A stretch of DNA of 64,000 nucleotides from Nitrosopumilus sp. (GTDB taxonomy: Archaea > Thermoproteota > Nitrososphaeria > Nitrososphaerales > Nitrosopumilaceae): positions 1,856,001 through 1,920,000 of the forward strand of contig OZ243974.1 in assembly GCA_965214775.1 (NCBI GenBank), in the 5' to 3' direction. The notes beneath the pieces were generated by a model. It searched no databases, was not told the DNA's origin, and was given only the letters and a program-made list of their open reading frames with translations. The position numbers and the translations under genes were made by a program. This document shows, in pieces, positions 1 through 64,000 of this stretch; positions within the stretch are counted from its first letter, which is position 1; the number at the start of each line of letters is the position of its first letter.

Positions 1-1
1 A

Positions 2-3000
2 ACCCCTACCGGCGTTGGGAATCTGGGTGATGGTGGCTCCCTGGAGCTTGACGGCGCCTATGGTGTGGATGTCTTTACCATAGGCAGCAACACCTACGCC
101 GCAGTCGCCTCACACACAGACGACGGCCTCCAGATCGTAGACGTTACCGATCCTACAACCCCTACCGGCGTTGGGAATCTGGGTGATGGTGGCTCCTTGG
201 AGCTTGACGGCGCCCAAGGCGTGGCCGTCTTTACCATAGGCACCAACACCTACGCCGCAGTCGCCTCAAACACCGATGACGGCCTCCAGCTGGTGAGGCT
301 GGGTGCTGAGGCAGAGACTCCCAACAGCCCGCCTGTGGCACCTGCTACGACGGCCACCACTGCAGAGGATACGCCCGTTACCATAACGCCTGCAATATCG
401 GATCCCGACACATCGGACACACCGGTGATATCGGCAGTCGATAACCCGCCCAACGGGACTGCCACACATGACGATGATACCATAACCTACACTCCCGATA
501 CAGACTATGACGGTACGGACGCCTTTACATACACGGTATCTGACGGAACGGACACGGCGCAGGGCACGATAACTGTAACTATAACGCGCGACAACAACGA
601 CCCCGTCCTCGGTACGATAGGAGACCAGAACGCGACGCCAGACACACAGCTGAGTATAACGCCCACGGTAACTGATGCCGACACAACTGACACGCACAGG
701 TATTCGATATCGCGCGGCACGCTACCGGCAGCTGCCGCATTCAATACCTCTGATGGTAGCATCACCTGGACGCCTGTTCAGTCAGATGCCGGGCAGACCC
801 ACACGGTCACCATAACGGTAAGTGACGGCCGCGGCGGCACCGACTCGCAGACCTTTGATATCACCGTGGCCTCCTTGAATGTGATCGAGGTGGCCCCCGT
901 AGGAAATCTCAAGGATGGCGGCTCCCTACTGCTTGATACGTCCACAAGCGTGGCCGTCTTTGAAATAACCGATGGCGGGAACACCAACACCTACGCCGCA
1001 GTGACCTCCTTTGCCGACAACGGCCTCCAGATTGTGGACGTCACGAACCCGGCCCAGCCGAGGGCAGTCGGAAACCTGGAAGACACCGAGCCTGCAAACC
1101 CGGGTGAGGACGAACTGCTGCTTGACGGTGCCTTTGGCGTAGACGTCTTCACGACAGGCGGCAAGACATATGCTGCAGTCGCATCCTCCAATGACGGCGG
1201 CCTCCAGATTGTGGACGTCACTGACCCCGCCAGTCCCGCCGCCGCAGGAAGCCTAGCCGATAACAACACCCTGCTGCTTGACGGCGCCTCCCGCGTGAAG
1301 GTCTTCACGATAGGCGCCAACACCTACGCCGCAGTCACCTCCTCCTTTGCCGACAGCGGCCTCCAGATTGTGGACGTCACCGACCCGTCCGCCCCGGCAG
1401 CCGCCGGAAACCTGGAGGACGACAACGACCTGCTGCTTGCCGACACCCAATACGTAGACATCTTTGAAACAAACAGCAGAACCTACGCCGCAGTGGCCTC
1501 CGAATCAGACGACGGCCTCCAGATTGTGGACGTCACCGACCCATCCGCCCCGGCAGCCGCCGGAAACCTAGAGGATGACGGCTCCAGGCTGCTTGACAGC
1601 GCCCACGGCGTGGATGTCTTTACGATTGGACAAAGAACATACGCGGCGGTGACAAGTGGCGGTGACGACGGCCTCCAGATTGTGGACATCACCAACCCGT
1701 CCGCCCCGGCAGCCGCCGGAAACCTGGAGGATGACAACTCCCTGAAGCTTGGAAACGCCTATGGAGTGGACGTCTTTACGATAGGCGCCAACACCTACGC
1801 CATAGTCGCATCCTTTGCCGACGACGGCCTCCAGATTGCAGACATAACCGATCCCGACAATCCGAAAGCGGCCGGGCAGCTGGAGGACACCAGCGATCTG
1901 TTGCTTGCTACCGCCTTTGACGTGGACGTCTTTACAATAAATGCCGCCACCTATGCGGTGGCAACAGCCAGGGACGACCATGGAATCCAGATAGTGAGGC
2001 TGGATGCGGCAGATGCCACAAACGCCCCGCCGGTGGCACCCGCCGAGACGGCTACCACGCCAGAGGACACACCCGTGACCATAACGCCTGCCATTTCGGA
2101 TCCCAACGTATCGGACACACCGGTAATATCGGCAGTCGATGATCCGCCAAACGGGACTGCCACACATGATGATACTACGATAACGTATACGCCTGATCAG
2201 GACTATAACGGAACAGATACCTTCGGATATACGGTATCTGATGGAACAGACACGACACAGGGCACGATAACTGTAACCGTAACGCGCGACAACAATAACC
2301 CCGTCCTAGAGAAAATAGGCAAGCAAACCGTGGTGGCCGGTGCACAGCTGAGCATAACGCCCACGGTGACTGACGCCGATCCGACCGATACGCACACGTA
2401 TTCCATTCGGATCAAGGATGGCACGCTTCCAGTATCTGCAATATTCACGTCATCTGACGGGAGCCTCGTCTGGACGCCGGCTCCGTCCGATGCAGGAACC
2501 TACAAGGTTACCATAACCGTAGATGACGGCCGCGGAGGCAGAGGCTTGACGGGCTTTGACATAACAGTGACCCCCGCGGATCCGATCGCGGTTACCCCCG
2601 TCGGGAGTCTGGGGGATAACAGTACCCTGCTGCTCGGTGGCCCCAGAAGTGTGAGCGTCTTTGAGATAGGCGGCAGTACATATGCCGCAGTGACTGCCGG
2701 GGCCGACGATGGCCTCCAGCTAGTCGACGTCACCAACCCTGCCAGTCCGGCGCCAGTCGGGCAGCTTGCAGACACCGAACCGGACGGACTGCTGCTCAAC
2801 GGAGCCTACAATGCGGCCGTCTTTACCGTGGGTGCCAGCACCTACGCCGCAGTAGTAGGCAACCTAGACCACGGCCTCCAGATCGTGGACGTGACAGATC
2901 CTACCAGCCCGGAGGAGGCAGGACAGCTTGCCGACGACGAGGATCCCGGTGACGAGCTGCTGTTCCGCGGACCCAGGGGCGTGGACACCTTTACGGCGGG

Positions 3001-6000
3001 CAGTGACACCTATGCGGTGGTGACAGGCGGCTCGGACAACGGCATCCAGATAATCGACATCACCGATCCAGACAGTCCGGTCGCCGCAGGAAAGATGCGC
3101 GATAACGGCTCCAGACTGCTTGAAGGCACCTACGACGTGGCCGTCTTTGAGATAGGCGCCAAGACCTACGCCGTCGTGGCCTCCTATGGCGAGGACGGCA
3201 TCCAGATAATCGACATCTCCAATCCAGACGGTCCGACTACGGCCGGCAGTCTGAAAGATGGGGGCTCCCTGGAGCTTGACGGCGCCAGAGGAGTGGCCGT
3301 CTTTGAGATAGGCGCCAACACCTACGCCGCAGTGGCCTCCATTGAGGACGACGGCATCCAGATAATCGACATCTCCAATCCCGCCAGTCCGGTAGCGGCC
3401 GGGAAGCTGGCCGATGGGGGCTCTAGGGAGCTTGACGGCGCCGTCGACGTGGACGTCTTTACCATGGGCACCAGCACCTACGCCGTGGTAGCCTCCGCCA
3501 ACGACGACGGCATCCAGATCGTGGATGTCTCCAATCCCGCCAGTCCGACTGCGGCCGGGAAGCTGAGCAGGGGCTCCCTGGAGCTTGACGGCGCCACCGG
3601 CGTGGACGTCTTTGAGATAGGCACCAGCACCTACGCCGTGGTGGCCTCCCGTACAGACAACGGCATCCAGATCGTGGAGCTCTCAGTCGTAGACGACACA
3701 AGGCCCGAGTTTGCATCAGCTACGCTAGACGGCAACACTGGCGCCATAACCATTACATTCAGCGAGACAGTAGACATCTCTGAGACCGACCTGTCCCAGA
3801 TGTACGTCAGTGATACAAACGAGACAAACACCGTCTCACTGGCCGGCGCCGACTTTGATGATGCCGCGGCCGATTCGGATACCATACAAATAGATCTTGC
3901 AAGCTCACAACGGACAGCGATCGATCTGATGACGACCCCGCAGCTCGACATCGCCGCAGGTGCCGTATCTGACCTGTCTAGAAACCTGATAGATGCCGCG
4001 GCCGACAACACGATCACGACGGCCAGCCCGGACAGCCCGATACCCTCCGGAAGGCTGCCTGACAGTGCAAGTCTGATACTTGAAAAGTCCCGCAGCGTGG
4101 ATACCTTTACAATAGGAAGCAATGTCTACGCCGTCTCCGTCTCCAGCACCGAGGACGGATTCCAGATTGTCGACATCAGCAGGCCCGACAAACCCAGGGG
4201 TCTCGGCAATCTGGTAGATTCTAACCTGCCCCAACGGCTGCTTGACGGCGCCCGCGGCGTGGCAACCTTCACTGCAGGCAGCAACACCTACGCGGCAATA
4301 GCCTCCCATGCCGACGACGGCATCCAGGTATTCAGCGTCTCGGATCTTGCGCATCCGCAGCCTGCCGGAAATCTGGAAGATAACGGCTCCCGCCTGCTTG
4401 ACGGCGCCACCGGCGTAGCCACCTTTACGATAGGCAGCAACACCTACGCGGCAGTCACCTCACAGCACGACGGCGGCCTCCAGCTTGTAAATGTCACCGA
4501 TCCCAGCAGTCTGACGGCACCCGGAAAGCTGGAAGACGGCGGCTCCAGACTGCTTGCTGATACCTCCTCTGTGGACACCTTCAAGAGGGGCGGCTCTACA
4601 TATGCAGTAGTGGCCTCGTGGGGAGATGACGGCCTTGAGATCATAGACGTCAGCAACCCGTCCAGTCCTGCAGAGACGGGACGGCTGGCAGACGACAGTG
4701 ACATGCTACTCAAGGGAATCCGCGCCGTGGATGCCTTCGAGGCGGGAGGCTCTGCATACGTGGCAGTGGCGTCACATGGTGAAAACGGCCTCCAGATCGT
4801 GGACGTCTCGGATCCTGCCAATCCGTCACCTGCCGGAAAGCTGGCAGACGGCGGCGACCGGCTGCTTGGCGGGGCCAGCGGCGTGGAGATATTCTGGGTG
4901 GGTCAGGCAATCTACGCCGCAGTGGCCTCCCAGTCTGATGACGGCCTCCAGATCGTGGACGTCTCGGATCCGGATAATCCTGCAGAGGCCGGATCCCTGA
5001 GGGACGGCCCGAGACTATCGCTTGATGCGGCCCGAGATCTGTCCGTGTTCACCCGCGGTGGGGCCCAGTACGCCGTGGTGGCCTCTGACACGGAGGGCCT
5101 CCAGATTGTAAAGCTTGCAGAGAGCACAAGGCCCGCCTTTGCATCTGCGATCCTTGACGGGAACACGGGGGCCATGACTATCACGTTTGCCGATGTCATA
5201 GATGTCTCTGAGACAGACCTGTCAAAGCTGTACATCAGCGATATAAACGAGACAAACGCCGTCTCGCTGGCCGGCGCCGGCTTTGACGACGCTGCGGCCG
5301 ACTCCGATACCATACGGCTGAGGCTCACCGGACCTCAACTGGCAGGAATCGCCCCAATCGTGACTGTACAGCTGGACATAGCAGCAGACGCCGTATCGGA
5401 CCTGTCCGGAGGCCATATCAGGGATTCACCGGACAACCCGATTACGACGGCCAGCCCGGACAGCCCGATCCCCTCCGGAATGCTGCCCGACAATGCCCAG
5501 CTGCTTCTTGGCGGCGCCTACGGCGTGGATGTCTTCACTGAAGACGGCAAGACCTACGCGGCAGTGGCCTCCAGCGATGAGAACGGCCTCCAGATAATAG
5601 ATATAACCGATCCCGACAATCCGACAGCGGCCGGACGGCTTGCAGATGCCACCGACCTGCTGCTTGACGGGGCCAACGCCGTGGCCGCCTTTAGAATAGA
5701 CTCGAATACCTACGCCGCCGTGCCCTCCGGCAGCGAGGGCGGCCTCCAGATTGTAGATATAACCGATCCCGACAATCCGACAGCGGCCGGGAATCTTGAA
5801 GACACCGAGCCTGCAAACCCGGGTGAGGACGAGCTGCTGCTTGGTGGAGCCGGCGGAGTGGAGATATTCCAAGTGGGATCTGACGTCTACGCCGCAGTGA
5901 CATCCAACACCGAGGGCGGCCTCCAGATTGTAGATATAACCGATCCCGACAATCCGACAGCGGCCGGACAGCTTGCAGATGCCAACGACCTGCTGCTTGA

Positions 6001-9000
6001 CGCCCCCCTCGGCGTGGATGTCTTTCCGATAGGCGGCAAGATCTACGCGACTATGACATCGACATCCAACGGCAAGGCCGGCCTCCAGATAATAGATATA
6101 ACCGATCCCGACAATCCGACAGCGGCCGGGCAGCTTGCAGATGCCAACAACCTGCTGCTTGAGGGAACCATTGGCGTGGATGTCTTTACGATAGGCACCA
6201 AGACCTATGCCGCAGTGTCCTCCGTTGTTGAACACGGCCTCCAGATAATAGACGTCTCTGATCCCGACAATCCGGCAGCGGCAGGACGTCTTGCAGACAC
6301 CACCGACCTGCTGCTTAGAAACGCCCAAGGCGTGGATATCTTTACGACAGAAGATGGCACCTACGCGGCCGTCACCTCCGAATTCGGCGGCCTCCAGATA
6401 ATAGACGTCTCTGATCCCGACAATCCGGCAGCGGCAGGACAGATTGCAGATGATACCGACCTGCTGCTTAGAGTCACCTACGACGTGGCCGTGTTCCTGA
6501 ACGGCGGGGACACGTATGCAGTGGTGACAACCGACATGGAGGGCCTTCAGATTGTAAAGCTTGCAGAGGTTACAGACGCGACCCACAACAGCGCCCCCGT
6601 CCTGGGTACGATAGGCGACCAGAACGCGATGCCAGACACACAGCTGACCATAACGCCTACCGTAACTGACGCCGACACAACTGACACGCACACTTATTCG
6701 ATATCGCGCGGCACACTGCCGGCAGCTGCCGTATTCAACACCTCTGATGGTAGCATCACCTGGACGCCCGTACAGGCCGATGCAGGACAGACCCACACGG
6801 TCACCATAACGGTAAATGACGGCCGCGGCGGCACCGACTCGCAAACCTTTGACATAGTCGTGGCAGAGACACCCAACAATCCGCCGGTGGCACCAAACGA
6901 GACGGCAACCACCGCAGAGGACACGCCCGTTACCATAACGCCTGTAATATCGGATCCAGACACATCGGACACACCTGTAATATCGGCAGTAGAGAACCCG
7001 CCAAACGGGACTGCCACCCATGATGATGATACGATAACGTATACGCCTGATCAGGACTATGACGGTACGGACACGTTCGGATATACGGTATCTGATGGAA
7101 CAGACACGGCGCAGGGAACCGTAACGGTAACCGTAACGCGCGACAACAGCGCCCCCGTAATGGGTACAATAGGCGACCAGAACGCGACGCCCGGCATACA
7201 GCTGGTCATAACGCCCACGGTAACTGACGATGATCCGACTGACACGCACACGTATTCCATATCGCGCGGCACGCTGCCGGCAGCTGCCGTATTTACCACC
7301 TCTGGCGGCACCCTCATCTGGACGCCCGTGCAGGCCGACGCAGGACAGACACACACGGTCACCATAACCGTAGATGACAGCCGCGGCGGCACCAACTCGC
7401 AAACCTTTGACATAGTCGTGGCCGACATGGACACCTCTGAAATCACGCTTACCCCCGTCGGGAATCTGAATGATACCGGCTCCAGAGAACTTGACGACGC
7501 CCAAGGCGTGGCCGTCTTTGCGATCGGGCAGAACACATACGCTGCAGTCGCCGCATCCCGGGACGACGGCCTCCAGATTATTAACATCACAGATCCATCC
7601 AATCCGACAGCTGCCGACAGCCTGGGGGATAACAACACCCTGCTGCTTGGTGGCGCCAGCAGCGTGGACATATTTGCTATAGGGGCTAACACCTACGCCG
7701 CAGTGGCCTCCTCCGCCGATGACGGCCTCCAGATTATCGATGTCACAAACCCTTCCAGTCTTGTGGCAGTCGGGAATCTGGAAGATACCATAGATGAGGT
7801 GGGGGACATTCCGATAGAAGGATTTTTGCTTGACGGCGCCAGCAGCGTGGACATCTTTACAATAAACGGCAGCACCTACGCCGCAGTGGCCTCCTCCGCC
7901 GATGACGGCCTCCAGATTATCGATGTCACAAACCCTGCCAGCCCTGACGCTGCCGGCAGCCTGGGGGATAACAGCACCCTGCGGCTTGACGGCGCCAACG
8001 CAGTGACCATCTTTGGGATAAATTCGAGTATCTACGCCGCAGTGGCCTCCTTTGCCGATGACGGCCTCCAGATTGTCGATGTCACAAACCCTGCCAGCCC
8101 TGCCGCTGCCGGCAGCCTGGGGGATAACAACACCCTGCGGCTTGACGGCCCTCAAGGCGTGACCACCTTTGTGATAGGCAGCAGCACCTACGTGGCGATA
8201 TCCTCACAGACAGACAGCGGCCTCCAGATCATCGATGTCACAAACCCTGCCAGCCCCGCCGCCGCCGGCAGCCTTGCAGACACGAACTCACTATTGCTTG
8301 ACAACGTCAACGGTATAGATGCCTTTATGATGGGCAACACCACCTACGTGGCAGCTGCCTCCTTTGTCGAGAAAGGCCTCCAGATTATCGACGTCACCGA
8401 TCCTGCCGGCCCGGTAGGTGCCGGGAATCTTGCAGACACGACCTCCCTGCTGCTTGATGGCCCGCGCGACGTGGACATATTCACGATAGGCAGCAGCACC
8501 TACGCCGCAGTGGCATCCGAATACGATGACGGTCTGCAGGTGGTGAGGCTAGATGAGGCCGCATCCAGCATCCCGCCTGTCATATCACTTGTGGGAGACA
8601 ACCCGTTGATCCATGAGCTGGGCACCCCGTACGCAGATCCGGGTGCCACGACCGACGACGGTTCTGAAGTCACAACGGATACATCACAGGTCGACGTCAA
8701 CGTGCTCGGGGATTATCTGGTCACATATACTGCCACCGACGATGACGGCAACACGGCAACGGCGATCAGGATAGTGTATGTGCGCGATACCGCCCCCCCG
8801 ACATTTGAGTCTGCAACCCTTAATGTGAACACGGGTGCCATGACCATAACCTTCAGCGAGACGATAGCCGTATCGACAACCAACCTGTCCCTGCTGTACG
8901 TCAGCGACATAAACCAGGAAGATACCGTCCTGCTGGAAGGCGCCGGCTTTGACGATGCGACACTCGATACAGAGACCCTCTCACTCACGCTTGTAGAGTC

Positions 9001-10909
9001 CCAGCTGACGCAGATAATCCCGATGGACACGCCGCAGCTCGACATTTCCTCTGGTGCCGTATCTGATATACACGGCAACCAGATAGGGGACTCGCCGGAT
9101 AACCCGATCACGGTAACCGCAGACGACCCAGGGCCCTCCTTTGAATCGGCGACCCTTGACGAGAACACGGGTGCCATGACCATAACCTTCAGCGAGACCG
9201 TAGACGTCTCTGCTACCAGCCTGTCCCTGCTGTATGTCAGTGACATAAACCAGGCAGACACAGTCCCGCTGACAGGCGCCGAATTTGACTTTGCATCCGC
9301 TGATGTTGAGACCCTTTCACTTACCCTGACAGGATCCCAGATACGGCAGATAACCCCGATGGATATACCGCAGCTCGATATTGCAGCCGGCGCCGTATCT
9401 GATCTGCTGGGCAACCAGATAGACGACTCACTGGATAATCCGATCACCATAACTGTCACTGAGAGACCCACCTTTGAATCGGCTACCCTTGACGAGAACA
9501 CGGGTGCCATGACCATAACCTTCAGCGAGACCGTAGACGTCTCGACTGCAAATCTGTCCCTGCTGTACATCAGCGATATAAACGAGGCAGACACGGTCCC
9601 GCTGGCCGGCGCCGAGTTTGACTTTGCATCCGCTGATGTTGAGACCCTTTCCCTCACGCTTGCAGAGTCCCAGATACAACAGGTGACTCCGATGGGTACG
9701 CCGCAGCTCGATATTACAGCCGGCGCCGTATCTGATCTGCTGGGCAACCAGATAGAAGAATCGCAGGACAACCCGATCACGGTCACGGGACACGTCCAGA
9801 CCGATGACGGCGATGATGGCAGTACCGGATCGACGTCGTCTGCCGGTCGCAGCAGCAGCAGCGGAGGCGGCGGCAGAGGCGGAGGCGGAGGCGGCATCAA
9901 CATCATTTCCTCCACGACCGGCCCGGGTTCTGCATACATAGCATCCATATCGTGGGACTGTACTGCCGGACTCGTAATGATAACTGCCGGACCTTCCTCT
10001 GATGATCTCTCGGTCTTGGTGCGCACCGCCACAAACGGCATCGCTAGGACTACGGCAGCAGGCCAGACGTCCGACGGGTTGGCGGTGTTTACGGCACCGA
10101 TGCGCGAGAACGAGACGTACATCAGTGTCAGCGCAATCCTGCAACATGGAAGGAACATAGACTCTGACTCCAAGTCGATAAACGTGGATTCCTGCATCGG
10201 CGAGCGCACATACGAAGTTCCGACGTCCATGTCAACGGCCGGTATCAATGGAGGGACAGCAGGCCAGCCGGGCGATGGGGACACCGGGATCATCGAGCCA
10301 CCGGCGCCAAGCCAGCCAGATACCGTGACACGACAGCCAGAGCCAGATACTGAGCCAGAACAGCCGGCGCCAAGCGAGCCAGATACTGAGCCAGAACAGC
10401 CGGCGCCAAGCGAGCCAGATACCGTGATGACACCACCACAACCACCACCACCACTCCCACCAGATACCGGGACTGATTCCGGCGGCTCATGCCTGATAGC
10501 GACTGCCGCATATGGCACCGAGCTGGCACCGCAGGTACAGGCACTCAGGGAGGTACGCGACGTCACGCTGCTCTCGACGGACTCGGGCGCCTCATTCGTT
10601 GCCGGATTCAACTCCGTATACTATTTGTTCTCACCTGCGATAGCCGACCTGGAGCGCCAGAATCCGGTATTGCGCGATGCCATAAGGATTGCCATCACCC
10701 CGATGATCTCGACGCTGTCGATAATGTCGCTTGCAGAGGAGGGCTCCGAACCGTCTGTTTTGGCACTGGGTGTCTCAGTCATTGCACTCAATATCGGCAT
10801 GTATGTGGTAGCTCCGGCAGCCGTTGCCGTCGTGGCAGCCCGGCGGCTGCAGGACAGATGCAATATCTGCAAATCTGATCCGAAATTAGCAAATCCTGCT
10901 CGCGCATAA
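2..10909 (+). CDS. Giant repetitive surface protein: LVIVD-like beta-propeller repeats, Ig/cadherin-like domains, Pro-rich linker, CFI-box-CTERM anchor; 5' end lies outside the window
   Basis: Frame is open from position 2. About 49-aa repeats (LLLDGAxGVxVFxIGxxTYAAVASxxDDGLQIVDVTDP) occur in blocks separated by NxPPVA...TYTP...F.YTVSDG and NxPVLGTIG...TVTITVxDG Ig-like units. C-terminus has CLIATAAYGTELAPQV followed by a hydrophobic helix. Confidence 0.9.
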   Translation, partial: TPTGVGNLGDGGSLELDGAYGVDVFTIGSNTYAAVASHTDDGLQIVDVTDPTTPTGVGNLGDGGSLELDGAQGVAVFTIGTNTYAAVASNTDDGLQLVRLGAEAETPNSPPVAPATTATTAEDTPVTITPAISDPDTSDTPVISAVDNPPNGTATHDDDTITYTPDTDYDGTDAFTYTVSDGTDTAQGTITVTITRDNNDPVLGTIGDQNATPDTQLSITPTVTDADTTDTHRYSISRGTLPAAAAFNTSDGSITWTPVQSDAGQTHTVTITVSDGRGGTDSQTFDITVASLNVIEVAPVGNLKDGGSLLLDTSTSVAVFEITDGGNTNTYAAVTSFADNGLQIVDVTNPAQPRAVGNLEDTEPANPGEDELLLDGAFGVDVFTTGGKTYAAVASSNDGGLQIVDVTDPASPAAAGSLADNNTLLLDGASRVKVFTIGANTYAAVTSSFADSGLQIVDVTDPSAPAAAGNLEDDNDLLLADTQYVDIFETNSRTYAAVASESDDGLQIVDVTDPSAPAAAGNLEDDGSRLLDSAHGVDVFTIGQRTYAAVTSGGDDGLQIVDITNPSAPAAAGNLEDDNSLKLGNAYGVDVFTIGANTYAIVASFADDGLQIADITDPDNPKAAGQLEDTSDLLLATAFDVDVFTINAATYAVATARDDHGIQIVRLDAADATNAPPVAPAETATTPEDTPVTITPAISDPNVSDTPVISAVDDPPNGTATHDDTTITYTPDQDYNGTDTFGYTVSDGTDTTQGTITVTVTRDNNNPVLEKIGKQTVVAGAQLSITPTVTDADPTDTHTYSIRIKDGTLPVSAIFTSSDGSLVWTPAPSDAGTYKVTITVDDGRGGRGLTGFDITVTPADPIAVTPVGSLGDNSTLLLGGPRSVSVFEIGGSTYAAVTAGADDGLQLVDVTNPASPAPVGQLADTEPDGLLLNGAYNAAVFTVGASTYAAVVGNLDHGLQIVDVTDPTSPEEAGQLADDEDPGDELLFRGPRGVDTFTAGSDTYAVVTGGSDNGIQIIDITDPDSPVAAGKMRDNGSRLLEGTYDVAVFEIGAKTYAVVASYGEDGIQIIDISNPDGPTTAGSLKDGGSLELDGARGVAVFEIGANTYAAVASIEDDGIQIIDISNPASPVAAGKLADGGSRELDGAVDVDVFTMGTSTYAVVASANDDGIQIVDVSNPASPTAAGKLSRGSLELDGATGVDVFEIGTSTYAVVASRTDNGIQIVELSVVDDTRPEFASATLDGNTGAITITFSETVDISETDLSQMYVSDTNETNTVSLAGADFDDAAADSDTIQIDLASSQRTAIDLMTTPQLDIAAGAVSDLSRNLIDAAADNTITTASPDSPIPSGRLPDSASLILEKSRSVDTFTIGSNVYAVSVSSTEDGFQIVDISRPDKPRGLGNLVDSNLPQRLLDGARGVATFTAGSNTYAAIASHADDGIQVFSVSDLAHPQPAGNLEDNGSRLLDGATGVATFTIGSNTYAAVTSQHDGGLQLVNVTDPSSLTAPGKLEDGGSRLLADTSSVDTFKRGGSTYAVVASWGDDGLEIIDVSNPSSPAETGRLADDSDMLLKGIRAVDAFEAGGSAYVAVASHGENGLQIVDVSDPANPSPAGKLADGGDRLLGGASGVEIFWVGQAIYAAVASQSDDGLQIVDVSDPDNPAEAGSLRDGPRLSLDAARDLSVFTRGGAQYAVVASDTEGLQIVKLAESTRPAFASAILDGNTGAMTITFADVIDVSETDLSKLYISDINETNAVSLAGAGFDDAAADSDTIRLRLTGPQLAGIAPIVTVQLDIAADAVSDLSGGHIRDSPDNPITTASPDSPIPSGMLPDNAQLLLGGAYGVDVFTEDGKTYAAVASSDENGLQIIDITDPDNPTAAGRLADATDLLLDGANAVAAFRIDSNTYAAVPSGSEGGLQIVDITDPDNPTAAGNLEDTEPANPGEDELLLGGAGGVEIFQVGSDVYAAVTSNTEGGLQIVDITDPDNPTAAGQLADANDLLLDAPLGVDVFPIGGKIYATMTSTSNGKAGLQIIDITDPDNPTAAGQLADANNLLLEGTIGVDVFTIGTKTYAAVSSVVEHGLQIIDVSDPDNPAAAGRLADTTDLLLRNAQGVDIFTTEDGTYAAVTSEFGGLQIIDVSDPDNPAAAGQIADDTDLLLRVTYDVAVFLNGGDTYAVVTTDMEGLQIVKLAEVTDATHNSAPVLGTIGDQNAMPDTQLTITPTVTDADTTDTHTYSISRGTLPAAAVFNTSDGSITWTPVQADAGQTHTVTITVNDGRGGTDSQTFDIVVAETPNNPPVAPNETATTAEDTPVTITPVISDPDTSDTPVISAVENPPNGTATHDDDTITYTPDQDYDGTDTFGYTVSDGTDTAQGTVTVTVTRDNSAPVMGTIGDQNATPGIQLVITPTVTDDDPTDTHTYSISRGTLPAAAVFTTSGGTLIWTPVQADAGQTHTVTITVDDSRGGTNSQTFDIVVADMDTSEITLTPVGNLNDTGSRELDDAQGVAVFAIGQNTYAAVAASRDDGLQIINITDPSNPTAADSLGDNNTLLLGGASSVDIFAIGANTYAAVASSADDGLQIIDVTNPSSLVAVGNLEDTIDEVGDIPIEGFLLDGASSVDIFTINGSTYAAVASSADDGLQIIDVTNPASPDAAGSLGDNSTLRLDGANAVTIFGINSSIYAAVASFADDGLQIVDVTNPASPAAAGSLGDNNTLRLDGPQGVTTFVIGSSTYVAISSQTDSGLQIIDVTNPASPAAAGSLADTNSLLLDNVNGIDAFMMGNTTYVAAASFVEKGLQIIDVTDPAGPVGAGNLADTTSLLLDGPRDVDIFTIGSSTYAAVASEYDDGLQVVRLDEAASSIPPVISLVGDNPLIHELGTPYADPGATTDDGSEVTTDTSQVDVNVLGDYLVTYTATDDDGNTATAIRIVYVRDTAPPTFESATLNVNTGAMTITFSETIAVSTTNLSLLYVSDINQEDTVLLEGAGFDDATLDTETLSLTLVESQLTQIIPMDTPQLDISSGAVSDIHGNQIGDSPDNPITVTADDPGPSFESATLDENTGAMTITFSETVDVSATSLSLLYVSDINQADTVPLTGAEFDFASADVETLSLTLTGSQIRQITPMDIPQLDIAAGAVSDLLGNQIDDSLDNPITITVTERPTFESATLDENTGAMTITFSETVDVSTANLSLLYISDINEADTVPLAGAEFDFASADVETLSLTLAESQIQQVTPMGTPQLDITAGAVSDLLGNQIEESQDNPITVTGHVQTDDGDDGSTGSTSSAGRSSSSGGGGRGGGGGGINIISSTTGPGSAYIASISWDCTAGLVMITAGPSSDDLSVLVRTATNGIARTTAAGQTSDGLAVFTAPMRENETYISVSAILQHGRNIDSDSKSINVDSCIGERTYEVPTSMSTAGINGGTAGQPGDGDTGIIEPPAPSQPDTVTRQPEPDTEPEQPAPSEPDTEPEQPAPSEPDTVMTPPQPPPPLPPDTGTDSGGSCLIATAAYGTELAPQVQALREVRDVTLLSTDSGASFVAGFNSVYYLFSPAIADLERQNPVLRDAIRIAITPMISTLSIMSLAEEGSEPSVLALGVSVIALNIGMYVVAPAAVAVVAARRLQDRCNICKSDPKLANPARA

Positions 10910-11407
10910 ACAAGTTTACTTACACAGCCAAGTGACATAACACTAGGTCCTCAACTTTCTAGGCGTAAAACATTCATCCAAATTTCCTACTCGCGCCTGA
11001 TTTTACGTAGGATCTGATGCTGTACGCTAAAAAGTACCCCAAATCTGACGTTACGGATGGGGTTTGGACTCCCTGGAACAAACCGTCACACACTCCTCCT
11101 GGCACACCGGCACTGTCGTGACGTTCTGCACCCCGAACCCCCCGCAGAGCGGCTCCCTGGCAACCGTCTGCTCGTTGAAGTGTCATTGAATAGTAAAAGC
11201 GCAGCGCCCTGGCTCCCAGGTCGGCCGTCCCGGTCTTGGCCCTGAGAGATGATCCGAGATCAGAAGCCGCACAAATGCCCGGATTTTCCCGTACATCTGC
11301 CAGGCAACTTCACAGACAGCCTGTCCTTTGTGAATGTTCTAGCCGATTTGATAACACAGGTCTGCTTGTTGTGCATGATCCGAGCCTGCCAGTTTCGGAT
11401 CATCCCT
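10871..11407. mobile_element. Degenerate non-autonomous element of the AGAGxTGATxCGAAATTA-ended (IS5/ISL2-like) family
   Basis: TGATCCGAAATTAGCAAAT at 10876, internal CTGAGAGATGATCCGAGATCAGAAGCCG at about 11242 and TTTCGGATCATCCCT ending 11407. Same layout as 52355-52873. Confidence 0.45.
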
Positions 11408-11818
11408 TGGGATGACTGCAATGCAACGGGGCAATCATGATGGGCGGCTCAACCAAGGAATGTCGGTGATTGGTTTGGCGTTGGGAAGCAAAGTATCTCG
11501 TATTACAAGTGCTATGAACCATGGAGATGTGTATATCATGGAATTTGCAAACTTGGAAACGGCTTGTTGTATGGGAAAATTTTGGAAATGGTCAGCCAAG
11601 CGAAAAGCAAATGAGATCTGTTGTTTTGTCTTGCCGGCGGGCATGGTTTGAGGCATCGCGTTTCTTGCCCATCTTGTTTTTGCTCGATTTTTTAGTGCTT
11701 TTCACTTGGCTGATGATTTGAAAATGGCTATATATGGCCCCCATCTACGCCTAATTGTTAAAAAATTGCCTAGTCTATCACGATTCACACCTGACAGATC
11801 AGCTGAAAGCTCTGACTT

Positions 11819-11854
11819 GCATGCATGCAAGCAAGCATGCAAGCATGCAAGCAA
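11819..11854. repeat. (GCAW)9 tetranucleotide repeat upstream of the Lsm gene
   Basis: gcat gcat gcaa gcaa gcat gcaa gcat gcaa gcaa read directly. Confidence 0.8.
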
Positions 11855-11877
11855 GAAAAAAAATGAGTGAATAGGGC

Positions 11878-12111
11878 ATGGCTGATGAAATCTCTACACT
11901 AATGGCCAATAGCAAAGACAAGGTCGTCTTACTCAGACTGAGAAACAGCAAAACCGTCCAAGGAACTCTAAAGGACTTTGACATTCACATGAACCTGACA
12001 TTAGACTGCGCAAAAGACATCACTGGTGAAGAACCGGTCTCAATCGGAAATATCCTGCTGCGCGGAGACAACATCCTCGCAATTTCCCTTCCTGAAGAAG
12101 AACCGTCCTAA
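11878..12111 (+). CDS. Sm-like (LSm) RNA-binding protein
   Basis: Sm1 GTLKDFDIHMNLTL and Sm2 ILLRGDNI motifs. Confidence 0.93.
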   Translation: MADEISTLMANSKDKVVLLRLRNSKTVQGTLKDFDIHMNLTLDCAKDITGEEPVSIGNILLRGDNILAISLPEEEPS

Positions 12112-12153
12112 ATTCGTGTCAAACATTAAATTTGATCTTGATCAATTTATTTT

Positions 12154-13341
12154 GTGATAGACCTTGTCCTTCTTTTGATTCCCCTGCTGGTATTTTCTGC
12201 ATTTGCAGAAGAAAAAATTCCTGATTATGACAAGCCCTTTGCGCCAATATTTACCGACAAGCCATCCTACAGCTGGACTGACAAAGTCAAAATTACGATT
12301 CTGGCGCCTAGCTGGAACACCAACAAAAATCTGATTGACTCGATTGGCGGTGTGAAATCCCACCCGATCAAAATTTCCACAGGCAAGCATTCTCTAGACC
12401 AGTACAGGTTTACTGAAACTGGAGCCAATTCTGGAGTCTTTTCAGCACAAGTTACACTGTCTGGCTTTCTGCATGATGCAAACGGCGATGGCAACTTTGA
12501 TACTGCCCCGAAAACTTCTGGAAGCGGACCAAATAACGGATTCCTAGAGGCAGACAGGGATTCTTCAGTCACCATATCCTTTGAGTTTGCCGACGGTGTT
12601 GTGCTGACCAAATCGGTTCCCGTCTCGTGGAACGTTGCAACAATCCAGTTTGCAAATGACGAGTTTTTTTCTAACGAGCAAATTGCCGTCAAAGTCGTTG
12701 ACGTTGACATGAATCTAAATCCCGAGGCGATTGATCAAGTACCAATTCAACTCTACTCCGGCTCTGATGCTGCGGGAACTGTTCTTGATGCTACTGAAAC
12801 CTCGGAAAATTCCGGAGTTTTTGTAGGGACGATTTCCTTGTCTCAAAGTTCCACTTCGGGTGGAGGCAGACTGTATTCTGTACCAGGTGATCAGGTTTTT
12901 GCAAAATATGACGACTATACCCTTCCCAAACCATATTCTATGTCTGATAGTGTCAAACTAGTAACCTCGGCACGGATTGACTCGTCAATTCCCCCTATTG
13001 AAAGAATTGGCAATTCACCTGTCAAATTATCTGATAGTTTTGGAAACGAACTGAACTCTTTTTCAACAAATAACCAGTTGCAGATTGTCGGCACCATAAC
13101 AAACACGCAGGAGCATAAGCAAAGTTTTGTTTACTTTTTCCAGGTAAAAAATTCTGATGGCTCCACTGAATCCATTGCATGGATAAGAGGGGAACTAAAC
13201 GCACATCAGACGCTTGACGTCTCACATTCATGGATCCCCAAAAAATCCGGCGACTATGAAATCCAGACATATGTTTGGAATTCAATAGGTGATCCTACCG
13301 CATTAGGGCCAGAGATGTCTGCTGCGATTAGCGTAAACTAA
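12154..13341 (+). CDS. Secreted thaumarchaeal hypothetical protein with Ig-like folds
   Basis: Signal-peptide-like N-terminus, repeated ETGxNSGVF motif, C-terminal SWIPKKSGDYEIQTYVW. Confidence 0.75.
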   Translation: MIDLVLLLIPLLVFSAFAEEKIPDYDKPFAPIFTDKPSYSWTDKVKITILAPSWNTNKNLIDSIGGVKSHPIKISTGKHSLDQYRFTETGANSGVFSAQVTLSGFLHDANGDGNFDTAPKTSGSGPNNGFLEADRDSSVTISFEFADGVVLTKSVPVSWNVATIQFANDEFFSNEQIAVKVVDVDMNLNPEAIDQVPIQLYSGSDAAGTVLDATETSENSGVFVGTISLSQSSTSGGGRLYSVPGDQVFAKYDDYTLPKPYSMSDSVKLVTSARIDSSIPPIERIGNSPVKLSDSFGNELNSFSTNNQLQIVGTITNTQEHKQSFVYFFQVKNSDGSTESIAWIRGELNAHQTLDVSHSWIPKKSGDYEIQTYVWNSIGDPTALGPEMSAAISVN

Positions 13342-13343
13342 AA

Positions 13344-13425
13344 GAGGCCCTATGCATAATCGGCCTGAATAAGATGAATCCGTCCGTAGTGATTTTAGAT
13401 CTGAACCGATTACGCATAAAGTCTA
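13344..13425. mobile_element. 82-bp MITE (TAGACTTTATGCGTAATCG-ended family)
   Basis: Imperfect 20-bp terminal inverted repeats; second 82-bp copy at 26230-26411. Confidence 0.65.
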
Positions 13426-13510
13426 TCTGATTAAAAAAATGATCGGTTCTCAACTGCACGCACCGTCAAAAAAGCACCACTGACATGTCTGCAAAAAACC
13501 ATCTTGTAAA

Positions 13511-14476
13511 TCACGGTCTCAGGAGCACCTTCATGACACCTGGCGCTTGCGCACGCTCAAGGGCCTGCCTGATCTCCGCTAACGGATATACAGAGTCGAC
13601 CAAGTCAGATACTGGGATGGCTTTGTTGGATAGCGCCTTGATTGCAGGCCGGAACGGGCCGCATCGGGAGCCGACCATGGTGACCTCGTTTACAACCGCA
13701 GGGGTCAGATCCAGGTCCTTTCGTGAGGCAATGGTGGATTTCAGGACCATGGTCCCGCGTGGCTTGACGATCCTTACGGCATCGCCGAATCCGGAAGGAC
13801 TGCCCGTGGCCTCGACTACCAGGTCAAAGCCGTGCTCGTCTGGTATGCCGATGCCCGTTTTTGCATGCATGCCGAGCCTTTCCAGCCGCCGGAGCTTGCC
13901 TGGGTGATGGCCAAAGCATGTCACGTCCGAGGAAGAAGACATCCCTAGCACCATTGCGACTAGCTGTGCAAGCCGCCCGTCTCCTACAACGGCAATCCTC
14001 CAGTCAGGCCGGATCCGGACCTGCTCTTTGATCTCAAATGCAGCTGCAAGTGGCTCGACGAAGACTGCCTGCTCGTCTGAGACGGTATCGGGCACGGCGT
14101 GCAGGTTTTTTGCGGGCAGCGACAGGTATTCTGCAAAGGCCCCGTTCCTGTTCAGAATTCCCAGGACTGTGCGACGTGGGCAGTGCCGTTCCATGCCTCT
14201 TGCACAGGAATCGCATTGCCCGCACGCGACATTGATTTCACCCACGACCCTTCTGCCAATCAGATCCGGGTTTTCTGACGTTTCGACCACGCCGACGAAC
14301 TCGTGTCCCAGTATTCCGCGATAACCCATGTATCCATGCAGGATCTCCAGGTCGGTTCCACAGATTCCTGCCAAGGTTACTCTGACCAGCGACTCGCCGG
14401 GCTCGGGCTCGGGAAATTTGGAACCATACTGCATCTGCCTGCCGTCAAAGATGGCTGCCCTCACAAATGTGGTCAC
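13511..14476 (-). CDS. Zinc-dependent MDR-family alcohol dehydrogenase-like protein
   Basis: GICGTD, GHEFVG, CGQCDSC...C zinc motifs, EPLAAA, VVEATG. Confidence 0.9.
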   Translation of the reverse strand: MTTFVRAAIFDGRQMQYGSKFPEPEPGESLVRVTLAGICGTDLEILHGYMGYRGILGHEFVGVVETSENPDLIGRRVVGEINVACGQCDSCARGMERHCPRRTVLGILNRNGAFAEYLSLPAKNLHAVPDTVSDEQAVFVEPLAAAFEIKEQVRIRPDWRIAVVGDGRLAQLVAMVLGMSSSSDVTCFGHHPGKLRRLERLGMHAKTGIGIPDEHGFDLVVEATGSPSGFGDAVRIVKPRGTMVLKSTIASRKDLDLTPAVVNEVTMVGSRCGPFRPAIKALSNKAIPVSDLVDSVYPLAEIRQALERAQAPGVMKVLLRP

Positions 14477-14513
14477 TTCTCCTCTGGTTTTAAACTAGAC
14501 GCATAGCACAGTC

Positions 14514-15335
14514 GTATGAGTTTACCCCTCAGGCGACGTTTCCAGTCAGGGTCTTGGCGACCATTTCACTCACGCTGCAACCTTGGGCGCGCCAGTTCAC
14601 TGCTCAGGCCTATGTGGCCTTACCGCACCCCGGCAGATGCAGGTCATATCTGCAGTTTTGATTTTATCTTGATTATGTCGTTTTCTATCCTCTCGAACCG
14701 AGAGTCAAGCATCTCGTGGATGTTGGATGAAAGATCTCGGATCTCCGTTATGGTCTGATCCTGCTTGTTGAGCATCTGATCCTGCTTGTCGAGCATCTGT
14801 CTCTGCCCTGCGGCAATGTCATTCAGGTACATGGCCTCGGTAGCAAAGCCCTCGACAATCTCGCTTTCCATGTTTCTGCCACTATCCTGAATGTCTTGAA
14901 CCTTCCGGTACCCTCTGAGTACTGCACGTCGATGTCATCTACCTGCACCGGCTCTTTGCTGTCCCTTATTGAGGCGACAAGCCCCTCAATGTCCTCCCTT
15001 TTGCCCTCGCACTCTATCATGACCGTGCCGTCATCAAGGTTCTCGACGTGTCCGGTGATTCTCCGGCGGCCTGCCTCGCTCCTTACCCGGTAGCGAAAAC
15101 CGACGCCTTGGACGATTCCGCTTACGTGTATCCGTGCAGCATGTCGCATGTTCTCATGTGTGGTACGTCGTTATTATATTCTACACGCAGGGCGGGGGCA
15201 AACTCTTGCCCGGCCGGCAGTGCCATAGTGCGTGCAGTTGAAAATCGAATATTTTTTTGGCAAAACAGGCACGATGTGACAAAATTATATTCCATTTTTT
15301 GATGTTGGTACTACGCCTGAGGGGTAAACTCTTTT
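14514..15335. mobile_element. Non-autonomous IS66-ended cassette with an acylphosphatase passenger gene
   Basis: Perfect 18-bp IR GAGTTTACCCCTCAGGCG (14518-14535 / 15314-15331); 8-bp TSD GCACAGTC (14506-14513 / 15336-15343); no transposase. Confidence 0.88.
14644..15149 (-). pseudogene. Acylphosphatase with C-terminal coiled coil, split by a frameshift near 14875
   Basis: VSGIVQGVGFR and GHVENLDDGTV motifs in 14823-15149; continuation MESEIVEGFAT...KQDQML in 14644-14871. Confidence 0.8.
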
Positions 15336-15338
15336 GCA

Positions 15339-15457
15339 CAGTCTTCTGGGAACTTCCCCACAAGACGGCTTCAAACCCAAAACAGTTCATGTCAGGCTGC
15401 TGCAGGTTCGCATGCCCCGTCTGCATCACCATTGGGCCGGCTGCTTCTTAAAGACTG
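15339..15457. mobile_element. About 120-bp MITE (CAGTCTTCCC-ended family), degenerate
   Basis: Aligns to the reverse complement of 23919-24039; CAGTCTT...AAGACTG ends. Confidence 0.65.
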
Positions 15458-15635
15458 GAGAACTTCAGCCAAGTGAAGTAAATGAGGTCTGTTGCTTTGT
15501 AATGATATTGAGGCATCGTGCCTCCTGCCCAGCTTCTGTTTTTACTTGATTTCTCAGTACTTTTCACTTGGCTGAAGAACTTTTCAATAAACCTATAAAG
15601 CCCTGATATGACGATCGTCATAAGTAAGAAGAAAA

Positions 15636-15959
15636 ATGAGTAAGATACTTGAAAAGTCACTGAAGGATGCCCTAAAAGAGAACAAGTTGACAATGGGCGC
15701 CAAACAAGTTTTGAACTCTGTAAAAGACTCCAAACTAATTGTATTGTCCCAATCCGTTGAGGAAGAATTGTCCGAGAAAATCGAATCCGATGCAAAAAAA
15801 GAAAAAATACCGCTGGTAAACTTCCAGGGAACATCAGTCGCACTAGGCAGACTATGTGGCTTACAATTTAGAATTTCAACAATTTCATTTACATCAATCC
15901 CTGATACAAACATCAAATCAATCCTTAAAGACACAGAAGCTGAGGAAAAAAATGACTAG
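15636..15959 (+). CDS. rpl30e: Ribosomal protein L30e
   Basis: L7Ae/L30e pattern MGAKQVL...GTSVALGRLCG; lies upstream of nusA. Confidence 0.88.
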   Translation: MSKILEKSLKDALKENKLTMGAKQVLNSVKDSKLIVLSQSVEEELSEKIESDAKKEKIPLVNFQGTSVALGRLCGLQFRISTISFTSIPDTNIKSILKDTEAEEKND

Positions 15960-16035
15960 CTGCAGTTGTCGTCCTAGTACGTTTCATGAAAGTTTAAATG
16001 AGACATTTTTTGTTCGGAGTTAAAAAGGAATTCTT

Positions 16036-16500
16036 ATGACACAATCCATCAAACTGACAACCGATCAAATGCGCATGATGTCCCTTTTCCAAAACGTCAC
16101 CGGCGCAACGGCGCGCGACTGCGTTGAGGATGAAAAACAGGACAGGGTGATCTTTGTTGTAAACACGGGAAAGATGGGACTGGCAATCGGAAGGGGCGGC
16201 ACCCACATCAAGTCGCTTCAAAACATTGTAAAGAGAAACGTCGAACTAGTTGAGTTTGACGAGGATCCCGCAAAATTTTTGTCCAACCTGCTAAACTCAA
16301 AACTGGTCTCCGAGGTAAAAATAGGCAAGCGGGCCGATGGCTCAAAGCAGGCAATAGTTGTCGTAGACCCGCGCAAAAAGGGAATTGTAGTAGGAAGGGA
16401 AGGCAGAAATGCCGAAAAGGCAAGGATGCTTGCAAAGCGATACTTTGACATTGCCAGCGTACTGATTAACAGCCCTGAAAAGGCAACACTGGAGATGTAG
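16036..16500 (+). CDS. nusA: Archaeal NusA (KH domains)
   Basis: GKMGLAIGRGG and KGIVVGREGRN KH motifs. Confidence 0.93.
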   Translation: MTQSIKLTTDQMRMMSLFQNVTGATARDCVEDEKQDRVIFVVNTGKMGLAIGRGGTHIKSLQNIVKRNVELVEFDEDPAKFLSNLLNSKLVSEVKIGKRADGSKQAIVVVDPRKKGIVVGREGRNAEKARMLAKRYFDIASVLINSPEKATLEM

Positions 16501-16503
16501 GAA

Positions 16504-16941
16504 CTGAGAAAATCACCGCTTGGACTGTTTGCAGGAAGGGTCTTGACAACCAAGAAAAAGAGACAGCGCTGGGCGATCTCTACTTACAAACGAAGGGAGC
16601 TTGGCATTGACAAAAAGGCAGATCCCTTGGGCGGTGCCCCGCAGGCAAGAGGCATAGTCTTAGAAAAAGTCGGAATCGCGGCAAAACAGCCAAACTCCGC
16701 TGTGAGAAAGTGCGTCAGAGTACAGTTGATTAAAAACGGCAAGACCGTCACCGCATTCCTTCCACGGGACGGCGCGATGAACTTTATTGACGAGCACGAC
16801 GAGGTTCACATCCAGGGAATGGGCGCCACCCAGGGCGGCGCAATGGGGGACATTCCCGGCGTCAGGTTCAAGGTTTTCAAGGTAAACGGCACGTCACTGC
16901 ACGAACTGGTAATCGAAAAGAAGGAAAAGCCAAGGAGATAG
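16504..16941 (+). CDS. rps12: 30S ribosomal protein S12 (uS12), probable CTG start
   Basis: [16 protein letters not shown] and [10 protein letters not shown]; frame extends to CTG 16504 giving [11 protein letters not shown]. Confidence 0.95.
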
Positions 16942-16945
16942 GGAA

Positions 16946-17545
16946 ATGGCACAGACAAAAAACCTATTGTTGTTCAGAAAGTGGGATCTGTCTGACATTG
17001 AAGTCCGGGATCCCGGACTAAAGACTGCGATCTCGCTAAGAAAGCAGATCCTTCCGTACACATACGGCCGCTCTGCACTAAAACGGTTCAACAAGGCCGA
17101 CGTCAACATTGTTGAGCGCCTGATAAACAAAACAATGCACTTTGGAAAAAAATACGCGAAAAACACCGGAAGAATGACTGGAAAGAAAACCAAGGTTCTC
17201 AATACCGTAAAAACCGCGTTTGATATCATTGCCCTAAAGACCGGAAAGAACCCTGTTGAAGTCTTGGTCAGGGCAGTAGAATTTTCTGCCCCAAACGAGG
17301 ATACCACCAGGATTGTCTATGGCGGGACAGTTTACCATGTCTCAGTCGACGTGGCTCCGATCAGGCGGGTCGACCTGGCACTCAAATTCATCTCTGATGC
17401 AATCAAGGAGGCCACCTTCTCAAACCCAAAACCCATTGAGGAGCATATGGCCGAACAGCTGATCCTTGCGTCATCAAATGATCCTGCCGCCCATTCTGTC
17501 AAGAAAAAGAACGAGCTAGAGCGTATCGCCCAGGCTTCCAGATAG
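16946..17545 (+). CDS. rps7: 30S ribosomal protein S7
   Basis: VNIVERLINK, VDVAPIRRVDLAL, ELERIAQASR. Confidence 0.96.
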   Translation: MAQTKNLLLFRKWDLSDIEVRDPGLKTAISLRKQILPYTYGRSALKRFNKADVNIVERLINKTMHFGKKYAKNTGRMTGKKTKVLNTVKTAFDIIALKTGKNPVEVLVRAVEFSAPNEDTTRIVYGGTVYHVSVDVAPIRRVDLALKFISDAIKEATFSNPKPIEEHMAEQLILASSNDPAAHSVKKKNELERIAQASR

Positions 17546-17554
17546 AATTTTTAG

Positions 17555-17645
17555 TAGCCCGAGGCAGATTCGAACTGCCGTCTCTGCCTATATCCACTTT
17601 GTAAGATCCAGAGGGCAGAATCCTTGACCGCTAGACTATCGGGCT
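17555..17645 (-). tRNA. tRNA-Gln(CTG) with an 18-nt intron at 37/38
   Basis: Reverse complement folds: AGCCCGA/TCGGGCT acceptor stem, CTGCC-CT-CTG-G[ATCTTACAAAGTGGATAT]A-GGCAG anticodon arm, GGCAG-TTCGAAT-CTGCC T arm. Confidence 0.92.
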
Positions 17646-17697
17646 GCTTGAAGAAATTTTCAAATAAAGGAATATAACCATTTGCCGCTGCTGATTG

Positions 17698-18030
17698 CTA
17701 TTTTGATCTTGCCTCATGGATTGCAGTTGCATAATCGCAGTCTGCCTTTAATCTCATGTATGGAATTAGCCTGAAATGAATCGAATAGATCTTCCCCTCT
17801 TTTCTGATGATGCCCTTTTGCATCAGTGAGACGAGGCCCCTTGACGGAATGCTTATCGGGATGTTTTTTTCATCGCAAACCTGATCACGCTTTTTTTGAA
17901 ACTGCCTTAAAGAAAACGCCACGTCGTTTAACTCCAAAATCAACGGCCAAACAATCTGGCTCCAAACAAACCTCCTGTTCTCTGTTGCAGACGCATACTT
18001 GCCTTTTCCGCTCAACATTAATAACATCAC
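17698..18030 (-). CDS. Hypothetical protein, winged-helix-like
   Basis: 110-aa ORF with SRGLVSLMQKGIIRKEGKIYSI wing pattern. Confidence 0.65.
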   Translation of the reverse strand: MMLLMLSGKGKYASATENRRFVWSQIVWPLILELNDVAFSLRQFQKKRDQVCDEKNIPISIPSRGLVSLMQKGIIRKEGKIYSIHFRLIPYMRLKADCDYATAIHEARSK

Positions 18031-18053
18031 CAGGTCATGTTATAACTTGATAG

Positions 18054-18758
18054 TTGCCTCAAAACGAAATTAAAGAATCGCTGGATTTGCTTGAAAAGGA
18101 CTGGGATGTCGATCCGGTTTTAAAAAGCTTCATGCTTGGAAGGATAACTGATGCAAGTGATCACACAGTCAAGGTCAGGGATGTCGTCTTTCATGTCCCG
18201 TATCTGAGATCCGAAAAAAAATTCATCCTGTGGAAATGCCACTGGCCTGACTGCCACAACTGCTGTGACAGGCAGGGACGTCTGCCGCTGACCTCCGATG
18301 ACCTGATCACGATTGGCAGGGGGCTAAAGTATCAGAGACCTTCCGAGTTTGTAAAAAATGACACCCTGACTGTGACATATCAGGAGCCGGGACCCTCCGG
18401 ACAGGTGATTACGATGACTACGATCAACCTGAAAAGAAAGAAAGACGAGACAGAGGCCGATGACGGCACTCGTATTCCTTGCCGGTTTTTGGATGATGAG
18501 GGCGGCTGCAGCATGCATCCTGACAGGCCCGGAGTCTGCTATCTTTATCCGTTCTCGACATGGCTTGAAAATGAGCAGGGAACAGCCAGGGTGCATGCTG
18601 CCTACCAGTTTACAGGCGACTGTCCGGGATTCTACCTTGCCGAAGACCTGGATCCCATGAAAGAGGAATTCAAAGAGTACTCGAAAATAATTTTTGACTA
18701 TAACATGGCATCAAACAGAACCGGCAGGGAGGGTCTTGGCTCGGCATCTTTTGGCTAG
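18054..18758 (+). CDS. YkgJ-family cysteine-cluster (Zn/Fe-chelating) protein
   Basis: CHWPDCHNCC and CRFL...CSMHPDRPGVCYLYPF. Confidence 0.88.
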   Translation: MPQNEIKESLDLLEKDWDVDPVLKSFMLGRITDASDHTVKVRDVVFHVPYLRSEKKFILWKCHWPDCHNCCDRQGRLPLTSDDLITIGRGLKYQRPSEFVKNDTLTVTYQEPGPSGQVITMTTINLKRKKDETEADDGTRIPCRFLDDEGGCSMHPDRPGVCYLYPFSTWLENEQGTARVHAAYQFTGDCPGFYLAEDLDPMKEEFKEYSKIIFDYNMASNRTGREGLGSASFG

Positions 18759-18769
18759 GCTTTTGCCAC
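18733..18769 (+). repeat. Left copy of a 37-bp direct repeat bounding the island (right copy 22685-22721)
   Basis: gtcttggctcgg(c/t)at(c/a)ttttggctaggcttttgccac, 35/37 identical. Confidence 0.85.
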
Positions 18770-18896
18770 GTCAGTACTTCCTAGATGTGCTTTTGCAGAC
18801 CCGGCACGCCATAGCCGCTAACTTCGTTTACGCATAAGATCTTCTCCAAATTACGTAATTACCGTGCCTGTAAAAGTACACCTAGGAACTACTGAC
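18770..18896. mobile_element. 127-bp MITE, copy 1
   Basis: Imperfect 25-bp TIR GTCAGTACTTCCTAGATGTGCTTTT; identical to 22522-22648. Confidence 0.85.
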
Positions 18897-19020
18897 GTAT
18901 GAGGGCGCGTAAGAGACTGGCTCAGAGTAGGCGGACAACGAAATGCCACATCATCGAGGGCGAGTGGGAGTTTTCCGTTCAGTTGGGCACACACACTTTG
19001 ATCAGCAGGGAGGTGATATA

Positions 19021-19272
19021 ATGATCAACGTAGGAATAGATGTTAATAAAAAGACGCGTGTAGCGGCCATCAAGAACCCGGCTGCAGGGATTCTGGAACA
19101 GGCAGAGTTTTCCAACACAGCCGACGGAACAAGGATGGCAGTCGTGGCCAGAACGCTGGCAAAGGTGATCTGGCACGTGCTGGCTGATGAAACCGAATAC
19201 CGCACACAAAACAAAGATCTCACGGAGAGAAAGTATAAAATGATTGAGTGTCTAGTAAATACGTCTGACTGA
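19021..19272 (+). pseudogene. Internally deleted IS110 transposase
   Basis: N-terminal VGIDVNKK...EFSNTADG joined directly to C-terminal AVVARTLAKVIWHVL; SD-like GGAGGTGA upstream. Confidence 0.75.
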
Positions 19273-19320
19273 GAAACGCACACTCGCAGCGGCCCGTGCA
19301 GGGAACCAGAATAATTTGAT

Positions 19321-19411
19321 ATGAGAGTTTACCCCTCAGGCGACATTGCTGGCCGGAGCCTTGATCACCGTGCCTACCACGTCGTATTTTCGGGAGGGGG
19401 TAAACTCCTAC
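19321..19411. mobile_element. 91-bp IS66-type MITE
   Basis: GAGTTTACCCC...GGGGTAAACTC ends; homologous to 26248-26338 and 49078-49168. Confidence 0.8.
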
Positions 19412-19595
19412 GTTCTCCTTGGGACACGTCGGGTGTTGGAAATCTCAGATTTTGAAGACTTAAAAACAGCAGGGTAGTATCAGTTTGTTGCATAACCCTT
19501 CCTAAAATTTGAAATCTGACTGAAAATCACCGGAATGATCAACTAATTCTGACCGAAAAAGTAATGGATCATGAGGATGCCTCGTATGGTATACA

Positions 19596-21146
19596 TTGGC
19601 ACACACGGACAATGCAAAGTACGTAGAGAGAGGGGCAGGCCTGGTCGTCAAGTACGACCCCGGCTGGGAGAAGGATCTCAAGGCTGCCAACTGCCACAAG
19701 GAGGAGGGCGCCCCGTTCCTGTACGCCGAAGGCATGATAATGGCCGCAGCCGCCCTCAGGACCGCATTCATGCTAAAATACAGGCAGCTGTCAGGCATGC
19801 TCGGGGAGATGCTAAAGGGTGCGGACTCGCCGTGTTACACCACGATATTCAGAAGGATACAGAAGCTTGACGTAGATATTGCAGAGAACATAATTACGGT
19901 GCGCGACAAGACCTGTAACCTGGTCATGATATCTGACGCCACGGGCCTCAAGCAGCACAACCGGGGCGAGTGGATATGCAAGAAATGGAAGGTAAGGCGA
20001 GGATTCGTCAAGATGCACCTGATGGTTGATGCAGACACCAAGCAGGTGCTGGCAGTATCTGTCACAAGTGATGCAATCGGCGACAGCACGGAACTGCCGG
20101 CACTGCTTGAGGAGGCGGCCAAGAACATCAAGAAAGAGAAGGAGGAAGAGGAGCAGAACCGCACCGACAGCGCGGATGCAGTCAAGAACATCAAGAAGGA
20201 AGAGGAGCAGAACCGCACCGACAGCGCGGATGCAGTCAAGAACATCAAGAAGGAAGAGGAGCAGAACCGCACCGACAGCGCGGATGCAGTCAAGAACATC
20301 AAGAAGGAAGAGGAGCAGAACCGCACCGACAGCGCGGATGCAGTCAAGAACATCAAGAAGGAAGAGGAGCAGAACCGCACCGACAGCGCGGATGCAGTCA
20401 AGAACATCAAGAAGGAAGAGGAGCAGAACCGCACCGACAGCGCGGATGCAGTCAAGAACATCAAGAAGGAAGAGGAGCAGAACCGCACCGACAGCGCGGA
20501 TGCAGTCAAGAACATCAAGAAGGAAGAGGAGCAGAACCGCACCGACAGCGCGGATGCAGTCAAGAACATCAAGAAGGAAGAGGAGCAGAACCGCACCGAC
20601 AGCGCGGATGCAGTCAAGAACATCAAGAAGGAAGAGGAGCAGAACCGCACCGACAGCGCGGATGCAGTCAAGATCCCCAACATGCTTGCAGACGGGACAT
20701 CGCCGCTGGCTGTACTCGGTACCGGCGCGAATCCAGATATACCGGGAAAGATCCTGCTTGCAGACGGCGGATACGGCTCGAGGAAAAACGTAGCCGAGTG
20801 TCACAAACGCGGCATAAAACCGCTCATACGGCTTTTGACAAGTTGCAATGCAAAGGGCAAGGGCACCGGCGACAAGTGGGGCATGCTTGTACGGTGGCAG
20901 CTTGGGGGCGGCCCCGAGGTGCCTGTGGGTGATCTCTCAAAGGAGGAAAGACAGGAGAACCTGCGGTACTGGAAGAGCACGGTCGGCTTTGGCAGCAGAT
21001 GGATCGTCGAGATCGTGATATCGGCCATAAAGCGTATGTTCGGCGAATGTGTAATGGCCCTCAAGTGGTCCAATATAGTGCAGGAAGTAAAGCTGAGGAT
21101 ATGGCTGTACAACAAGTGGATAGCAGAGGCGGTGGCTGCCGTGTAG
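19596..21146 (+). CDS. IS5-family DDE transposase with an internal 18-aa repeat expansion
   Basis: ISDATGLK, VKMHLMVD, LADGGYGS, RWIVEIVISAIKRMFG. Confidence 0.88.
   Translation: MAHTDNAKYVERGAGLVVKYDPGWEKDLKAANCHKEEGAPFLYAEGMIMAAAALRTAFMLKYRQLSGMLGEMLKGADSPCYTTIFRRIQKLDVDIAENIITVRDKTCNLVMISDATGLKQHNRGEWICKKWKVRRGFVKMHLMVDADTKQVLAVSVTSDAIGDSTELPALLEEAAKNIKKEKEEEEQNRTDSADAVKNIKKEEEQNRTDSADAVKNIKKEEEQNRTDSADAVKNIKKEEEQNRTDSADAVKNIKKEEEQNRTDSADAVKNIKKEEEQNRTDSADAVKNIKKEEEQNRTDSADAVKNIKKEEEQNRTDSADAVKNIKKEEEQNRTDSADAVKNIKKEEEQNRTDSADAVKIPNMLADGTSPLAVLGTGANPDIPGKILLADGGYGSRKNVAECHKRGIKPLIRLLTSCNAKGKGTGDKWGMLVRWQLGGGPEVPVGDLSKEERQENLRYWKSTVGFGSRWIVEIVISAIKRMFGECVMALKWSNIVQEVKLRIWLYNKWIAEAVAAV
20121..20669 (+). 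repeat. 54-bp tandem repeat, 9 identical copies plus one 63-bp variant
   Basis: aagaacatcaagaaggaagaggagcagaaccgcaccgacagcgcggatgcagtc = KNIKKEEEQNRTDSADAV. Confidence 0.95.
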
Positions 21147-21366
21147 GAACCGGGCGCCGGTCATGATCCGGGAGGACTGACTTGGCTCTAGTCGGAGTTA
21201 TGCAACAAACTAGGTAGTATGGCAGTTATCAGTATGGTGATGACCTTAACTGGTCAATCAGGTGTTGTGGATTTACACAACATCCATTGTTTTTAGTTAA
21301 TCTTGATTTAGTGTGATATGGTGTTGGATTGAAATGATATTTACTGTGTGGTGGCCAACTTGTCTT

Positions 21367-21440
21367 GGACTCGTAGCACAGTCAGGATAGTGCGGGCGGC
21401 TTCGGACCGCCAGGTCAAGGGATCGAAGCCCTCCGTACTT
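21367..21440 (+). pseudogene. tRNA-Arg(TCG)-like gene with broken 3' acceptor strand
   Basis: GCAC/GTGC D stem, GGCGG-CTTCGGA-CCGCC anticodon arm, AGGG-ATCGAAG-CCCT T arm; 3' CGTACTT does not pair with 5' GGACTCG. Confidence 0.75.
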
Positions 21441-21472
21441 GATCTGAGTAGTTTATTAGATTCAACTTGTGA

Positions 21473-21832
21473 GTGAATGCATTGAGAGTTTTAGCTCATC
21501 CAGAGGATTTTTTACCGGCGTATAATCGACTTCAAAGTCAACTACAAATAAACAAGGTCATGTTAGAAGCTATAGACAATGTTAAACAGCAATTACAAAG
21601 TTCTGACAAGCCATTAGGAGTACATCATAAGAAAAAGCAAATTCCACAATATTACAAAAAGCGATATAATCTGCAAGCTTTGTATCCTTTTGACATGCCT
21701 GACTATCACAGGCTCGTGTATACTACAAGGCGTTCTACTACGGATGGAAGGATCGAGGTAATGTTTTTGGAACTTTTAACACACGATCAATACAACAAGC
21801 GATTTGGCTATTTTAAGAAGAAATCACACTGA
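21473..21832 (+). CDS. Putative RelE-like toxin
   Basis: Basic 119 aa with IPQYY...HRLVYT...LELLTHDQYNKRFGY, a RelE-type C-terminal pattern. Confidence 0.6.
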   Translation: MNALRVLAHPEDFLPAYNRLQSQLQINKVMLEAIDNVKQQLQSSDKPLGVHHKKKQIPQYYKKRYNLQALYPFDMPDYHRLVYTTRRSTTDGRIEVMFLELLTHDQYNKRFGYFKKKSH

Positions 21833-21880
21833 TAAGTACAGGATGAGATAGTTATATACTAGTTAGTACATAGTTGTTGT

Positions 21881-22255
21881 ATGTATGCGGCCAGAGGATT
21901 GGAAAATTCTATTTTAAAAGACAACTCCAAAGGTGAATTTTTAAAAATATTGATCGAAAGGCAGGAAGACAAACTTGATACTCTCGTAAAAAAACTTGCA
22001 GAAAAGAACAATCCAAGACTATTAAGTATAAAGAAAGTGGAGAATCTTTTCAAAAAAAACATAGAATTTAACTCACGAAGTCACTTGTTGCGTGAGCTAA
22101 AGGGAAGTATGAAAGCCCCAGTACTCAATACTATAATTGCTCATTTTGTATCGGAAAATAAGCTCGTTGTTAATGATGATCATTCTTTAACATGGATTGA
22201 TGCAGAAGGCAATGAAAAATTAAATAGAGTATTTGAAAAGGCCGTCCCACTCTAA
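21881..22255 (+). CDS. Winged-helix protein, putative cognate antitoxin
   Basis: SRSHLLRELKGSM...VLNTIIAHFVSENKL helix-turn-helix plus wing; follows the toxin-like gene. Confidence 0.55.
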   Translation: MYAARGLENSILKDNSKGEFLKILIERQEDKLDTLVKKLAEKNNPRLLSIKKVENLFKKNIEFNSRSHLLRELKGSMKAPVLNTIIAHFVSENKLVVNDDHSLTWIDAEGNEKLNRVFEKAVPL

Positions 22256-22271
22256 ACATTTCTACATTTCT

Positions 22272-22319
22272 GAACTGGGAAGTTATCGGCGGATAATGCT
22301 AGCTGGGAAACGTCGGTAG
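22272..22319. repeat. 48-bp dispersed repeat, copy 1 (copy 2 at 23767-23814)
   Basis: 39/48 identical; each copy holds two CTGGGAAnnnnCGG units. Confidence 0.7.
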
Positions 22320-22521
22320 GTAAGATTCTAACAACTGTATTACAGATAATGTAGTTAATACATAAAAAAACGGAAGCAGTCTGACAATGTTTTTTTTGGT
22401 GAAAGATCTAAAGATCAGCTGCACTATACGCAAGTGCATGCATGCATCACAAGGACGGCCTGTCACCAGATGGGATTGCAGAAAACCTCGACATGTCAGG
22501 ATCCACCGTATCGAGAGGCAT

Positions 22522-22648
22522 GTCAGTACTTCCTAGATGTGCTTTTGCAGACCCGGCACGCCATAGCCGCTAACTTCGTTTACGCATAAGATCTTCTCCA
22601 AATTACGTAATTACCGTGCCTGTAAAAGTACACCTAGGAACTACTGAC
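22522..22648. mobile_element. 127-bp MITE, copy 2
   Basis: Identical to 18770-18896, same orientation. Confidence 0.85.
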
Positions 22649-22684
22649 GTAAACGTAGGGATCCAATAGGGTACAAACCACCAA

Positions 22685-22721
22685 GTCTTGGCTCGGTATA
22701 TTTTGGCTAGGCTTTTGCCAC
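22685..22721 (+). repeat. Right copy of the 37-bp direct repeat
   Basis: Matches 18733-18769 at 35/37. Confidence 0.85.
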
Positions 22722-23720
22722 CCTCATCAGATCTGCAATTCTGATATCCATTCCGAACCTGTCTTCGTTTTTCTTCATGTAGCGGAAAATCGCCAAAAAG
22801 TCAGGAAGCGACTTGAAAAAGCTAAAGTCCTTTCTGATCTTTGACCTTACAAAGTTGAACACCTTGGCATATACCTTGTAATGCTTCTCTACTGCCTTTT
22901 CGTATGCCTTGAAATCGTGCATGTTCTCCAGGAAGATTTCCACGCACTGCATTGACGGGATTATTCCCTCGCCCAACAACGCATAAACCGTTCCTATGGA
23001 CTCCCCGACTCCGACAACCTTTCCTGAATAGTACGGCTTGCACCTGTCAGGAGTGGCCAGCCTGATTGGGCGGCCCTTTGTTTTTATGATCTTGCCTCCG
23101 TGTTTTTTCAAAAACTCGTCTGTTGCCCTGATGTGGTTTTTGTTGTAGTCCCCGGCGCCAACATGTGCCCATTTTTCCCCTAGCGGGAAATACCAAAAGT
23201 ATCCCGACATTCCCGGGAACGGCTCGATATAGAAATCATCGTACGGGACCCCGTCTTCGTACTCGACCTTGTATTCGTAGGTTGGCAAAAAAAAGTCCTC
23301 CTTTAATTTTGGCAAAAATACCCTGTGAAAACCGGTACAGTCTACGATCATGTCGTATTCCCTTTCAAGATCCTCTGTTGATGGAGACTTTCCGTAGATG
23401 ACTCTCGAGTCCTTGATGAAATCCTTGATTAGTCCGATTTTGTCATATGTGCAAAGGCCGTGCAGGCCGATGTCAAATTTCACGTCATTGTTCATTTTGA
23501 CATGCATGCTTTTTCCGTCATGAATCAGATAGTCATTAAAATCCCTGCCTGTCTTTTTGCAGTATTCGGCAAGGATTGGCTTGATTGTACCCCAGGCACA
23601 GATTGAGTCATGCCTCTCTTTGGGATTCAGCTCGTATCCCGTGACATCGTGCTCAGAATCTTTGAGCCTTGCCACCAGGTAGGAACCTGCAACGCCCATT
23701 CCCATTACCGCAATCTTCAA
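22707..23720 (-). CDS. NAD(P)/FAD-dependent oxidoreductase, geranylgeranyl-reductase-like
   Basis: KIAVMGMGVAG Rossmann motif, GYFWYFP, VGESIG...GEGI; TTG start inferred. Confidence 0.85.
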   Translation of the reverse strand: MKIAVMGMGVAGSYLVARLKDSEHDVTGYELNPKERHDSICAWGTIKPILAEYCKKTGRDFNDYLIHDGKSMHVKMNNDVKFDIGLHGLCTYDKIGLIKDFIKDSRVIYGKSPSTEDLEREYDMIVDCTGFHRVFLPKLKEDFFLPTYEYKVEYEDGVPYDDFYIEPFPGMSGYFWYFPLGEKWAHVGAGDYNKNHIRATDEFLKKHGGKIIKTKGRPIRLATPDRCKPYYSGKVVGVGESIGTVYALLGEGIIPSMQCVEIFLENMHDFKAYEKAVEKHYKVYAKVFNFVRSKIRKDFSFFKSLPDFLAIFRYMKKNEDRFGMDIRIADLMRVAKA

Positions 23721-23766
23721 GACGTCTTGCAAATCCTCCGGGCCTAATAAATACACTTTCTGAAAG

Positions 23767-23814
23767 GAACTGGGAAGTTTACGGTAGATGATTCTCCCTG
23801 GGAAATGTCGGTAG
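23767..23814. repeat. 48-bp dispersed repeat, copy 2
   Basis: Matches 22272-22319 at 39/48. Confidence 0.7.
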
Positions 23815-23918
23815 ATCTAATAAATAAAAAATAGTTACAAGGTTCTGTGTAATCTACGTTTGGTATTTTGCCGTGTTCACTGTCGTTTGGCGGGATTTTA
23901 TGAATGGGACTGTTAAGT

Positions 23919-24039
23919 CAGTCTTCCCGGATGTACCAGACTCATGGCGGTGCAGGTGGCGACATGCGGGCCTGCAGGCAGTCTGATCTGTATTATTTCG
24001 GGTTTGGAGCCGTCTTGTGGGTAACTTCTGGGAAGACTG
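23919..24039. mobile_element. 121-bp MITE (CAGTCTTCCC-ended family)
   Basis: TIR CAGTCTTCCCGGATGT / ACTTCTGGGAAGACTG. Confidence 0.8.
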
Positions 24040-24086
24040 ATGTTGTAGAAATCTTATTAAAATCACTCAAACTTTAGTTCTAGGAC

Positions 24087-24500
24087 ATGACTGAAAAATT
24101 CAATAGTAAAATCCAGGTTGCGAGAAGAGCCGTTACTTACTTTGGAAGCCAATCCATCTCCAATGATGCGTCAGCCATCTTCGAACTGGTCAAGAACGCA
24201 AGAGATGCTGATGCGAAAAAAGTCTTCATCACATTTGAGAATATGGGAAAGAAGAATGCCAGGATAGTAATCGAGGATAACGGGCATGGAATGACAGACG
24301 ACGACATAATGAAAAAATGGCTCGTGGCAGGAACCGATACAAAAATTGAGAATCCCAAATCAAAGGATGGCAGAACAGTTTGGGGCGAAATGGGTATTGG
24401 AAGATTCGCATGCGAAAAACTCTCCAAAAAGACCACCATGTTATCATACCCAAAGAACAGAAAGAACATGATCCAAATGACTTTTGACTGGGAACTTTAC
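24087..24500 (+). pseudogene. Truncated GHKL (MORC/HATPase_c_3-like) ATPase
   Basis: ELVKNARDADA, IEDNGHGM, GEMGIGRF; similarity stops at FDWELY. Confidence 0.8.
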
Positions 24501-24927
24501 AAAAAACTTTACCGATGTATGTCACCACAGCAAGGAGGAAAACTCTCTTTTCCCGGCACTAGAACAGGAGGGCGGAATGCCCAAAAACACAGGACTTGTC
24601 GCAATGATGTTGATGGATCACGAGCGTTCTCGCCAGATAGGACGCAGCATGGAGGAATCCGCCAGGGAGTATCTTTCATCGGGAGACCCTGCAAATCTCA
24701 TCAGTCACATGAAGTGGTATGTGGAGCACATCACAGAACATTTGTGGAAGGAGAACAATCGGCTGTTCATGATGGCAGAAGCCCGACTGCAGCATGTCTC
24801 TGAAAAAGTGGACAGGAAACTCCATGAAATTGAGGACTCGCGGCCGGGCGGTTTGGGGAAATCCAGAGAGCACTATGAGCAGCTGGCTGAAAACCTTGCA
24901 AAGGACGTAGCGGCAAATCAGGACTGA
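24496..24927 (+). pseudogene. 5'-truncated hemerythrin (HHE) domain protein
   Basis: CHHSKEENSLFP, MLMDHE, HLWKENNRLF; first helix missing. Confidence 0.78.
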
Positions 24928-25222
24928 TCCCCTTGGCAGATAGCGTGTTTGGTCAGGTAGTGGGGGGGGTGGTTGTTTCCTAATTCGCAGGAATTCCCGA
25001 AAACCGTTGAGATGCCAGCCAGCTAGGCACGAAGATCACGGTCATTCATGCTAATTCGTGCCTGATTGATGAGGGCAGGCGGCCCGCACCTTTTGCACGA
25101 CTGATCCGTGTGGGAAACGTGACCGCATACTGCAAAAGGGTGAAAATTCAGAAAAATATGTAGATTGAGTCAGGCAGGCGGAATCAGGAAATAGTCCCCC
25201 CTTCAGTAAAAGAATTGCGGGC

Positions 25223-25516
25223 TCAGGTGAAATAGTGCTGTGTTGGCGTCGGGGGTCTTGAGAGAAACAGTAGCAACAAAAGAATTACAGGTGAAAAAAT
25301 AATGTACTTGAGAGGAGTCTTGTTAATCACATAGAAAGGAATGCCGATAATTCCGATTATCACTACCGCATCCACTACCTCAAATGGGACCATCTGACCA
25401 AAAACATAGATTTTGTTTGATGTAAGCAAGAGTAATACGAACATCACCGCACTAATTCCAGTGATTACCAGAGCATTCTGCACGATCTTCTGTTTGTTCA
25501 TATCTGACAGTTTCAT
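25223..25516 (-). CDS. Small membrane protein
   Basis: Three hydrophobic segments; start uncertain. Confidence 0.5.
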   Translation of the reverse strand: MKLSDMNKQKIVQNALVITGISAVMFVLLLLTSNKIYVFGQMVPFEVVDAVVIIGIIGIPFYVINKTPLKYIIFSPVILLLLLFLSRPPTPTQHYFT

Positions 25517-26032
25517 GTTTATGATAAAAAAGTAACTGATCGGATTCCGGAAACCGTTTCTGATTTTGGGCACAGACTCCGTTTTGATCGGCGTTCACTA
25601 GTAGCAAAATTCACGCTTGGATTTCCAGGGCCCGATCAGTTATAACAACGAGTAGAAATAATTGAGGTTTTTTACATGTAGTTATGACCTATTTTGACTC
25701 AAAGACTTCTGCCAGTTGCTATACGTTGCTTTATTACGTATAATATATTGCCAGAACCAATCCATCTGCACATGCGCAGAATAATAGATCCTAATTCCTA
25801 TTTCTTTCAGAGCGATTTCGTCACTTTGACTTGTTAATATGCTTGTCAATGTTATCTAACAATTCTGAAAAACATTCACCCTTGATAACGTGTTCTTGTT
25901 TATTAAATTCCATCTTTGCTTTCTCCACCTGTTCCTTACTTTGTAATCTCGTTTGTTCTACTATTTCGCCATCTGCTACACTTGCCATGGTCTCACCAAT
26001 ATTGTTGTGTTAATTAAACTTATTTCTCTTTC

Positions 26033-26153
26033 CAGTCTTCCCAGAAGTAACCGATTCGTGGTGGCGCAGGAGGTGATATGCGGATCTGCAGGCATCCTCA
26101 TTTGAATTGTTTCGAACCTGGGATAATTTGATGTGGTACTTTTGGGAAGACTG
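26033..26153. mobile_element. 121-bp MITE (CAGTCTTCCC-ended family)
   Basis: TIR CAGTCTTCCCAGAAGTA / TACTTTTGGGAAGACTG; same length as 23919-24039. Confidence 0.8.
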
Positions 26154-26229
26154 CTTTGCATGAAGGATAATTTGATCTCGTTGTGAAGGAAATATCACCA
26201 ATATTGAAATTTTCATGCTTCTCCTACAA

Positions 26230-26411
26230 TAGACCTTATGCGTAATCGCAAGAGTTTACCCTTCAGGCGACACTACTGACTGGAGCCTTCATGATCACGC
26301 CTGCCACGCCGTATCTCAGGCGAGGGGTAAACTTTTACTGCGTAATCTATTCAAAACTAGGATTATTACGAACAAATTCATCCCGTTCAGGTCGATTACG
26401 CATAAAGTCTA
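26230..26411. mobile_element. 82-bp MITE interrupted by a 91-bp MITE
   Basis: TAGACCTTATGCGTAATC / GATTACGCATAAAGTCTA; 82 bp after removing the insert and its TSD. Confidence 0.75.
26248..26338. mobile_element. 91-bp IS66-type MITE
   Basis: GCAAGAGTTTACCC / GGGGTAAACTTTTAC; perfect 9-bp TSD TGCGTAATC. Confidence 0.9.
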
Positions 26412-26414
26412 ATC

Positions 26415-29318
26415 TCATTCAATCAAAATTGCGGGCTTGAACGGCCTGGCATGCCTTGCCTTTCCCTTGGGATCATAGATGTCCTTCTCTGATTCCGAAT
26501 AGACCTCCACCTTTGCACCAAACTCTTTTCTGCCAATGCTGATCAGCTCGGATTTGAGAAACTCCTTTTCCTCAAAAGATTCGTCTGCCAGCCTCATTCT
26601 CTTGATGTTCTCTGGCTCTGAATGCAGATCCTTGACTGTCTTTTGAACAAAGTCCGGGTTCTTTTTTGCGTCAGCCGTTTCTGGATCTGCAATGAGTTCC
26701 TTCATCACGGCTCCCATACTGCTGTTTTGTCCCCCTCTTCCTCCGGCAGCCAACACGCCGAGTATCTTGCGGTAAACCTTGGATTTGAATTCGTCAGAAC
26801 TCACATACGCCACAATCCTTTTTGGCGTAATCTTTGTCACCCTGATAATGTTTGCAATGTCCTCTACGGTACTCTTTAGCAATTCCTCGGACTGGATTGA
26901 CGATGCATCAACCTCGCTTGGACTGTGTTTTGGCCAAGCTGATTTGGACACCAAACCCGCATTACCCAGCTTCTCCCACATCTCTTCAGATACGTGTGGC
27001 GCAAACGGGGACAGCACTGCAACCCTGTATGAGTTGACTTTGTGCAGAATTCCTGAGATATCGTCACCTCCCCTGTTCTTTGCAGCGGCCCTCTTTTTGT
27101 ACCAGCTCAGGTCCGCCTCAAACGTAAACAGGATGTCGTGGAGTGCCTCACGCAACCTCATCTTTTCAACGGCCTCGGTAATTTCGGCAATCTTGCCTTG
27201 GGTTTTAGACAGAATCCACCTGTCTTCTGCATGCAGTTTCCCGATCTCGGATTTTTTGAGCCTGGAGCATTCCCCTAACAGCGATTCCAGCTTGCCTTGA
27301 ATGCCTGAGACTGATTCCATGTTGAAATCAGCGTCCTGGAGCAGTTCTGCTGACGATATTATTGCCAGTCTGATTGGATCTGCGCCGTGATCCCTGACTG
27401 CGGCCCGCAGCGGGATGATGTTTCCCATGCTTTTGGACATCTTGGCTCCGCCCATCATCACGCTTCCATTCACGACGATCTCTTGCGGCCACAAACTTTT
27501 CTCAAATATTGCAACGTGATTCAAGACAAAAAATGACAGGTGGTTCTGGACCAAATCACGGCCCGAATGTCTTGAATCAACCGGATAGAAATATGCAAAC
27601 TCCTCTCTCATTGCATTGACTGTATCCTCAGACAATTTTGACGTGGATGCGGCCAGTTCCGCACTTTTCCTGCCTAACAGGACATAGTCAAAGAATTCCC
27701 TTGTAAGGTTTTCTGGCGTTGCAGTTCCGTCATTTACAAACCGCGACAGCGTATAGTATGCCATGTATATTACAGAGTCTGACAGGCTCTCGACTATCCA
27801 GCCGTTGTCCCATGGCAGCCTGGTTCCCAATCCCTGCTGCCTTGCACAAGCCCGCTCATGCAGCCAATCAATCACCTCGATAAACTCCGTCCTGATGTTG
27901 CCAGGCAGTATGTCCATATCATCCAAGCAGTCCCTGGCCAGTCCTTTCCATTCCTCATCACCATAATCCAAAAACCACTGGTCGCTGAGTACCTTGACAA
28001 CACATTCGGCTCCACAGCGACAGCGAACAGGCGCATTCTCCAGTACCGGGAATTTTTCCAAGCTTCCATTCTCTTGCAGCCAATCCCTGATCTTGTCCCG
28101 GCCAAACCGTACCTTCTCCCCGCCAAACTGTCCGCACCTGTCATTGAGTATTCCGCCTGTGAATTCTTTGAGGTAAAGTTCCTTTGTAGCCTCTTCCAGC
28201 CTGTCGTCTGTCTGGTCAGAAATTCCCATTTTCTCTACGATGTCTTTTGCCGGAATCATACCGTATCCGTCAGTTGCAATTATTGAAACCGGCTCTATCT
28301 TTGAGGCCTGTTCGTGGCTTTTGGCCTTCAAATCCATCAATGCCTGGTAGTCTTTTGGGGCGTGTCCTGGTACGGACATTACCAACCCCGTGCCCGTGCC
28401 GGGATCCACAAAGTCAGCAGGCAGGATTGGAATTTCCTGTCTGCCATCATGGCAGGCAACAGCATGTCTTCCAATTATGTCGCTTCCCGGAATCTCCCCG
28501 ATCTCCTTTACCTCTTTTTCAAAAAATGAGATCTTCTTTGCACATTCAGGCGAAACTATCCACGTCTTGCCATCCACTGATACTTTTTTGTAGACGGTGT
28601 TTGGATTGGCCCACAAATTGGTAATGCCAAAGATCGTTTCAGGCCTCAACGTCGTAATTGGAATTACAATCTCCTCCCCTAGACTGAACTTGATCAGGAA
28701 GTTTTTCTCATCAATTTTTGGCTCAACGTCTCCCATTGTATCGTGCTGTGATACCGGGTTTTGATCAACTGGACACCATCCAACGGGATGGCTGCCCTGA
28801 ATGATCCTCCCTCTTTCTTTGAGTGTGCTAATCTGCCATTTGACGAACTTTTGATAGCCCGGATCTATGGTCGTGAACTCCCGCCTCCAGTCAATGGAAT
28901 AGCCCATCTCGATCATTCCTGATTTGATCTCCTCATGAAAATAGTCTGCAATCCTTGCTGGCTCGACAAACGTCTTGATTGCATCCTCTGGTATGTGGTA
29001 AATGTTCCGCAGGCCATCCAGGATCTCTTTTTCTCCGGCCTCTATCCGCTTTGCCATTCCAAGTATCGGGGTTCCAGTATAGTGAAATCCCATTGGGAAA
29101 AGTACGTTGAACCCCTTCATTCTGAAGAATCTTGCGTGAACATCGGCAAGGGTGTATGTCCTTCCATGACCGACGTGCTGGGGGGAATTCGGATACGGAT
29201 AGGCCACCGTGATGAATTTTTTTGGTTTTTCGTCGTCGGGGTTTGCCTCAAAATCCCTGTTTTCCTGCCACTTTGTCCTCCACTTGTTTTCAATTTCAGC
29301 CCAGTTTATTGTCGTCAT
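26415..29318 (-). CDS. leuS: Leucine--tRNA ligase
   Basis: AYPYPNSPQHVGH, TTLRPET, KMSKS. Confidence 0.97.
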   Translation of the reverse strand: MTTINWAEIENKWRTKWQENRDFEANPDDEKPKKFITVAYPYPNSPQHVGHGRTYTLADVHARFFRMKGFNVLFPMGFHYTGTPILGMAKRIEAGEKEILDGLRNIYHIPEDAIKTFVEPARIADYFHEEIKSGMIEMGYSIDWRREFTTIDPGYQKFVKWQISTLKERGRIIQGSHPVGWCPVDQNPVSQHDTMGDVEPKIDEKNFLIKFSLGEEIVIPITTLRPETIFGITNLWANPNTVYKKVSVDGKTWIVSPECAKKISFFEKEVKEIGEIPGSDIIGRHAVACHDGRQEIPILPADFVDPGTGTGLVMSVPGHAPKDYQALMDLKAKSHEQASKIEPVSIIATDGYGMIPAKDIVEKMGISDQTDDRLEEATKELYLKEFTGGILNDRCGQFGGEKVRFGRDKIRDWLQENGSLEKFPVLENAPVRCRCGAECVVKVLSDQWFLDYGDEEWKGLARDCLDDMDILPGNIRTEFIEVIDWLHERACARQQGLGTRLPWDNGWIVESLSDSVIYMAYYTLSRFVNDGTATPENLTREFFDYVLLGRKSAELAASTSKLSEDTVNAMREEFAYFYPVDSRHSGRDLVQNHLSFFVLNHVAIFEKSLWPQEIVVNGSVMMGGAKMSKSMGNIIPLRAAVRDHGADPIRLAIISSAELLQDADFNMESVSGIQGKLESLLGECSRLKKSEIGKLHAEDRWILSKTQGKIAEITEAVEKMRLREALHDILFTFEADLSWYKKRAAAKNRGGDDISGILHKVNSYRVAVLSPFAPHVSEEMWEKLGNAGLVSKSAWPKHSPSEVDASSIQSEELLKSTVEDIANIIRVTKITPKRIVAYVSSDEFKSKVYRKILGVLAAGGRGGQNSSMGAVMKELIADPETADAKKNPDFVQKTVKDLHSEPENIKRMRLADESFEEKEFLKSELISIGRKEFGAKVEVYSESEKDIYDPKGKARHARPFKPAILIE

Positions 29319-29341
29319 TGCATCCTCCTTTCTCTCCCTAC

Positions 29342-32020
29342 CTATCCCAAAATCATTGACTTTGCCTTGGCTACTGCCTGCTCCTTTTTAGACATGTCTT
29401 TTCCACCGCCCTGGGCAAATCTGGCATCTCCGCCACCTGAACCATCTAGAATCAAGGCTACCTCTCTGGCTATCTGTCCGGAGTTGATGCCCGAGTCGGC
29501 CCCTGCATGCACCATTATCCGCACTGTCGGGCCTGCCTCATAAATCCCGCAAAATGCCGAGGAGCTGTCTCTTGCAACCAGTCTCTTTCCAAAATTCTGA
29601 TGAAAGTAACCGTCATAGTTCGGACTTGATGTAAAGCACAATCTTCCTTTTGTAAAAATCCCATCTGGTTTGACTGATTCCCCGTTGAGGACTTTTTCAA
29701 GCAGTATCGGAATCCTCTCTCTTGCCTTTGCCTTGTTCTCGTCTCTATGTCTTACTAGCTGTTCTCTCTGTTCTGCCTCTTTGGTCCTGCGTTTTGACTC
29801 CTGTCCTTGCTGCCTTTCATATTCAAGCGCGCTTGGCCCTGAGACAAACTCCAGGCGGACGACTCCGTCCTGAATTCTCTTGGTCCTGGTAATTCTGATC
29901 AGTCCTATGTCCCCTGTTCTTTTGACATGGGTTCCGCCACACGCCTCAACGTCTTGGTTTTCAATTGATACTATCCTGACGGCCTTTACCGGGACCACCC
30001 CTCCCTGGTAAATTCTGAACCCATAAGTCTGCTCGGCTGCCCCTCTGTCATAATAGCCGATATTCACGCTGAGATTCTGCTTGATCATGCGGTTTGCCTC
30101 ATCCTCGATTTTCTTAACTTCGCTGTCTGAAAGGGACGAATGATGCGTGATGTCAAGCCTTGCGTGGTCGTCTTCCTTGAACGCAGAATGCTGCCAAACC
30201 CATGAGCCCAAAACCTTGCGTGATGACGCGTTTAGAATGTGGGTGCTTGTGTGGTTTTTTGTGATGTTGGACCGCCTTGCCTCGTTGACTCTGCACGAAA
30301 CGGTCTCTCCCTCCACTGGAACTCCGCCCTCTAGCCTGTGAACTATGATGTTTGCGTGCTTTTCAACGTCGACTACATTAAAACCCCCGATGCTCCCGTG
30401 GTCTGGCTCTTGACCGCCTCCCCTTGCATAAAACGACGTTCTGTCGAGAACCACCATGTTCTCAACCACTTTGAGCACCTTGGCTTCAAACTCCATTGGG
30501 TCATCCTGGTAGAACAGCATCTCGGTTTCCTGAATCCCCCCTTCCAATGGCAGCAGCTTTGCAACCGTCTTTTTTTTGTCTGACTGGTGCAAGTCAGACA
30601 GTCTTGAATAGAACGACGAGGGAATCTCCCCAATTGCATTTACTTCCTTGAGATATTCAGGCGTAATTCCCTCTGATTCGTAAAACGTGATCAGCTCGTC
30701 CACTGTCGGCGCCCCTTTTTCCCTGATTTTATCTGCCTTTTTCTTCATGTGTGTCTTTGATTCCTCATATCGGGAAGACTCTAGCCTCAAAATTTCTTTG
30801 ACGTCATCCCCTTTTTCATCAAGTTCCGGGTATGTCCCCTTTAGATAACCGATATGGGCATCAATCAAATCATCAATGTCCAGTCTGAGATTTAGTTTTG
30901 AGATTGTCGCATTTACCCTGCGCAGCATCATTCTGAGGTTGTATCCTCCGCCAACGTTGGATGGCAGTGCCCCGTCAGTAATTGCAAAAATTAGCGTCCT
31001 CAGATGATCTGCAATAAGATATGCTCCCTCCAGTGGCGTGATCATCCTGTCAAGTAGATCATCTGAAATTCCGGCGTTTTTTGTCGCAAGGCGCCTTACC
31101 TGGTTTAGATCATCAAAATGATCAATTGCCCTTGCAATTTCGGTAAAATACTTTCCAAGAACTTTTGAATCCGGATCAATGCCGATCACACTGAATAATT
31201 TTTCGTTTATTGGCCCAAAGCAGCAGTCATACGCAGTTGGAGTCCCCATGGTTATCCAGGCAAATCTTTCCAGGCCTGCACCCATGTCAATTACCCTTTG
31301 ATCTAACGTGGTGTGTCGGCCCAGCTCTCCCTGGAATTCGGTAAAAACGGCATTTCCCAGCTCTAGACCTCGCACAAAATATTCAAGGGATGGCCCAAAC
31401 GAGCCTCCCCCCGCCCAGACATCCTCTACAAAGACGACTTCGTCCCTGTTAATTCCGAACTGCTCGGTAAGCAGCCTGTAGTCCAAGTCAACGCACTCGT
31501 CTTTCCAGTACCCGCCGTTGCCGTCTGGAACGCTGTGCTGGCCAATCATGCAGAAACTTGAAAAGTGCCTTCCGGTAACCCCCACGTTTTCCAAATCCTT
31601 GAACCTCAGACAGGTCTGGGGGACAACAAGGGGATTTGCAGGAAACTCAAAGACAACCTTGGAGCCCATTACCCTTTGAAAGTCTACGATTGAGGCGACT
31701 GTAAAGTACAAGTCGTCACGCCATCTGCATACTACCGGGTACCTGCTTACCGATGTGTGGTTGTTTTTTACAAAAAACTCCTCGACATGCTTCCATGATT
31801 GGACATAATCGAATCTCTTTGATGTCGGCGGCTCCCCGATGAACGAATATGTGTCGAGCCCGTCATCCGGACAAAGGTTTCTATCGGCATTCAGCGTCCA
31901 GAAGAACCGCCCGCACTTTGAGCAGGATTTTCTGACAAACCCCTGTTCCTGGAACAACTTGACGTTATAGTATTTGTCGGGATCTGATGAAAATTCCCTG
32001 AGAATCTCTTTTTTATCCAA
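29342..32020 (-). CDS. alaS: Alanine--tRNA ligase
   Basis: GRHFSSF, GAGLER, ADHLRT, HTSTH/CGGTH editing site, GGGDARFAQGGG. Confidence 0.97.
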   Translation of the reverse strand: MDKKEILREFSSDPDKYYNVKLFQEQGFVRKSCSKCGRFFWTLNADRNLCPDDGLDTYSFIGEPPTSKRFDYVQSWKHVEEFFVKNNHTSVSRYPVVCRWRDDLYFTVASIVDFQRVMGSKVVFEFPANPLVVPQTCLRFKDLENVGVTGRHFSSFCMIGQHSVPDGNGGYWKDECVDLDYRLLTEQFGINRDEVVFVEDVWAGGGSFGPSLEYFVRGLELGNAVFTEFQGELGRHTTLDQRVIDMGAGLERFAWITMGTPTAYDCCFGPINEKLFSVIGIDPDSKVLGKYFTEIARAIDHFDDLNQVRRLATKNAGISDDLLDRMITPLEGAYLIADHLRTLIFAITDGALPSNVGGGYNLRMMLRRVNATISKLNLRLDIDDLIDAHIGYLKGTYPELDEKGDDVKEILRLESSRYEESKTHMKKKADKIREKGAPTVDELITFYESEGITPEYLKEVNAIGEIPSSFYSRLSDLHQSDKKKTVAKLLPLEGGIQETEMLFYQDDPMEFEAKVLKVVENMVVLDRTSFYARGGGQEPDHGSIGGFNVVDVEKHANIIVHRLEGGVPVEGETVSCRVNEARRSNITKNHTSTHILNASSRKVLGSWVWQHSAFKEDDHARLDITHHSSLSDSEVKKIEDEANRMIKQNLSVNIGYYDRGAAEQTYGFRIYQGGVVPVKAVRIVSIENQDVEACGGTHVKRTGDIGLIRITRTKRIQDGVVRLEFVSGPSALEYERQQGQESKRRTKEAEQREQLVRHRDENKAKARERIPILLEKVLNGESVKPDGIFTKGRLCFTSSPNYDGYFHQNFGKRLVARDSSSAFCGIYEAGPTVRIMVHAGADSGINSGQIAREVALILDGSGGGDARFAQGGGKDMSKKEQAVAKAKSMILG

Positions 32021-32098
32021 TGCTCAGGCTGTTCTATTCCGATATTAAGAATTGTCGATTAATAATACATTAAATACGCTATATTCCAAATCCTATCT

Positions 32099-32608
32099 GT
32101 GTTTGGCAGAAAACCTACTCTCAAAGAGGGCATTCATGTTTTTTCTGTAAGGAAAAATGGCGATTTTAACGACTTTGTCTTTGGAATTGTCACCGGCGTG
32201 GAAGGACGAAAAGTGGGCGTTAATGGCGTTGTTGTAAACCCTGTTGGACTGAAAAACAAGATCGAGCAAGGAAAAACGGGCGAACGGTCGCTTGAAATCC
32301 TTCAAAATCCAACCCCGGACAATGTTGTTTTGGCATTGGTTTACCGTGTCGAGCATGAAAATTTCACAAAGGTTCTGGATCTTGACCAAGACAAGTGCGA
32401 CATCCTTCCACCTAAAGTTTACACGATGCTAGACGGATGGGTTCGCGAATCCCTGCCTGAATTTATCAACACCGTACTGTCATTGCCCCCCGGCTCTGAG
32501 AGGGATGAGGCAAAGAGGGTTCTAAAACAAAAGATGGATTCCCTGGTTGACAAGAATCTGAAACGTACGCTTTATTCGGTCTGCAGAAGTCTCAAAATCC
32601 TGAATTAG
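32099..32608 (+). CDS. Hypothetical protein
   Basis: 169-aa ORF with core-like composition, divergent from alaS. Confidence 0.7.
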   Translation: MFGRKPTLKEGIHVFSVRKNGDFNDFVFGIVTGVEGRKVGVNGVVVNPVGLKNKIEQGKTGERSLEILQNPTPDNVVLALVYRVEHENFTKVLDLDQDKCDILPPKVYTMLDGWVRESLPEFINTVLSLPPGSERDEAKRVLKQKMDSLVDKNLKRTLYSVCRSLKILN

Positions 32609-32766
32609 TTCAGGCGCAATTCCGGTACCGTTTTCTTGCGTGTTCTTCTAGGTGCCACTCTTCGGCCACTTCTTGATTTTGTCTTGATCCGTCTTGTTCC
32701 GTCAAAAATCTCTATAAAATCATACAAAGTCCATGATTTCTCTCTTTGTTTGAAACTCTTAACTCA

Positions 32767-33082
32767 TCATTGGTATCGTGAGATAAGCCTGTATTTCATG
32801 CTTCTGACATCGCACCATCTTCTGGCATATTCTGCCTTTCTTTTCGTTTTTGGTAATTCTAGCATGTGGCTGCTCTTCATCTCGACTAGCTCTGTTGTGC
32901 CGTCTATCTTCTCCACCAGGAAATCCGGCTTGTAGTATTTGTATTTCTTGTCTTCATCCTCATAAGGTATTCGAATTCCGTGGTTTTTGGTCCATTTCTT
33001 TACGGTATCGTCTTTCTCCAGCTCCCTCATATAGTCACGTTCCCATGACGAATCGTAATATTCTATAGAGTAGGCACTTTTT
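32767..33082 (-). pseudogene. TnsA N-terminal-like PD-(D/E)xK endonuclease, 5' end removed at the IS66 boundary
   Basis: YDSSWE...IPY...YKPDFLVE...LVEMK; frame stays open up to the IS66 end. Confidence 0.7.
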
Positions 33083-34718
33083 GTATGAGGTCACCTATTC
33101 CCCCACATTAGGTCAAATATTGATGACGATGCCGATCCTTATACCATGATCGCGTATACTAGACATTATGAAAGGTCAACCCTCCACATACTGTGAGATC
33201 GAGGCATCTATAGCATCGTCGACGGAGAGGATACAGAGTCTGGAAAAGGGCATCAAGGAACGTGACAACATCATCAAGGAACGTGACAACATCATCAAGG
33301 AACAGGGCACGACCATTGAGAAACTAAACAACATAATCAAGGATCAGGGCAGCAGGCTCCGATACTATGAGAACGAGAACTCGCCCCCGTCGGCAGACTC
33401 GCTTGCGTGGAAGGAGCAAAAGGCACAGAGGAAAAAGGAGAGGGCCCGATCCGATGCTGCAGCCGGGAATAACGGCACCAGGAATAACAGGAAAAAGCCC
33501 GGCGGCCAAAAGGGCCACAAGGGCGTATCACACATCCACCGGCCCACCCGGGTACAAAGGCACTACTTTCCGGGCGGACAGGCGCCAGAGTGCTGGTGCG
33601 GCACCACCACGAAGATCATGAACAGGCCGCAGACACGCGACATGATTGGATTTGAGATCAAGGCGATTGAGACTCGCCACGAGTCGCAGAGGGCAGTATG
33701 CCCAAAGTGCGGCACGTATCATATTGCCCCCAACGGCCTGCCCCGATGCGGCAACTACGACACGAGCGTGGTCACAGCCGTCACCAAGCTGCGCAGCGAG
33801 GGCGTTCCATACAGCAGGATCCCAGGCATCCTGTCAGATATCACGGGCGTGGACATGTCAAAGTCAACTGCAATCAACAACGTGGGGCGCGTCTGCGAGG
33901 CCGCAAAGGCGCCTGCCGAGGCCATCGCAAAGGAGGTAAAGAGCTCAAAGACCGTCTGCATAGACGAGACGGGGATCAACCTGGCAGGCAAGACGGGGTG
34001 GGTGTGGACCATACTGTCAGCAGCAGGCATACTCATGATATACAACAATACAAGGAAGGCCCTGGTTCTGGACCAGTACATGAGCGGGTACAAGGGCGTC
34101 GTCACATCAGACGGATATCCCGCATACAAGAGGTTCGATCCGGGAGGAAGGCACCAGCGGTGCTGGGCGCACGAGCTGCGATCCCTCCTGTATGGTTCGC
34201 AGAAAAAGGACGCCCCGCTGTTTGCAGGGATCCTGTACCGGCAGGGGCAGCAGCTGTTCGGAGACGCCAAGACGTGTCTAGAAGGGTGGGACAAGCTGTC
34301 CCCCGAGGATCTCCTAGATCTTGAAGAGAGGACGGGAATAAGGGCCGCCGACGGGCTGATGGGCCGGCACTCGCCGGAGCTGCGCCGGCGGTTTGAGACC
34401 AACATGCGCAACGTCCTGTTCGGATACAGGGATACGCAGGACGAATCGTTGAAAGCTCTTGTCAGGCGGATGTACAATGCCCTGCCTGGCCTGTTTGCAT
34501 TCCTGGAATACGAGGACGTCGAGCCCACCAACAATTCTGCAGAGCGGGCACTGCGCCCCGTCGTATTGCAGGACAAGATAAGCGGCCAGATCAAGGGCGG
34601 CCTAGTCTGGATGGACAGGTACGGATGGCTCAATACATGCACCTCGACGTGGAAACTGCAGGGCAAGTCCATCATGGTTGAGGTAGCCAAAATAATTCAG
34701 GGGTAGGTGACCTCATAC
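33083..34718 (+). mobile_element. IS66-family element (single ORF, ISBst12-like)
   Basis: TIR GTATGAGGTCACCTA at both ends; no TSD. Confidence 0.9.
33168..34706 (+). CDS. IS66 transposase
   Basis: NSPPS, PGGQKGHKG, IDETG, SDGYPAY, QRCWAH, PTNNSAERALR. Confidence 0.93.
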   Translation: MKGQPSTYCEIEASIASSTERIQSLEKGIKERDNIIKERDNIIKEQGTTIEKLNNIIKDQGSRLRYYENENSPPSADSLAWKEQKAQRKKERARSDAAAGNNGTRNNRKKPGGQKGHKGVSHIHRPTRVQRHYFPGGQAPECWCGTTTKIMNRPQTRDMIGFEIKAIETRHESQRAVCPKCGTYHIAPNGLPRCGNYDTSVVTAVTKLRSEGVPYSRIPGILSDITGVDMSKSTAINNVGRVCEAAKAPAEAIAKEVKSSKTVCIDETGINLAGKTGWVWTILSAAGILMIYNNTRKALVLDQYMSGYKGVVTSDGYPAYKRFDPGGRHQRCWAHELRSLLYGSQKKDAPLFAGILYRQGQQLFGDAKTCLEGWDKLSPEDLLDLEERTGIRAADGLMGRHSPELRRRFETNMRNVLFGYRDTQDESLKALVRRMYNALPGLFAFLEYEDVEPTNNSAERALRPVVLQDKISGQIKGGLVWMDRYGWLNTCTSTWKLQGKSIMVEVAKIIQG

Positions 34719-35181
34719 ATAAATAGTGATCATGACAAATGTGTATGTGGCAGATGACAGTGGCCTGGTGTCGCAGAGATGGGATGCCCAGTATTCTGAC
34801 GGGAGGTATTCTGACATGCCAAACGTGGCCTTCGCCGACCAGATAATACGTGTGCTTGACGGCGAGGCCGACGTTGCCGGCGGGGACGGACTGTATGTCG
34901 GATGCGGCAACGGGAGGAATTTTGTCCCTCTTGCCGACGCCGGACTGGGAATTCGCGGCATCGATGTCTCGCCTGTGGCAATAAGACAGCTGTCCGAGCG
35001 GAGACCGGATCTGGCAGGCAGGGTGTCCTGCGCGGACTTTGCACGATATCCGGAGAGACCGCTGGACTACATAGTCTCGATACAGGCGTTCCAGCACGGG
35101 ACCGGGGCGCAGATCCGGGAATACTTTGAAAAGGTCTCAAGAATGCTGAGGCGCGGCGGCCTGTTCTTTCTGCGCGTAAAC

Positions 35182-37032
35182 GTAACAGGTCGGGCTCTGG
35201 AAGCTCAGGCGTGAATCTTGCAATCCCGGAGGTCACTAGGGCAGCACCTCCAACCAGCAGGCTGATTTGGAAGAATCACAACACATAAAGATCGTTGGAT
35301 CTGCCTTTCCGGTATTGATCGGGGATCCTAGCATTACGGACGTGGATTGGAACAATCCCGATGTGATCCGCCTGTTTGAACACATGAAGTCCAGGATGGA
35401 GGCAGTTGAAAGAGAAAACCTGCACATGAAGTCCAGGATGGAGGCAGTTGAAAGAGAAAACGAACAGCTAAAGGCACTGCTCGGCCAGCAACAGCAGCAG
35501 ACGGCTACCGGATCCGGATCAGCTGCCAGTCCGGCTCCAAAGGAGGCCCGCAAAAATCCGAACTCGCGCGGCTATAACGTGCGCAAGTTCCATGACTTTC
35601 CGCATCCTGAAAAGCCGGCCCCAAAAAGGAAGTTAAAGACCAAACATGCGGCCACCTGCACGGCCACAGCAGACGCCAAGTTCTGCCCCGGCTGCGGTGA
35701 CAAACTCTCTGACTGGTCTGAAGCATATCCAAAGGAATCCGAGGATCTGATAGACGGCAGGTGGACCAAGACAGACTGGAACGTCATCAGGCGCTACTGC
35801 AAGTCGTGCAAGAAAAGGCAGACTGCCCCCGTGCCCGGCGTGCTGCCCCGCGAGCATTATGGCACGCGCATCATCGGAATAATCGCGTTTCTCCGCTGCA
35901 TGTGTATATCCTTTGAAAGGATCCAGATCATTCTGCATACGCTTCACGGCGCATACATACCAACGTCCACCATCATCCGCCTGTGCGACGTCTCGGCAAC
36001 CAGGATGAAGCCCGTATATGACGGCATCCTGGAGGAGATACGGCACTCAGAATCAGTCGCAGGCGACGAGACAGGCTGGTTTCTCAACGGGACGGGCCAC
36101 TGGGTATGGGTGCTTGTGACTAAATTTTCGGCATTCTACCACATAGCGCCGTCCCGCTCAGGCGACGTCATCGATTCCCTGATGGCAGCCTTTGACGGCA
36201 TCGTATCCTCTGACTCGTATTCTGCGTGGAACCGCATCGGCGGCAAGCACCAAAAGTGCCTCCTGCACTACTTTCGGGACATGTACCTGACACTGGAGAA
36301 GAACCCCGGCGCCGAGTACGGCACGCTGTTTTGCAGGCTCCGCGACATCCTAAAGGATGCAATAGAGATGGGCAGGGCCACGCCCGAGGAGGTGGAGTGC
36401 CTCAAGCACCGCATACACAGGCTTGCGTCTGCCGCGTACACGGACAGGGACTGCATCCGGTATACAAAGCGCCTCAAGAGGGAGATCAACGACCTGTTTA
36501 CGTTCCTGGAGCACGACGGCGTGAAATACCACAACAACGACAGCGAGAGGGCACTGCGCATGATTGCAGTGATACGGAAGATCCTGTTCGGGAATAGGTC
36601 CGAGAAGGGGATGAGGATGACTGAGACCCTGTGCACCGTGTATGCCACGTGCGAGCTGCGTGGCGTCAACTTTTGCACGTTCGTAACGGACTATCTTGAC
36701 GGCAGGGTCACGGAGATCCCGATGCCGGCAGAACAGTGCGTCGGTGCGATAGCAGCAGCAACATAACCGGCAAAAGCATGGCAGGCACTCCTGCAGGCGC
36801 ACCGTGAAATCAATTCAGATACGCAGGACTGCTGCTACCATGGAGGTGACATGATGATGATGGTGATGGCAGCAAGCGGTGTGCGATACGAGGATTCGTT
36901 CCGATCCGGCGCGCAGATGCAGTCCTGACTCCCAAAAGACATGGCAGATTGTGCCAAAATCCAGCTTCCAGAGCCCGATCAGACAGATTCGTGCCTGGAA
37001 TCAGGAACAGCTTCCAGAGCCCGACCTGTTAC
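35182..37032 (+). mobile_element. IS66-family element
   Basis: Perfect 24-bp TIR GTAACAGGTCGGGCTCTGGAAGCT; 8-bp TSD GCGTAAAC. Confidence 0.95.
35267..36766 (+). CDS. IS66 transposase
   Basis: CPGCG zinc finger, GDETGW, SDSYSAW, QKCLLH, HNNDSERALR. Confidence 0.92.
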   Translation: MEESQHIKIVGSAFPVLIGDPSITDVDWNNPDVIRLFEHMKSRMEAVERENLHMKSRMEAVERENEQLKALLGQQQQQTATGSGSAASPAPKEARKNPNSRGYNVRKFHDFPHPEKPAPKRKLKTKHAATCTATADAKFCPGCGDKLSDWSEAYPKESEDLIDGRWTKTDWNVIRRYCKSCKKRQTAPVPGVLPREHYGTRIIGIIAFLRCMCISFERIQIILHTLHGAYIPTSTIIRLCDVSATRMKPVYDGILEEIRHSESVAGDETGWFLNGTGHWVWVLVTKFSAFYHIAPSRSGDVIDSLMAAFDGIVSSDSYSAWNRIGGKHQKCLLHYFRDMYLTLEKNPGAEYGTLFCRLRDILKDAIEMGRATPEEVECLKHRIHRLASAAYTDRDCIRYTKRLKREINDLFTFLEHDGVKYHNNDSERALRMIAVIRKILFGNRSEKGMRMTETLCTVYATCELRGVNFCTFVTDYLDGRVTEIPMPAEQCVGAIAAAT

Positions 37033-38520
37033 GCGTAAACTCCGCATCCACGGACATCTATTTTGATCACGAGGTGGCAGAGCTGGATGATGCCGGGGGC
37101 TTTACGGTCATGTACAAGGACGGCCCGAAGAGGGGACTGGACATACACTTCTACTCGCGCCGGGAGCTTGACAGGCTGTGCGCGGACTTTGAATACATCG
37201 TTGCGCCCTACGAGCAGACGGCCGATAGGGACCACCCGAAGACGGGCACGTGGTCGCAGTGGGAGGCCGTGCTGCGGAGGAGATGACGACGGCCTGAGGA
37301 TCATTCATTCCATGCAGAAGGCGTATCCGGACTCGCTTGCAGGCAGAAAAATACTGGTGTGCGCACATACGACAGATGCCACCTGCGTTTTTCTCAAGAC
37401 CCTGACCGAATTGGGGGCGGAGGCGTACTATATGCCCATCCAGTATAACAAGAACATGGTATCCATGGGCGACATTGCATCGGTACAAGGAATCCAAACG
37501 GTGAAAGTCCAGGATATTCACCGCATAATTGACACGATCGACGTCATCGTGGAGGATGGCGGCAGAGTAAGCCAGGAAATTCACAAGAGTCTGGGACGAC
37601 CACGCCTCAAGAAGCGACTCTTCTCAATAGAACAGACCACTAGCGGAGTGCGAAGACTTGCAAAACTCGATATGCGGTACCCTGTTTTTAATGTGGCCGA
37701 GTCGTTGCTGAAACTTGGAATCGAAAACTACCAGGCCACCCCAGAAGCCGTCATATCTTCAATACTGTCGGAATCCTGCATGTCGCTATCCGGAATGAGC
37801 GTGCTCGTATTAGGATATGGAATGGTGGGAAGTGGCATCGCCATGTTGTGTGGTGCGCACGGATGCAGTGTGACTGTGGTTGACAATGACAGTGTAAGGA
37901 GGGCTCTTGCGGCATCGCGCGGGTTTCATACGGTTGGTTTGGATGACATGAACTCCGTTATTGGGACGCAGGACATCATTATATCCTGTACTGCAAACAC
38001 ATGCAGTGACTGCCTGAATGTGGAACGGTTTCTTTTGATGAAGGACGGTGCCATGATAGTTAATGCCGGTAGTGGCACAGGAGAGGTTTCTGCAAAAATG
38101 CTCAGTATTGGAAGGTTCGTAAAAAACAAGGCCGAAGTCACTGTCCGAGAGGACAGAGGACACCTTTACTGCACGCTTGTGAAGATGGGACTGATCAAGC
38201 AGATCACCATCCTTGGGTCAGCCCGTCCAATCAATCTAATGTGTGGCAACGGCACGCCGAGTGACGCGATGGATTTTGTGTTTTCCGTAATACTGTTGAT
38301 TTTGATCAAGACAGACCATGATAATTTCACAGATGGGATTCATCCTGTATCTGAGGACATACAGAGGGAGGTGGCTGCAATGTCGGAGCCCGCACCATAT
38401 GCGTTACAGCCAGAACTGCTTCAGTGTGAAAGGATCAATCCGCAAGACCGACCTTGGGGAAGGCTGTTCCAGTTCTCCTCCAAACACGATCTGAAATCAT
38501 TTTCACTGGTGAGGGCCATA

Positions 38521-39573
38521 TGTGTTATATGGAAATAATGTCCGCTATTCATTGATGTCCCTCTCCATCCATTTTGGGTCGGATTTCCTGATCGCTTCTG
38601 TGGCAGTTTTGTCCGAGAACGCCATGATGGGTGTCTGGCGGTGGGCTATGTCCAGCCCAAAGTGTAGCCTGCGCTCGTTGTAATACTTGATGTATGCATC
38701 CAAGCTCTCATAGTGGCGGATCTCAGCCTCTATGCTGCCGTGGAACCGTTCCAACTTGCCGTTGGTCTCCGGATGGTACGGCCTGGAGTTTATCAGCCCG
38801 ATGCCCCGATCCAGCAGCTCGGCCTCAAAGGCAGTCGGCGTCCACGTCCCGCGTGGCATGTTCTTCTTGCTGCGGCCGCCGTTGAAACACCTGCCGTTGT
38901 CAGACAGTATGGTGGCCGGCTTGCCAAACCTGCCTATGGCCTCCCTGAGTGTTATCACCACGTTTTCTGATGTGGCATCTGCAAACGTCCGTGCCGCCGT
39001 GACACACCGGGAGGAATCGTCCAAAAACGTGACTAATTTGAGCCCTCTCAGGCGTGGATCCTTCATTTCGTGCCAGTCCACGTGCCACATTGCGTTGGAG
39101 TACTTGCGCTCATAGCGCAGCCATTTCTTTTGGCCCGACTTGGTATCTGATGCGGCAACGAGTCCCTGCTCCTTCATTATCCGATATACGCTGTTGTAGC
39201 TTATAATGTGACCTGCATCCTGCAGGCGCATGGCAGTGCGCATCACGCCCACGTGCTCTATACAGTGCATGTCCAAGACTGCCTGCACCTGGCCTGCCGC
39301 GGGCTGCGGTGCGGCCTTTCTTCCAGCCTTTTGTTGCACATGCATCTTTCCGGTCCGGCGGTACCTGGCGTAAATCCTCCTCACGTGCCGTGGCGTCACC
39401 TTCATGTCACGGGCCAGCGACGTGGCGCTCTTTCCGGCATTACGTCCCTTGACGATATACCTGATCTCTTTGTCCGACATCTTTCTTGTCATGTCTTTAT
39501 CTGATCGGTACAGCCTGAAATAGTCAGCGATCGTACGCCTTATCTTAGGCGGACCTAATTTCTGTATAAGACA
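38521..39573 (-). mobile_element. IS481-family element
   Basis: TGT...ACA ends; 15-bp TSD CTGGTGAGGGCCATA (38506-38520 / 39574-39588). Confidence 0.93.
38545..39492 (-). CDS. IS481 transposase (rve-type DDE)
   Basis: WHVDW, LDDSSR, ILSDNG, HPETNGKLERFH. Confidence 0.92.
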   Translation of the reverse strand: MTRKMSDKEIRYIVKGRNAGKSATSLARDMKVTPRHVRRIYARYRRTGKMHVQQKAGRKAAPQPAAGQVQAVLDMHCIEHVGVMRTAMRLQDAGHIISYNSVYRIMKEQGLVAASDTKSGQKKWLRYERKYSNAMWHVDWHEMKDPRLRGLKLVTFLDDSSRCVTAARTFADATSENVVITLREAIGRFGKPATILSDNGRCFNGGRSKKNMPRGTWTPTAFEAELLDRGIGLINSRPYHPETNGKLERFHGSIEAEIRHYESLDAYIKYYNERRLHFGLDIAHRQTPIMAFSDKTATEAIRKSDPKWMERDINE

Positions 39574-39996
39574 CTGGTGAGGGCCATATTTGAGCCAGGC
39601 TCTAAGACAGAGGGCCATTATCATGCGGTTTCCGAGGAAGCATATGTAGTTGAATCTGGAACGGCCGACATCATAACTTGGAATCCACAAAACGTGTTTG
39701 AAAAGACGACGTTTTCCGTAAAGAAGGGGGACTATCTGTCTATTCCAAGAGGCAGAGCCCACAGGGTAGTGGTCACTTCCGATGAGGAGTTTTCATGTCT
39801 GGTGATTGCGTCACCCCCGTTTTCTTTCTGGGACCAGTTCTTCCCACAAGTTCCAGTCGATACGTCAATCACTACATAGGGTCGATTTGAAATCAACAGG
39901 TTCGGATTACGCATAGACGAACTTGCCCAAATCGATTAGCATTCCTACAAACGGCAAGTATCTGTAAGATTACTTGGCAAATGAGTAAAAATCCAG

Positions 39997-40299
39997 GTGT
40001 TTGCGCCGTTTCTGATTTTGGATCTTGTCTCTGCGGGCCTGTACTGTACATATGGACGGCATGGTGGTTATGGCATCGCCGTGGTGCTGGGATTCGTGGG
40101 AGGCATGATTGTCATGGCAGGTGACAGTTATCTGCGGCCGCTGGATTCTACGGCTTGCAGTCCAGATGATCTGGAATGCGTAAACGTCCTTGCGCGCTGC
40201 AAGCTGCTGATGAGCTATGCCTCCGGATTCTACATGGGATTCGGAGGCACCGGCGCATGCCTGACGTGTTTCCGGAGATGGCCGGAGTTAAAGCTGTGA
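39997..40299 (+). CDS. Small membrane protein
   Basis: Three hydrophobic segments and a Cys-containing loop. Confidence 0.4.
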   Translation: MFAPFLILDLVSAGLYCTYGRHGGYGIAVVLGFVGGMIVMAGDSYLRPLDSTACSPDDLECVNVLARCKLLMSYASGFYMGFGGTGACLTCFRRWPELKL

Positions 40300-40357
40300 G
40301 GGCGCGCAGTATTGTGTATGGTTGGGATTCCTGGCAGGCGACTTTACCGGCGCGCTG

Positions 40358-40496
40358 TAGTTTGTTGCATAACTTCCTTTTTCGTCAAAAACTCCTGATT
40401 TCGATCACAGATAGATCCGAAATCGACTGTGGTTTTTATCTGGATTTATCATCTAGGACGAATTCGAGTAAAAAAATCGAGTTATGCAACAAACTA
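40358..40496. mobile_element. 139-bp MITE sharing ends with the IS5 element at 19481
   Basis: TIR TAGTTTGTTGCATAACT; no TSD. Confidence 0.85.
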
Positions 40497-40559
40497 TCTG
40501 TTTGCACTGCCTTTTATTTTGGCACCATCTGAATTTTGTTTTTGAGACACATATGGTTA
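40497..40559 (-). mobile_element. Left-end fragment of a second copy of the IS110 element
   Basis: ttggcaccatctgaattttgtttttgagacacatatggttaca is identical to 50790-50832. Confidence 0.8.
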
Positions 40560-41274
40560 CAGAGCAGCCTGTGGGACTCGGGCCTGATGAGACGGCACAT
40601 CAAAAAGAAGTTCGGCATAGAATACAGCAAGAGCGGCACGCGGCTGCTGGCACGCGAGCTTGGGTTCTCATGGAGGAAGCCGAGGCCCAAGAAACCCAAA
40701 GGCCGTCTCAAAACAAAAGCAGAACGAGTTCAAGGAGGCATCCCAGGAGCTGATACGGGAAAAGGAGGCGCAAGGGTATACGGTACTGGCAGAAGACGAG
40801 TCATCCATACAAAAGACCTCAAACAGCCCCAAACACGGGTGGTTCAGGCGCGGCATGAGCATCACGGCGCCCTTGATGCTGTCACGGCAGTGCCGGTACA
40901 TGTTCGGCGTGCTGGCAGTTAACATATTCTACCATATGTTCTATGACAAGACCAACACCGACAGCTTTTGCGACTTTTTGGAAAAGGTGCACGAAAAGTA
41001 CGGAAAGGTGCTGATATTCCTGGATAATGCGTCATACCACAAGTCTGCCGGTGTAAAAAAGACGCTGGAAAAGTATAACGGCAAGATAATGCTGGAGTAC
41101 CTGCCGCCGTACACGCCGGAGCTCAATCCTGTAGAGATACAGTGGAGGCAGATAAAGCGGAGGCTGTCTGCCAAGGTGTTTGATACGCTTGATGAGATGG
41201 AGCAGTCCGTGCGGAATCTGTTTGCCAGTGGAGAGATCCTACAGGTAAAGATGTTCCGATATTTGATGGGTTAA
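40560..41274 (+). pseudogene. IS630 transposase, 5'-truncated and frameshifted
   Basis: LGFSWRKPRP, EDES, LDNASYH, LPPYTPELNPVE. Confidence 0.85.
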
Positions 41275-42009
41275 CTACTGCAGCAATAATGTGTTATGTG
41301 GAAATAATGTCCGCTATTCATTGATGTCCCTCTCCATCCATTTTGGGTCAGATTTCCTGATCGCTTCTGTGGCCGTTTTGTCCGAGAATGCCATGATGGG
41401 CGTCTGGCGGCGGGCTATGTCCAGTCCAAAGTGCAGCCTGCGCTCGTTGTAATACTTGATGTATGCATCCAAGCTCTCATAGTGGCGGATCTCAGCCTCT
41501 ATGCTGCCGTGGAACCGTTCCAACTTGCCGTTGGTCTCCGGATGGTACGGCCTGGAGTTTATCAGCCCGATGCCCCGATCCAGCAGCTCGGCCTCAAAGG
41601 CAGTCGGCGTCCACGTCCCGCGTGGCATGTTCTTCTTGCTGCGGCCGCCGTTGAAGCACCTGCCGTTGTCAGACAGTATGGTGGCCGGCTTGCCAAACCT
41701 GCCTATGGCCTCCCTGAGTGTTATCACCACGTTTTCTGATGTGGCATCTGCAAACGTCCGTGCCGCCGTGACACACCGGGAGGAATCGTCCAAAAACGTG
41801 ACTAATTTGAGCCCTCTCAGGCGTGGATCCTTCATTTCGTGCCAGTCCACGTGTCACATTGCGTTGGAGTACTTGCGCTCATAGCGCAGCCATTTCTTTT
41901 GGCCCGACTTGGTATCTGATGCGGCAACGAGTCCCTGCTCCTTCATTATCCGATATACGCTGTTGTAGCTTATAATGTGACCTGCATCCTGCAGGCGCAT
42001 GGCAGTGCG

Positions 42010-43144
42010 TAGTATCTACGTCAGCCATTTGTTCATCTTTACCACCTTTATCTCGCCCCTGCGCGTCATACTGCGCAGTGATCTCTGCATCTCCTTGACG
42101 GTCTTGTAAAGGCAGTTTGAAGTCGCCTTTTTGAACCCGCGCCACTGCCCCTCCGAGTTGTTAAGCTCCGGCGCGTACGGCGGCAGGTACTTTAGCACCA
42201 CGTCTCCGTTCCACTTGGCCATCTTTCTATTGAGTTCTGCTGACTTGTGGTACGATGCGTTGTCGACAAACAACAACACCTTGCCGTACTTGCGGCGCAG
42301 TGTCCTGAGAAACTTGTAGAATGTTCCCGTGTTGGCCTTTTCGTAAAAGCGATAGTCAAACCTGTTTCTTGAGAGGGCCCCTATGACATAGAACCGCTTC
42401 CTAGACAGGCTGACGGGCGTATAGACCGGCTCTCCTACGGGGTACCAGCTGTTCTTGACGTTCCATCCCAGTATGAACATGGACTCGTCGCCTATCATTA
42501 CCGTGTACCCCTTTTTTGAATAGTACTTTGCGCTCTGCCTAGCTTTTTTTTTGAACTCCTTTTTCTCGGATTCTGAGGCTGATTTTGGGTGTTTTGGCCT
42601 GGGCTTTCTGCATGAGAAGCCGATTCTGTGCAGCAGGTCGTACATGCTCGTTTCTGCATACGTGATGCCGAACTTCTTTTTGACGTGGGCAATGACCAGT
42701 GGCCCTGTCCATGTTGTGGCCTTAAAGCCGCAGTTGTCCGGGCCCTTGATCAGGTCTGCGCGCAGCCGTTCAAGCTGTTTCTTGTCGAGCCTGCACGGGG
42801 CGCCATGCTTTATGTCAAACCTGCCCTCCAGACCATGCTTGTGCGCACGCACCAGCCAGTATCGTACGGTTCCATACGGCCTGCTCAGCTTCTCGGCAAT
42901 ATCATATATGCTCGCGCCGCACTTTCTCATGTGGTATGCAAGGAGCCGGATTGCCGCCTTGGCGTCCTTCTCGGACTTGTGCATCCTAAAAAGCTCGTCC
43001 TTGCTTGCTATCCCGTACAGGAACGCTGTTCCCGTCGGTAATTCCTTCTTTCCTTTCATGTGTATATATGGGACTAATAGCTCTTAGATCCTTTGGTTGA
43101 AAAAAATTGTCCTTTTTGTGATCAATTGGTAGCCGAGGATACTA
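42010..43144 (-). mobile_element. IS630-family element
   Basis: TAGTATC...GATACTA ends; boundaries defined by comparison with the empty IS481 copy. Confidence 0.9.
42016..43059 (-). CDS. IS630 transposase
   Basis: IGFSCRKPRP, GDES, VDNASYH, LPPYAPELNNSE. Confidence 0.92.
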   Translation of the reverse strand: MKGKKELPTGTAFLYGIASKDELFRMHKSEKDAKAAIRLLAYHMRKCGASIYDIAEKLSRPYGTVRYWLVRAHKHGLEGRFDIKHGAPCRLDKKQLERLRADLIKGPDNCGFKATTWTGPLVIAHVKKKFGITYAETSMYDLLHRIGFSCRKPRPKHPKSASESEKKEFKKKARQSAKYYSKKGYTVMIGDESMFILGWNVKNSWYPVGEPVYTPVSLSRKRFYVIGALSRNRFDYRFYEKANTGTFYKFLRTLRRKYGKVLLFVDNASYHKSAELNRKMAKWNGDVVLKYLPPYAPELNNSEGQWRGFKKATSNCLYKTVKEMQRSLRSMTRRGEIKVVKMNKWLT

Positions 43145-43638
43145 CGCATCACGCCCACGTGCTCTATACAGTGCATGTCCAAGACTGCCTGCACCTGGCC
43201 TGCCGCGGGCTGCGGTGCGGCCTTTCTTCCAGCCTTTTGTTGCACATGCATCTTTCCGGTCCGGCGGTACCTGGCGTAAATCCTCCTCACGTGCCGTGGC
43301 GTCACCTTCATGTCACGGGTCAGCGACGTGGCGCTCTTTCCGGCATTACGTCCCTTGACGATATACCTGATCTCTTTGTCCGACATCTTTCTTGTCATGT
43401 CTTTATCTGATCGGTACAGCCTGAAATAGTCAGCGATCGTACGCCTTATCTTAGGCGGACCTAATTTCTGTATAAGACAACTACAGGACTCTCTTAAAAA
43501 ACGCAATGAAAAATCCGGGAATTCGCGAGGTGGAAAAGTTGTATGAAGACTATCGTGGAATCTCACAGCAAGCTGATATGATAAACTCCAAAACACATCC
43601 AGAATATCACATAATAACATCCGATTCCTCCTCCTAAC

Positions 43639-44586
43639 ATGCCGACTTGGGGAGAGCTGCTAGCCGAACTAAACCAGTTAAAAACGGCCGATTCGGGAGC
43701 CGCTTTTGACGTCTTGAGAAGAAAGTACCTAGCGCGGCTATACGCAAAAACTGGAAGAAACGTAATTCTATACGCCTCTGCCTGGACACAGACTGGGAAA
43801 AACGTAGATCCCGGATTGCTAAGCATAACCGAGGAGGATCTGCAGGGCCTGATGGAGGTAGTTCACGGGCTGCAAGGAACCTCATTAGATCTGATAATAC
43901 ACAGTCCTAGCGGCTCGCCGACGGCAACAGAGGCTCTAGTCACGTATCTTAGGACAAAATTCGACGACATACGCGTAATCATTCCACATGCGGCAATGTC
44001 TGCGGCAACAATGCTGGCATGTTCAGCCAATCGAATAATGATGGGAAGGCATTCCTTCATAGGGCCCATTGATCCGCAGATAATTCTCAATACAAAGCTG
44101 GGGACGATGTCGGTGCCGGCACAGGCGATTATTGATCAATTCAAAATGGCCCAAAAAGAATGCAGATCCCATGACAAGCTGCCGTCCTGGCTTCCGATAC
44201 TTGAGCAGTACGGACCCGCACTGATAACACAGTGTGATAATGCGATAAGATTGTCCGAGGAGCTTGTTTCTGAATGGCTGGCAAAGTACATGCTGGCCGG
44301 TAAAAGAGATCGAAGAAAGCTATCCAGGCAGGTTGCCAGATATCTATCCGATCACAGGGGATTCAAGGCCCACTCCCGTCATATTGACAGGGCCGAGGCC
44401 GGCAGGCAAGGCCTGGTAATTGAAAATCTTGAGGATGACCAAGGCATTCAGGATTCGGTCCTGTCGGTCTATCACGCCACGACCCTTACGCTATCGGCCA
44501 CGAGTGCGGTAAAAATCCTGGAAAACCAGCTCGGAAAGGCATACATCAAGCAGGTTCAGCAGGCAGTGATCCGGCGGCCTTCCTAA
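43639..44586 (+). CDS. ClpP-class serine protease (SDH_sah/S49-like)
   Basis: LDLIIHSPSGS, AMSAATMLA, IGPIDPQ. Confidence 0.85.
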   Translation: MPTWGELLAELNQLKTADSGAAFDVLRRKYLARLYAKTGRNVILYASAWTQTGKNVDPGLLSITEEDLQGLMEVVHGLQGTSLDLIIHSPSGSPTATEALVTYLRTKFDDIRVIIPHAAMSAATMLACSANRIMMGRHSFIGPIDPQIILNTKLGTMSVPAQAIIDQFKMAQKECRSHDKLPSWLPILEQYGPALITQCDNAIRLSEELVSEWLAKYMLAGKRDRRKLSRQVARYLSDHRGFKAHSRHIDRAEAGRQGLVIENLEDDQGIQDSVLSVYHATTLTLSATSAVKILENQLGKAYIKQVQQAVIRRPS

Positions 44587-44927
44587 GGCATAGTGCTTAT
44601 AATTGAAAACCAATCAGCTTTGTGTCAAAATATGCGCGATATGCCAAAAATATGATCGGTTATTTGGCACAGACATCACACCCTTGAATTGCCTGCAAGT
44701 ACGTCCCCCGATCCTGCACAAAATGCCTTACACAACCCAACATTAGACCGGGCCCTCATGCAGATGTGACCCTCATGTCCGTAGCATGCACATCAAAAAT
44801 TGGAACATGATTTTAACATGCCGTGCACATTTCGACAAAAGGCTGTTCGATTTTCAATCGTACGCAGTACGGCCGGCGGCAAGGCCGGATCCACTGTGAT
44901 GAATGCTCCACGCCAGGCTCTTTCGGG

Positions 44928-45036
44928 CTTTAAAGCAGCGCGGTTTTTTACGTCATGTCCGAGCTGAAAACGGGGGGATGGGAAAAGCCCTTTCAATCTT
45001 CTTTAAAGCAGCGCGGTTTTTTACGTCATGTCCGAG
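44928..45036. repeat. Two identical 36-bp direct repeats with a 37-bp spacer
   Basis: ctttaaagcagcgcggttttttacgtcatgtccgag at 44928-44963 and 45001-45036. Confidence 0.85.
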
Positions 45037-45129
45037 GTAAGGGGACTTGCAGGAGCTGGCAGTCGAGATGGTGCGGGAGATCAGGTGATTTGCAATTTCA
45101 GGCACAAGTTCCGTCTGAACGGCCCTTTT

Positions 45130-45174
45130 TGATGGCAAGATTCACGCCTGAACTTCCCGAGCCCGACCTGTTAC
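45130..45174 (-). mobile_element. Left end of an element related to the IS66 at 35182
   Basis: Reverse complement GTAACAGGTCGGGCTCGGGAAGTTCAGGCGTGAATCTTGC matches 35182-35221. Confidence 0.8.
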
Positions 45175-46340
45175 CCGGGGAATCCGTTTTTTCACTCTGG
45201 GCATCTGCCTCCCGGATTATGTGGGCCCAGCACCGCTGCCTGTTCCTGCCAAAGAACTTTTCATATGCGGGGTATCCGTCAGTCACCCCGATTCTGGGCA
45301 CGTATGAAAAGTGCTCGTCCAGTACGGATGCCTTCCTGCTGTCAGTTGCCACCATGTGCGCGCCGACGGCATTGCCGTCCTTGACACCTACTGCCACCCA
45401 CATGTAGCCGCTCTTGCCGTTGCATGGCATCCTCGTCTCGTCCATGTGGACGTGGTCGCACCCTGCAATGTCTTTTTTGATGTCCTCCACGCACGGATCA
45501 AGCATCCTTGAGCCTGCCACAAGGCAGTTCTGTATTGTTCCCTTGCTGAGAGCCAGCCCGAAGACCTCCCTTACGATGCGCTTGATCGAGTCAATGGAGG
45601 CAGGCATGGCGTGCAGGGTCATGATGTATGATGTAATGTTGGGTCCCAGCTCGGTACCTGGGACAATCTCTCCTCCGCCGTTTGTCTTGGTGATGGCGCC
45701 GCACCTGCGGCACTTGCGGCCAAAGAAAAAGTGCTGTGTCGTGACAGGCCCTGGGATACTTGGAATGTCAGTCCCCATCTTGGTTCCAATGGGAAAGGGA
45801 TCCTCCAGGTGGTTGTACCCGCCGCACCCACCGCACATGTCAGGTATGTGCATCTTGGACTGGGTCGGACGTCTCTTGTGTGATACGCCCTTGTGTCCCG
45901 GCCTGCGTCCCGGCTTTCCAGGCGCCTTGCCTGATGCCTTTACCGCAGCAGTCTTTCTGCCTGGTCGGAATCATGTTCTGCGAGGACGGGGTGTGCGGGT
46001 TTTCGTAGTATGCGATGTGCTATTTGAGCTGCTGGTTTTCTGCCGTCAGCATCGTCTTTTCTGCCGTGACCTCGGCCAGCTGTTCGGTAAGCCCGACTAT
46101 TGTCAGATCTTTGTCTGCGATGGTTCTATCTTTGTCTGCGATGGTTCTATCTTTGTCTGCGATGGTTCTATCCTTCCTGCCTAATTCGGCTATGGTGCGG
46201 GCCAGCTCGTCGCGCAGTATCTTGGTCTCTGAATCAGGCAATGAATACAGGTGTGGTCTAGACGCATATTGATCCAGATGATGATCAAAAATTGGCCTTG
46301 TGCTCAATCTAAATTATGCGGAAGAGGGGTAAACTCTTAC
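45175..46340 (-). pseudogene. Third IS66 element: transposase with a nonsense codon, a frameshift and 3' truncation
   Basis: Left end GTAAGAGTTTACCCCTC at 46340; YENPHTPSS, PGHKG, MDET, TDGYPAY, QRCWAH; stop at 46020. Confidence 0.88.
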
Positions 46341-46415
46341 ACCGACAAGGAAGAAAACCGGCATCGTAATAATTCTCCATAGTTTTATATTATGCCCCAA
46401 GAAAATCTCGATACA

Positions 46416-46745
46416 ATGGAATATGTTTATGCTGCTTTGCTTCTTCACAAGCTAGAAAAAGAGGTTAACGAGGAAAACATCAGCTCAGTTGTCAAAGCAT
46501 CTGGTGCTGAAGTCAATGAAGCCCAAGTCAAAGCACTGGTAGCAGCCCTGGCAGATGTCGACATAGATGAGGCAGTTAAAGCCGCACCTGTAGCAGTTGC
46601 AGCAGCAGCAGCCGCGCCCGCAGCACAAGGTGGAGATGCAGCAGCAGCATCTGATGATGGTGGCAAAGCAAAGGCTGAAGAAAAGAAAGAAGAACCTAAA
46701 AGCGAAGAAGCAGCCATGGAAGGATTGTCCTCGCTATTTGGCTAG
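46416..46745 (+). CDS. rpl12: 50S ribosomal protein L12 (aP1)
   Basis: [11 protein letters not shown]...[13 protein letters not shown]. Confidence 0.95.
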
Positions 46746-46825
46746 ACGGCTTTCTTTTTTACAAACTGCTTTTGAGTCTTATTTTTCATCAATTCTTAAT
46801 TACCAATAACCTGTGTTTGAATTGA

Positions 46826-47464
46826 ATGGCAGATTTTTCATTTCCAATTTACGGTTTTATCAGCGTTCTGGATTATCTTGGAACGATTGCATTTGCCATT
46901 ACAGGGGCCTCAAAAGCAATCTCACACAAAGCTGACATTTTTGGAATTGTTGTTTTAGCTACTCTTGTCGGTGTTGCAGGAGGAATAATGCGCGATGTGA
47001 TATTTGGCAGATTTCCTACGGCTTTCTCTGATCCAACCTACATAAGTTTGACAGTTGCAGCCGGAATTGCCACATTCTTTCTGTATTCAAAATTAAAAAA
47101 TCAAATGAATACATGGCTGGTTTTTGACGCTATAGGCCTGGGCGTGTTCTCAATTATTGGCGCGTCAATTGCCTACCAGATTGTAGGCTTTAGTTTCCTT
47201 CCAATGCTGTTTGCAGGGGTTTTGACTGCTGTTGGCGGTGGAATCTTAAGGGATGTCTCTGTTAGGGAAATTCCAATTGTCTTTGTAAAGGAAGTATATG
47301 CAGTTGCCAGTGTCGTGGGGATCACAATCTTCTATGTGGCGTTGTCTTTTGGAGTTGGGATTCAGGCAGCGTCCGTAATTGGGATTGTTTTGGCAACGGG
47401 AATCCGATTACTTGCAATGAAGTACAAGTGGAATCTTCCCAAAGCCAAAGGCACTGCTGATTAG
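46826..47464 (+). CDS. Trimeric intracellular cation channel family protein (UPF0126)
   Basis: DYLGTIAFAITGA, GGIMRD and GGGILRD internal repeat. Confidence 0.9.
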   Translation: MADFSFPIYGFISVLDYLGTIAFAITGASKAISHKADIFGIVVLATLVGVAGGIMRDVIFGRFPTAFSDPTYISLTVAAGIATFFLYSKLKNQMNTWLVFDAIGLGVFSIIGASIAYQIVGFSFLPMLFAGVLTAVGGGILRDVSVREIPIVFVKEVYAVASVVGITIFYVALSFGVGIQAASVIGIVLATGIRLLAMKYKWNLPKAKGTAD

Positions 47465-48363
47465 GCTGGCGTGTAATCTTTTGCCTGACCTGCCAAAGAT
47501 CTTGCTTGGGCATCTGCTTTTTGTAAAATCTGTTCTCTGGTCTCATGGGTCATAAATCCTGATTCCACAGACAGCGAACGAGCATATTGTGATGCCTTTG
47601 ATAGAATTTGTGAAATATTTTCAGGTGTAACATATGCTGCTTCAATAGACAGTGAAACTGCTTCCTGGTGAGCCTGTACGAATTCGCCTCTGATTTTATC
47701 CACATCGATGACCATTTCGTCTGATGTATACTTCAAACCGTCTTCTAGTGCAGCAAATAATGAAATCCCTGCTTCTACCGGTTTGATGTCCAACTTGCCT
47801 AAAATCGATGCTAATTTTTCGTTAATCACTTCTCCCTTTTTGACTGGCGTACTGTCTTTTGCGATCCAGATGGTTCCTTGATCAATCTTTGTGGGGATTC
47901 CGGCCTCTTTGAATTCAGTAAGCATTGGCCCTGGCGCAATCCCCGTGTTCTTTTCAGGAACAAGAACATCGGTGCTTGCAATATCTCCGCCTCTTGCATT
48001 CATCATGATCTTGTTTTTTGCAAGCAAGACGTTTAGCTTGAACGGTGACATGTTAGTGAACATAAACATACATTGGCCAGTAAGATCTTCTGACAGTTCC
48101 TTGATTCCGGGAACACCTGATGATTCGGGAGCGTCTAATGATTCAGGAGCAACCAATGATTCAAGAGCCTTCTTTGCAATTTTGTCTTTGATACTTACAA
48201 ATTCAACGTCACCTTTGAGAATCTTTCTTAATGGCAAAATTTGTGTGGAACGGACCTTTTCCATCTTGATGAGGGAAATCACTTTGTATTTTTTTGGAAG
48301 CTCTTGCAGCTGTTGATACATCTGGGCCTTTCTTTTAGGGTATGTGGTTCTATTTTCACGCAA
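47461..48363 (-). CDS. rpl10: 50S ribosomal protein L10 (aP0)
   Basis: ARGGDIA, NTGIAPGP, IPTKIDQGTI. Confidence 0.94.
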   Translation of the reverse strand: MRENRTTYPKRKAQMYQQLQELPKKYKVISLIKMEKVRSTQILPLRKILKGDVEFVSIKDKIAKKALESLVAPESLDAPESSGVPGIKELSEDLTGQCMFMFTNMSPFKLNVLLAKNKIMMNARGGDIASTDVLVPEKNTGIAPGPMLTEFKEAGIPTKIDQGTIWIAKDSTPVKKGEVINEKLASILGKLDIKPVEAGISLFAALEDGLKYTSDEMVIDVDKIRGEFVQAHQEAVSLSIEAAYVTPENISQILSKASQYARSLSVESGFMTHETREQILQKADAQARSLAGQAKDYTPA

Positions 48364-49018
48364 ATTTCTTCTTAACCTCTTGTACCTGTTTTACCGGTCT
48401 GCCCATTGTTGTTTTAATCATGACTCTCTTGATGTTTTTCTCACCGTTTGGCAGTTTCTTTTCAACTGCACTCAGGACTGCATGTGCATTGACTGCCAAA
48501 TCCGCATCTTCCATTGTCTGATCCCCGATTTTGCATGACATTGACAGTGATGCTCTTGTCCTGACCTTGATTGATGATCTGAATCTTTGCAAAAACGATT
48601 CAATGGGGGCGTTAAATGGAACCGGAGTCGGCATTTTTCCTCTTGGTCCTAACAGTTGACCTAGTGTTTTGCCAACTAACGGCATTACCTGCGTGTCTGC
48701 CAAAAAGAAATCATATCTGTTGATGAATTTTCTTGACTCCCTCTTGTTGGCTGCAAATTTTTCTAATTCTTCTGTACCTACAACTGCATCGGCGTTTGCT
48801 TGTTTTGCTTTTTGCCCCATGTCTCCTGTTGCCATGACGCATACTGTTGCAGGCGAACTGGTCTTTGGGAGCTGTACGACCTCGTTTAGGGCGAATCCTT
48901 TCTTGACGTCGATATCTTTGAAGTTCATAATCAGCTCTATTGACTGCTTGAATTTTCTCTCTTTTGCAGCGGATTTGGCCTCTTTTGCCATCTGAGCTAG
49001 CTGAGCCTCCGTAATCAT
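48356..49018 (-). CDS. rpl1: 50S ribosomal protein L1
   Basis: RKFKQSIEL, LGPRGKMPTP, KTTMG. Confidence 0.95.
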   Translation of the reverse strand: MITEAQLAQMAKEAKSAAKERKFKQSIELIMNFKDIDVKKGFALNEVVQLPKTSSPATVCVMATGDMGQKAKQANADAVVGTEELEKFAANKRESRKFINRYDFFLADTQVMPLVGKTLGQLLGPRGKMPTPVPFNAPIESFLQRFRSSIKVRTRASLSMSCKIGDQTMEDADLAVNAHAVLSAVEKKLPNGEKNIKRVMIKTTMGRPVKQVQEVKKKFA

Positions 49019-49077
49019 TACGAACATTTTCGAGAGAGCCTACTTAAAATCGTTTTACTTGTCCCAGTCGACAGCAT

Positions 49078-49168
49078 GCAAGAGTTTACCCCTCAGTCGA
49101 CACTACTGGCCGGAGTCTTCATGATCACGCCTGCCACACCGTATCTCAGGTGAGGGGTAAACTCGTAC
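49078..49168. mobile_element. 91-bp IS66-type MITE
   Basis: GCAAGAGTTTACCCCTC / GAGGGGTAAACTCGTAC; TSD (C/T)GACAGCAT. Confidence 0.88.
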
Positions 49169-49173
49169 TGACA

Positions 49174-49278
49174 GCATACATCAAGTACTATAACGAGTGT
49201 AGGCTGCACTTTGGGCCGGACACAGCCCGCCGCCGGACGCTCACCATGGCATTCTCGGACAAGACGGCCACAGAAGCG
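49174..49278 (+). pseudogene. IS481 3' fragment
   Basis: AYIKYYNECRLHFG...MAFSDKTATEA matches the IS481 C-terminus. Confidence 0.75.
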
Positions 49279-49302
49279 GGGTGTGACTTTAACTCTAGGC
49301 AG

Positions 49303-49437
49303 AGAGGTGATCCGAAATTAAAAGCCGTACGAATTTTTCAAGTAATTTCACAGATAACCTGTATTTTGTTGATGTTTTGAGCTGTCTTGTGCAAATTCAT
49401 TCACAAATAATCAGTCTGCTAATTTCGAATCAACTCT
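49303..49437. mobile_element. 135-bp MITE (IS5/ISL2-like ends)
   Basis: TIR AGAGGTGATCCGAAATTA / TAATTTCGAATCAACTCT; 3-bp TSD CAG; homologous to about 52657-52873. Confidence 0.85.
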
Positions 49438-49466
49438 CAGGGGCTAACCTATTATCTATGTGTCAC

Positions 49467-49474
49467 GTTTATAA
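49467..49474 (-). promoter_or_regulatory. Outward-facing TATA box, predicted to drive the recombinase after circularisation
   Basis: TTATAAAC on the minus strand; in the circle junction it starts 29 nt upstream of the GTG. Confidence 0.55.
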
Positions 49475-49539
49475 GGATTCCACGCGCAACGGTGTTGTGA
49501 GGCATGGCTTTGGCTGGGGGTCTCTTCCTGACAATTCCA

Positions 49540-49670
49540 AAATGAAGGTCGGACACTTATCTATACGAGGATCTCCCTCAGCACCATTCTTCATCCATTT
49601 ATCAGAACCATTCTGCAGTTACAAAACGAGGATCGCCCTCAACTAGGTTAACGCAGATTAAAGTTCTAAC
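49540..49670 (-). ncRNA. Predicted bridge RNA with target-binding and donor-binding loops
   Basis: Two TGAGG-G(C/A)GAT-CCTCG hairpins, each under an internal loop matching the element's target and donor junctions; RNA ends approximate. Confidence 0.75.
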
Positions 49671-49690
49671 TGTAATGGTAATACCAACAT

Positions 49691-50821
49691 TCATTTCACA
49701 CACGCATCTCCTATGCACTGCTTGAAGGTCATCCTCTTCTTTAGCATCCAGTATGATATGCGCAGCATCTTGGATGCGGCAGCCACTGCGGCCTTGGACA
49801 TTCCCCTCTTCTTTGCAACCCTCTTGTAAAAGACAGATATCGGCGAGTCTGACGGCGCATGTCTTACGTGGCTGTGTACTGACTCCACCAGGAGCCACCT
49901 CATCATGGGGCTGCCCCTCTTTGTTATCCTTCCATGGTGGACGGTGTCTGCCGAGTTTCTCACAGACGGCACCATTCCGGCATACGCGCACAGCTTGTGT
50001 GAGTCGGCAAACCTGTCAACGCCGTCTATCTCTGATGCCATGGTCAGCGCGGTGTAGCTGCCAAACCCGGGAATCGTCTGCAGTAAGACTGCATCCGGAC
50101 TGTCGGCAACCGCGCTCTTGATGCGCATGTCAATGCCTACTATCCTGTCGTTTATGGAGTCAATTATGCTTAATTTGTCATTTATCCTAAAGTTGTCCAG
50201 ATCTCTCACCCTTGAGATCCACGGTCTGGAGAACGGATCCCCATTTACCTGTATCCTGTTTTGCAGCAGTATTGCGTGTATCTGGTTCTTTAGTACGGTC
50301 CTTGACTGTATCGTCTTTGCGCGGTGCCTGGTCAGCTGCCTGTTCTGTACAGTCTTGCCGGAGGGAACGTAGCATGCAGATATGTATCCTCCCCTGAGAA
50401 GATCTGCCAGAATCTGCGCGTCGACCTTGTCTGTCTTTTTCTTTGATGTGGCAATAACCTTGGTCTCAAACGGGTTTGAGAGGATCACGTCCCTTTTGAG
50501 ACTGTCTGAAATGAACCTGAACAGCCCGTACCATACTGAAGAGGACTCCATGACGCACTTTGCATTCTTTGGAATCCCTGCAAATATCTTCCTTATCTCG
50601 TCGTCCTTGTTGTCGACTCTTGTGTTACTCAGCATCTTGCCGCCCTTGTCCATCACCGCGACCTGGATGAAATTCTTGCGCACGTCCAGGCCGACATACT
50701 GCTGCTGTTGTTGTTGTATTTGTACAGTCTTTGATTTCACATGTATCCTCTTTTTTGCGGTAATCTGTTTGTTTGCATTGCCATTTATCTTGGCACCATC
50801 TGAATTTTGTTTTTGAGACAC
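49691..50821 (-). CDS. IS110 recombinase/transposase
   Basis: VGLDV, VMES, KTDKVDA (DEDD); TIPGFG, YAGMVPSVRNSA, ITKRGS. Confidence 0.93.
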   Translation of the reverse strand: MSQKQNSDGAKINGNANKQITAKKRIHVKSKTVQIQQQQQQYVGLDVRKNFIQVAVMDKGGKMLSNTRVDNKDDEIRKIFAGIPKNAKCVMESSSVWYGLFRFISDSLKRDVILSNPFETKVIATSKKKTDKVDAQILADLLRGGYISACYVPSGKTVQNRQLTRHRAKTIQSRTVLKNQIHAILLQNRIQVNGDPFSRPWISRVRDLDNFRINDKLSIIDSINDRIVGIDMRIKSAVADSPDAVLLQTIPGFGSYTALTMASEIDGVDRFADSHKLCAYAGMVPSVRNSADTVHHGRITKRGSPMMRWLLVESVHSHVRHAPSDSPISVFYKRVAKKRGMSKAAVAAASKMLRISYWMLKKRMTFKQCIGDACVK

Positions 50822-50960
50822 ATATGGTTACATTGAAAGACCTTGATCATCAAAAAGCGCATTCCTGCGTAGTTCATACCCATATGCGCTCGGACTTTTG
50901 ATCGTCACTATAACTGGCGTCATAGAATCATTAATTTAGTATCTTTATTCACAGAATGCT

Positions 50961-52178
50961 ATGACTGCAAAGGACTACACAGGGTTGGCAGTTGGGCTGA
51001 GGGAGGCCGAGAGGCGTACAATAATGATCCTCGGCGAGGAGAATTTCGACATAGTACTGGGACTCAAGTCCCTGATGGAGGCACGCAATGTGGACGTCTC
51101 GCTAGGCATGTCCTCCCGTCTTGACGATGAACCGTACAACTCCAAACTACTCGACTGGCTGGAAGAGTTCGATGCCGAGGACGGGGAGATGGAGACTGAG
51201 GGGAAATCGCTGGCTCGCATGGGCTTGGTAAGAAGTACAAGATCCGGCGTGCTCGAGCTTACCGAGGATGGAAGAAGGGTGTATGAGGTCATAAAGACAC
51301 AGTCCGAACAAGAGGAGGTCGTGAGGGTCCAGAATCTTGCCGGGTATGTCAAGGAACTGCCAGAGGAGCATATCATGGGCATCGTGTTGCGTTATTATCC
51401 GTTCATGGCCGGCTTTGACACGAGTTCCCCCACATATGGGGATCTGATATCGGCTCGGAGGAGGCTCGCAGGATACCTGTACAGGGAGAACAAACTTGGT
51501 GTCCGGAACGCGGAGCTGATGGCAGGCACGGACGTGGAGAGCCTTCTCAAGGACGCAGGCAGGCGCCGGACCAGGCGCAACAAGTTCAGGGAACACATGA
51601 CGATCGAGGAAAGGGTCGAGGAGCTCAGCGGGGATGCCAGGGGCTTCTTACTGATGTTAAGCGAACACGACCGCAGTCTAGGATCCGCCCCCACACACAC
51701 GCATGAGAGAGGCATCATCAGATCAATATTTCCAGAGCCGTTAGGCAACGACTATGGCGAGATGCTCCCTCCGGATCCCGCATGGGACGAAATCGCCGAG
51801 GATGCAAAAGACCTTGTGGACTCGGGCCTGATAGAGGACAACATGGGTAGTGGGTTCGATCTTACTGATGACGGAAGGAAGGCGTGCGAGGTGATAAGGG
51901 AGAGGTCTGGCGAGGAGGTCCAGCAGGCCGAGAAATTCAAGGAGTTCCTTGACGGCCTGACCGAAGAGGAGTTTGCGGCCCACTCCCTGTTGGGCAGCCC
52001 ATACCGGGAGGCTAACATTCAAAAGTCCGAAGCGTTTACGAACCTGCTGGCAAAACGCGTCGAGCTTGCAGCGTCCATGTACGCAAAGAACAAGATCGAC
52101 GTCCAGAGGGCCGCGCTAATCGCAGACATGGACGTGAATGAGTTTCTCGCGTACATAGAGGAGCATGGAAGTGGGTAA
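50961..52178 (+). CDS. Protein with two tandem winged-helix plus UPF0175-like modules
   Basis: GLV/I...LT(E/D)DGR...YP...R..LA..(L/M)Y..NK...A...A..DV repeated in both halves. Confidence 0.65.
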   Translation: MTAKDYTGLAVGLREAERRTIMILGEENFDIVLGLKSLMEARNVDVSLGMSSRLDDEPYNSKLLDWLEEFDAEDGEMETEGKSLARMGLVRSTRSGVLELTEDGRRVYEVIKTQSEQEEVVRVQNLAGYVKELPEEHIMGIVLRYYPFMAGFDTSSPTYGDLISARRRLAGYLYRENKLGVRNAELMAGTDVESLLKDAGRRRTRRNKFREHMTIEERVEELSGDARGFLLMLSEHDRSLGSAPTHTHERGIIRSIFPEPLGNDYGEMLPPDPAWDEIAEDAKDLVDSGLIEDNMGSGFDLTDDGRKACEVIRERSGEEVQQAEKFKEFLDGLTEEEFAAHSLLGSPYREANIQKSEAFTNLLAKRVELAASMYAKNKIDVQRAALIADMDVNEFLAYIEEHGSG

Positions 52179-52354
52179 ACGCACCCAAGTGCATAAATCT
52201 ATCTTCCCGTCAGTCGCATGCCTTTTTGACACATGGCAGCAACTGCCACAGATTGTCTCCGACCCGGAGCTCCCACCAGATCACCACGACCTGCAGGTGC
52301 CCCGCTTGTAATGTCCTCAAAATCAAATCAGGTGCAGGCGCAGCAGGCGCCCGG

Positions 52355-52873
52355 AGAGTTGATTCGAAATTAGCAGATTCTGATCAAATGGACACAATCA
52401 GTGGATACAGGTACCGACGTCGTACCCTCATCAGGAAAAAACTCGGCGACAAGCTCACCTATGTGTAAAAGGAATACCATGTCACACACCCGGGGATACG
52501 CGCGTACGTGGAGAACGTCATACGCAGGGTCAAAACATGCAGGATCATGGGCGACCTGTACCAGAACCCGCTCAAAAAGTACGACCTTGTCTGCAGCATC
52601 ATATGCGGGATGGTCAACGAGGGGATGCCGGCCAGGATCGCCGCTGCTGCGCCCTGAGAGATGATCTAAAATTAGAAGCCGTACGAATTTTTCAAGTAAT
52701 TTCACAGATAATCTGTATTTTGTTGGTGTTTTGAGCCGTTCTATAGCAACGGGCAGAAGTCTTTGAGTCAAAGCAGGTCATAACTACACGTAAAAAACCT
52801 CAATTATTTCTGCTCGTTGCTATATGCAAGATTCGTCCACAAATAATGAGTCTGCTAATTTCGAATCAACTCA
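52355..52873 (+). mobile_element. Internally deleted IS5/ISL2-like element
   Basis: TIR GAGTTGATTCGAAATTAGCAGA at both ends; residual RVENVIRRVKTCRIMGDLYQNPLKKYD...GMVN transposase C-terminus. Confidence 0.78.
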
Positions 52874-52998
52874 GGTAACAAGAAAAAGGATCCTTTCGAT
52901 TCACATTTCGCTTAGCTGGCAAAGGAACAACAAGATTGCTGCCATGATTACAAGCCTGCACAAAATTCTTTATTAGTAAGAAATTTCTTACTTTTTGT

Positions 52999-53265
52999 AT
53001 GGAAGACACGATTCTAAAAACAATCACCGTATCAGAAAAAGGACAAATCACAATTCCAAGAGAAATTCAAAAAAAACTTGGGATCAACAAAGGAGACAAC
53101 CTAATAGTGGCAAAGATTCATGAAAAAATCGTAATCTTACTTGAGTCGGATTTTTTAAAAATTCTCGAAGATGATTTTGAGGATGTGATGAAATACTCAG
53201 AGTCATCACTGGAGAAAATTTGGTCAGACAAAGGAGACAAGGTATGGGAGAAATATCTGCAATGA
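52999..53265 (+). CDS. AbrB/MazE-family antitoxin
   Basis: VSEKGQITIPREIQKKLGINKGD. Confidence 0.9.
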   Translation: MEDTILKTITVSEKGQITIPREIQKKLGINKGDNLIVAKIHEKIVILLESDFLKILEDDFEDVMKYSESSLEKIWSDKGDKVWEKYLQ

Positions 53266-53597
53266 CATCACAAGGAGACATCGTATTGCTATCATTTCCG
53301 TTCTCCGATCTTAAAAGCACAAAGGTAAGGCCTGCAATTGTTTTATCAAACAACAAATACAATAAGGCATCTCAAGATATAATTGCAGTACCGATAACCT
53401 CAAATCTCAAAGTAGGCCAATTTGATATTTTGATAAAAAACAAAGACTTGGAAAAGGGAAAATTGATTGTTGACAGTAAGATCAAGACAGATAAAATTTT
53501 CTCAGTTGAGAAAAGATTTATCCAGAAAAATTTGGGCAGTATTAACAAGCAAACATTTGCAAAATTAAAAACGAATGTTTTGGATATTTTAAATTGA
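53262..53597 (+). CDS. PemK/MazF-family toxin
   Basis: QGDIVLLSFPFSD...KVRPAIVLS...AVPITS; ATGA overlap with the antitoxin. Confidence 0.9.
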   Translation: MTSQGDIVLLSFPFSDLKSTKVRPAIVLSNNKYNKASQDIIAVPITSNLKVGQFDILIKNKDLEKGKLIVDSKIKTDKIFSVEKRFIQKNLGSINKQTFAKLKTNVLDILN

Positions 53598-53700
53598 AAT
53601 TTTCAGAGCCGTCAAGAAACTAGATTTGATTAAAAAACAATCTAAATGATGGAAAAAGCATCTCCGAAGAAACGTGTTCGGACACGAGGGGTTCAGGATA

Positions 53701-54570
53701 ATGGAGAGGTCGAAGCTCAGATTGTGCAAGTTCTGCGACTCTGGCAACGTCATCAAGAAGGGAACAAGAAAAAACAAGAATGGCGATGTGCAGATTTTCA
53801 AGTGTAGCGACTGCAACAGTTGATTTACGGCAAACCTTGGCTTTGAGAAAAAACAGTTTGACGACAGAACCATAACTGCTTCCATGCAGATGTACTATAC
53901 GGGAATGTCGGTGCGGAATATCGCAGACCATTACGAGATGATGGGAATTGATGTGTGCCATAAGACCGTCTACAACTGGATTGACGAGTACTCCAAACTC
54001 ACCACACGGTACATAAACGGAATCGTCCCGATGGTCGGCAGCTGGTTCAGGGCCGACGAGTTGTGGGTAAAAATCGCAGGAAAGCAGTGCTATCTTTTTG
54101 CATCAATGGATGATGACACACGCTACTGGCTGGCTTCCGACCTTGCAGACAACAAGTTCCAGCACAATGCGGACAGCCTGCTACAGCTAACCAAGCTGCA
54201 AGCTGGCAAGTCACCCAGGAACTTTATCACTGATGGCCTGCATGCATACATGAAATCATCCAAGAAGGTGTTTGGAAATAAGACAAACCATGTAAGGCAC
54301 ATCCACCTGGCTGGAAAAAGAGACCGTGACAATAACAACAAGATGGAGAGGCTCAACGGCGAGATCAGAGACCGCGAGAAGGTGTTCCGGGGCCTCAAGA
54401 AGATGGATACTGCTATACTTGACGGAATGAGGGTATACTATAATTTCACGAAAAAACACGGTGCACTGGACGGCCAGACCCCGGCAGAATCGGCCCTGAT
54501 AAGCGTGGACGGTACGAACAAGCGGAAGACGATAATCCAGAACGCCTCACTAAGTAAAAATTCAGCCTAG
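53701..54570 (+). pseudogene. IS6-family transposase with an in-frame TGA at 53821
   Basis: CKFC...CSDC zinc ribbon, ADELWVK, ITDG, NNKMERLNG; end motif TTACACAGAACC near 54629. Confidence 0.82.
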
Positions 54571-54635
54571 TCGTAAAAATCGAATCTGAAGAAGATCCAT
54601 ATTTCAGGTCTCGAAGATTACACAGAACCCCAGAT

Positions 54636-55695
54636 TCTATTGTACGAAAAGTCGGTCCGCCTAGGATCAGGAGGACAATAGCGGACTATTTTAGGCTGTA
54701 CCGATCACGAAAAACCATGAAAAAAATACTGACAGAAGAGTCACGGCAGTACCTAGTAAGACAGTGCAAGAAAGGCGTCGCGTCCTCCAAGATAGCAAAG
54801 GATCTGAACATCACGGCAAGGCACGTAAGGAGGCTGTGGGCCCGGTTCCAGGCAACAGGTACGACGCGCGTGAAAATGGGCAGGCCGCATGTCCCGGTCA
54901 CAGCCGCCCAGATACGTCTGGTGACCGGGACGCACGAGGGCGAACCGACAGGCGTACTGCGCACCGCAGGCAGGCTGAGGCACAATCACAATACAAGCTA
55001 CCGTGCAGTATACCGCATAATGAAGAAGAACAACCTGGTGGTCCCGTCTGCGGCAAAATCAAAAAAGAGGGGATACGTCCGCTACGAACGCAAGTACTCC
55101 AACGCGATGTGGCACGCAGACTGGCATGAAATGAAGGATCCGCGCCTAAAGGGACTCAATCTAGTCACGTATCTTGACGATGCCTCAAGGTGCATTACGG
55201 GGGCCGCACTATTTGAGCATGCCACCTCTGAGAACGCCGTAATGACACTCAGGCTGGCGATTGAACGGTTTGGCACGCCTGCATCCATACTGTCTGACAA
55301 TGGCTCGTGCTTTGTAGGACAGAACGGCAGAAAAAAGGCGGCCTCCAAAGGCGGCACCGGCATGGGGACGTGGCAGTCCACGCTCTTTGAGGAGGAGCTG
55401 CTTGCACGGGACATCATCCTGATAAACACCGGGCCCTACCACCCGCAGACCAACGGCAAGCTTGAGCGGTTCCATCGCACCATCGAGGAGAAGATATGGC
55501 ATTATGACGGCCTGAGGCAGTACGTGGACTATTACAACGAGAGAAGGCCCCCACTTTTCGTTTGACATTGCCAACTGTGAGACGCCGCTTCTGGCGTTTA
55601 GAAGCAAGGAGGCAACGGAAGCGATCAGGAGGAAGGACCCAAAATGGATGGAGAGGGATGCAGATGACTAGCGGACCGACTTTTCATATAATACA
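54636..55695 (+). mobile_element. IS481-family element (second subtype); ORF 54717-55565 frameshifted near its 3' end
   Basis: 25-bp imperfect TIR; WHADW, LSDNG, HPQTNGKLERFH; conserved tail KDPKWMERD is out of frame. Confidence 0.87.
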
Positions 55696-55745
55696 ACAGA
55701 ACCACTACGCACAATCTTTTTTTATAGGCCAGTGGAACAACAAGC

Positions 55746-56147
55746 ATGTCTGGAACAAAGCAGCTAGAATCCCCGCCATTGTCTGACGAGGAGATACGGG
55801 ACATCAAGGAGTTTTACGCCCATCCCGAAGGACACAAAAAAGGAACCCTTCAAGAGCTGCTTGATGAACTGCACAGAGTATAGGAATGTGGGAGTTAATC
55901 TGGTCTGAAAGATTCATCAAGCAGTACAAAAAACTGGACAGTAAAATAAGACAGTGTAGATGATGCAATTACCGTCCTTGCAACATCTGATAGTCCGTCT
56001 GCCCTTGGCACATACAAATCCGGAATGAGAACGTTTTCCTATGAGTTGGGCCGCAAACATAGAATCATATACTTTATCCAATACCAAGCTGGAGCAATAG
56101 AATTGCTACGAGTGTGTGACCACAAGTCAGCATACGGTAAGGACTGA
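55746..56147 (+). pseudogene. Decayed antitoxin plus RelE/YafQ-like toxin pair, both frameshifted
   Basis: LSDEEIRDIKEF...TLQELLDELH (to 55883); MWELIWSERFIKQYKKLD / RIIYFI...LLRVCDHKSAY (55886-56147). Confidence 0.65.
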
Positions 56148-56378
56148 CTCCATCTCCCACCGGAGACGATCCCATCCAGACTCGCACTATACCGTGACCC
56201 GCCCAGTATGGCAACTGGATCTTGTGCGTAATCGACCGCGATTAAAAATTCCACATGGTTTTCCAAACACAGGTGCGTTGATCAGATCAAGCTGCTGCAT
56301 GCATAGTCAACTCATAAAAAACGGATAGTTTCGGCAGCTGCTTTTGGCCCAAGGATCTAAATGAAGAGCATAAACTCT

Positions 56379-56669
56379 TCAAATCGGGGACTTGGTTCCG
56401 AGGTACTCCATGATGTCATCCGCGAAGCTGGTAGTCCTCAGGTATTCTGACAGCGCATGTCTCATCTCCTCGAATGTTGCATAGTACTCGGAGACGAGGA
56501 CGTCCCGCTTTGTCTGGTGCCAGTATTCCTCCATGCCGCTGAGCTCCGGGGTGGCAACCGGCAGATACCTGACCCTTACGGTATCTGGATTGTCTGCCAC
56601 GAACTTTTTTACATCCCGGGTGGTATGCGCAGACGCGCCGTCCATTATTGCCAGGACCTTTCCAAACAT
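56379..56669 (-). pseudogene. IS630 transposase 3' fragment
   Basis: MDGASAH, YLPVATPELSGMEEYW. Confidence 0.75.
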
Positions 56670-57033
56670 CTCTGGCCTAGAGATCTGGCCACCAAACCAA
56701 GGAAAATCCGAATCCGGTGAAGTTCCATATCCCCAATTTTACATAGAACCAAAAACCGGAACAGTCCAATGGAAATAATGGGTAATGGTGACTAGGGTCG
56801 GAGAATATCCATGTTTCAGGTCTCTAAGATTACAGAACCTTGCCGCGCAATACCTAAATCAGGAGTGCCAGATCGATTATCGGAACGCAAAAAGGATCCA
56901 ATATAGTTATGGTACCCTGAAAATCCGTTATTTTTAAAAAAATTGCAAGTTTTCTTTCAAATAATTGAAATTACGTAGCATATTTTTCCCAAAACCTACA
57001 TATATTAAATCACAAGGAGAATTTTCTAACAAC

Positions 57034-57489
57034 TTGCACCGATTTGATGAATTGGATATGAAATTACTTTATGAACTAACAAAAGATGGCTCCATTTCAA
57101 TTCCGACTTTGTCAAAGAAGCTCGGAATTAACGCATCTGTACTGTACAGCAGAATCAAGAGACTGATGAAGAAAAAACTAATCAAGAAATTTACCGTTGA
57201 AATTGACGATTCCCTCCTGGGCATTGGCGTAAAGGCCTCTGTGGGAATAAACAGGGATCCTAAGTTCAAAGACACAATCCACAAACAGTTCATGGAAACT
57301 CCCGAAGTAGTCTCGATTTCTGAAGTTACCGGACGGTTTGACATCATGATTCAGGTTTATGCCAAAAACCTGGAATCGCTTCATTCTGTAGTAATCGAAA
57401 AAATAGGAAAGATTCCGGGCATTCAAAACACCGAAACGTTTGTCCAACTGCAAAAAACTGACAAGGATCCTGTGTATCTGATTCAGTAA
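57034..57489 (+). CDS. Lrp/AsnC transcriptional regulator
   Basis: DELDMKLL...LSKKLGIN...RIKRL, EVTGRFD; TTG start inferred. Confidence 0.92.
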   Translation: MHRFDELDMKLLYELTKDGSISIPTLSKKLGINASVLYSRIKRLMKKKLIKKFTVEIDDSLLGIGVKASVGINRDPKFKDTIHKQFMETPEVVSISEVTGRFDIMIQVYAKNLESLHSVVIEKIGKIPGIQNTETFVQLQKTDKDPVYLIQ

Positions 57490-57969
57490 TTATTGGAACT
57501 TTTCATCCCATTTGCCCTCGTTGATCTCTGCTGTGATCTCTTTGGGCGTCTTTCCTTCAACTTTCACACCCAGGGCAAGACACGTCCCAACGATGGTCTT
57601 TGCCACTGATTTTAATGACGAGGCATACGATTTCTCAAGCTTTGTATTTGCCACTTTGACAACAGAGTCCATTGTGACATCGCCGGCCCACTCGGTCCCC
57701 GATGCTCCGGAACCCTTCTGAATTCCGGCTTCCTTCATAATTAGTGCAGCAGCTGACGGAATGCCGATTTCAATCTCGTACTTTTTGGTATCGCTATCAA
57801 CAATTACCGTCACTGGAACCTTCATCCCTTCAAAGTCCTTGGTTTTGTCATTAATTGCATTGATTACTTCCATAATGTTGACTCCCAGAGGGCCCAAAGC
57901 CGGACCTAGTGGCGGACCTGCCGATGCTGCTGCTCCCGTTACAAGTGATGATACTTTTTGCTCTCCCAT
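57490..57969 (-). CDS. rpl11: 50S ribosomal protein L11
   Basis: GPPLGPALGPLGVN, GMKVPV. Confidence 0.96.
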   Translation of the reverse strand: MGEQKVSSLVTGAAASAGPPLGPALGPLGVNIMEVINAINDKTKDFEGMKVPVTVIVDSDTKKYEIEIGIPSAAALIMKEAGIQKGSGASGTEWAGDVTMDSVVKVANTKLEKSYASSLKSVAKTIVGTCLALGVKVEGKTPKEITAEINEGKWDEKFQ

Positions 57970-58003
57970 GCCTGTTGCCCCATTATGAAAAATTTAATCC
58001 TTG

Positions 58004-58462
58004 CTAAGCCTCACTTGATAGTTTTAGGTAATTTGCGTCCACTGTGACTGGTAATTGATATGATGCATCCAACAATACTACCGTTGCCTCTTCTTTTTCG
58101 GGATCAATTCTGGTAATGGTTGCCTTCATCCCTTTGAATGGCCCTCCCGTAATTTCAACGACGTTGTCTACTGCTAATTGTGAAACCGTTGATTTCTTGA
58201 TTAGATACCCCTCGATATCCTTGAATTGCAACTCTCCCCTAAGCTGGCCTCTGATGTGTCTTACCCCCTCTATTGCCATGTATGCATCACTTGGATTGAC
58301 TGCCTCAATTACGACATATCCCTTTAGGTTATCTACCAGCAAAACTGACTGGATGTTGATCTGATTTGCGTTGGCTTTTGCCTCTAGCAATCTCATTACC
58401 ACTTTTTCCTGCCCCCCCGTGGTCCTGATTGCAAACAAATGTGATTTGACTTCTTCAGACAA
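58004..58462 (-). CDS. spt5: Transcription elongation factor Spt5 (NusG)
   Basis: TTGGQE, LKGYVVIE, KOW motif VEITGGPFKG. Confidence 0.95.
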   Translation of the reverse strand: MSEEVKSHLFAIRTTGGQEKVVMRLLEAKANANQINIQSVLLVDNLKGYVVIEAVNPSDAYMAIEGVRHIRGQLRGELQFKDIEGYLIKKSTVSQLAVDNVVEITGGPFKGMKATITRIDPEKEEATVVLLDASYQLPVTVDANYLKLSSEA

Positions 58463-58464
58463 TT

Positions 58465-58638
58465 TTACCTGCCAAATGTAATCACCGAAAATACGAACTG
58501 AATGGTAAATCCTATAGCACCCACACCGGCAATCCCTAACAACACCAATCTCAAATGTTGCTGATACTCATCTTTGTCGGGCTTTTTTGCCATCTTCATG
58601 GTATTTGCCATATTTTTTAGCATCTGTCTTGGATTCAT
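58465..58638 (-). CDS. secE: Protein translocase SecE/Sec61-gamma
   Basis: Hand translation MNPRQ...MAKKPDKDEY...GIAGVGAIGFTI; canonical position before spt5. Confidence 0.9.
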   Translation of the reverse strand: MNPRQMLKNMANTMKMAKKPDKDEYQQHLRLVLLGIAGVGAIGFTIQFVFSVITFGR

Positions 58639-58677
58639 TGCTGAAAATTAATAGGGTGTCCTTATATCTCTTATCTC

Positions 58678-59454
58678 ATGGAGTTGCTGGTTGCGTATCA
58701 AGACGACCCTGCCGGAAGCAGCATGGCAGAATTCCTGTCCAAAAGCATGAATACTCAGGATGGTATTTTTCGAGGGGAACATTATGATTTGGTGACTATT
58801 CCAACTCCCGCAATTTCTGCAGACTGGCTGGAAGAAAAATTTGATTATGACGGATTTGTTTTTCTTTCCAAGCATGCAGCAGACTCTGGAGTACTGGCAC
58901 TTACCTGTCATAGCACTGGAAATTTTTCAGAAGCAAGGTTTGGCGGAAATGATCGACAGGTGGCCGTTCCTCACCCCCACCTTCAAAAAACGTACCTTCA
59001 AACCCTGAAAGAAAACGAGCCGAAATTTTCCGGTTTCCAAATCACCATCGAGGCGACCCACCATGGTCCTACCGCCCTGCGAAAACCCTCAATCTTTATC
59101 GAAGTTGGAACCACTGAAAAACAATGGACTGATGCCTCGCTGTGTTCCTCTGTGGCATCAATAGTTGATTCTGTGATGAAAAAGCCCGTAAAAGAATTTC
59201 CGGTTGCTGTCTGTTTTGGGGGCACCCATTATCCGGCGAAATTTACAAACGAACTGCTGACAGGAGATCATGCCCTTGGAACCGTTGTTCCAAAACACGC
59301 GCTGGATAACATCGATGACGAACTGTTCAATCATATTATGGAGCAGAACAGCATGGCAAAATCCGCATTGCTGGATTGGAACGGTCTTGGCCCAAACAAA
59401 CAAAGGATTCTTGATCTGCTGGCTTTTACAAATCTTGAGGTGATCAAACTTTGA
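58678..59454 (+). CDS. dtdA: D-aminoacyl-tRNA deacylase (archaeal DTD2)
   Basis: FLSKH, HSTGN, EATHHGP, FIEVG, FGGTHY. Confidence 0.92.
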   Translation: MELLVAYQDDPAGSSMAEFLSKSMNTQDGIFRGEHYDLVTIPTPAISADWLEEKFDYDGFVFLSKHAADSGVLALTCHSTGNFSEARFGGNDRQVAVPHPHLQKTYLQTLKENEPKFSGFQITIEATHHGPTALRKPSIFIEVGTTEKQWTDASLCSSVASIVDSVMKKPVKEFPVAVCFGGTHYPAKFTNELLTGDHALGTVVPKHALDNIDDELFNHIMEQNSMAKSALLDWNGLGPNKQRILDLLAFTNLEVIKL

Positions 59455-59750
59455 ATCTGGAGCAAAAAATTTACAAAAAGCTACTCAAAGTTCCAAAAGG
59501 ACAGGTTACGACATACGGTGAGCTGGCAAAGGCAGTCGGTTTGAAAAATGGCCAAAGGGCTGTTGGAAAAATCATGAACAAGAACCCCTATCCAGTGATC
59601 GTCCCGTGTCACAGGGTCGTAATGTCTACTGGCAAAATTGGCGGATATGCATACGGCAAGCATGTCAAAGCAAAAATGCTAAACGACGAAGGAATTGAAA
59701 TCAGGGACGGGAAAATTATTGACTGGGAAGACAGGGTTTACCGTTTCTAG
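59451..59750 (+). CDS. MGMT-family O6-alkylguanine DNA alkyltransferase
   Basis: GQVTTYGELA, RAVG, VPCHRVV. Confidence 0.92.
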   Translation: MNLEQKIYKKLLKVPKGQVTTYGELAKAVGLKNGQRAVGKIMNKNPYPVIVPCHRVVMSTGKIGGYAYGKHVKAKMLNDEGIEIRDGKIIDWEDRVYRF

Positions 59751-59751
59751 C

Positions 59752-59869
59752 GTAACAGGTTAGCCACTGCCTAGAGTTGGAGTTGCATCCCTTGCCGGCC
59801 CGGCATGAAAATCACAGCTGCAAGCAGATTCGTGCCTGATTGCTGCCTAGGCAGGGGCTAACCTGTTAC
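59752..59869. mobile_element. 118-bp IS66-type MITE
   Basis: Perfect 14-bp TIR GTAACAGGTTAGCC; no TSD seen. Confidence 0.8.
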
Positions 59870-59924
59870 GATTCAGACAATTTCCCAACTACACGGTCAC
59901 TCCGTGCAACAACTGCCCGTTGGT

Positions 59925-60191
59925 CTAATTCCACCAAGGTTCCCTGTAGGGATTAAGATAGCATTGCAGGCGCTCGCTCCATTCCAACGTTGAGATGTCT
60001 ATCCCGCCGATGCTGACTGCATCAGAGAGCGGCCATATGCACGGCCCTCCAAGATGGCCATAAATTAAAAGATTGAGTATCATCATGCCAAAAGATGCTC
60101 CAAAAAGAAAGCCTGTCGTAGCCCCCAGAATTAGAAAAAAGTAGGGTTTAGTAAGTGACATGCCACCAATATACGTAAACTCCCATATCAA
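59925..60191 (-). CDS. Small membrane protein
   Basis: One long hydrophobic segment followed by two Cys. Confidence 0.45.
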   Translation of the reverse strand: MIWEFTYIGGMSLTKPYFFLILGATTGFLFGASFGMMILNLLIYGHLGGPCIWPLSDAVSIGGIDISTLEWSERLQCYLNPYREPWWN

Positions 60192-60208
60192 ATTATGCTC
60201 TTACGTTT

Positions 60209-60682
60209 CTAGCTGCTGGTGCTGCTACTGCTTTTTCTTTTAGCCTTGAGTTCGTCCATCAAAGTTCTAAGGTGGGCTTTGTTCCTAACAGTGTTGCCGC
60301 CTACCTTTTTGTAGAGCGTCCAAAATTCCTGATTTGTTAAATCCTTCCTGTCTTTGGCAATTTTTAGCAGGCGCCTAAGCGAACGGACCTTGGCAACATA
60401 TACCTCCTTTTTACCTACCCTTGCCCCCTTTCTTCCTTGTTTGGAGCCCTGCTTTGTTCCTCTCTTGTTTCTCTGCTCTTTCTTAGTCTGAGCCCTTCCT
60501 CTGGATGTTCCGGTAAATGTCTTGATCTTTATCGTATTTGCCGTGATGAGACTCCTGATGTTATCTCTGGTGATTGCATCGGCAACATCATCGAGGTGAT
60601 CCGCATCAAATTTGATTCGGTGAACCCCTACACCTGTAACTCTGGCTGCGAGTCTTTTCTTAGCTTTAAGGTTTACTACCAC
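60209..60682 (-). CDS. rpl19e: 50S ribosomal protein L19e
   Basis: KKRLAARV, AITRDNIR, GSKQGRKGAR. Confidence 0.94.
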   Translation of the reverse strand: MVVNLKAKKRLAARVTGVGVHRIKFDADHLDDVADAITRDNIRSLITANTIKIKTFTGTSRGRAQTKKEQRNKRGTKQGSKQGRKGARVGKKEVYVAKVRSLRRLLKIAKDRKDLTNQEFWTLYKKVGGNTVRNKAHLRTLMDELKAKRKSSSSTSS

Positions 60683-61070
60683 TTGTACTCACCCTTGCAT
60701 TGAAAATTTTAAATTTTCCTTCTATTGCCTTGGCAACAACCTGTTTTCTTTTTCTAGTCCCGACGCTGTGGCCAAACCTAATCCCGTCTTTCTTTGGATC
60801 TAGTTTTTCTAAATCACTCATGTTGTAAACCAAATTATCTGTAAACCCTGACGGATGCAGCCCTCTTGCCTCTTTTGGACCTCCGTACCCGACCTTGACA
60901 AGTCCTGGCCTGCCCCTGCTTTTCTGTTTTCTTTGGTGATGATCAATGCCCTTTGGTTTTCTCCAGTTGGTTTGAAGCCTAACATATCTCCAGCTTTCAG
61001 GCCTTACAAAATCGGGATTATTTTCTTTAACTTCCCGTCTTTTTGCAATCTTGTCCTTGTTGATCGGCAT
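60666..61070 (-). CDS. rpl32e: 50S ribosomal protein L32e
   Basis: WRKPKGID, VGYG, RGLHPSG. Confidence 0.95.
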   Translation of the reverse strand: MPINKDKIAKRREVKENNPDFVRPESWRYVRLQTNWRKPKGIDHHQRKQKSRGRPGLVKVGYGGPKEARGLHPSGFTDNLVYNMSDLEKLDPKKDGIRFGHSVGTRKRKQVVAKAIEGKFKIFNARVSTSGSKP

Positions 61071-61219
61071 TAGACTGACTCTTGAATTTTGAAATAAATA
61101 CGTTCCTAGACGAGAAAAAATCTCCGATAGGAAAGAGATAATAAGGAAACTCGAGGCGGATCGAAATATCTCATGAATAGGCCTGGGATCAAACAAATTA
61201 TTTTTGGAGGGAAAACTCT

Positions 61220-62827
61220 CTGACACAGGTCGTAGGAACAGCCATCACTGACAAATTTTCAAACCAGCTCAAAGATTTTGGAATCAACCCTTGCAAAGTC
61301 CACAGGAATCTCAGTACCCAAGAGATGGTCAGCCTTGCAGTGGATAGAAAGGAAGGAATAGTTAATTCAACGGGCTCCCTTTCGGTCAATACCGGAAAAT
61401 ATACCGGGCGCTCTCCTGATGACCGGTTTATCGTATATGACGATGAGACCCATGACACGGTTGATTGGGGTAAAATCAACCACCAATTTCCAAGCGGAAA
61501 GTTTGAAAAACTTTTGGAAAAGATGAGAAACTTTGTTGAAAACAGGGAGCTTTTTGTATATGATGGATTTGTAGGCGCTGATCCTGAAACTCGCTTGCCT
61601 ATTAGGGTAATCAACGATCATGTGTGGCAAAACATGTTTTCAAGCAACCTGTTCATTCGACCAACGAGTGAGGAACTTACAAATCACGAACCGGAATTTA
61701 CGATTCTTTGCATCAACGACTTCAAGGCAGATCCTGAGATTGACGGAACAAGAACCGACGTGTTCATCCTGATTGACTTGACCAGAAAAATCGTCTTGAT
61801 TGGCGGGACTGAATATGCCGGTGAAATGAAAAAATCAATGTTTGGAGTAATGAACTTCCTTCTGCCTGACAAAGGAATTTTTCCAATGCACTGCTCTGCA
61901 AATATCGGCCAAAAAGGCGATACTGCCTTGTTCTTTGGATTGTCCGGCACTGGAAAAACCACGCTTTCAGCTGATCCGAACAGGAGACTAATCGGCGATG
62001 ACGAGCATGGATGGTCTGACAACGGAACTTTTAACTTTGAAGGGGGATGCTATGCAAAATGCATCAACCTTAGCCAAGAGGCAGAACCCGAAATCTGGAA
62101 TGCGATCAGACCAGGCGCACTTTTAGAAAATGTTGTCCTAAAAGAAGACAACGTTCCAGACTATGATGACAATTCCTTGACTGAAAACACTCGCGTTGGA
62201 TACCCGCTTGATTTCATTCCGGGCGCCGTGATTCCAAGCGTGGGCGGAAATCCAAAGGTAATCATCTTTTTGACGGCCGATGCGCTTGGGGTACTGCCTC
62301 CCGTCTCAAAACTTACCAAGGAAGCTGCAATGTATCACTTTATGTCCGGCTATACCAGCAAGCTTGCCGGAACCGAAAGAGGAATAAAGGAGCCAAAGTC
62401 TGTCTTTTCCCAATGCTTTGGCGCCCCATTCATGCCCAGACCGGCTTCAGTCTATGCAAAATTACTGGGAGACAAAATCACCGAGCACAATACGGTGGTT
62501 TACCTCATTAACACCGGTTGGTCCGGCGGCCCGTATGGGGTTGGAAAAAGAGTCAAGATAAAGTATAGCCGTGCAATGGTCACTGCTGCATTGTCAGGAG
62601 CCCTTGGCATTGTAAAATACACCCACAATGATTTGTTTAACTTGGATATTCCTGCAGAGGTCAAGGGGGTGCCGTCTGAGATTCTAGATCCCAGAAACAC
62701 CTGGATAGACAAAGACGAATATGATCTGTCTGCAAGGAAGCTTGCACAAATGTTTGTTGAAAACTTTAGGAAGTTTGAAGGCGTGTCCCAAGAGATAGTC
62801 GATGCAGGACCAAAAATCACCAAATAA
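61220..62827 (+). CDS. pckA: ATP-dependent phosphoenolpyruvate carboxykinase, probable CTG start
   Basis: TGKYTGRSP, FGLSGTGKTTLS, LIGDDEHGW, ENTR; GGAGG upstream of CTG 61220. Confidence 0.95.
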   Translation: MTQVVGTAITDKFSNQLKDFGINPCKVHRNLSTQEMVSLAVDRKEGIVNSTGSLSVNTGKYTGRSPDDRFIVYDDETHDTVDWGKINHQFPSGKFEKLLEKMRNFVENRELFVYDGFVGADPETRLPIRVINDHVWQNMFSSNLFIRPTSEELTNHEPEFTILCINDFKADPEIDGTRTDVFILIDLTRKIVLIGGTEYAGEMKKSMFGVMNFLLPDKGIFPMHCSANIGQKGDTALFFGLSGTGKTTLSADPNRRLIGDDEHGWSDNGTFNFEGGCYAKCINLSQEAEPEIWNAIRPGALLENVVLKEDNVPDYDDNSLTENTRVGYPLDFIPGAVIPSVGGNPKVIIFLTADALGVLPPVSKLTKEAAMYHFMSGYTSKLAGTERGIKEPKSVFSQCFGAPFMPRPASVYAKLLGDKITEHNTVVYLINTGWSGGPYGVGKRVKIKYSRAMVTAALSGALGIVKYTHNDLFNLDIPAEVKGVPSEILDPRNTWIDKDEYDLSARKLAQMFVENFRKFEGVSQEIVDAGPKITK

Positions 62828-64000
62828 TCACCGTTTTCGTTTTAAAATTCCGACAATCCCAACAGCTATGACAATTCCCGATATGATGAGAATCTGTCTT
62901 TCTGGAATCTTGATTAAATCAAATCTCTGAGATTTCTCTTCTAACGTGCTGATTTCTATCGTATCAAACGCACTGGAGGTATTTTTATTGTTGCTTTTAA
63001 TTTTTGCATCAATCCAGTACCTTGAATTCTCAAAAATTTCGACTGATCCTTGTTTGTTTGGAGTCATTGTAGCCGTTGAAATCTTCCCGTCCTTGCTGTT
63101 TGTCACAGAAATTTTTGCAAAGCTCCAGTTCTCCGGATGGTACACGTCGAAAATCAGTCTGTCATTTTGTTGATTTGCAGAAATTGAACCCGGCGTATAA
63201 TGAAGCAAAAACGGGACAACATACCTTGTTTCGTTGTGATAAATGACTATTTTTCCCTCATGTTCGCCGTATTTTTTTCCTGTCATGCTCATTTTTGTTA
63301 TCAATCTGTCCCCTTCAATTAGATGTGCAAACTTGATAAACTCTGGGCCTTCAAAACCAATCTCAATGTCATCCAGGTCCCCCTCTAGGACTTTTAATTC
63401 AAATTGCTGTTCTGAGATTAAGCTGTCTGATGACACCGTCGAGACGAAATTTGGCGGCATGATCACCAATCCTGCCTTAAACGCATTTGCAATGTCAATT
63501 CTTCCCGAGCCTGACTCTGAAATTGAGAATTCCTGTCCATACGCATCAGACACAGGCGCGGCTGTAGTCAACAAAATGGACTTTATCTCATGATGGTGCA
63601 GGCTGGGATTTTTTTGCATCAGCAGCGCCGCTGCGCCACTAACGTGAGGCGCCGCATAACTGGTCCCGCTAGTAAAATTGTATCCCGCATTGTTTTGGGT
63701 GGTGTTGATGTATGCTCCGGGCGCCACTATCTCAGGCTTTATGTAAAATGGCGATACTGGCCCTCTGGAACTAAAGTGCGCAACAAAATCTGGATTGTAA
63801 AACAGGTGCAGCGATCCCTTGATTTCATTACCTGTTAAATTCTTGATTTCCATTCCTTGGTCTCTATCAATGGAGACTACGGGAATCCGTGGCTTGTAGT
63901 CTGGCCCCGTGAATTCGTGAACCAGTTCTCCGAGAAAAATCCCTTCTATATTGTTGTAAACAATCAGGGCCTTTGCACCTGCATTGGCCGCATTGTTTTC
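62828..64000 (-). CDS. Subtilisin-like S8 protease with PA domain and C-terminal membrane anchor; 5' part lies outside the window
   Basis: FSSRGP, KPEIVAPG, SGTSYAAPHVSG; AGAKALIVYN upstream. Confidence 0.92.
   Translation of the reverse strand, partial: ENNAANAGAKALIVYNNIEGIFLGELVHEFTGPDYKPRIPVVSIDRDQGMEIKNLTGNEIKGSLHLFYNPDFVAHFSSRGPVSPFYIKPEIVAPGAYINTTQNNAGYNFTSGTSYAAPHVSGAAALLMQKNPSLHHHEIKSILLTTAAPVSDAYGQEFSISESGSGRIDIANAFKAGLVIMPPNFVSTVSSDSLISEQQFELKVLEGDLDDIEIGFEGPEFIKFAHLIEGDRLITKMSMTGKKYGEHEGKIVIYHNETRYVVPFLLHYTPGSISANQQNDRLIFDVYHPENWSFAKISVTNSKDGKISTATMTPNKQGSVEIFENSRYWIDAKIKSNNKNTSSAFDTIEISTLEEKSQRFDLIKIPERQILIISGIVIAVGIVGILKRKR

Follow-up and report, generated by a model that had tools for sequence, protein, structure and literature searches.

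A predicted RNA-guided IS1111-type element of the IS110 family and its miniature derivative in a thaumarchaeal genome

Bridge RNAs of the IS1111 group, within the IS110 family of mobile elements, are described as lying in the right end of the element (PMC11208160), and in the IS1111 seekRNAs the top-strand match is described as located 5' of the bottom-strand match (PMC11187229). Such right-end bridge RNAs or seekRNAs and archaeal IS110 recombinases are already published, and the mechanism known from them is left unchanged by what follows. Here we analyze a window of 64,000 nucleotides from a Nitrosopumilus genome, which contains a member of this family with the same guide order, in which a 5' arm complementary to the right flank precedes a 3' arm that reads in the sense of left flank and core. 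We put at roughly 85% the probability that what we see is an IS110-family element of the IS1111 type, still intact and active in the recent past, which would move by an RNA-guided mechanism in its thaumarchaeal host. The direct evidence comes from the anatomy of the element, the structure of its copies, covariation within the RNA, covariation between guides and DNA, and empty sites.

The element and its recombinase

The element and its protein-coding part have the following features:

49452..50830, minus strand: whole element, 1379 bp, IS110 family; its ends are the identity limits of five full copies
50817..50830, minus strand: left end TA-ACCATATGTGTC, with core TA at 50829-50830 and donor left end ACCAT
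50817-50824, minus strand: left subterminal inverted repeat TATGTGTC, part of the left end
49452..49464, minus strand: right end GACACATAGA-TA-A, with core TA at 49453-49454
49457-49464, minus strand: right subterminal inverted repeat GACACATA, part of the right end
49691..50821, minus strand: recombinase gene, coding for 376 aa if read from the first GTG

The sequence-only reading had bounded the element at 49452-50830, precisely where identity among the five full genomic copies stops, and the minus-strand junctions that it quoted all lie in place, exact to the base: CAATG-TAA-CCATATGTGTC on the left (left end 50817-50830) and GACACATAGA-TAA-TAGGTTAG on the right (right end 49452-49464). In our own delimitation, the element proper with one TA core occupies 49453-50830, base 49452 being part of the target; contigs from public runs diverge from the window at 49453 and at 50831/50832. 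The proposed 3-nt core TAA had to be shortened to the dinucleotide TA: in copies of a miniature derivative, M, the left junction reads TAA and the right one TAC, unoccupied M targets have GTAC, and across the family TA alone is common to both junctions. The subterminal inverted repeats (TATGTGTC and GACACATA) are 8 bp long; 6 nt separate the left one from its end of the element, and 5 nt the right one. Of the 23 elements parsed, 21 keep ATGTG in their left ends, those of the other two not having been found. The full copies are 98-100% identical, and all their frames are open (377-378 aa).

The recombinase matches both PF01548, the N-terminal RuvC-like DEDD domain (E 2.2e-22, residues 43-187), and PF02371, the C-terminal transposase domain with the conserved Ser (E 2.2e-22, residues 246-323). 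It scores 229.8 bits against NF033542, “IS110 family RNA-guided transposase” (cut-off 140). Alignment to ISCro4 (9t56) and IS621 (8wt6) places the catalytic residues at D46, E92, D131, D134, and S290: GLD46, ME92, and TD131-KV-D134 line up with ISCro4, and S290, in PSVRNSAD, is aligned to the ISCro4 Ser. The DEDD and C-terminal Ser residues that had been read from the translation are therefore retained. A likelier start than the first GTG would be the GTG at 50738-50740 (V28), just after GAGGA, which would give a protein of 349 aa; compared with the 330-350 aa of IS1111 proteins, the length is thus 376 aa or, from this putative start, 349 aa. The IS1111 motif GL-P----S(t)G appears as GMVPSVRNSA, with SA in place of SG/TG/TA, and the assignment, best worded as IS1111-like, is suggested by the layout, that is, the 8-bp subterminal inverted repeats and an RNA predicted downstream of the gene. 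The archaeal identity of the host also stands: L1 scores above the NF003244 cut-off and below that of the bacterial rplA model, and the nearest related loci are in Nitrosopumilaceae or Thaumarchaeota MAGs.

The predicted bridge RNA and its guide loops

The stop codon is followed by 239 nt of non-coding 3' end (element positions 1141-1379), which hold the only match in the window to our covariance model R1 (121.3 bits, E 5.7e-24), in agreement with the downstream RNA proposed earlier. R1 detects 29 loci at E <=3.5e-16, 6 of them outside its training set. The predicted parts of the RNA are as follows:

49535..49673, minus strand: predicted bridge RNA/seekRNA core (139 nt), first the target-binding loop, then the donor-binding loop
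49663..49670, minus strand: P1 5' strand GTTAGAAC, partner GTTCTGAT at 49601-49608
49652..49657, minus strand: P2 5' strand TCTGCG, partner CTGCAGA at 49612-49618
49642..49651, minus strand: loop 1 5' arm TTAACCTAGT, holding TAACCTA at 49644-49650
49627..49641, minus strand: P3, inner hairpin of loop 1 (U-GAGG GCGAU CCUC-G), from direct folds
49619..49626, minus strand: loop 1 3' arm TTTTG-TA-A, in the sense of left flank plus core
49592..49596, minus strand: P4' 5' strand GGATG, partner TGTCC at 49551-49555, from RNAalifold
49581..49591, minus strand: loop 2 5' arm AAGAATGGTGC, with ATGGT at 49583-49587 complementary to ACCAT
49566..49580, minus strand: P5, inner hairpin of loop 2 (U-GAGG GAGAU CCUC-G), 4 pairs
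49556..49565, minus strand: loop 2 3' arm TATAGA-TA-AG, in the sense of right end ATAGA plus core TA

In alignment A1 (23 sequences), 97.5% of the cells are paired, as against 33-46% in slid controls, with compensatory change in 10 of 16 pairs; in A2, made of 31 distinct related RNAs, 90.7% of the pair cells are paired versus 32-46% with the partners slid. P1 (7 pairs, 95.9-98.1% of cells paired) and P2 (5 pairs counted, 94.3-96.6%) each show compensatory change in 4 pairs. P4' (GGAUG/UGUCC) is paired in 112/115 cells in one count and in 98.0% in A2, and P5 is 100% paired, with compensatory change in 2 of its 4 pairs and a closing U.G in 31/31 sequences. Many such G.U pairs, of which the U.G of P5 is an example, indicate that the structure belongs to RNA of the gene's sense strand. 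P3 is poorly placed in the model alignment (62.7% paired) and so rests on direct folds, which give a hairpin in most of the 23 sequences, as GAGG/CCUC, GGGG/CCCC, GUGG/CCAC, or GGGU/ACCC. By itself, the 249-nt 3' region does not fold with unusual stability (z = -1.0); the predicted structure is backed by covariation and not by fold energy. For the 3' tail that separates loop 2 from the right end, RNAalifold gave no consensus structure. An Rfam 15 search of 49300-51000 returned only two chance-level matches (E >1, far below gathering scores), with no curated family matching the RNA. A C/D-box or K-turn was considered for the linker motifs CUGA and GAUGA and was rejected, both being inside ordinary helices, P1 and P4'.

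Most of the RNA anatomy in the sequence-only reading survives this comparison. Its two hairpins (TGAGGGCGATCCTCG at 49627-49641 and TGAGGGAGATCCTCG at 49566-49580), its four guide strings (TAACCTA at 49644-49650, TGTAA at 49619-49623, ATGGT at 49583-49587, and ATAGATAA at 49557-49564), and the letters of its outer stems for loop 1, AGAAC/GTTCT and TCTGCG/TGCAGA, are all present. The stem ATGAAG/CTTCAT given for loop 2 is likewise there in letters, but its positions pair in 8 to 22 of the 23 sequences, and the closing stem conserved in the family is GGAUG/UGUCC instead. The check on homologues that had been proposed with it, run here, finds covariation both in the two-loop fold and in the guide/DNA matches.

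The guide matches were examined in 23 elements from this genome and from Nitrosopumilaceae MAGs, and all four arms covary with flanks and ends, as expected of the two guide loops that had been proposed. In 100,000 shuffles per arm, which ignored relatedness, a simplification weighing most on the donor arms with their few variants, the observed mean was reached by no shuffle for three arms and by one for the fourth (each p <=2e-5). The mean run of the loop 1 5' arm is 5.00 against its own right flank and 2.79 against others (p about 1e-5), and that of the loop 1 3' arm against the left flank is 3.18 versus 0.39 nt (p about 1e-5). For loop 2, the 5' arm gives 4.27 with its own left end and 3.45 with others (p about 1e-5), and the 3' arm 5.00 versus 3.49 with right ends (p about 2e-5). 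Alignment-free versions of the test gave p = 1.5e-4 and 5e-5.

In the present element, TAACCTA (49644-49650) is the complement of TAGGTTA in the top strand of the right flank; a Watson-Crick run of this length, 7 nt, joins a loop 1 5' arm to a foreign right flank in 1 of 506 non-cognate pairs. At least 4 nt of the loop 1 3' arm are matched in 13/22 elements as against 4/462 non-cognate pairs. The TGTAA match alone is weak, covering 2 nt of left flank, a length reached in 38/462 non-cognate pairs: the left-target arm fits the flank at just G or TG, and the guide for the left end spans just 5 nt. Among 29 left ends of the family in this genome, the sole conserved base is G at -1 (28/29). The donor arms vary together with the ends: the loop 2 5' arm reads ACGGT with ACCGT (L063), ATGAT with ATCAT (L069, L087), and ATAGT with ACTAT (L071), and in 22 of the 23 elements ATAGA or ATGGA agrees with the right end of the same element, N2796 breaking the match. 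The right-flank match is poor, with runs of 2-4 nt, in 8 of the 23 (L062, L063, L065, L066, L073, L075, L080, and L087), and the pairing register relative to the core shifts by 1-2 nt between elements. Among Archaeoglobi relatives, whose R1 matches are weak (E 0.0026 to 0.49), L084 and L086 fit by eye with an AG core, L088 fits partly, and L085 does not.

These observations suggest that the DEDD/Ser recombinase has an RNA partner, which would be produced from the non-coding 3' end and bound by the protein. In each of the two pseudo-symmetric internal loops of this RNA, a stem would be followed by a 5' arm, a U.G-closed hairpin, and a 3' arm before the stem closes again. Loop 1 would be the target reader, with UAACCUA pairing with the top strand to the right of the crossover (TAGGTTA) and the 3' arm G-UA-A, having the sense of left flank plus core, pairing with the bottom strand. 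Loop 2 would be the donor reader, with AUGGU pairing with ACCAT and AUAGA-UA having the sense of right end plus core. Strands would then be exchanged at the TA dinucleotide.

Targets, the miniature derivative, and competing readings

Two further features bear on where the element inserts and how it might be expressed:

49440..49451, minus strand: right target TAGGTTAGCCCC, terminus of a small repeat
49468..49475, minus strand: CTTATAAA, TATA-box-like and outward-facing, about 19 nt before the core

The preferred site, G-TA-A|TAGGTTAGCCCC, is the extreme end of small repeats. The genome has 39 YAGGWTAGCCCC sites, 4 of them occupied, and GTAA precedes 25 of the 35 empty ones. A BLAST search with the first ~150 nt of flank yields 231 matches, the prey being archaeal repeats of ~110-150 bp in tens to hundreds of copies. 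As the right half alone is strongly specified, any copy of the repeat can be targeted, whatever its neighbor. Identification of the prey as an IS type with a TA duplication was dropped, a Pfam scan of the flanking 76-aa and 89-aa frames having given rve_2 at E 0.18, below the cut-off.

M is a 582-bp deletion derivative, present in seven genomic copies, that lost the gene and kept both ends and its own RNA. All five full copies have the guide TAACCTA and the site TA|A-TAGGTTA; all seven M copies have the guide TGATGTA and the site TA|C-AACATCA, with three compensatory changes relative to the full copies. This natural retargeting lends support to the earlier description of the system as programmable. 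The M target is another repeat end, G-TA-C|AACATCAGG, with 52 empty sites of the form GTAC|AACWTCAGG; both target sets are termini of abundant small repeats. The full copies probably mobilize M in trans.

The DNA encoding the RNA has itself been rearranged. The loop 1 3' arm is an internal recombination hot spot (TGTA|A), with six GATAA|CTGCAG junctions and a single truncation, at TGTA|C, and 3' modules occur in tandem or solo (q1210-1379 six times, q1266-1379 once). One explanation, in which guide-encoding DNA acts as a decoy site, would yield such modules. Another, which we consider improbable, is that loop 1 is the sole guide, as in a short target seekRNA, and that loop 2 is an internal pseudo-end acting at the DNA level rather than a donor-binding loop. 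A parallel is provided by the A'/B' boxes described as bounding the ssr9 module of ISPpu9, which is reported to form modular circles from repeated end boxes (PMC12288879). The use of the internal ATAGATAA and TGTAA sites as recombination points, the modules and truncation just mentioned, and donor-arm variants that are few and track clades all agree with it. Against it, the loop 2 5' arm is complementary, not identical, to the left end and covaries with it (ACGGT/ACCGT, ATGAT/ATCAT, ATAGT/ACTAT), P4' and P5 show compensatory changes and 98-100% pairing, and the arms of loop 2 mirror those of loop 1 one by one. The pseudo-end and guide readings are moreover compatible, because DNA that encodes a guide necessarily mimics the guide's target. 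Less probable still is recognition of ends and target by protein-DNA contacts, with the loop/flank matches as by-products of past DNA exchange between element and target. The subterminal inverted repeats could be protein sites, and the left flank is nearly unconstrained; yet four arms follow four DNA segments in 23 elements with many targets, the arms lie in an RNA fold that covaries and has G.U pairs specific to one strand, and the family is reported to be RNA-guided by experiment (PMC11208160, PMC11187229).

As to expression, no promoter was identified for the RNA. An A/T box (YTTATAAR, TTTAAAAA, TTTATTAA, TTTAATAA) at equal distance from the end is seen by eye in 23/23 elements and by regular expression in 19, and we propose CTTATAAA as a candidate archaeal circle-junction promoter: the right-end TATA box would drive the gene and the 3' RNA in the circle only. 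The composite picture of a two-part system, in which M carries its own complete RNA and multiplied recently via the recombinase of the full copies in trans, taken with the decoy DNA and the circle promoter, is tentative, and we give it slightly less than an even chance.

As to movement, contigs of four public runs over 48900-51400 break at the element borders, with no joint spanning the element, no circle junction (contigs drop rare forms), and no empty allele of this insertion; one of them shows an 860-nt internal skip, from 49784 to 50645. No head-to-tail or circle-junction motif occurs within the window, and a genome-wide search for the junction motif found one look-alike with 2 mismatches, at 1713118, with nothing element-like around it. 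The left-flank DNA gave no match in 20 other genomes searched for an orthologous empty site. That the element is a fossil of correct anatomy that ceased to move in this genome would fit these contigs, which also lack a head-to-tail copy, and the several truncated or interrupted copies, but is very unlikely given two full copies that are 99.9-100% identical, open frames in 5/5, six of seven M copies at least 99.5% identical to one another, and many empty targets left. Recent activity is indicated by the near-identity of these M copies and of the five open full copies.

Comparison with known systems

In the literature searched, we found no report of a thaumarchaeal bridge RNA (Supplementary Table 5 of Durrant et al. 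may list archaeal ones) or of a miniature element with a retargeted bridge RNA. The locus offers a clear, fully readable archaeal instance of what we infer to be RNA-guided recombination, and it has a natural control built in, in the form of two guide variants that each have their own set of targets in the same genome. One half-site can carry nearly all of the targeting, so that an element can prey on the ends of other repeats, and guide-bearing miniature elements would represent natural retargeting in trans. The compact recombinase/RNA pair, from an archaeal lineage of the ammonia-oxidizing type, is suited to tests outside bacteria, and archaeal IS110 RNAs may be compared with C/D-box RNAs, the origin of Nop5 from IS110 being under debate (bioRxiv 10.1101/2024.06.21.599552).

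The element shares with ISEc11, ISPa11, and ISKpn4, as they are described (PMC11187229, PMC11208160), a DEDD plus PF02371 recombinase, subterminal inverted repeats, a long non-coding region 3' of the gene, the order of the RNA guides, and a site-specific short core. It differs from them in its archaeal host, in having G-M-V-P-x4-S-A for their GL-P----S(t)G, and in a left-target arm that is down to about 1 nt in the present lineage. Both of its loops are simple internal loops, whereas many IS1111 elements are depicted with multi-loop donor sites (Durrant et al., PMC11208160). With IS621, as reported in PMC11208160 and PMC11208158, it has in common two pseudo-symmetric loops (stem, guide, stem-loop, guide) and a dinucleotide core, and D11, E60, D102, D105, and S241 of IS621 correspond to D46, E92, D131, D134, and S290. 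However, the IS621 RNA is described as upstream of the gene with core CT, as opposed to downstream with core TA and guides in reversed order here, and the two proteins show little similarity (E 5.3e-9, confined to the C-terminal half). ISPpu9 of Pseudomonas putida, another IS110-family element, is in turn reported to have modules that lie between recurring end-like boxes, with a 3' module found singly and in tandem as here, and to be accompanied by MITEPpu9, which lacks autonomy and relies on its recombinase in trans (PMC12288879), as M would do here. The ISPpu9 core is given as AG rather than TA, and the sRNA of MITEPpu9 is described as dispensable for transposition, whereas M has a complete predicted bridge RNA with another target guide (PMC12288879). 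Finally, as in a known precedent, the element enters the terminal repeat of another mobile element at one constant position, the prey in this case being archaeal repeats.

The element, its host and its genomic relatives

The element and its neighborhood comprise the following features:

49452-50830, minus strand: IS110-family (IS1111-type) element of 1379 bp, starting TAACCATATGTGTC and ending GACACATAGATAA
49691-50821, minus strand: recombinase gene, the sole frame filling the element
49468-49475, minus strand: TATA-like box CTTATAAA at the right end of the element
48356-49027, minus strand: ribosomal protein L1 gene, in the same orientation as the TATA-like box and 425 nt downstream of it

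The strings and coordinates that an earlier, sequence-only reading had given for the element were all correct on re-check, and the borders it had drawn are the exact limits of identity among the full genomic copies. An inverted repeat of 8 bp (TATGTGTC/GACACATA) lies subterminally at the two ends, and 239 nt of noncoding DNA lie 3' of the stop codon. The recombinase matches PF01548 (DEDD_Tnp_IS110, residues 43-187) and PF02371 (Transposase_20, residues 246-323), both with an E value of 2.2e-22, and scores 229.8 bits against NF033542, "IS110 family RNA-guided transposase" (cut-off 140). Its closest relatives with a solved structure are the ISCro4 and IS621 recombinases, and alignment with them places GLD46, ME92, TD131-KV-D134, and S290 at the DEDD and Ser positions, the residues of which are named for IS621 in PMC11208158.

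The host genome is a single contig of 2.83 Mb. It is archaeal, as seen from the L1 protein, which at 238.4 bits exceeds the NF003244 cut-off of 203 and stays below that of the bacterial rplA model, and from the closest loci in other genomes, which are from Nitrosopumilaceae or Thaumarchaeota MAGs. Five full copies of the element, 98-100% identical and each with an open reading frame of 377-378 aa, are found alongside one interrupted copy, several fragments, and two shorter forms. The gene-less M form (seven copies of 582 bp) retains element positions 1-290 and 1084-1379 around an internal deletion. It shares 80-86% identity with the full copies, and within the M group six of the seven show identities of 99.5% or higher. 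The related N form has two copies of 610 bp. At one place (loci L003 and L005, C1:2401542-2404570), a pair of full copies in head-to-head orientation flanks a 110-bp miniature element (genome 2403083-2403192), one copy at each end; a duplicated 170-nt 3' module follows one of the pair. About ten solo left-end fragments of the family are also seen, including one of 69 nt and 91% identity in the window (40491-40559, minus strand). Three others (genome 548986, 808415, and 1299349) run into a common sequence of about 35 nt, CGCTATATGAAATC..., and look like a further miniature derivative of the family.

Fold of the proposed 3' RNA and its correspondence with DNA

To evaluate the proposed 3' RNA, we aligned 3' regions from 23 elements (three of the host genome, 20 of MAG loci with 46-90% protein identity), most of which are 137-140 nt long and align well. 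RNAalifold and pair counts yield the layout P1, P2, 5' arm, hairpin P3, 3' arm, P2', P1', linker, P4', 5' arm, hairpin P5, 3' arm, P4'', where loop 1 would bind the target and loop 2 the donor. In the MAFFT alignment, 97.5% of the P1/P2/P5 cells are paired, against 33-46% with slid 3' partners; 10 of 16 pairs in these helices show compensatory changes, and for four of five fold measures the observed value was reached by none of 500 shuffles. A covariance model made from this alignment (R1) matches 29 loci at E <=3.5e-16, six of them outside the training set, and matches once within the window (49535-49673, minus strand). It has no match in the scanned bacterial and Thermoplasmata loci and only weak ones in Archaeoglobi (three loci, E values of 0.0026, 0.063, and 0.49). 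In the model alignment, 90.7% of 788 cells are paired, against 32-46% when slid, with compensatory changes at 16 of 26 pairs. P3 is poorly aligned there (62.7%); direct folds show its hairpin in place in most sequences, with stems changing in step. G.U pairs are frequent (U.G in 31/31 at the foot of P5, G.U in 27/31 in P2); therefore, the fold exists only on the sense strand of the gene. Pairing and compensatory changes support the two-loop fold. The outer stem previously assigned to loop 2, ATGAAG/CTTCAT, is present in this copy, but its positions pair in only 8-22 of the 23 sequences; the conserved closing stem, P4', is instead GGAUG/UGUCC (112 of 115 cells paired).

Several further observations concern this RNA and its relatives. 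At least five other intact IS110-family genes of the same genome (L038-L040, L042, and L044; 30-36% identity) gave no match when scanned with R1 and therefore probably have a different RNA, or one at the other end. The IS110-family Archaeoglobi MAG loci L084-L088 and L100 (about 37% protein identity) seem, when read by eye, to carry the same two-loop 3' RNA but with an AG core, and the R1 matches to them are weak; their right ends, ATGGTAG or ATGGGAG, are copied in loop 2, and L085 is at odds with its own flank. In several relatives (L066, L075, and L087), the two inner hairpins are near-identical within the element and unlike those of other elements (UGGGAACCGAUGCCCG occurs twice in L087), which suggests that the loops evolve in concert. 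Between loop 2 and the TATA-like box, a motif kept in relatives, CYAGCGNNNGCUAURC (49490-49525, minus strand), could fold into a hairpin of 4 bp that shows some covariation (UAGC/GCUA, UAGU/ACUA, CAGU/ACUG); RNAalifold found no consensus structure in this region.

The predicted guide loops were compared with DNA: alignment columns defined the four arms of each element, its parsed ends supplied four DNA segments, and own pairings were set against foreign ones with 100,000 permutations. The four arms track the four segments (p <= about 2e-5), as the proposed guide-target covariation predicts, with the proviso that these p-values, and those tabulated, ignore kinship among the elements, which weakens the two donor-arm results most.

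Guide arms against DNA segments, own versus foreign elements
Loop 1 5' arm, 9-nt right flank (longest Watson-Crick run): own 5.00, foreign 2.79, p about 1e-5
Loop 1 3' arm, left flank (core-anchored): own 3.18 nt, foreign 0.39 nt, p about 1e-5
Loop 2 5' arm, left end (first 5 nt): own 4.27, foreign 3.45, p about 1e-5
Loop 2 3' arm, right end: own 5.00, foreign 3.49, p about 2e-5

Runs of at least 5 for the loop 1 5' arm occur in 15/23 own and 18/506 foreign comparisons, and matches of at least 4 nt for its 3' arm in 13/22 and 4/462. In loop 2, the 5' arm and left end covary (ACGGT/ACCGT, ATGAT/ATCAT, ATAGT/ACTAT), and the 3' arm (ATAGA or ATGGA) agrees with the right end of its element in 22 of 23 cases. 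An alignment-free search of the whole noncoding region gave p values of 1.5e-4 and 5e-5. Against the guide reading, right-flank pairing is poor in 8 of 23 elements (runs of 2-4 nt), its register differs by 1-2 nt among elements, and the right-end match is broken in the N-form copy N2796. On balance, the sequences argue that the mechanism of the element is very probably RNA guided (probability about 0.85).

Target sites, core and retargeting

The left flank of the family is unconstrained except for a G at -1 (28 of 29 left ends), and the right flank varies between the full and M subfamilies. The right junction reads TAA|TAGGTTAGCCCC or a one-base variant in all five full copies and TAC|AACATCAG in all seven M copies; two of the full copies have it behind a duplicated 3' module, and two of the M copies behind a module. 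The genome has 39 YAGGWTAGCCCC sites, four of them occupied, and GTAA precedes 25 of the 35 empty ones; many of the 39 sites form inverted pairs about 110 bp apart and are therefore terminal repeats of a miniature element. AACWTCAGG occurs at 120 sites, five occupied and 52 preceded by GTAC. In the window copy, the first ~150 nt of the right flank (49300-49451) are a repeat with 231 BLAST matches in the genome. The left flank is also a repeat, its first 82 nt (50832-50913) recurring at least 19 more times; elsewhere it reads on as ...CAATC-GTCACTATA, against ...CAATG-TAA at the insertion. Nine kilobases from the insertion, GGGGCTAACCTG followed by TTAC (59854-59865, plus strand) is an empty copy of the target (GTAA|CAGGTTAGCCCC on the minus strand).

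The M junctions (left G-TAA-CC, right GA-TAC-AA) and the empty GTAC targets indicate that the third base stays with its own side. In the 21 relatives for which both ends could be parsed, the left junction invariably reads TA-A and the right one has a variable base 3' of TA, which leaves TA as the only shared sequence. Thus, the core is TA, not TAA as first read, and the next target base is A in the window copy by chance. The sequence-only reading holds in its observation and is supported in its interpretation, with the TA core and P4' stem replacing its TAA core and loop 2 stem.

Both ends and loop 2 are common to full and M copies; the loop 1 5' arm is TAACCTA in the former and TGATGTA in the latter. 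Relative to the full copies, the M guide has G for A at position 2, T for C at 4, and G for C at 5, and the M flank has C for T at +6, A for G at +4, and C for G at +3. All these changes are compensatory, and +1 is unpaired in both forms. A third variant, TGACCTA (N2796), sits at TAGGTC with a one-base shift. A fourth, TAAACTA, in two decayed copies, would fit the GAGTTTACCCC ends that adjoin a right-end remnant (genome 1782129) and a truncated copy (genome 1197640). Since the genome has no intact gene of the M lineage, the likeliest explanation of the recent M burst is that the M copies used the recombinase of the full copies.

Guide DNA as a possible site, an outward box and known systems

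Wherever a guide has the same sense as the half-site it reads, the DNA encoding it necessarily duplicates that half-site. In six cases, three solo 170-nt modules and three tandem ones, ...TAA|CTGCAG follows the right end or starts a solo fragment, with the breakpoint just past the TGTAA of the loop 1 3' arm. One copy is truncated at TGTA|C, where a target-like repeat end adjoins it; a tandem repeat in one copy begins at ATAGATAA inside loop 2; and the relatives L069 and L063 have similar tandem right-end segments. The enzyme may thus sometimes use guide-coding DNA as a site, which would generate the 3' modules.

All 23 elements have an outward-facing A/T box (YTTATAAR, TTTAAAAA, TTTATTAA, or TTTAATAA) whose position relative to the right end is constant, roughly 19 nt ahead of the core; a pattern flagged it in 19, and it was seen by eye in the other four. 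Archaeal TATA boxes lie about 26 nt before the transcription start. Transcription from the box would then start a few bases past the core, a position that in a circle belongs to the left end, with the gene and the 3' RNA downstream of it. The chromosomal box faces the L1 gene, and read-out into that gene is conceivable.

In the part of the literature searched, neither a thaumarchaeal bridge RNA nor a miniature element carrying a retargeted bridge RNA of its own is described. The kind of element is already known: in the IS1111 group, which is marked by subterminal repeats of 7-17 bp, 93.0% of elements have a predicted bridge RNA in the right end (Durrant et al., PMC11208160), IS1111 seekRNAs lie 3' of the gene with the top-strand match first (Siddiquee et al., PMC11187229), and 662 archaeal IS110 recombinases have been counted (Vaysset et al., bioRxiv 10.1101/2024.06.21.599552). 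The present element is thus a further member. Its TATA-like box would correspond, in an archaeon, to the junction promoter of bacteria, and its modules, if decoy derived as proposed, resemble those described for ISPpu9 (PMC12288879).
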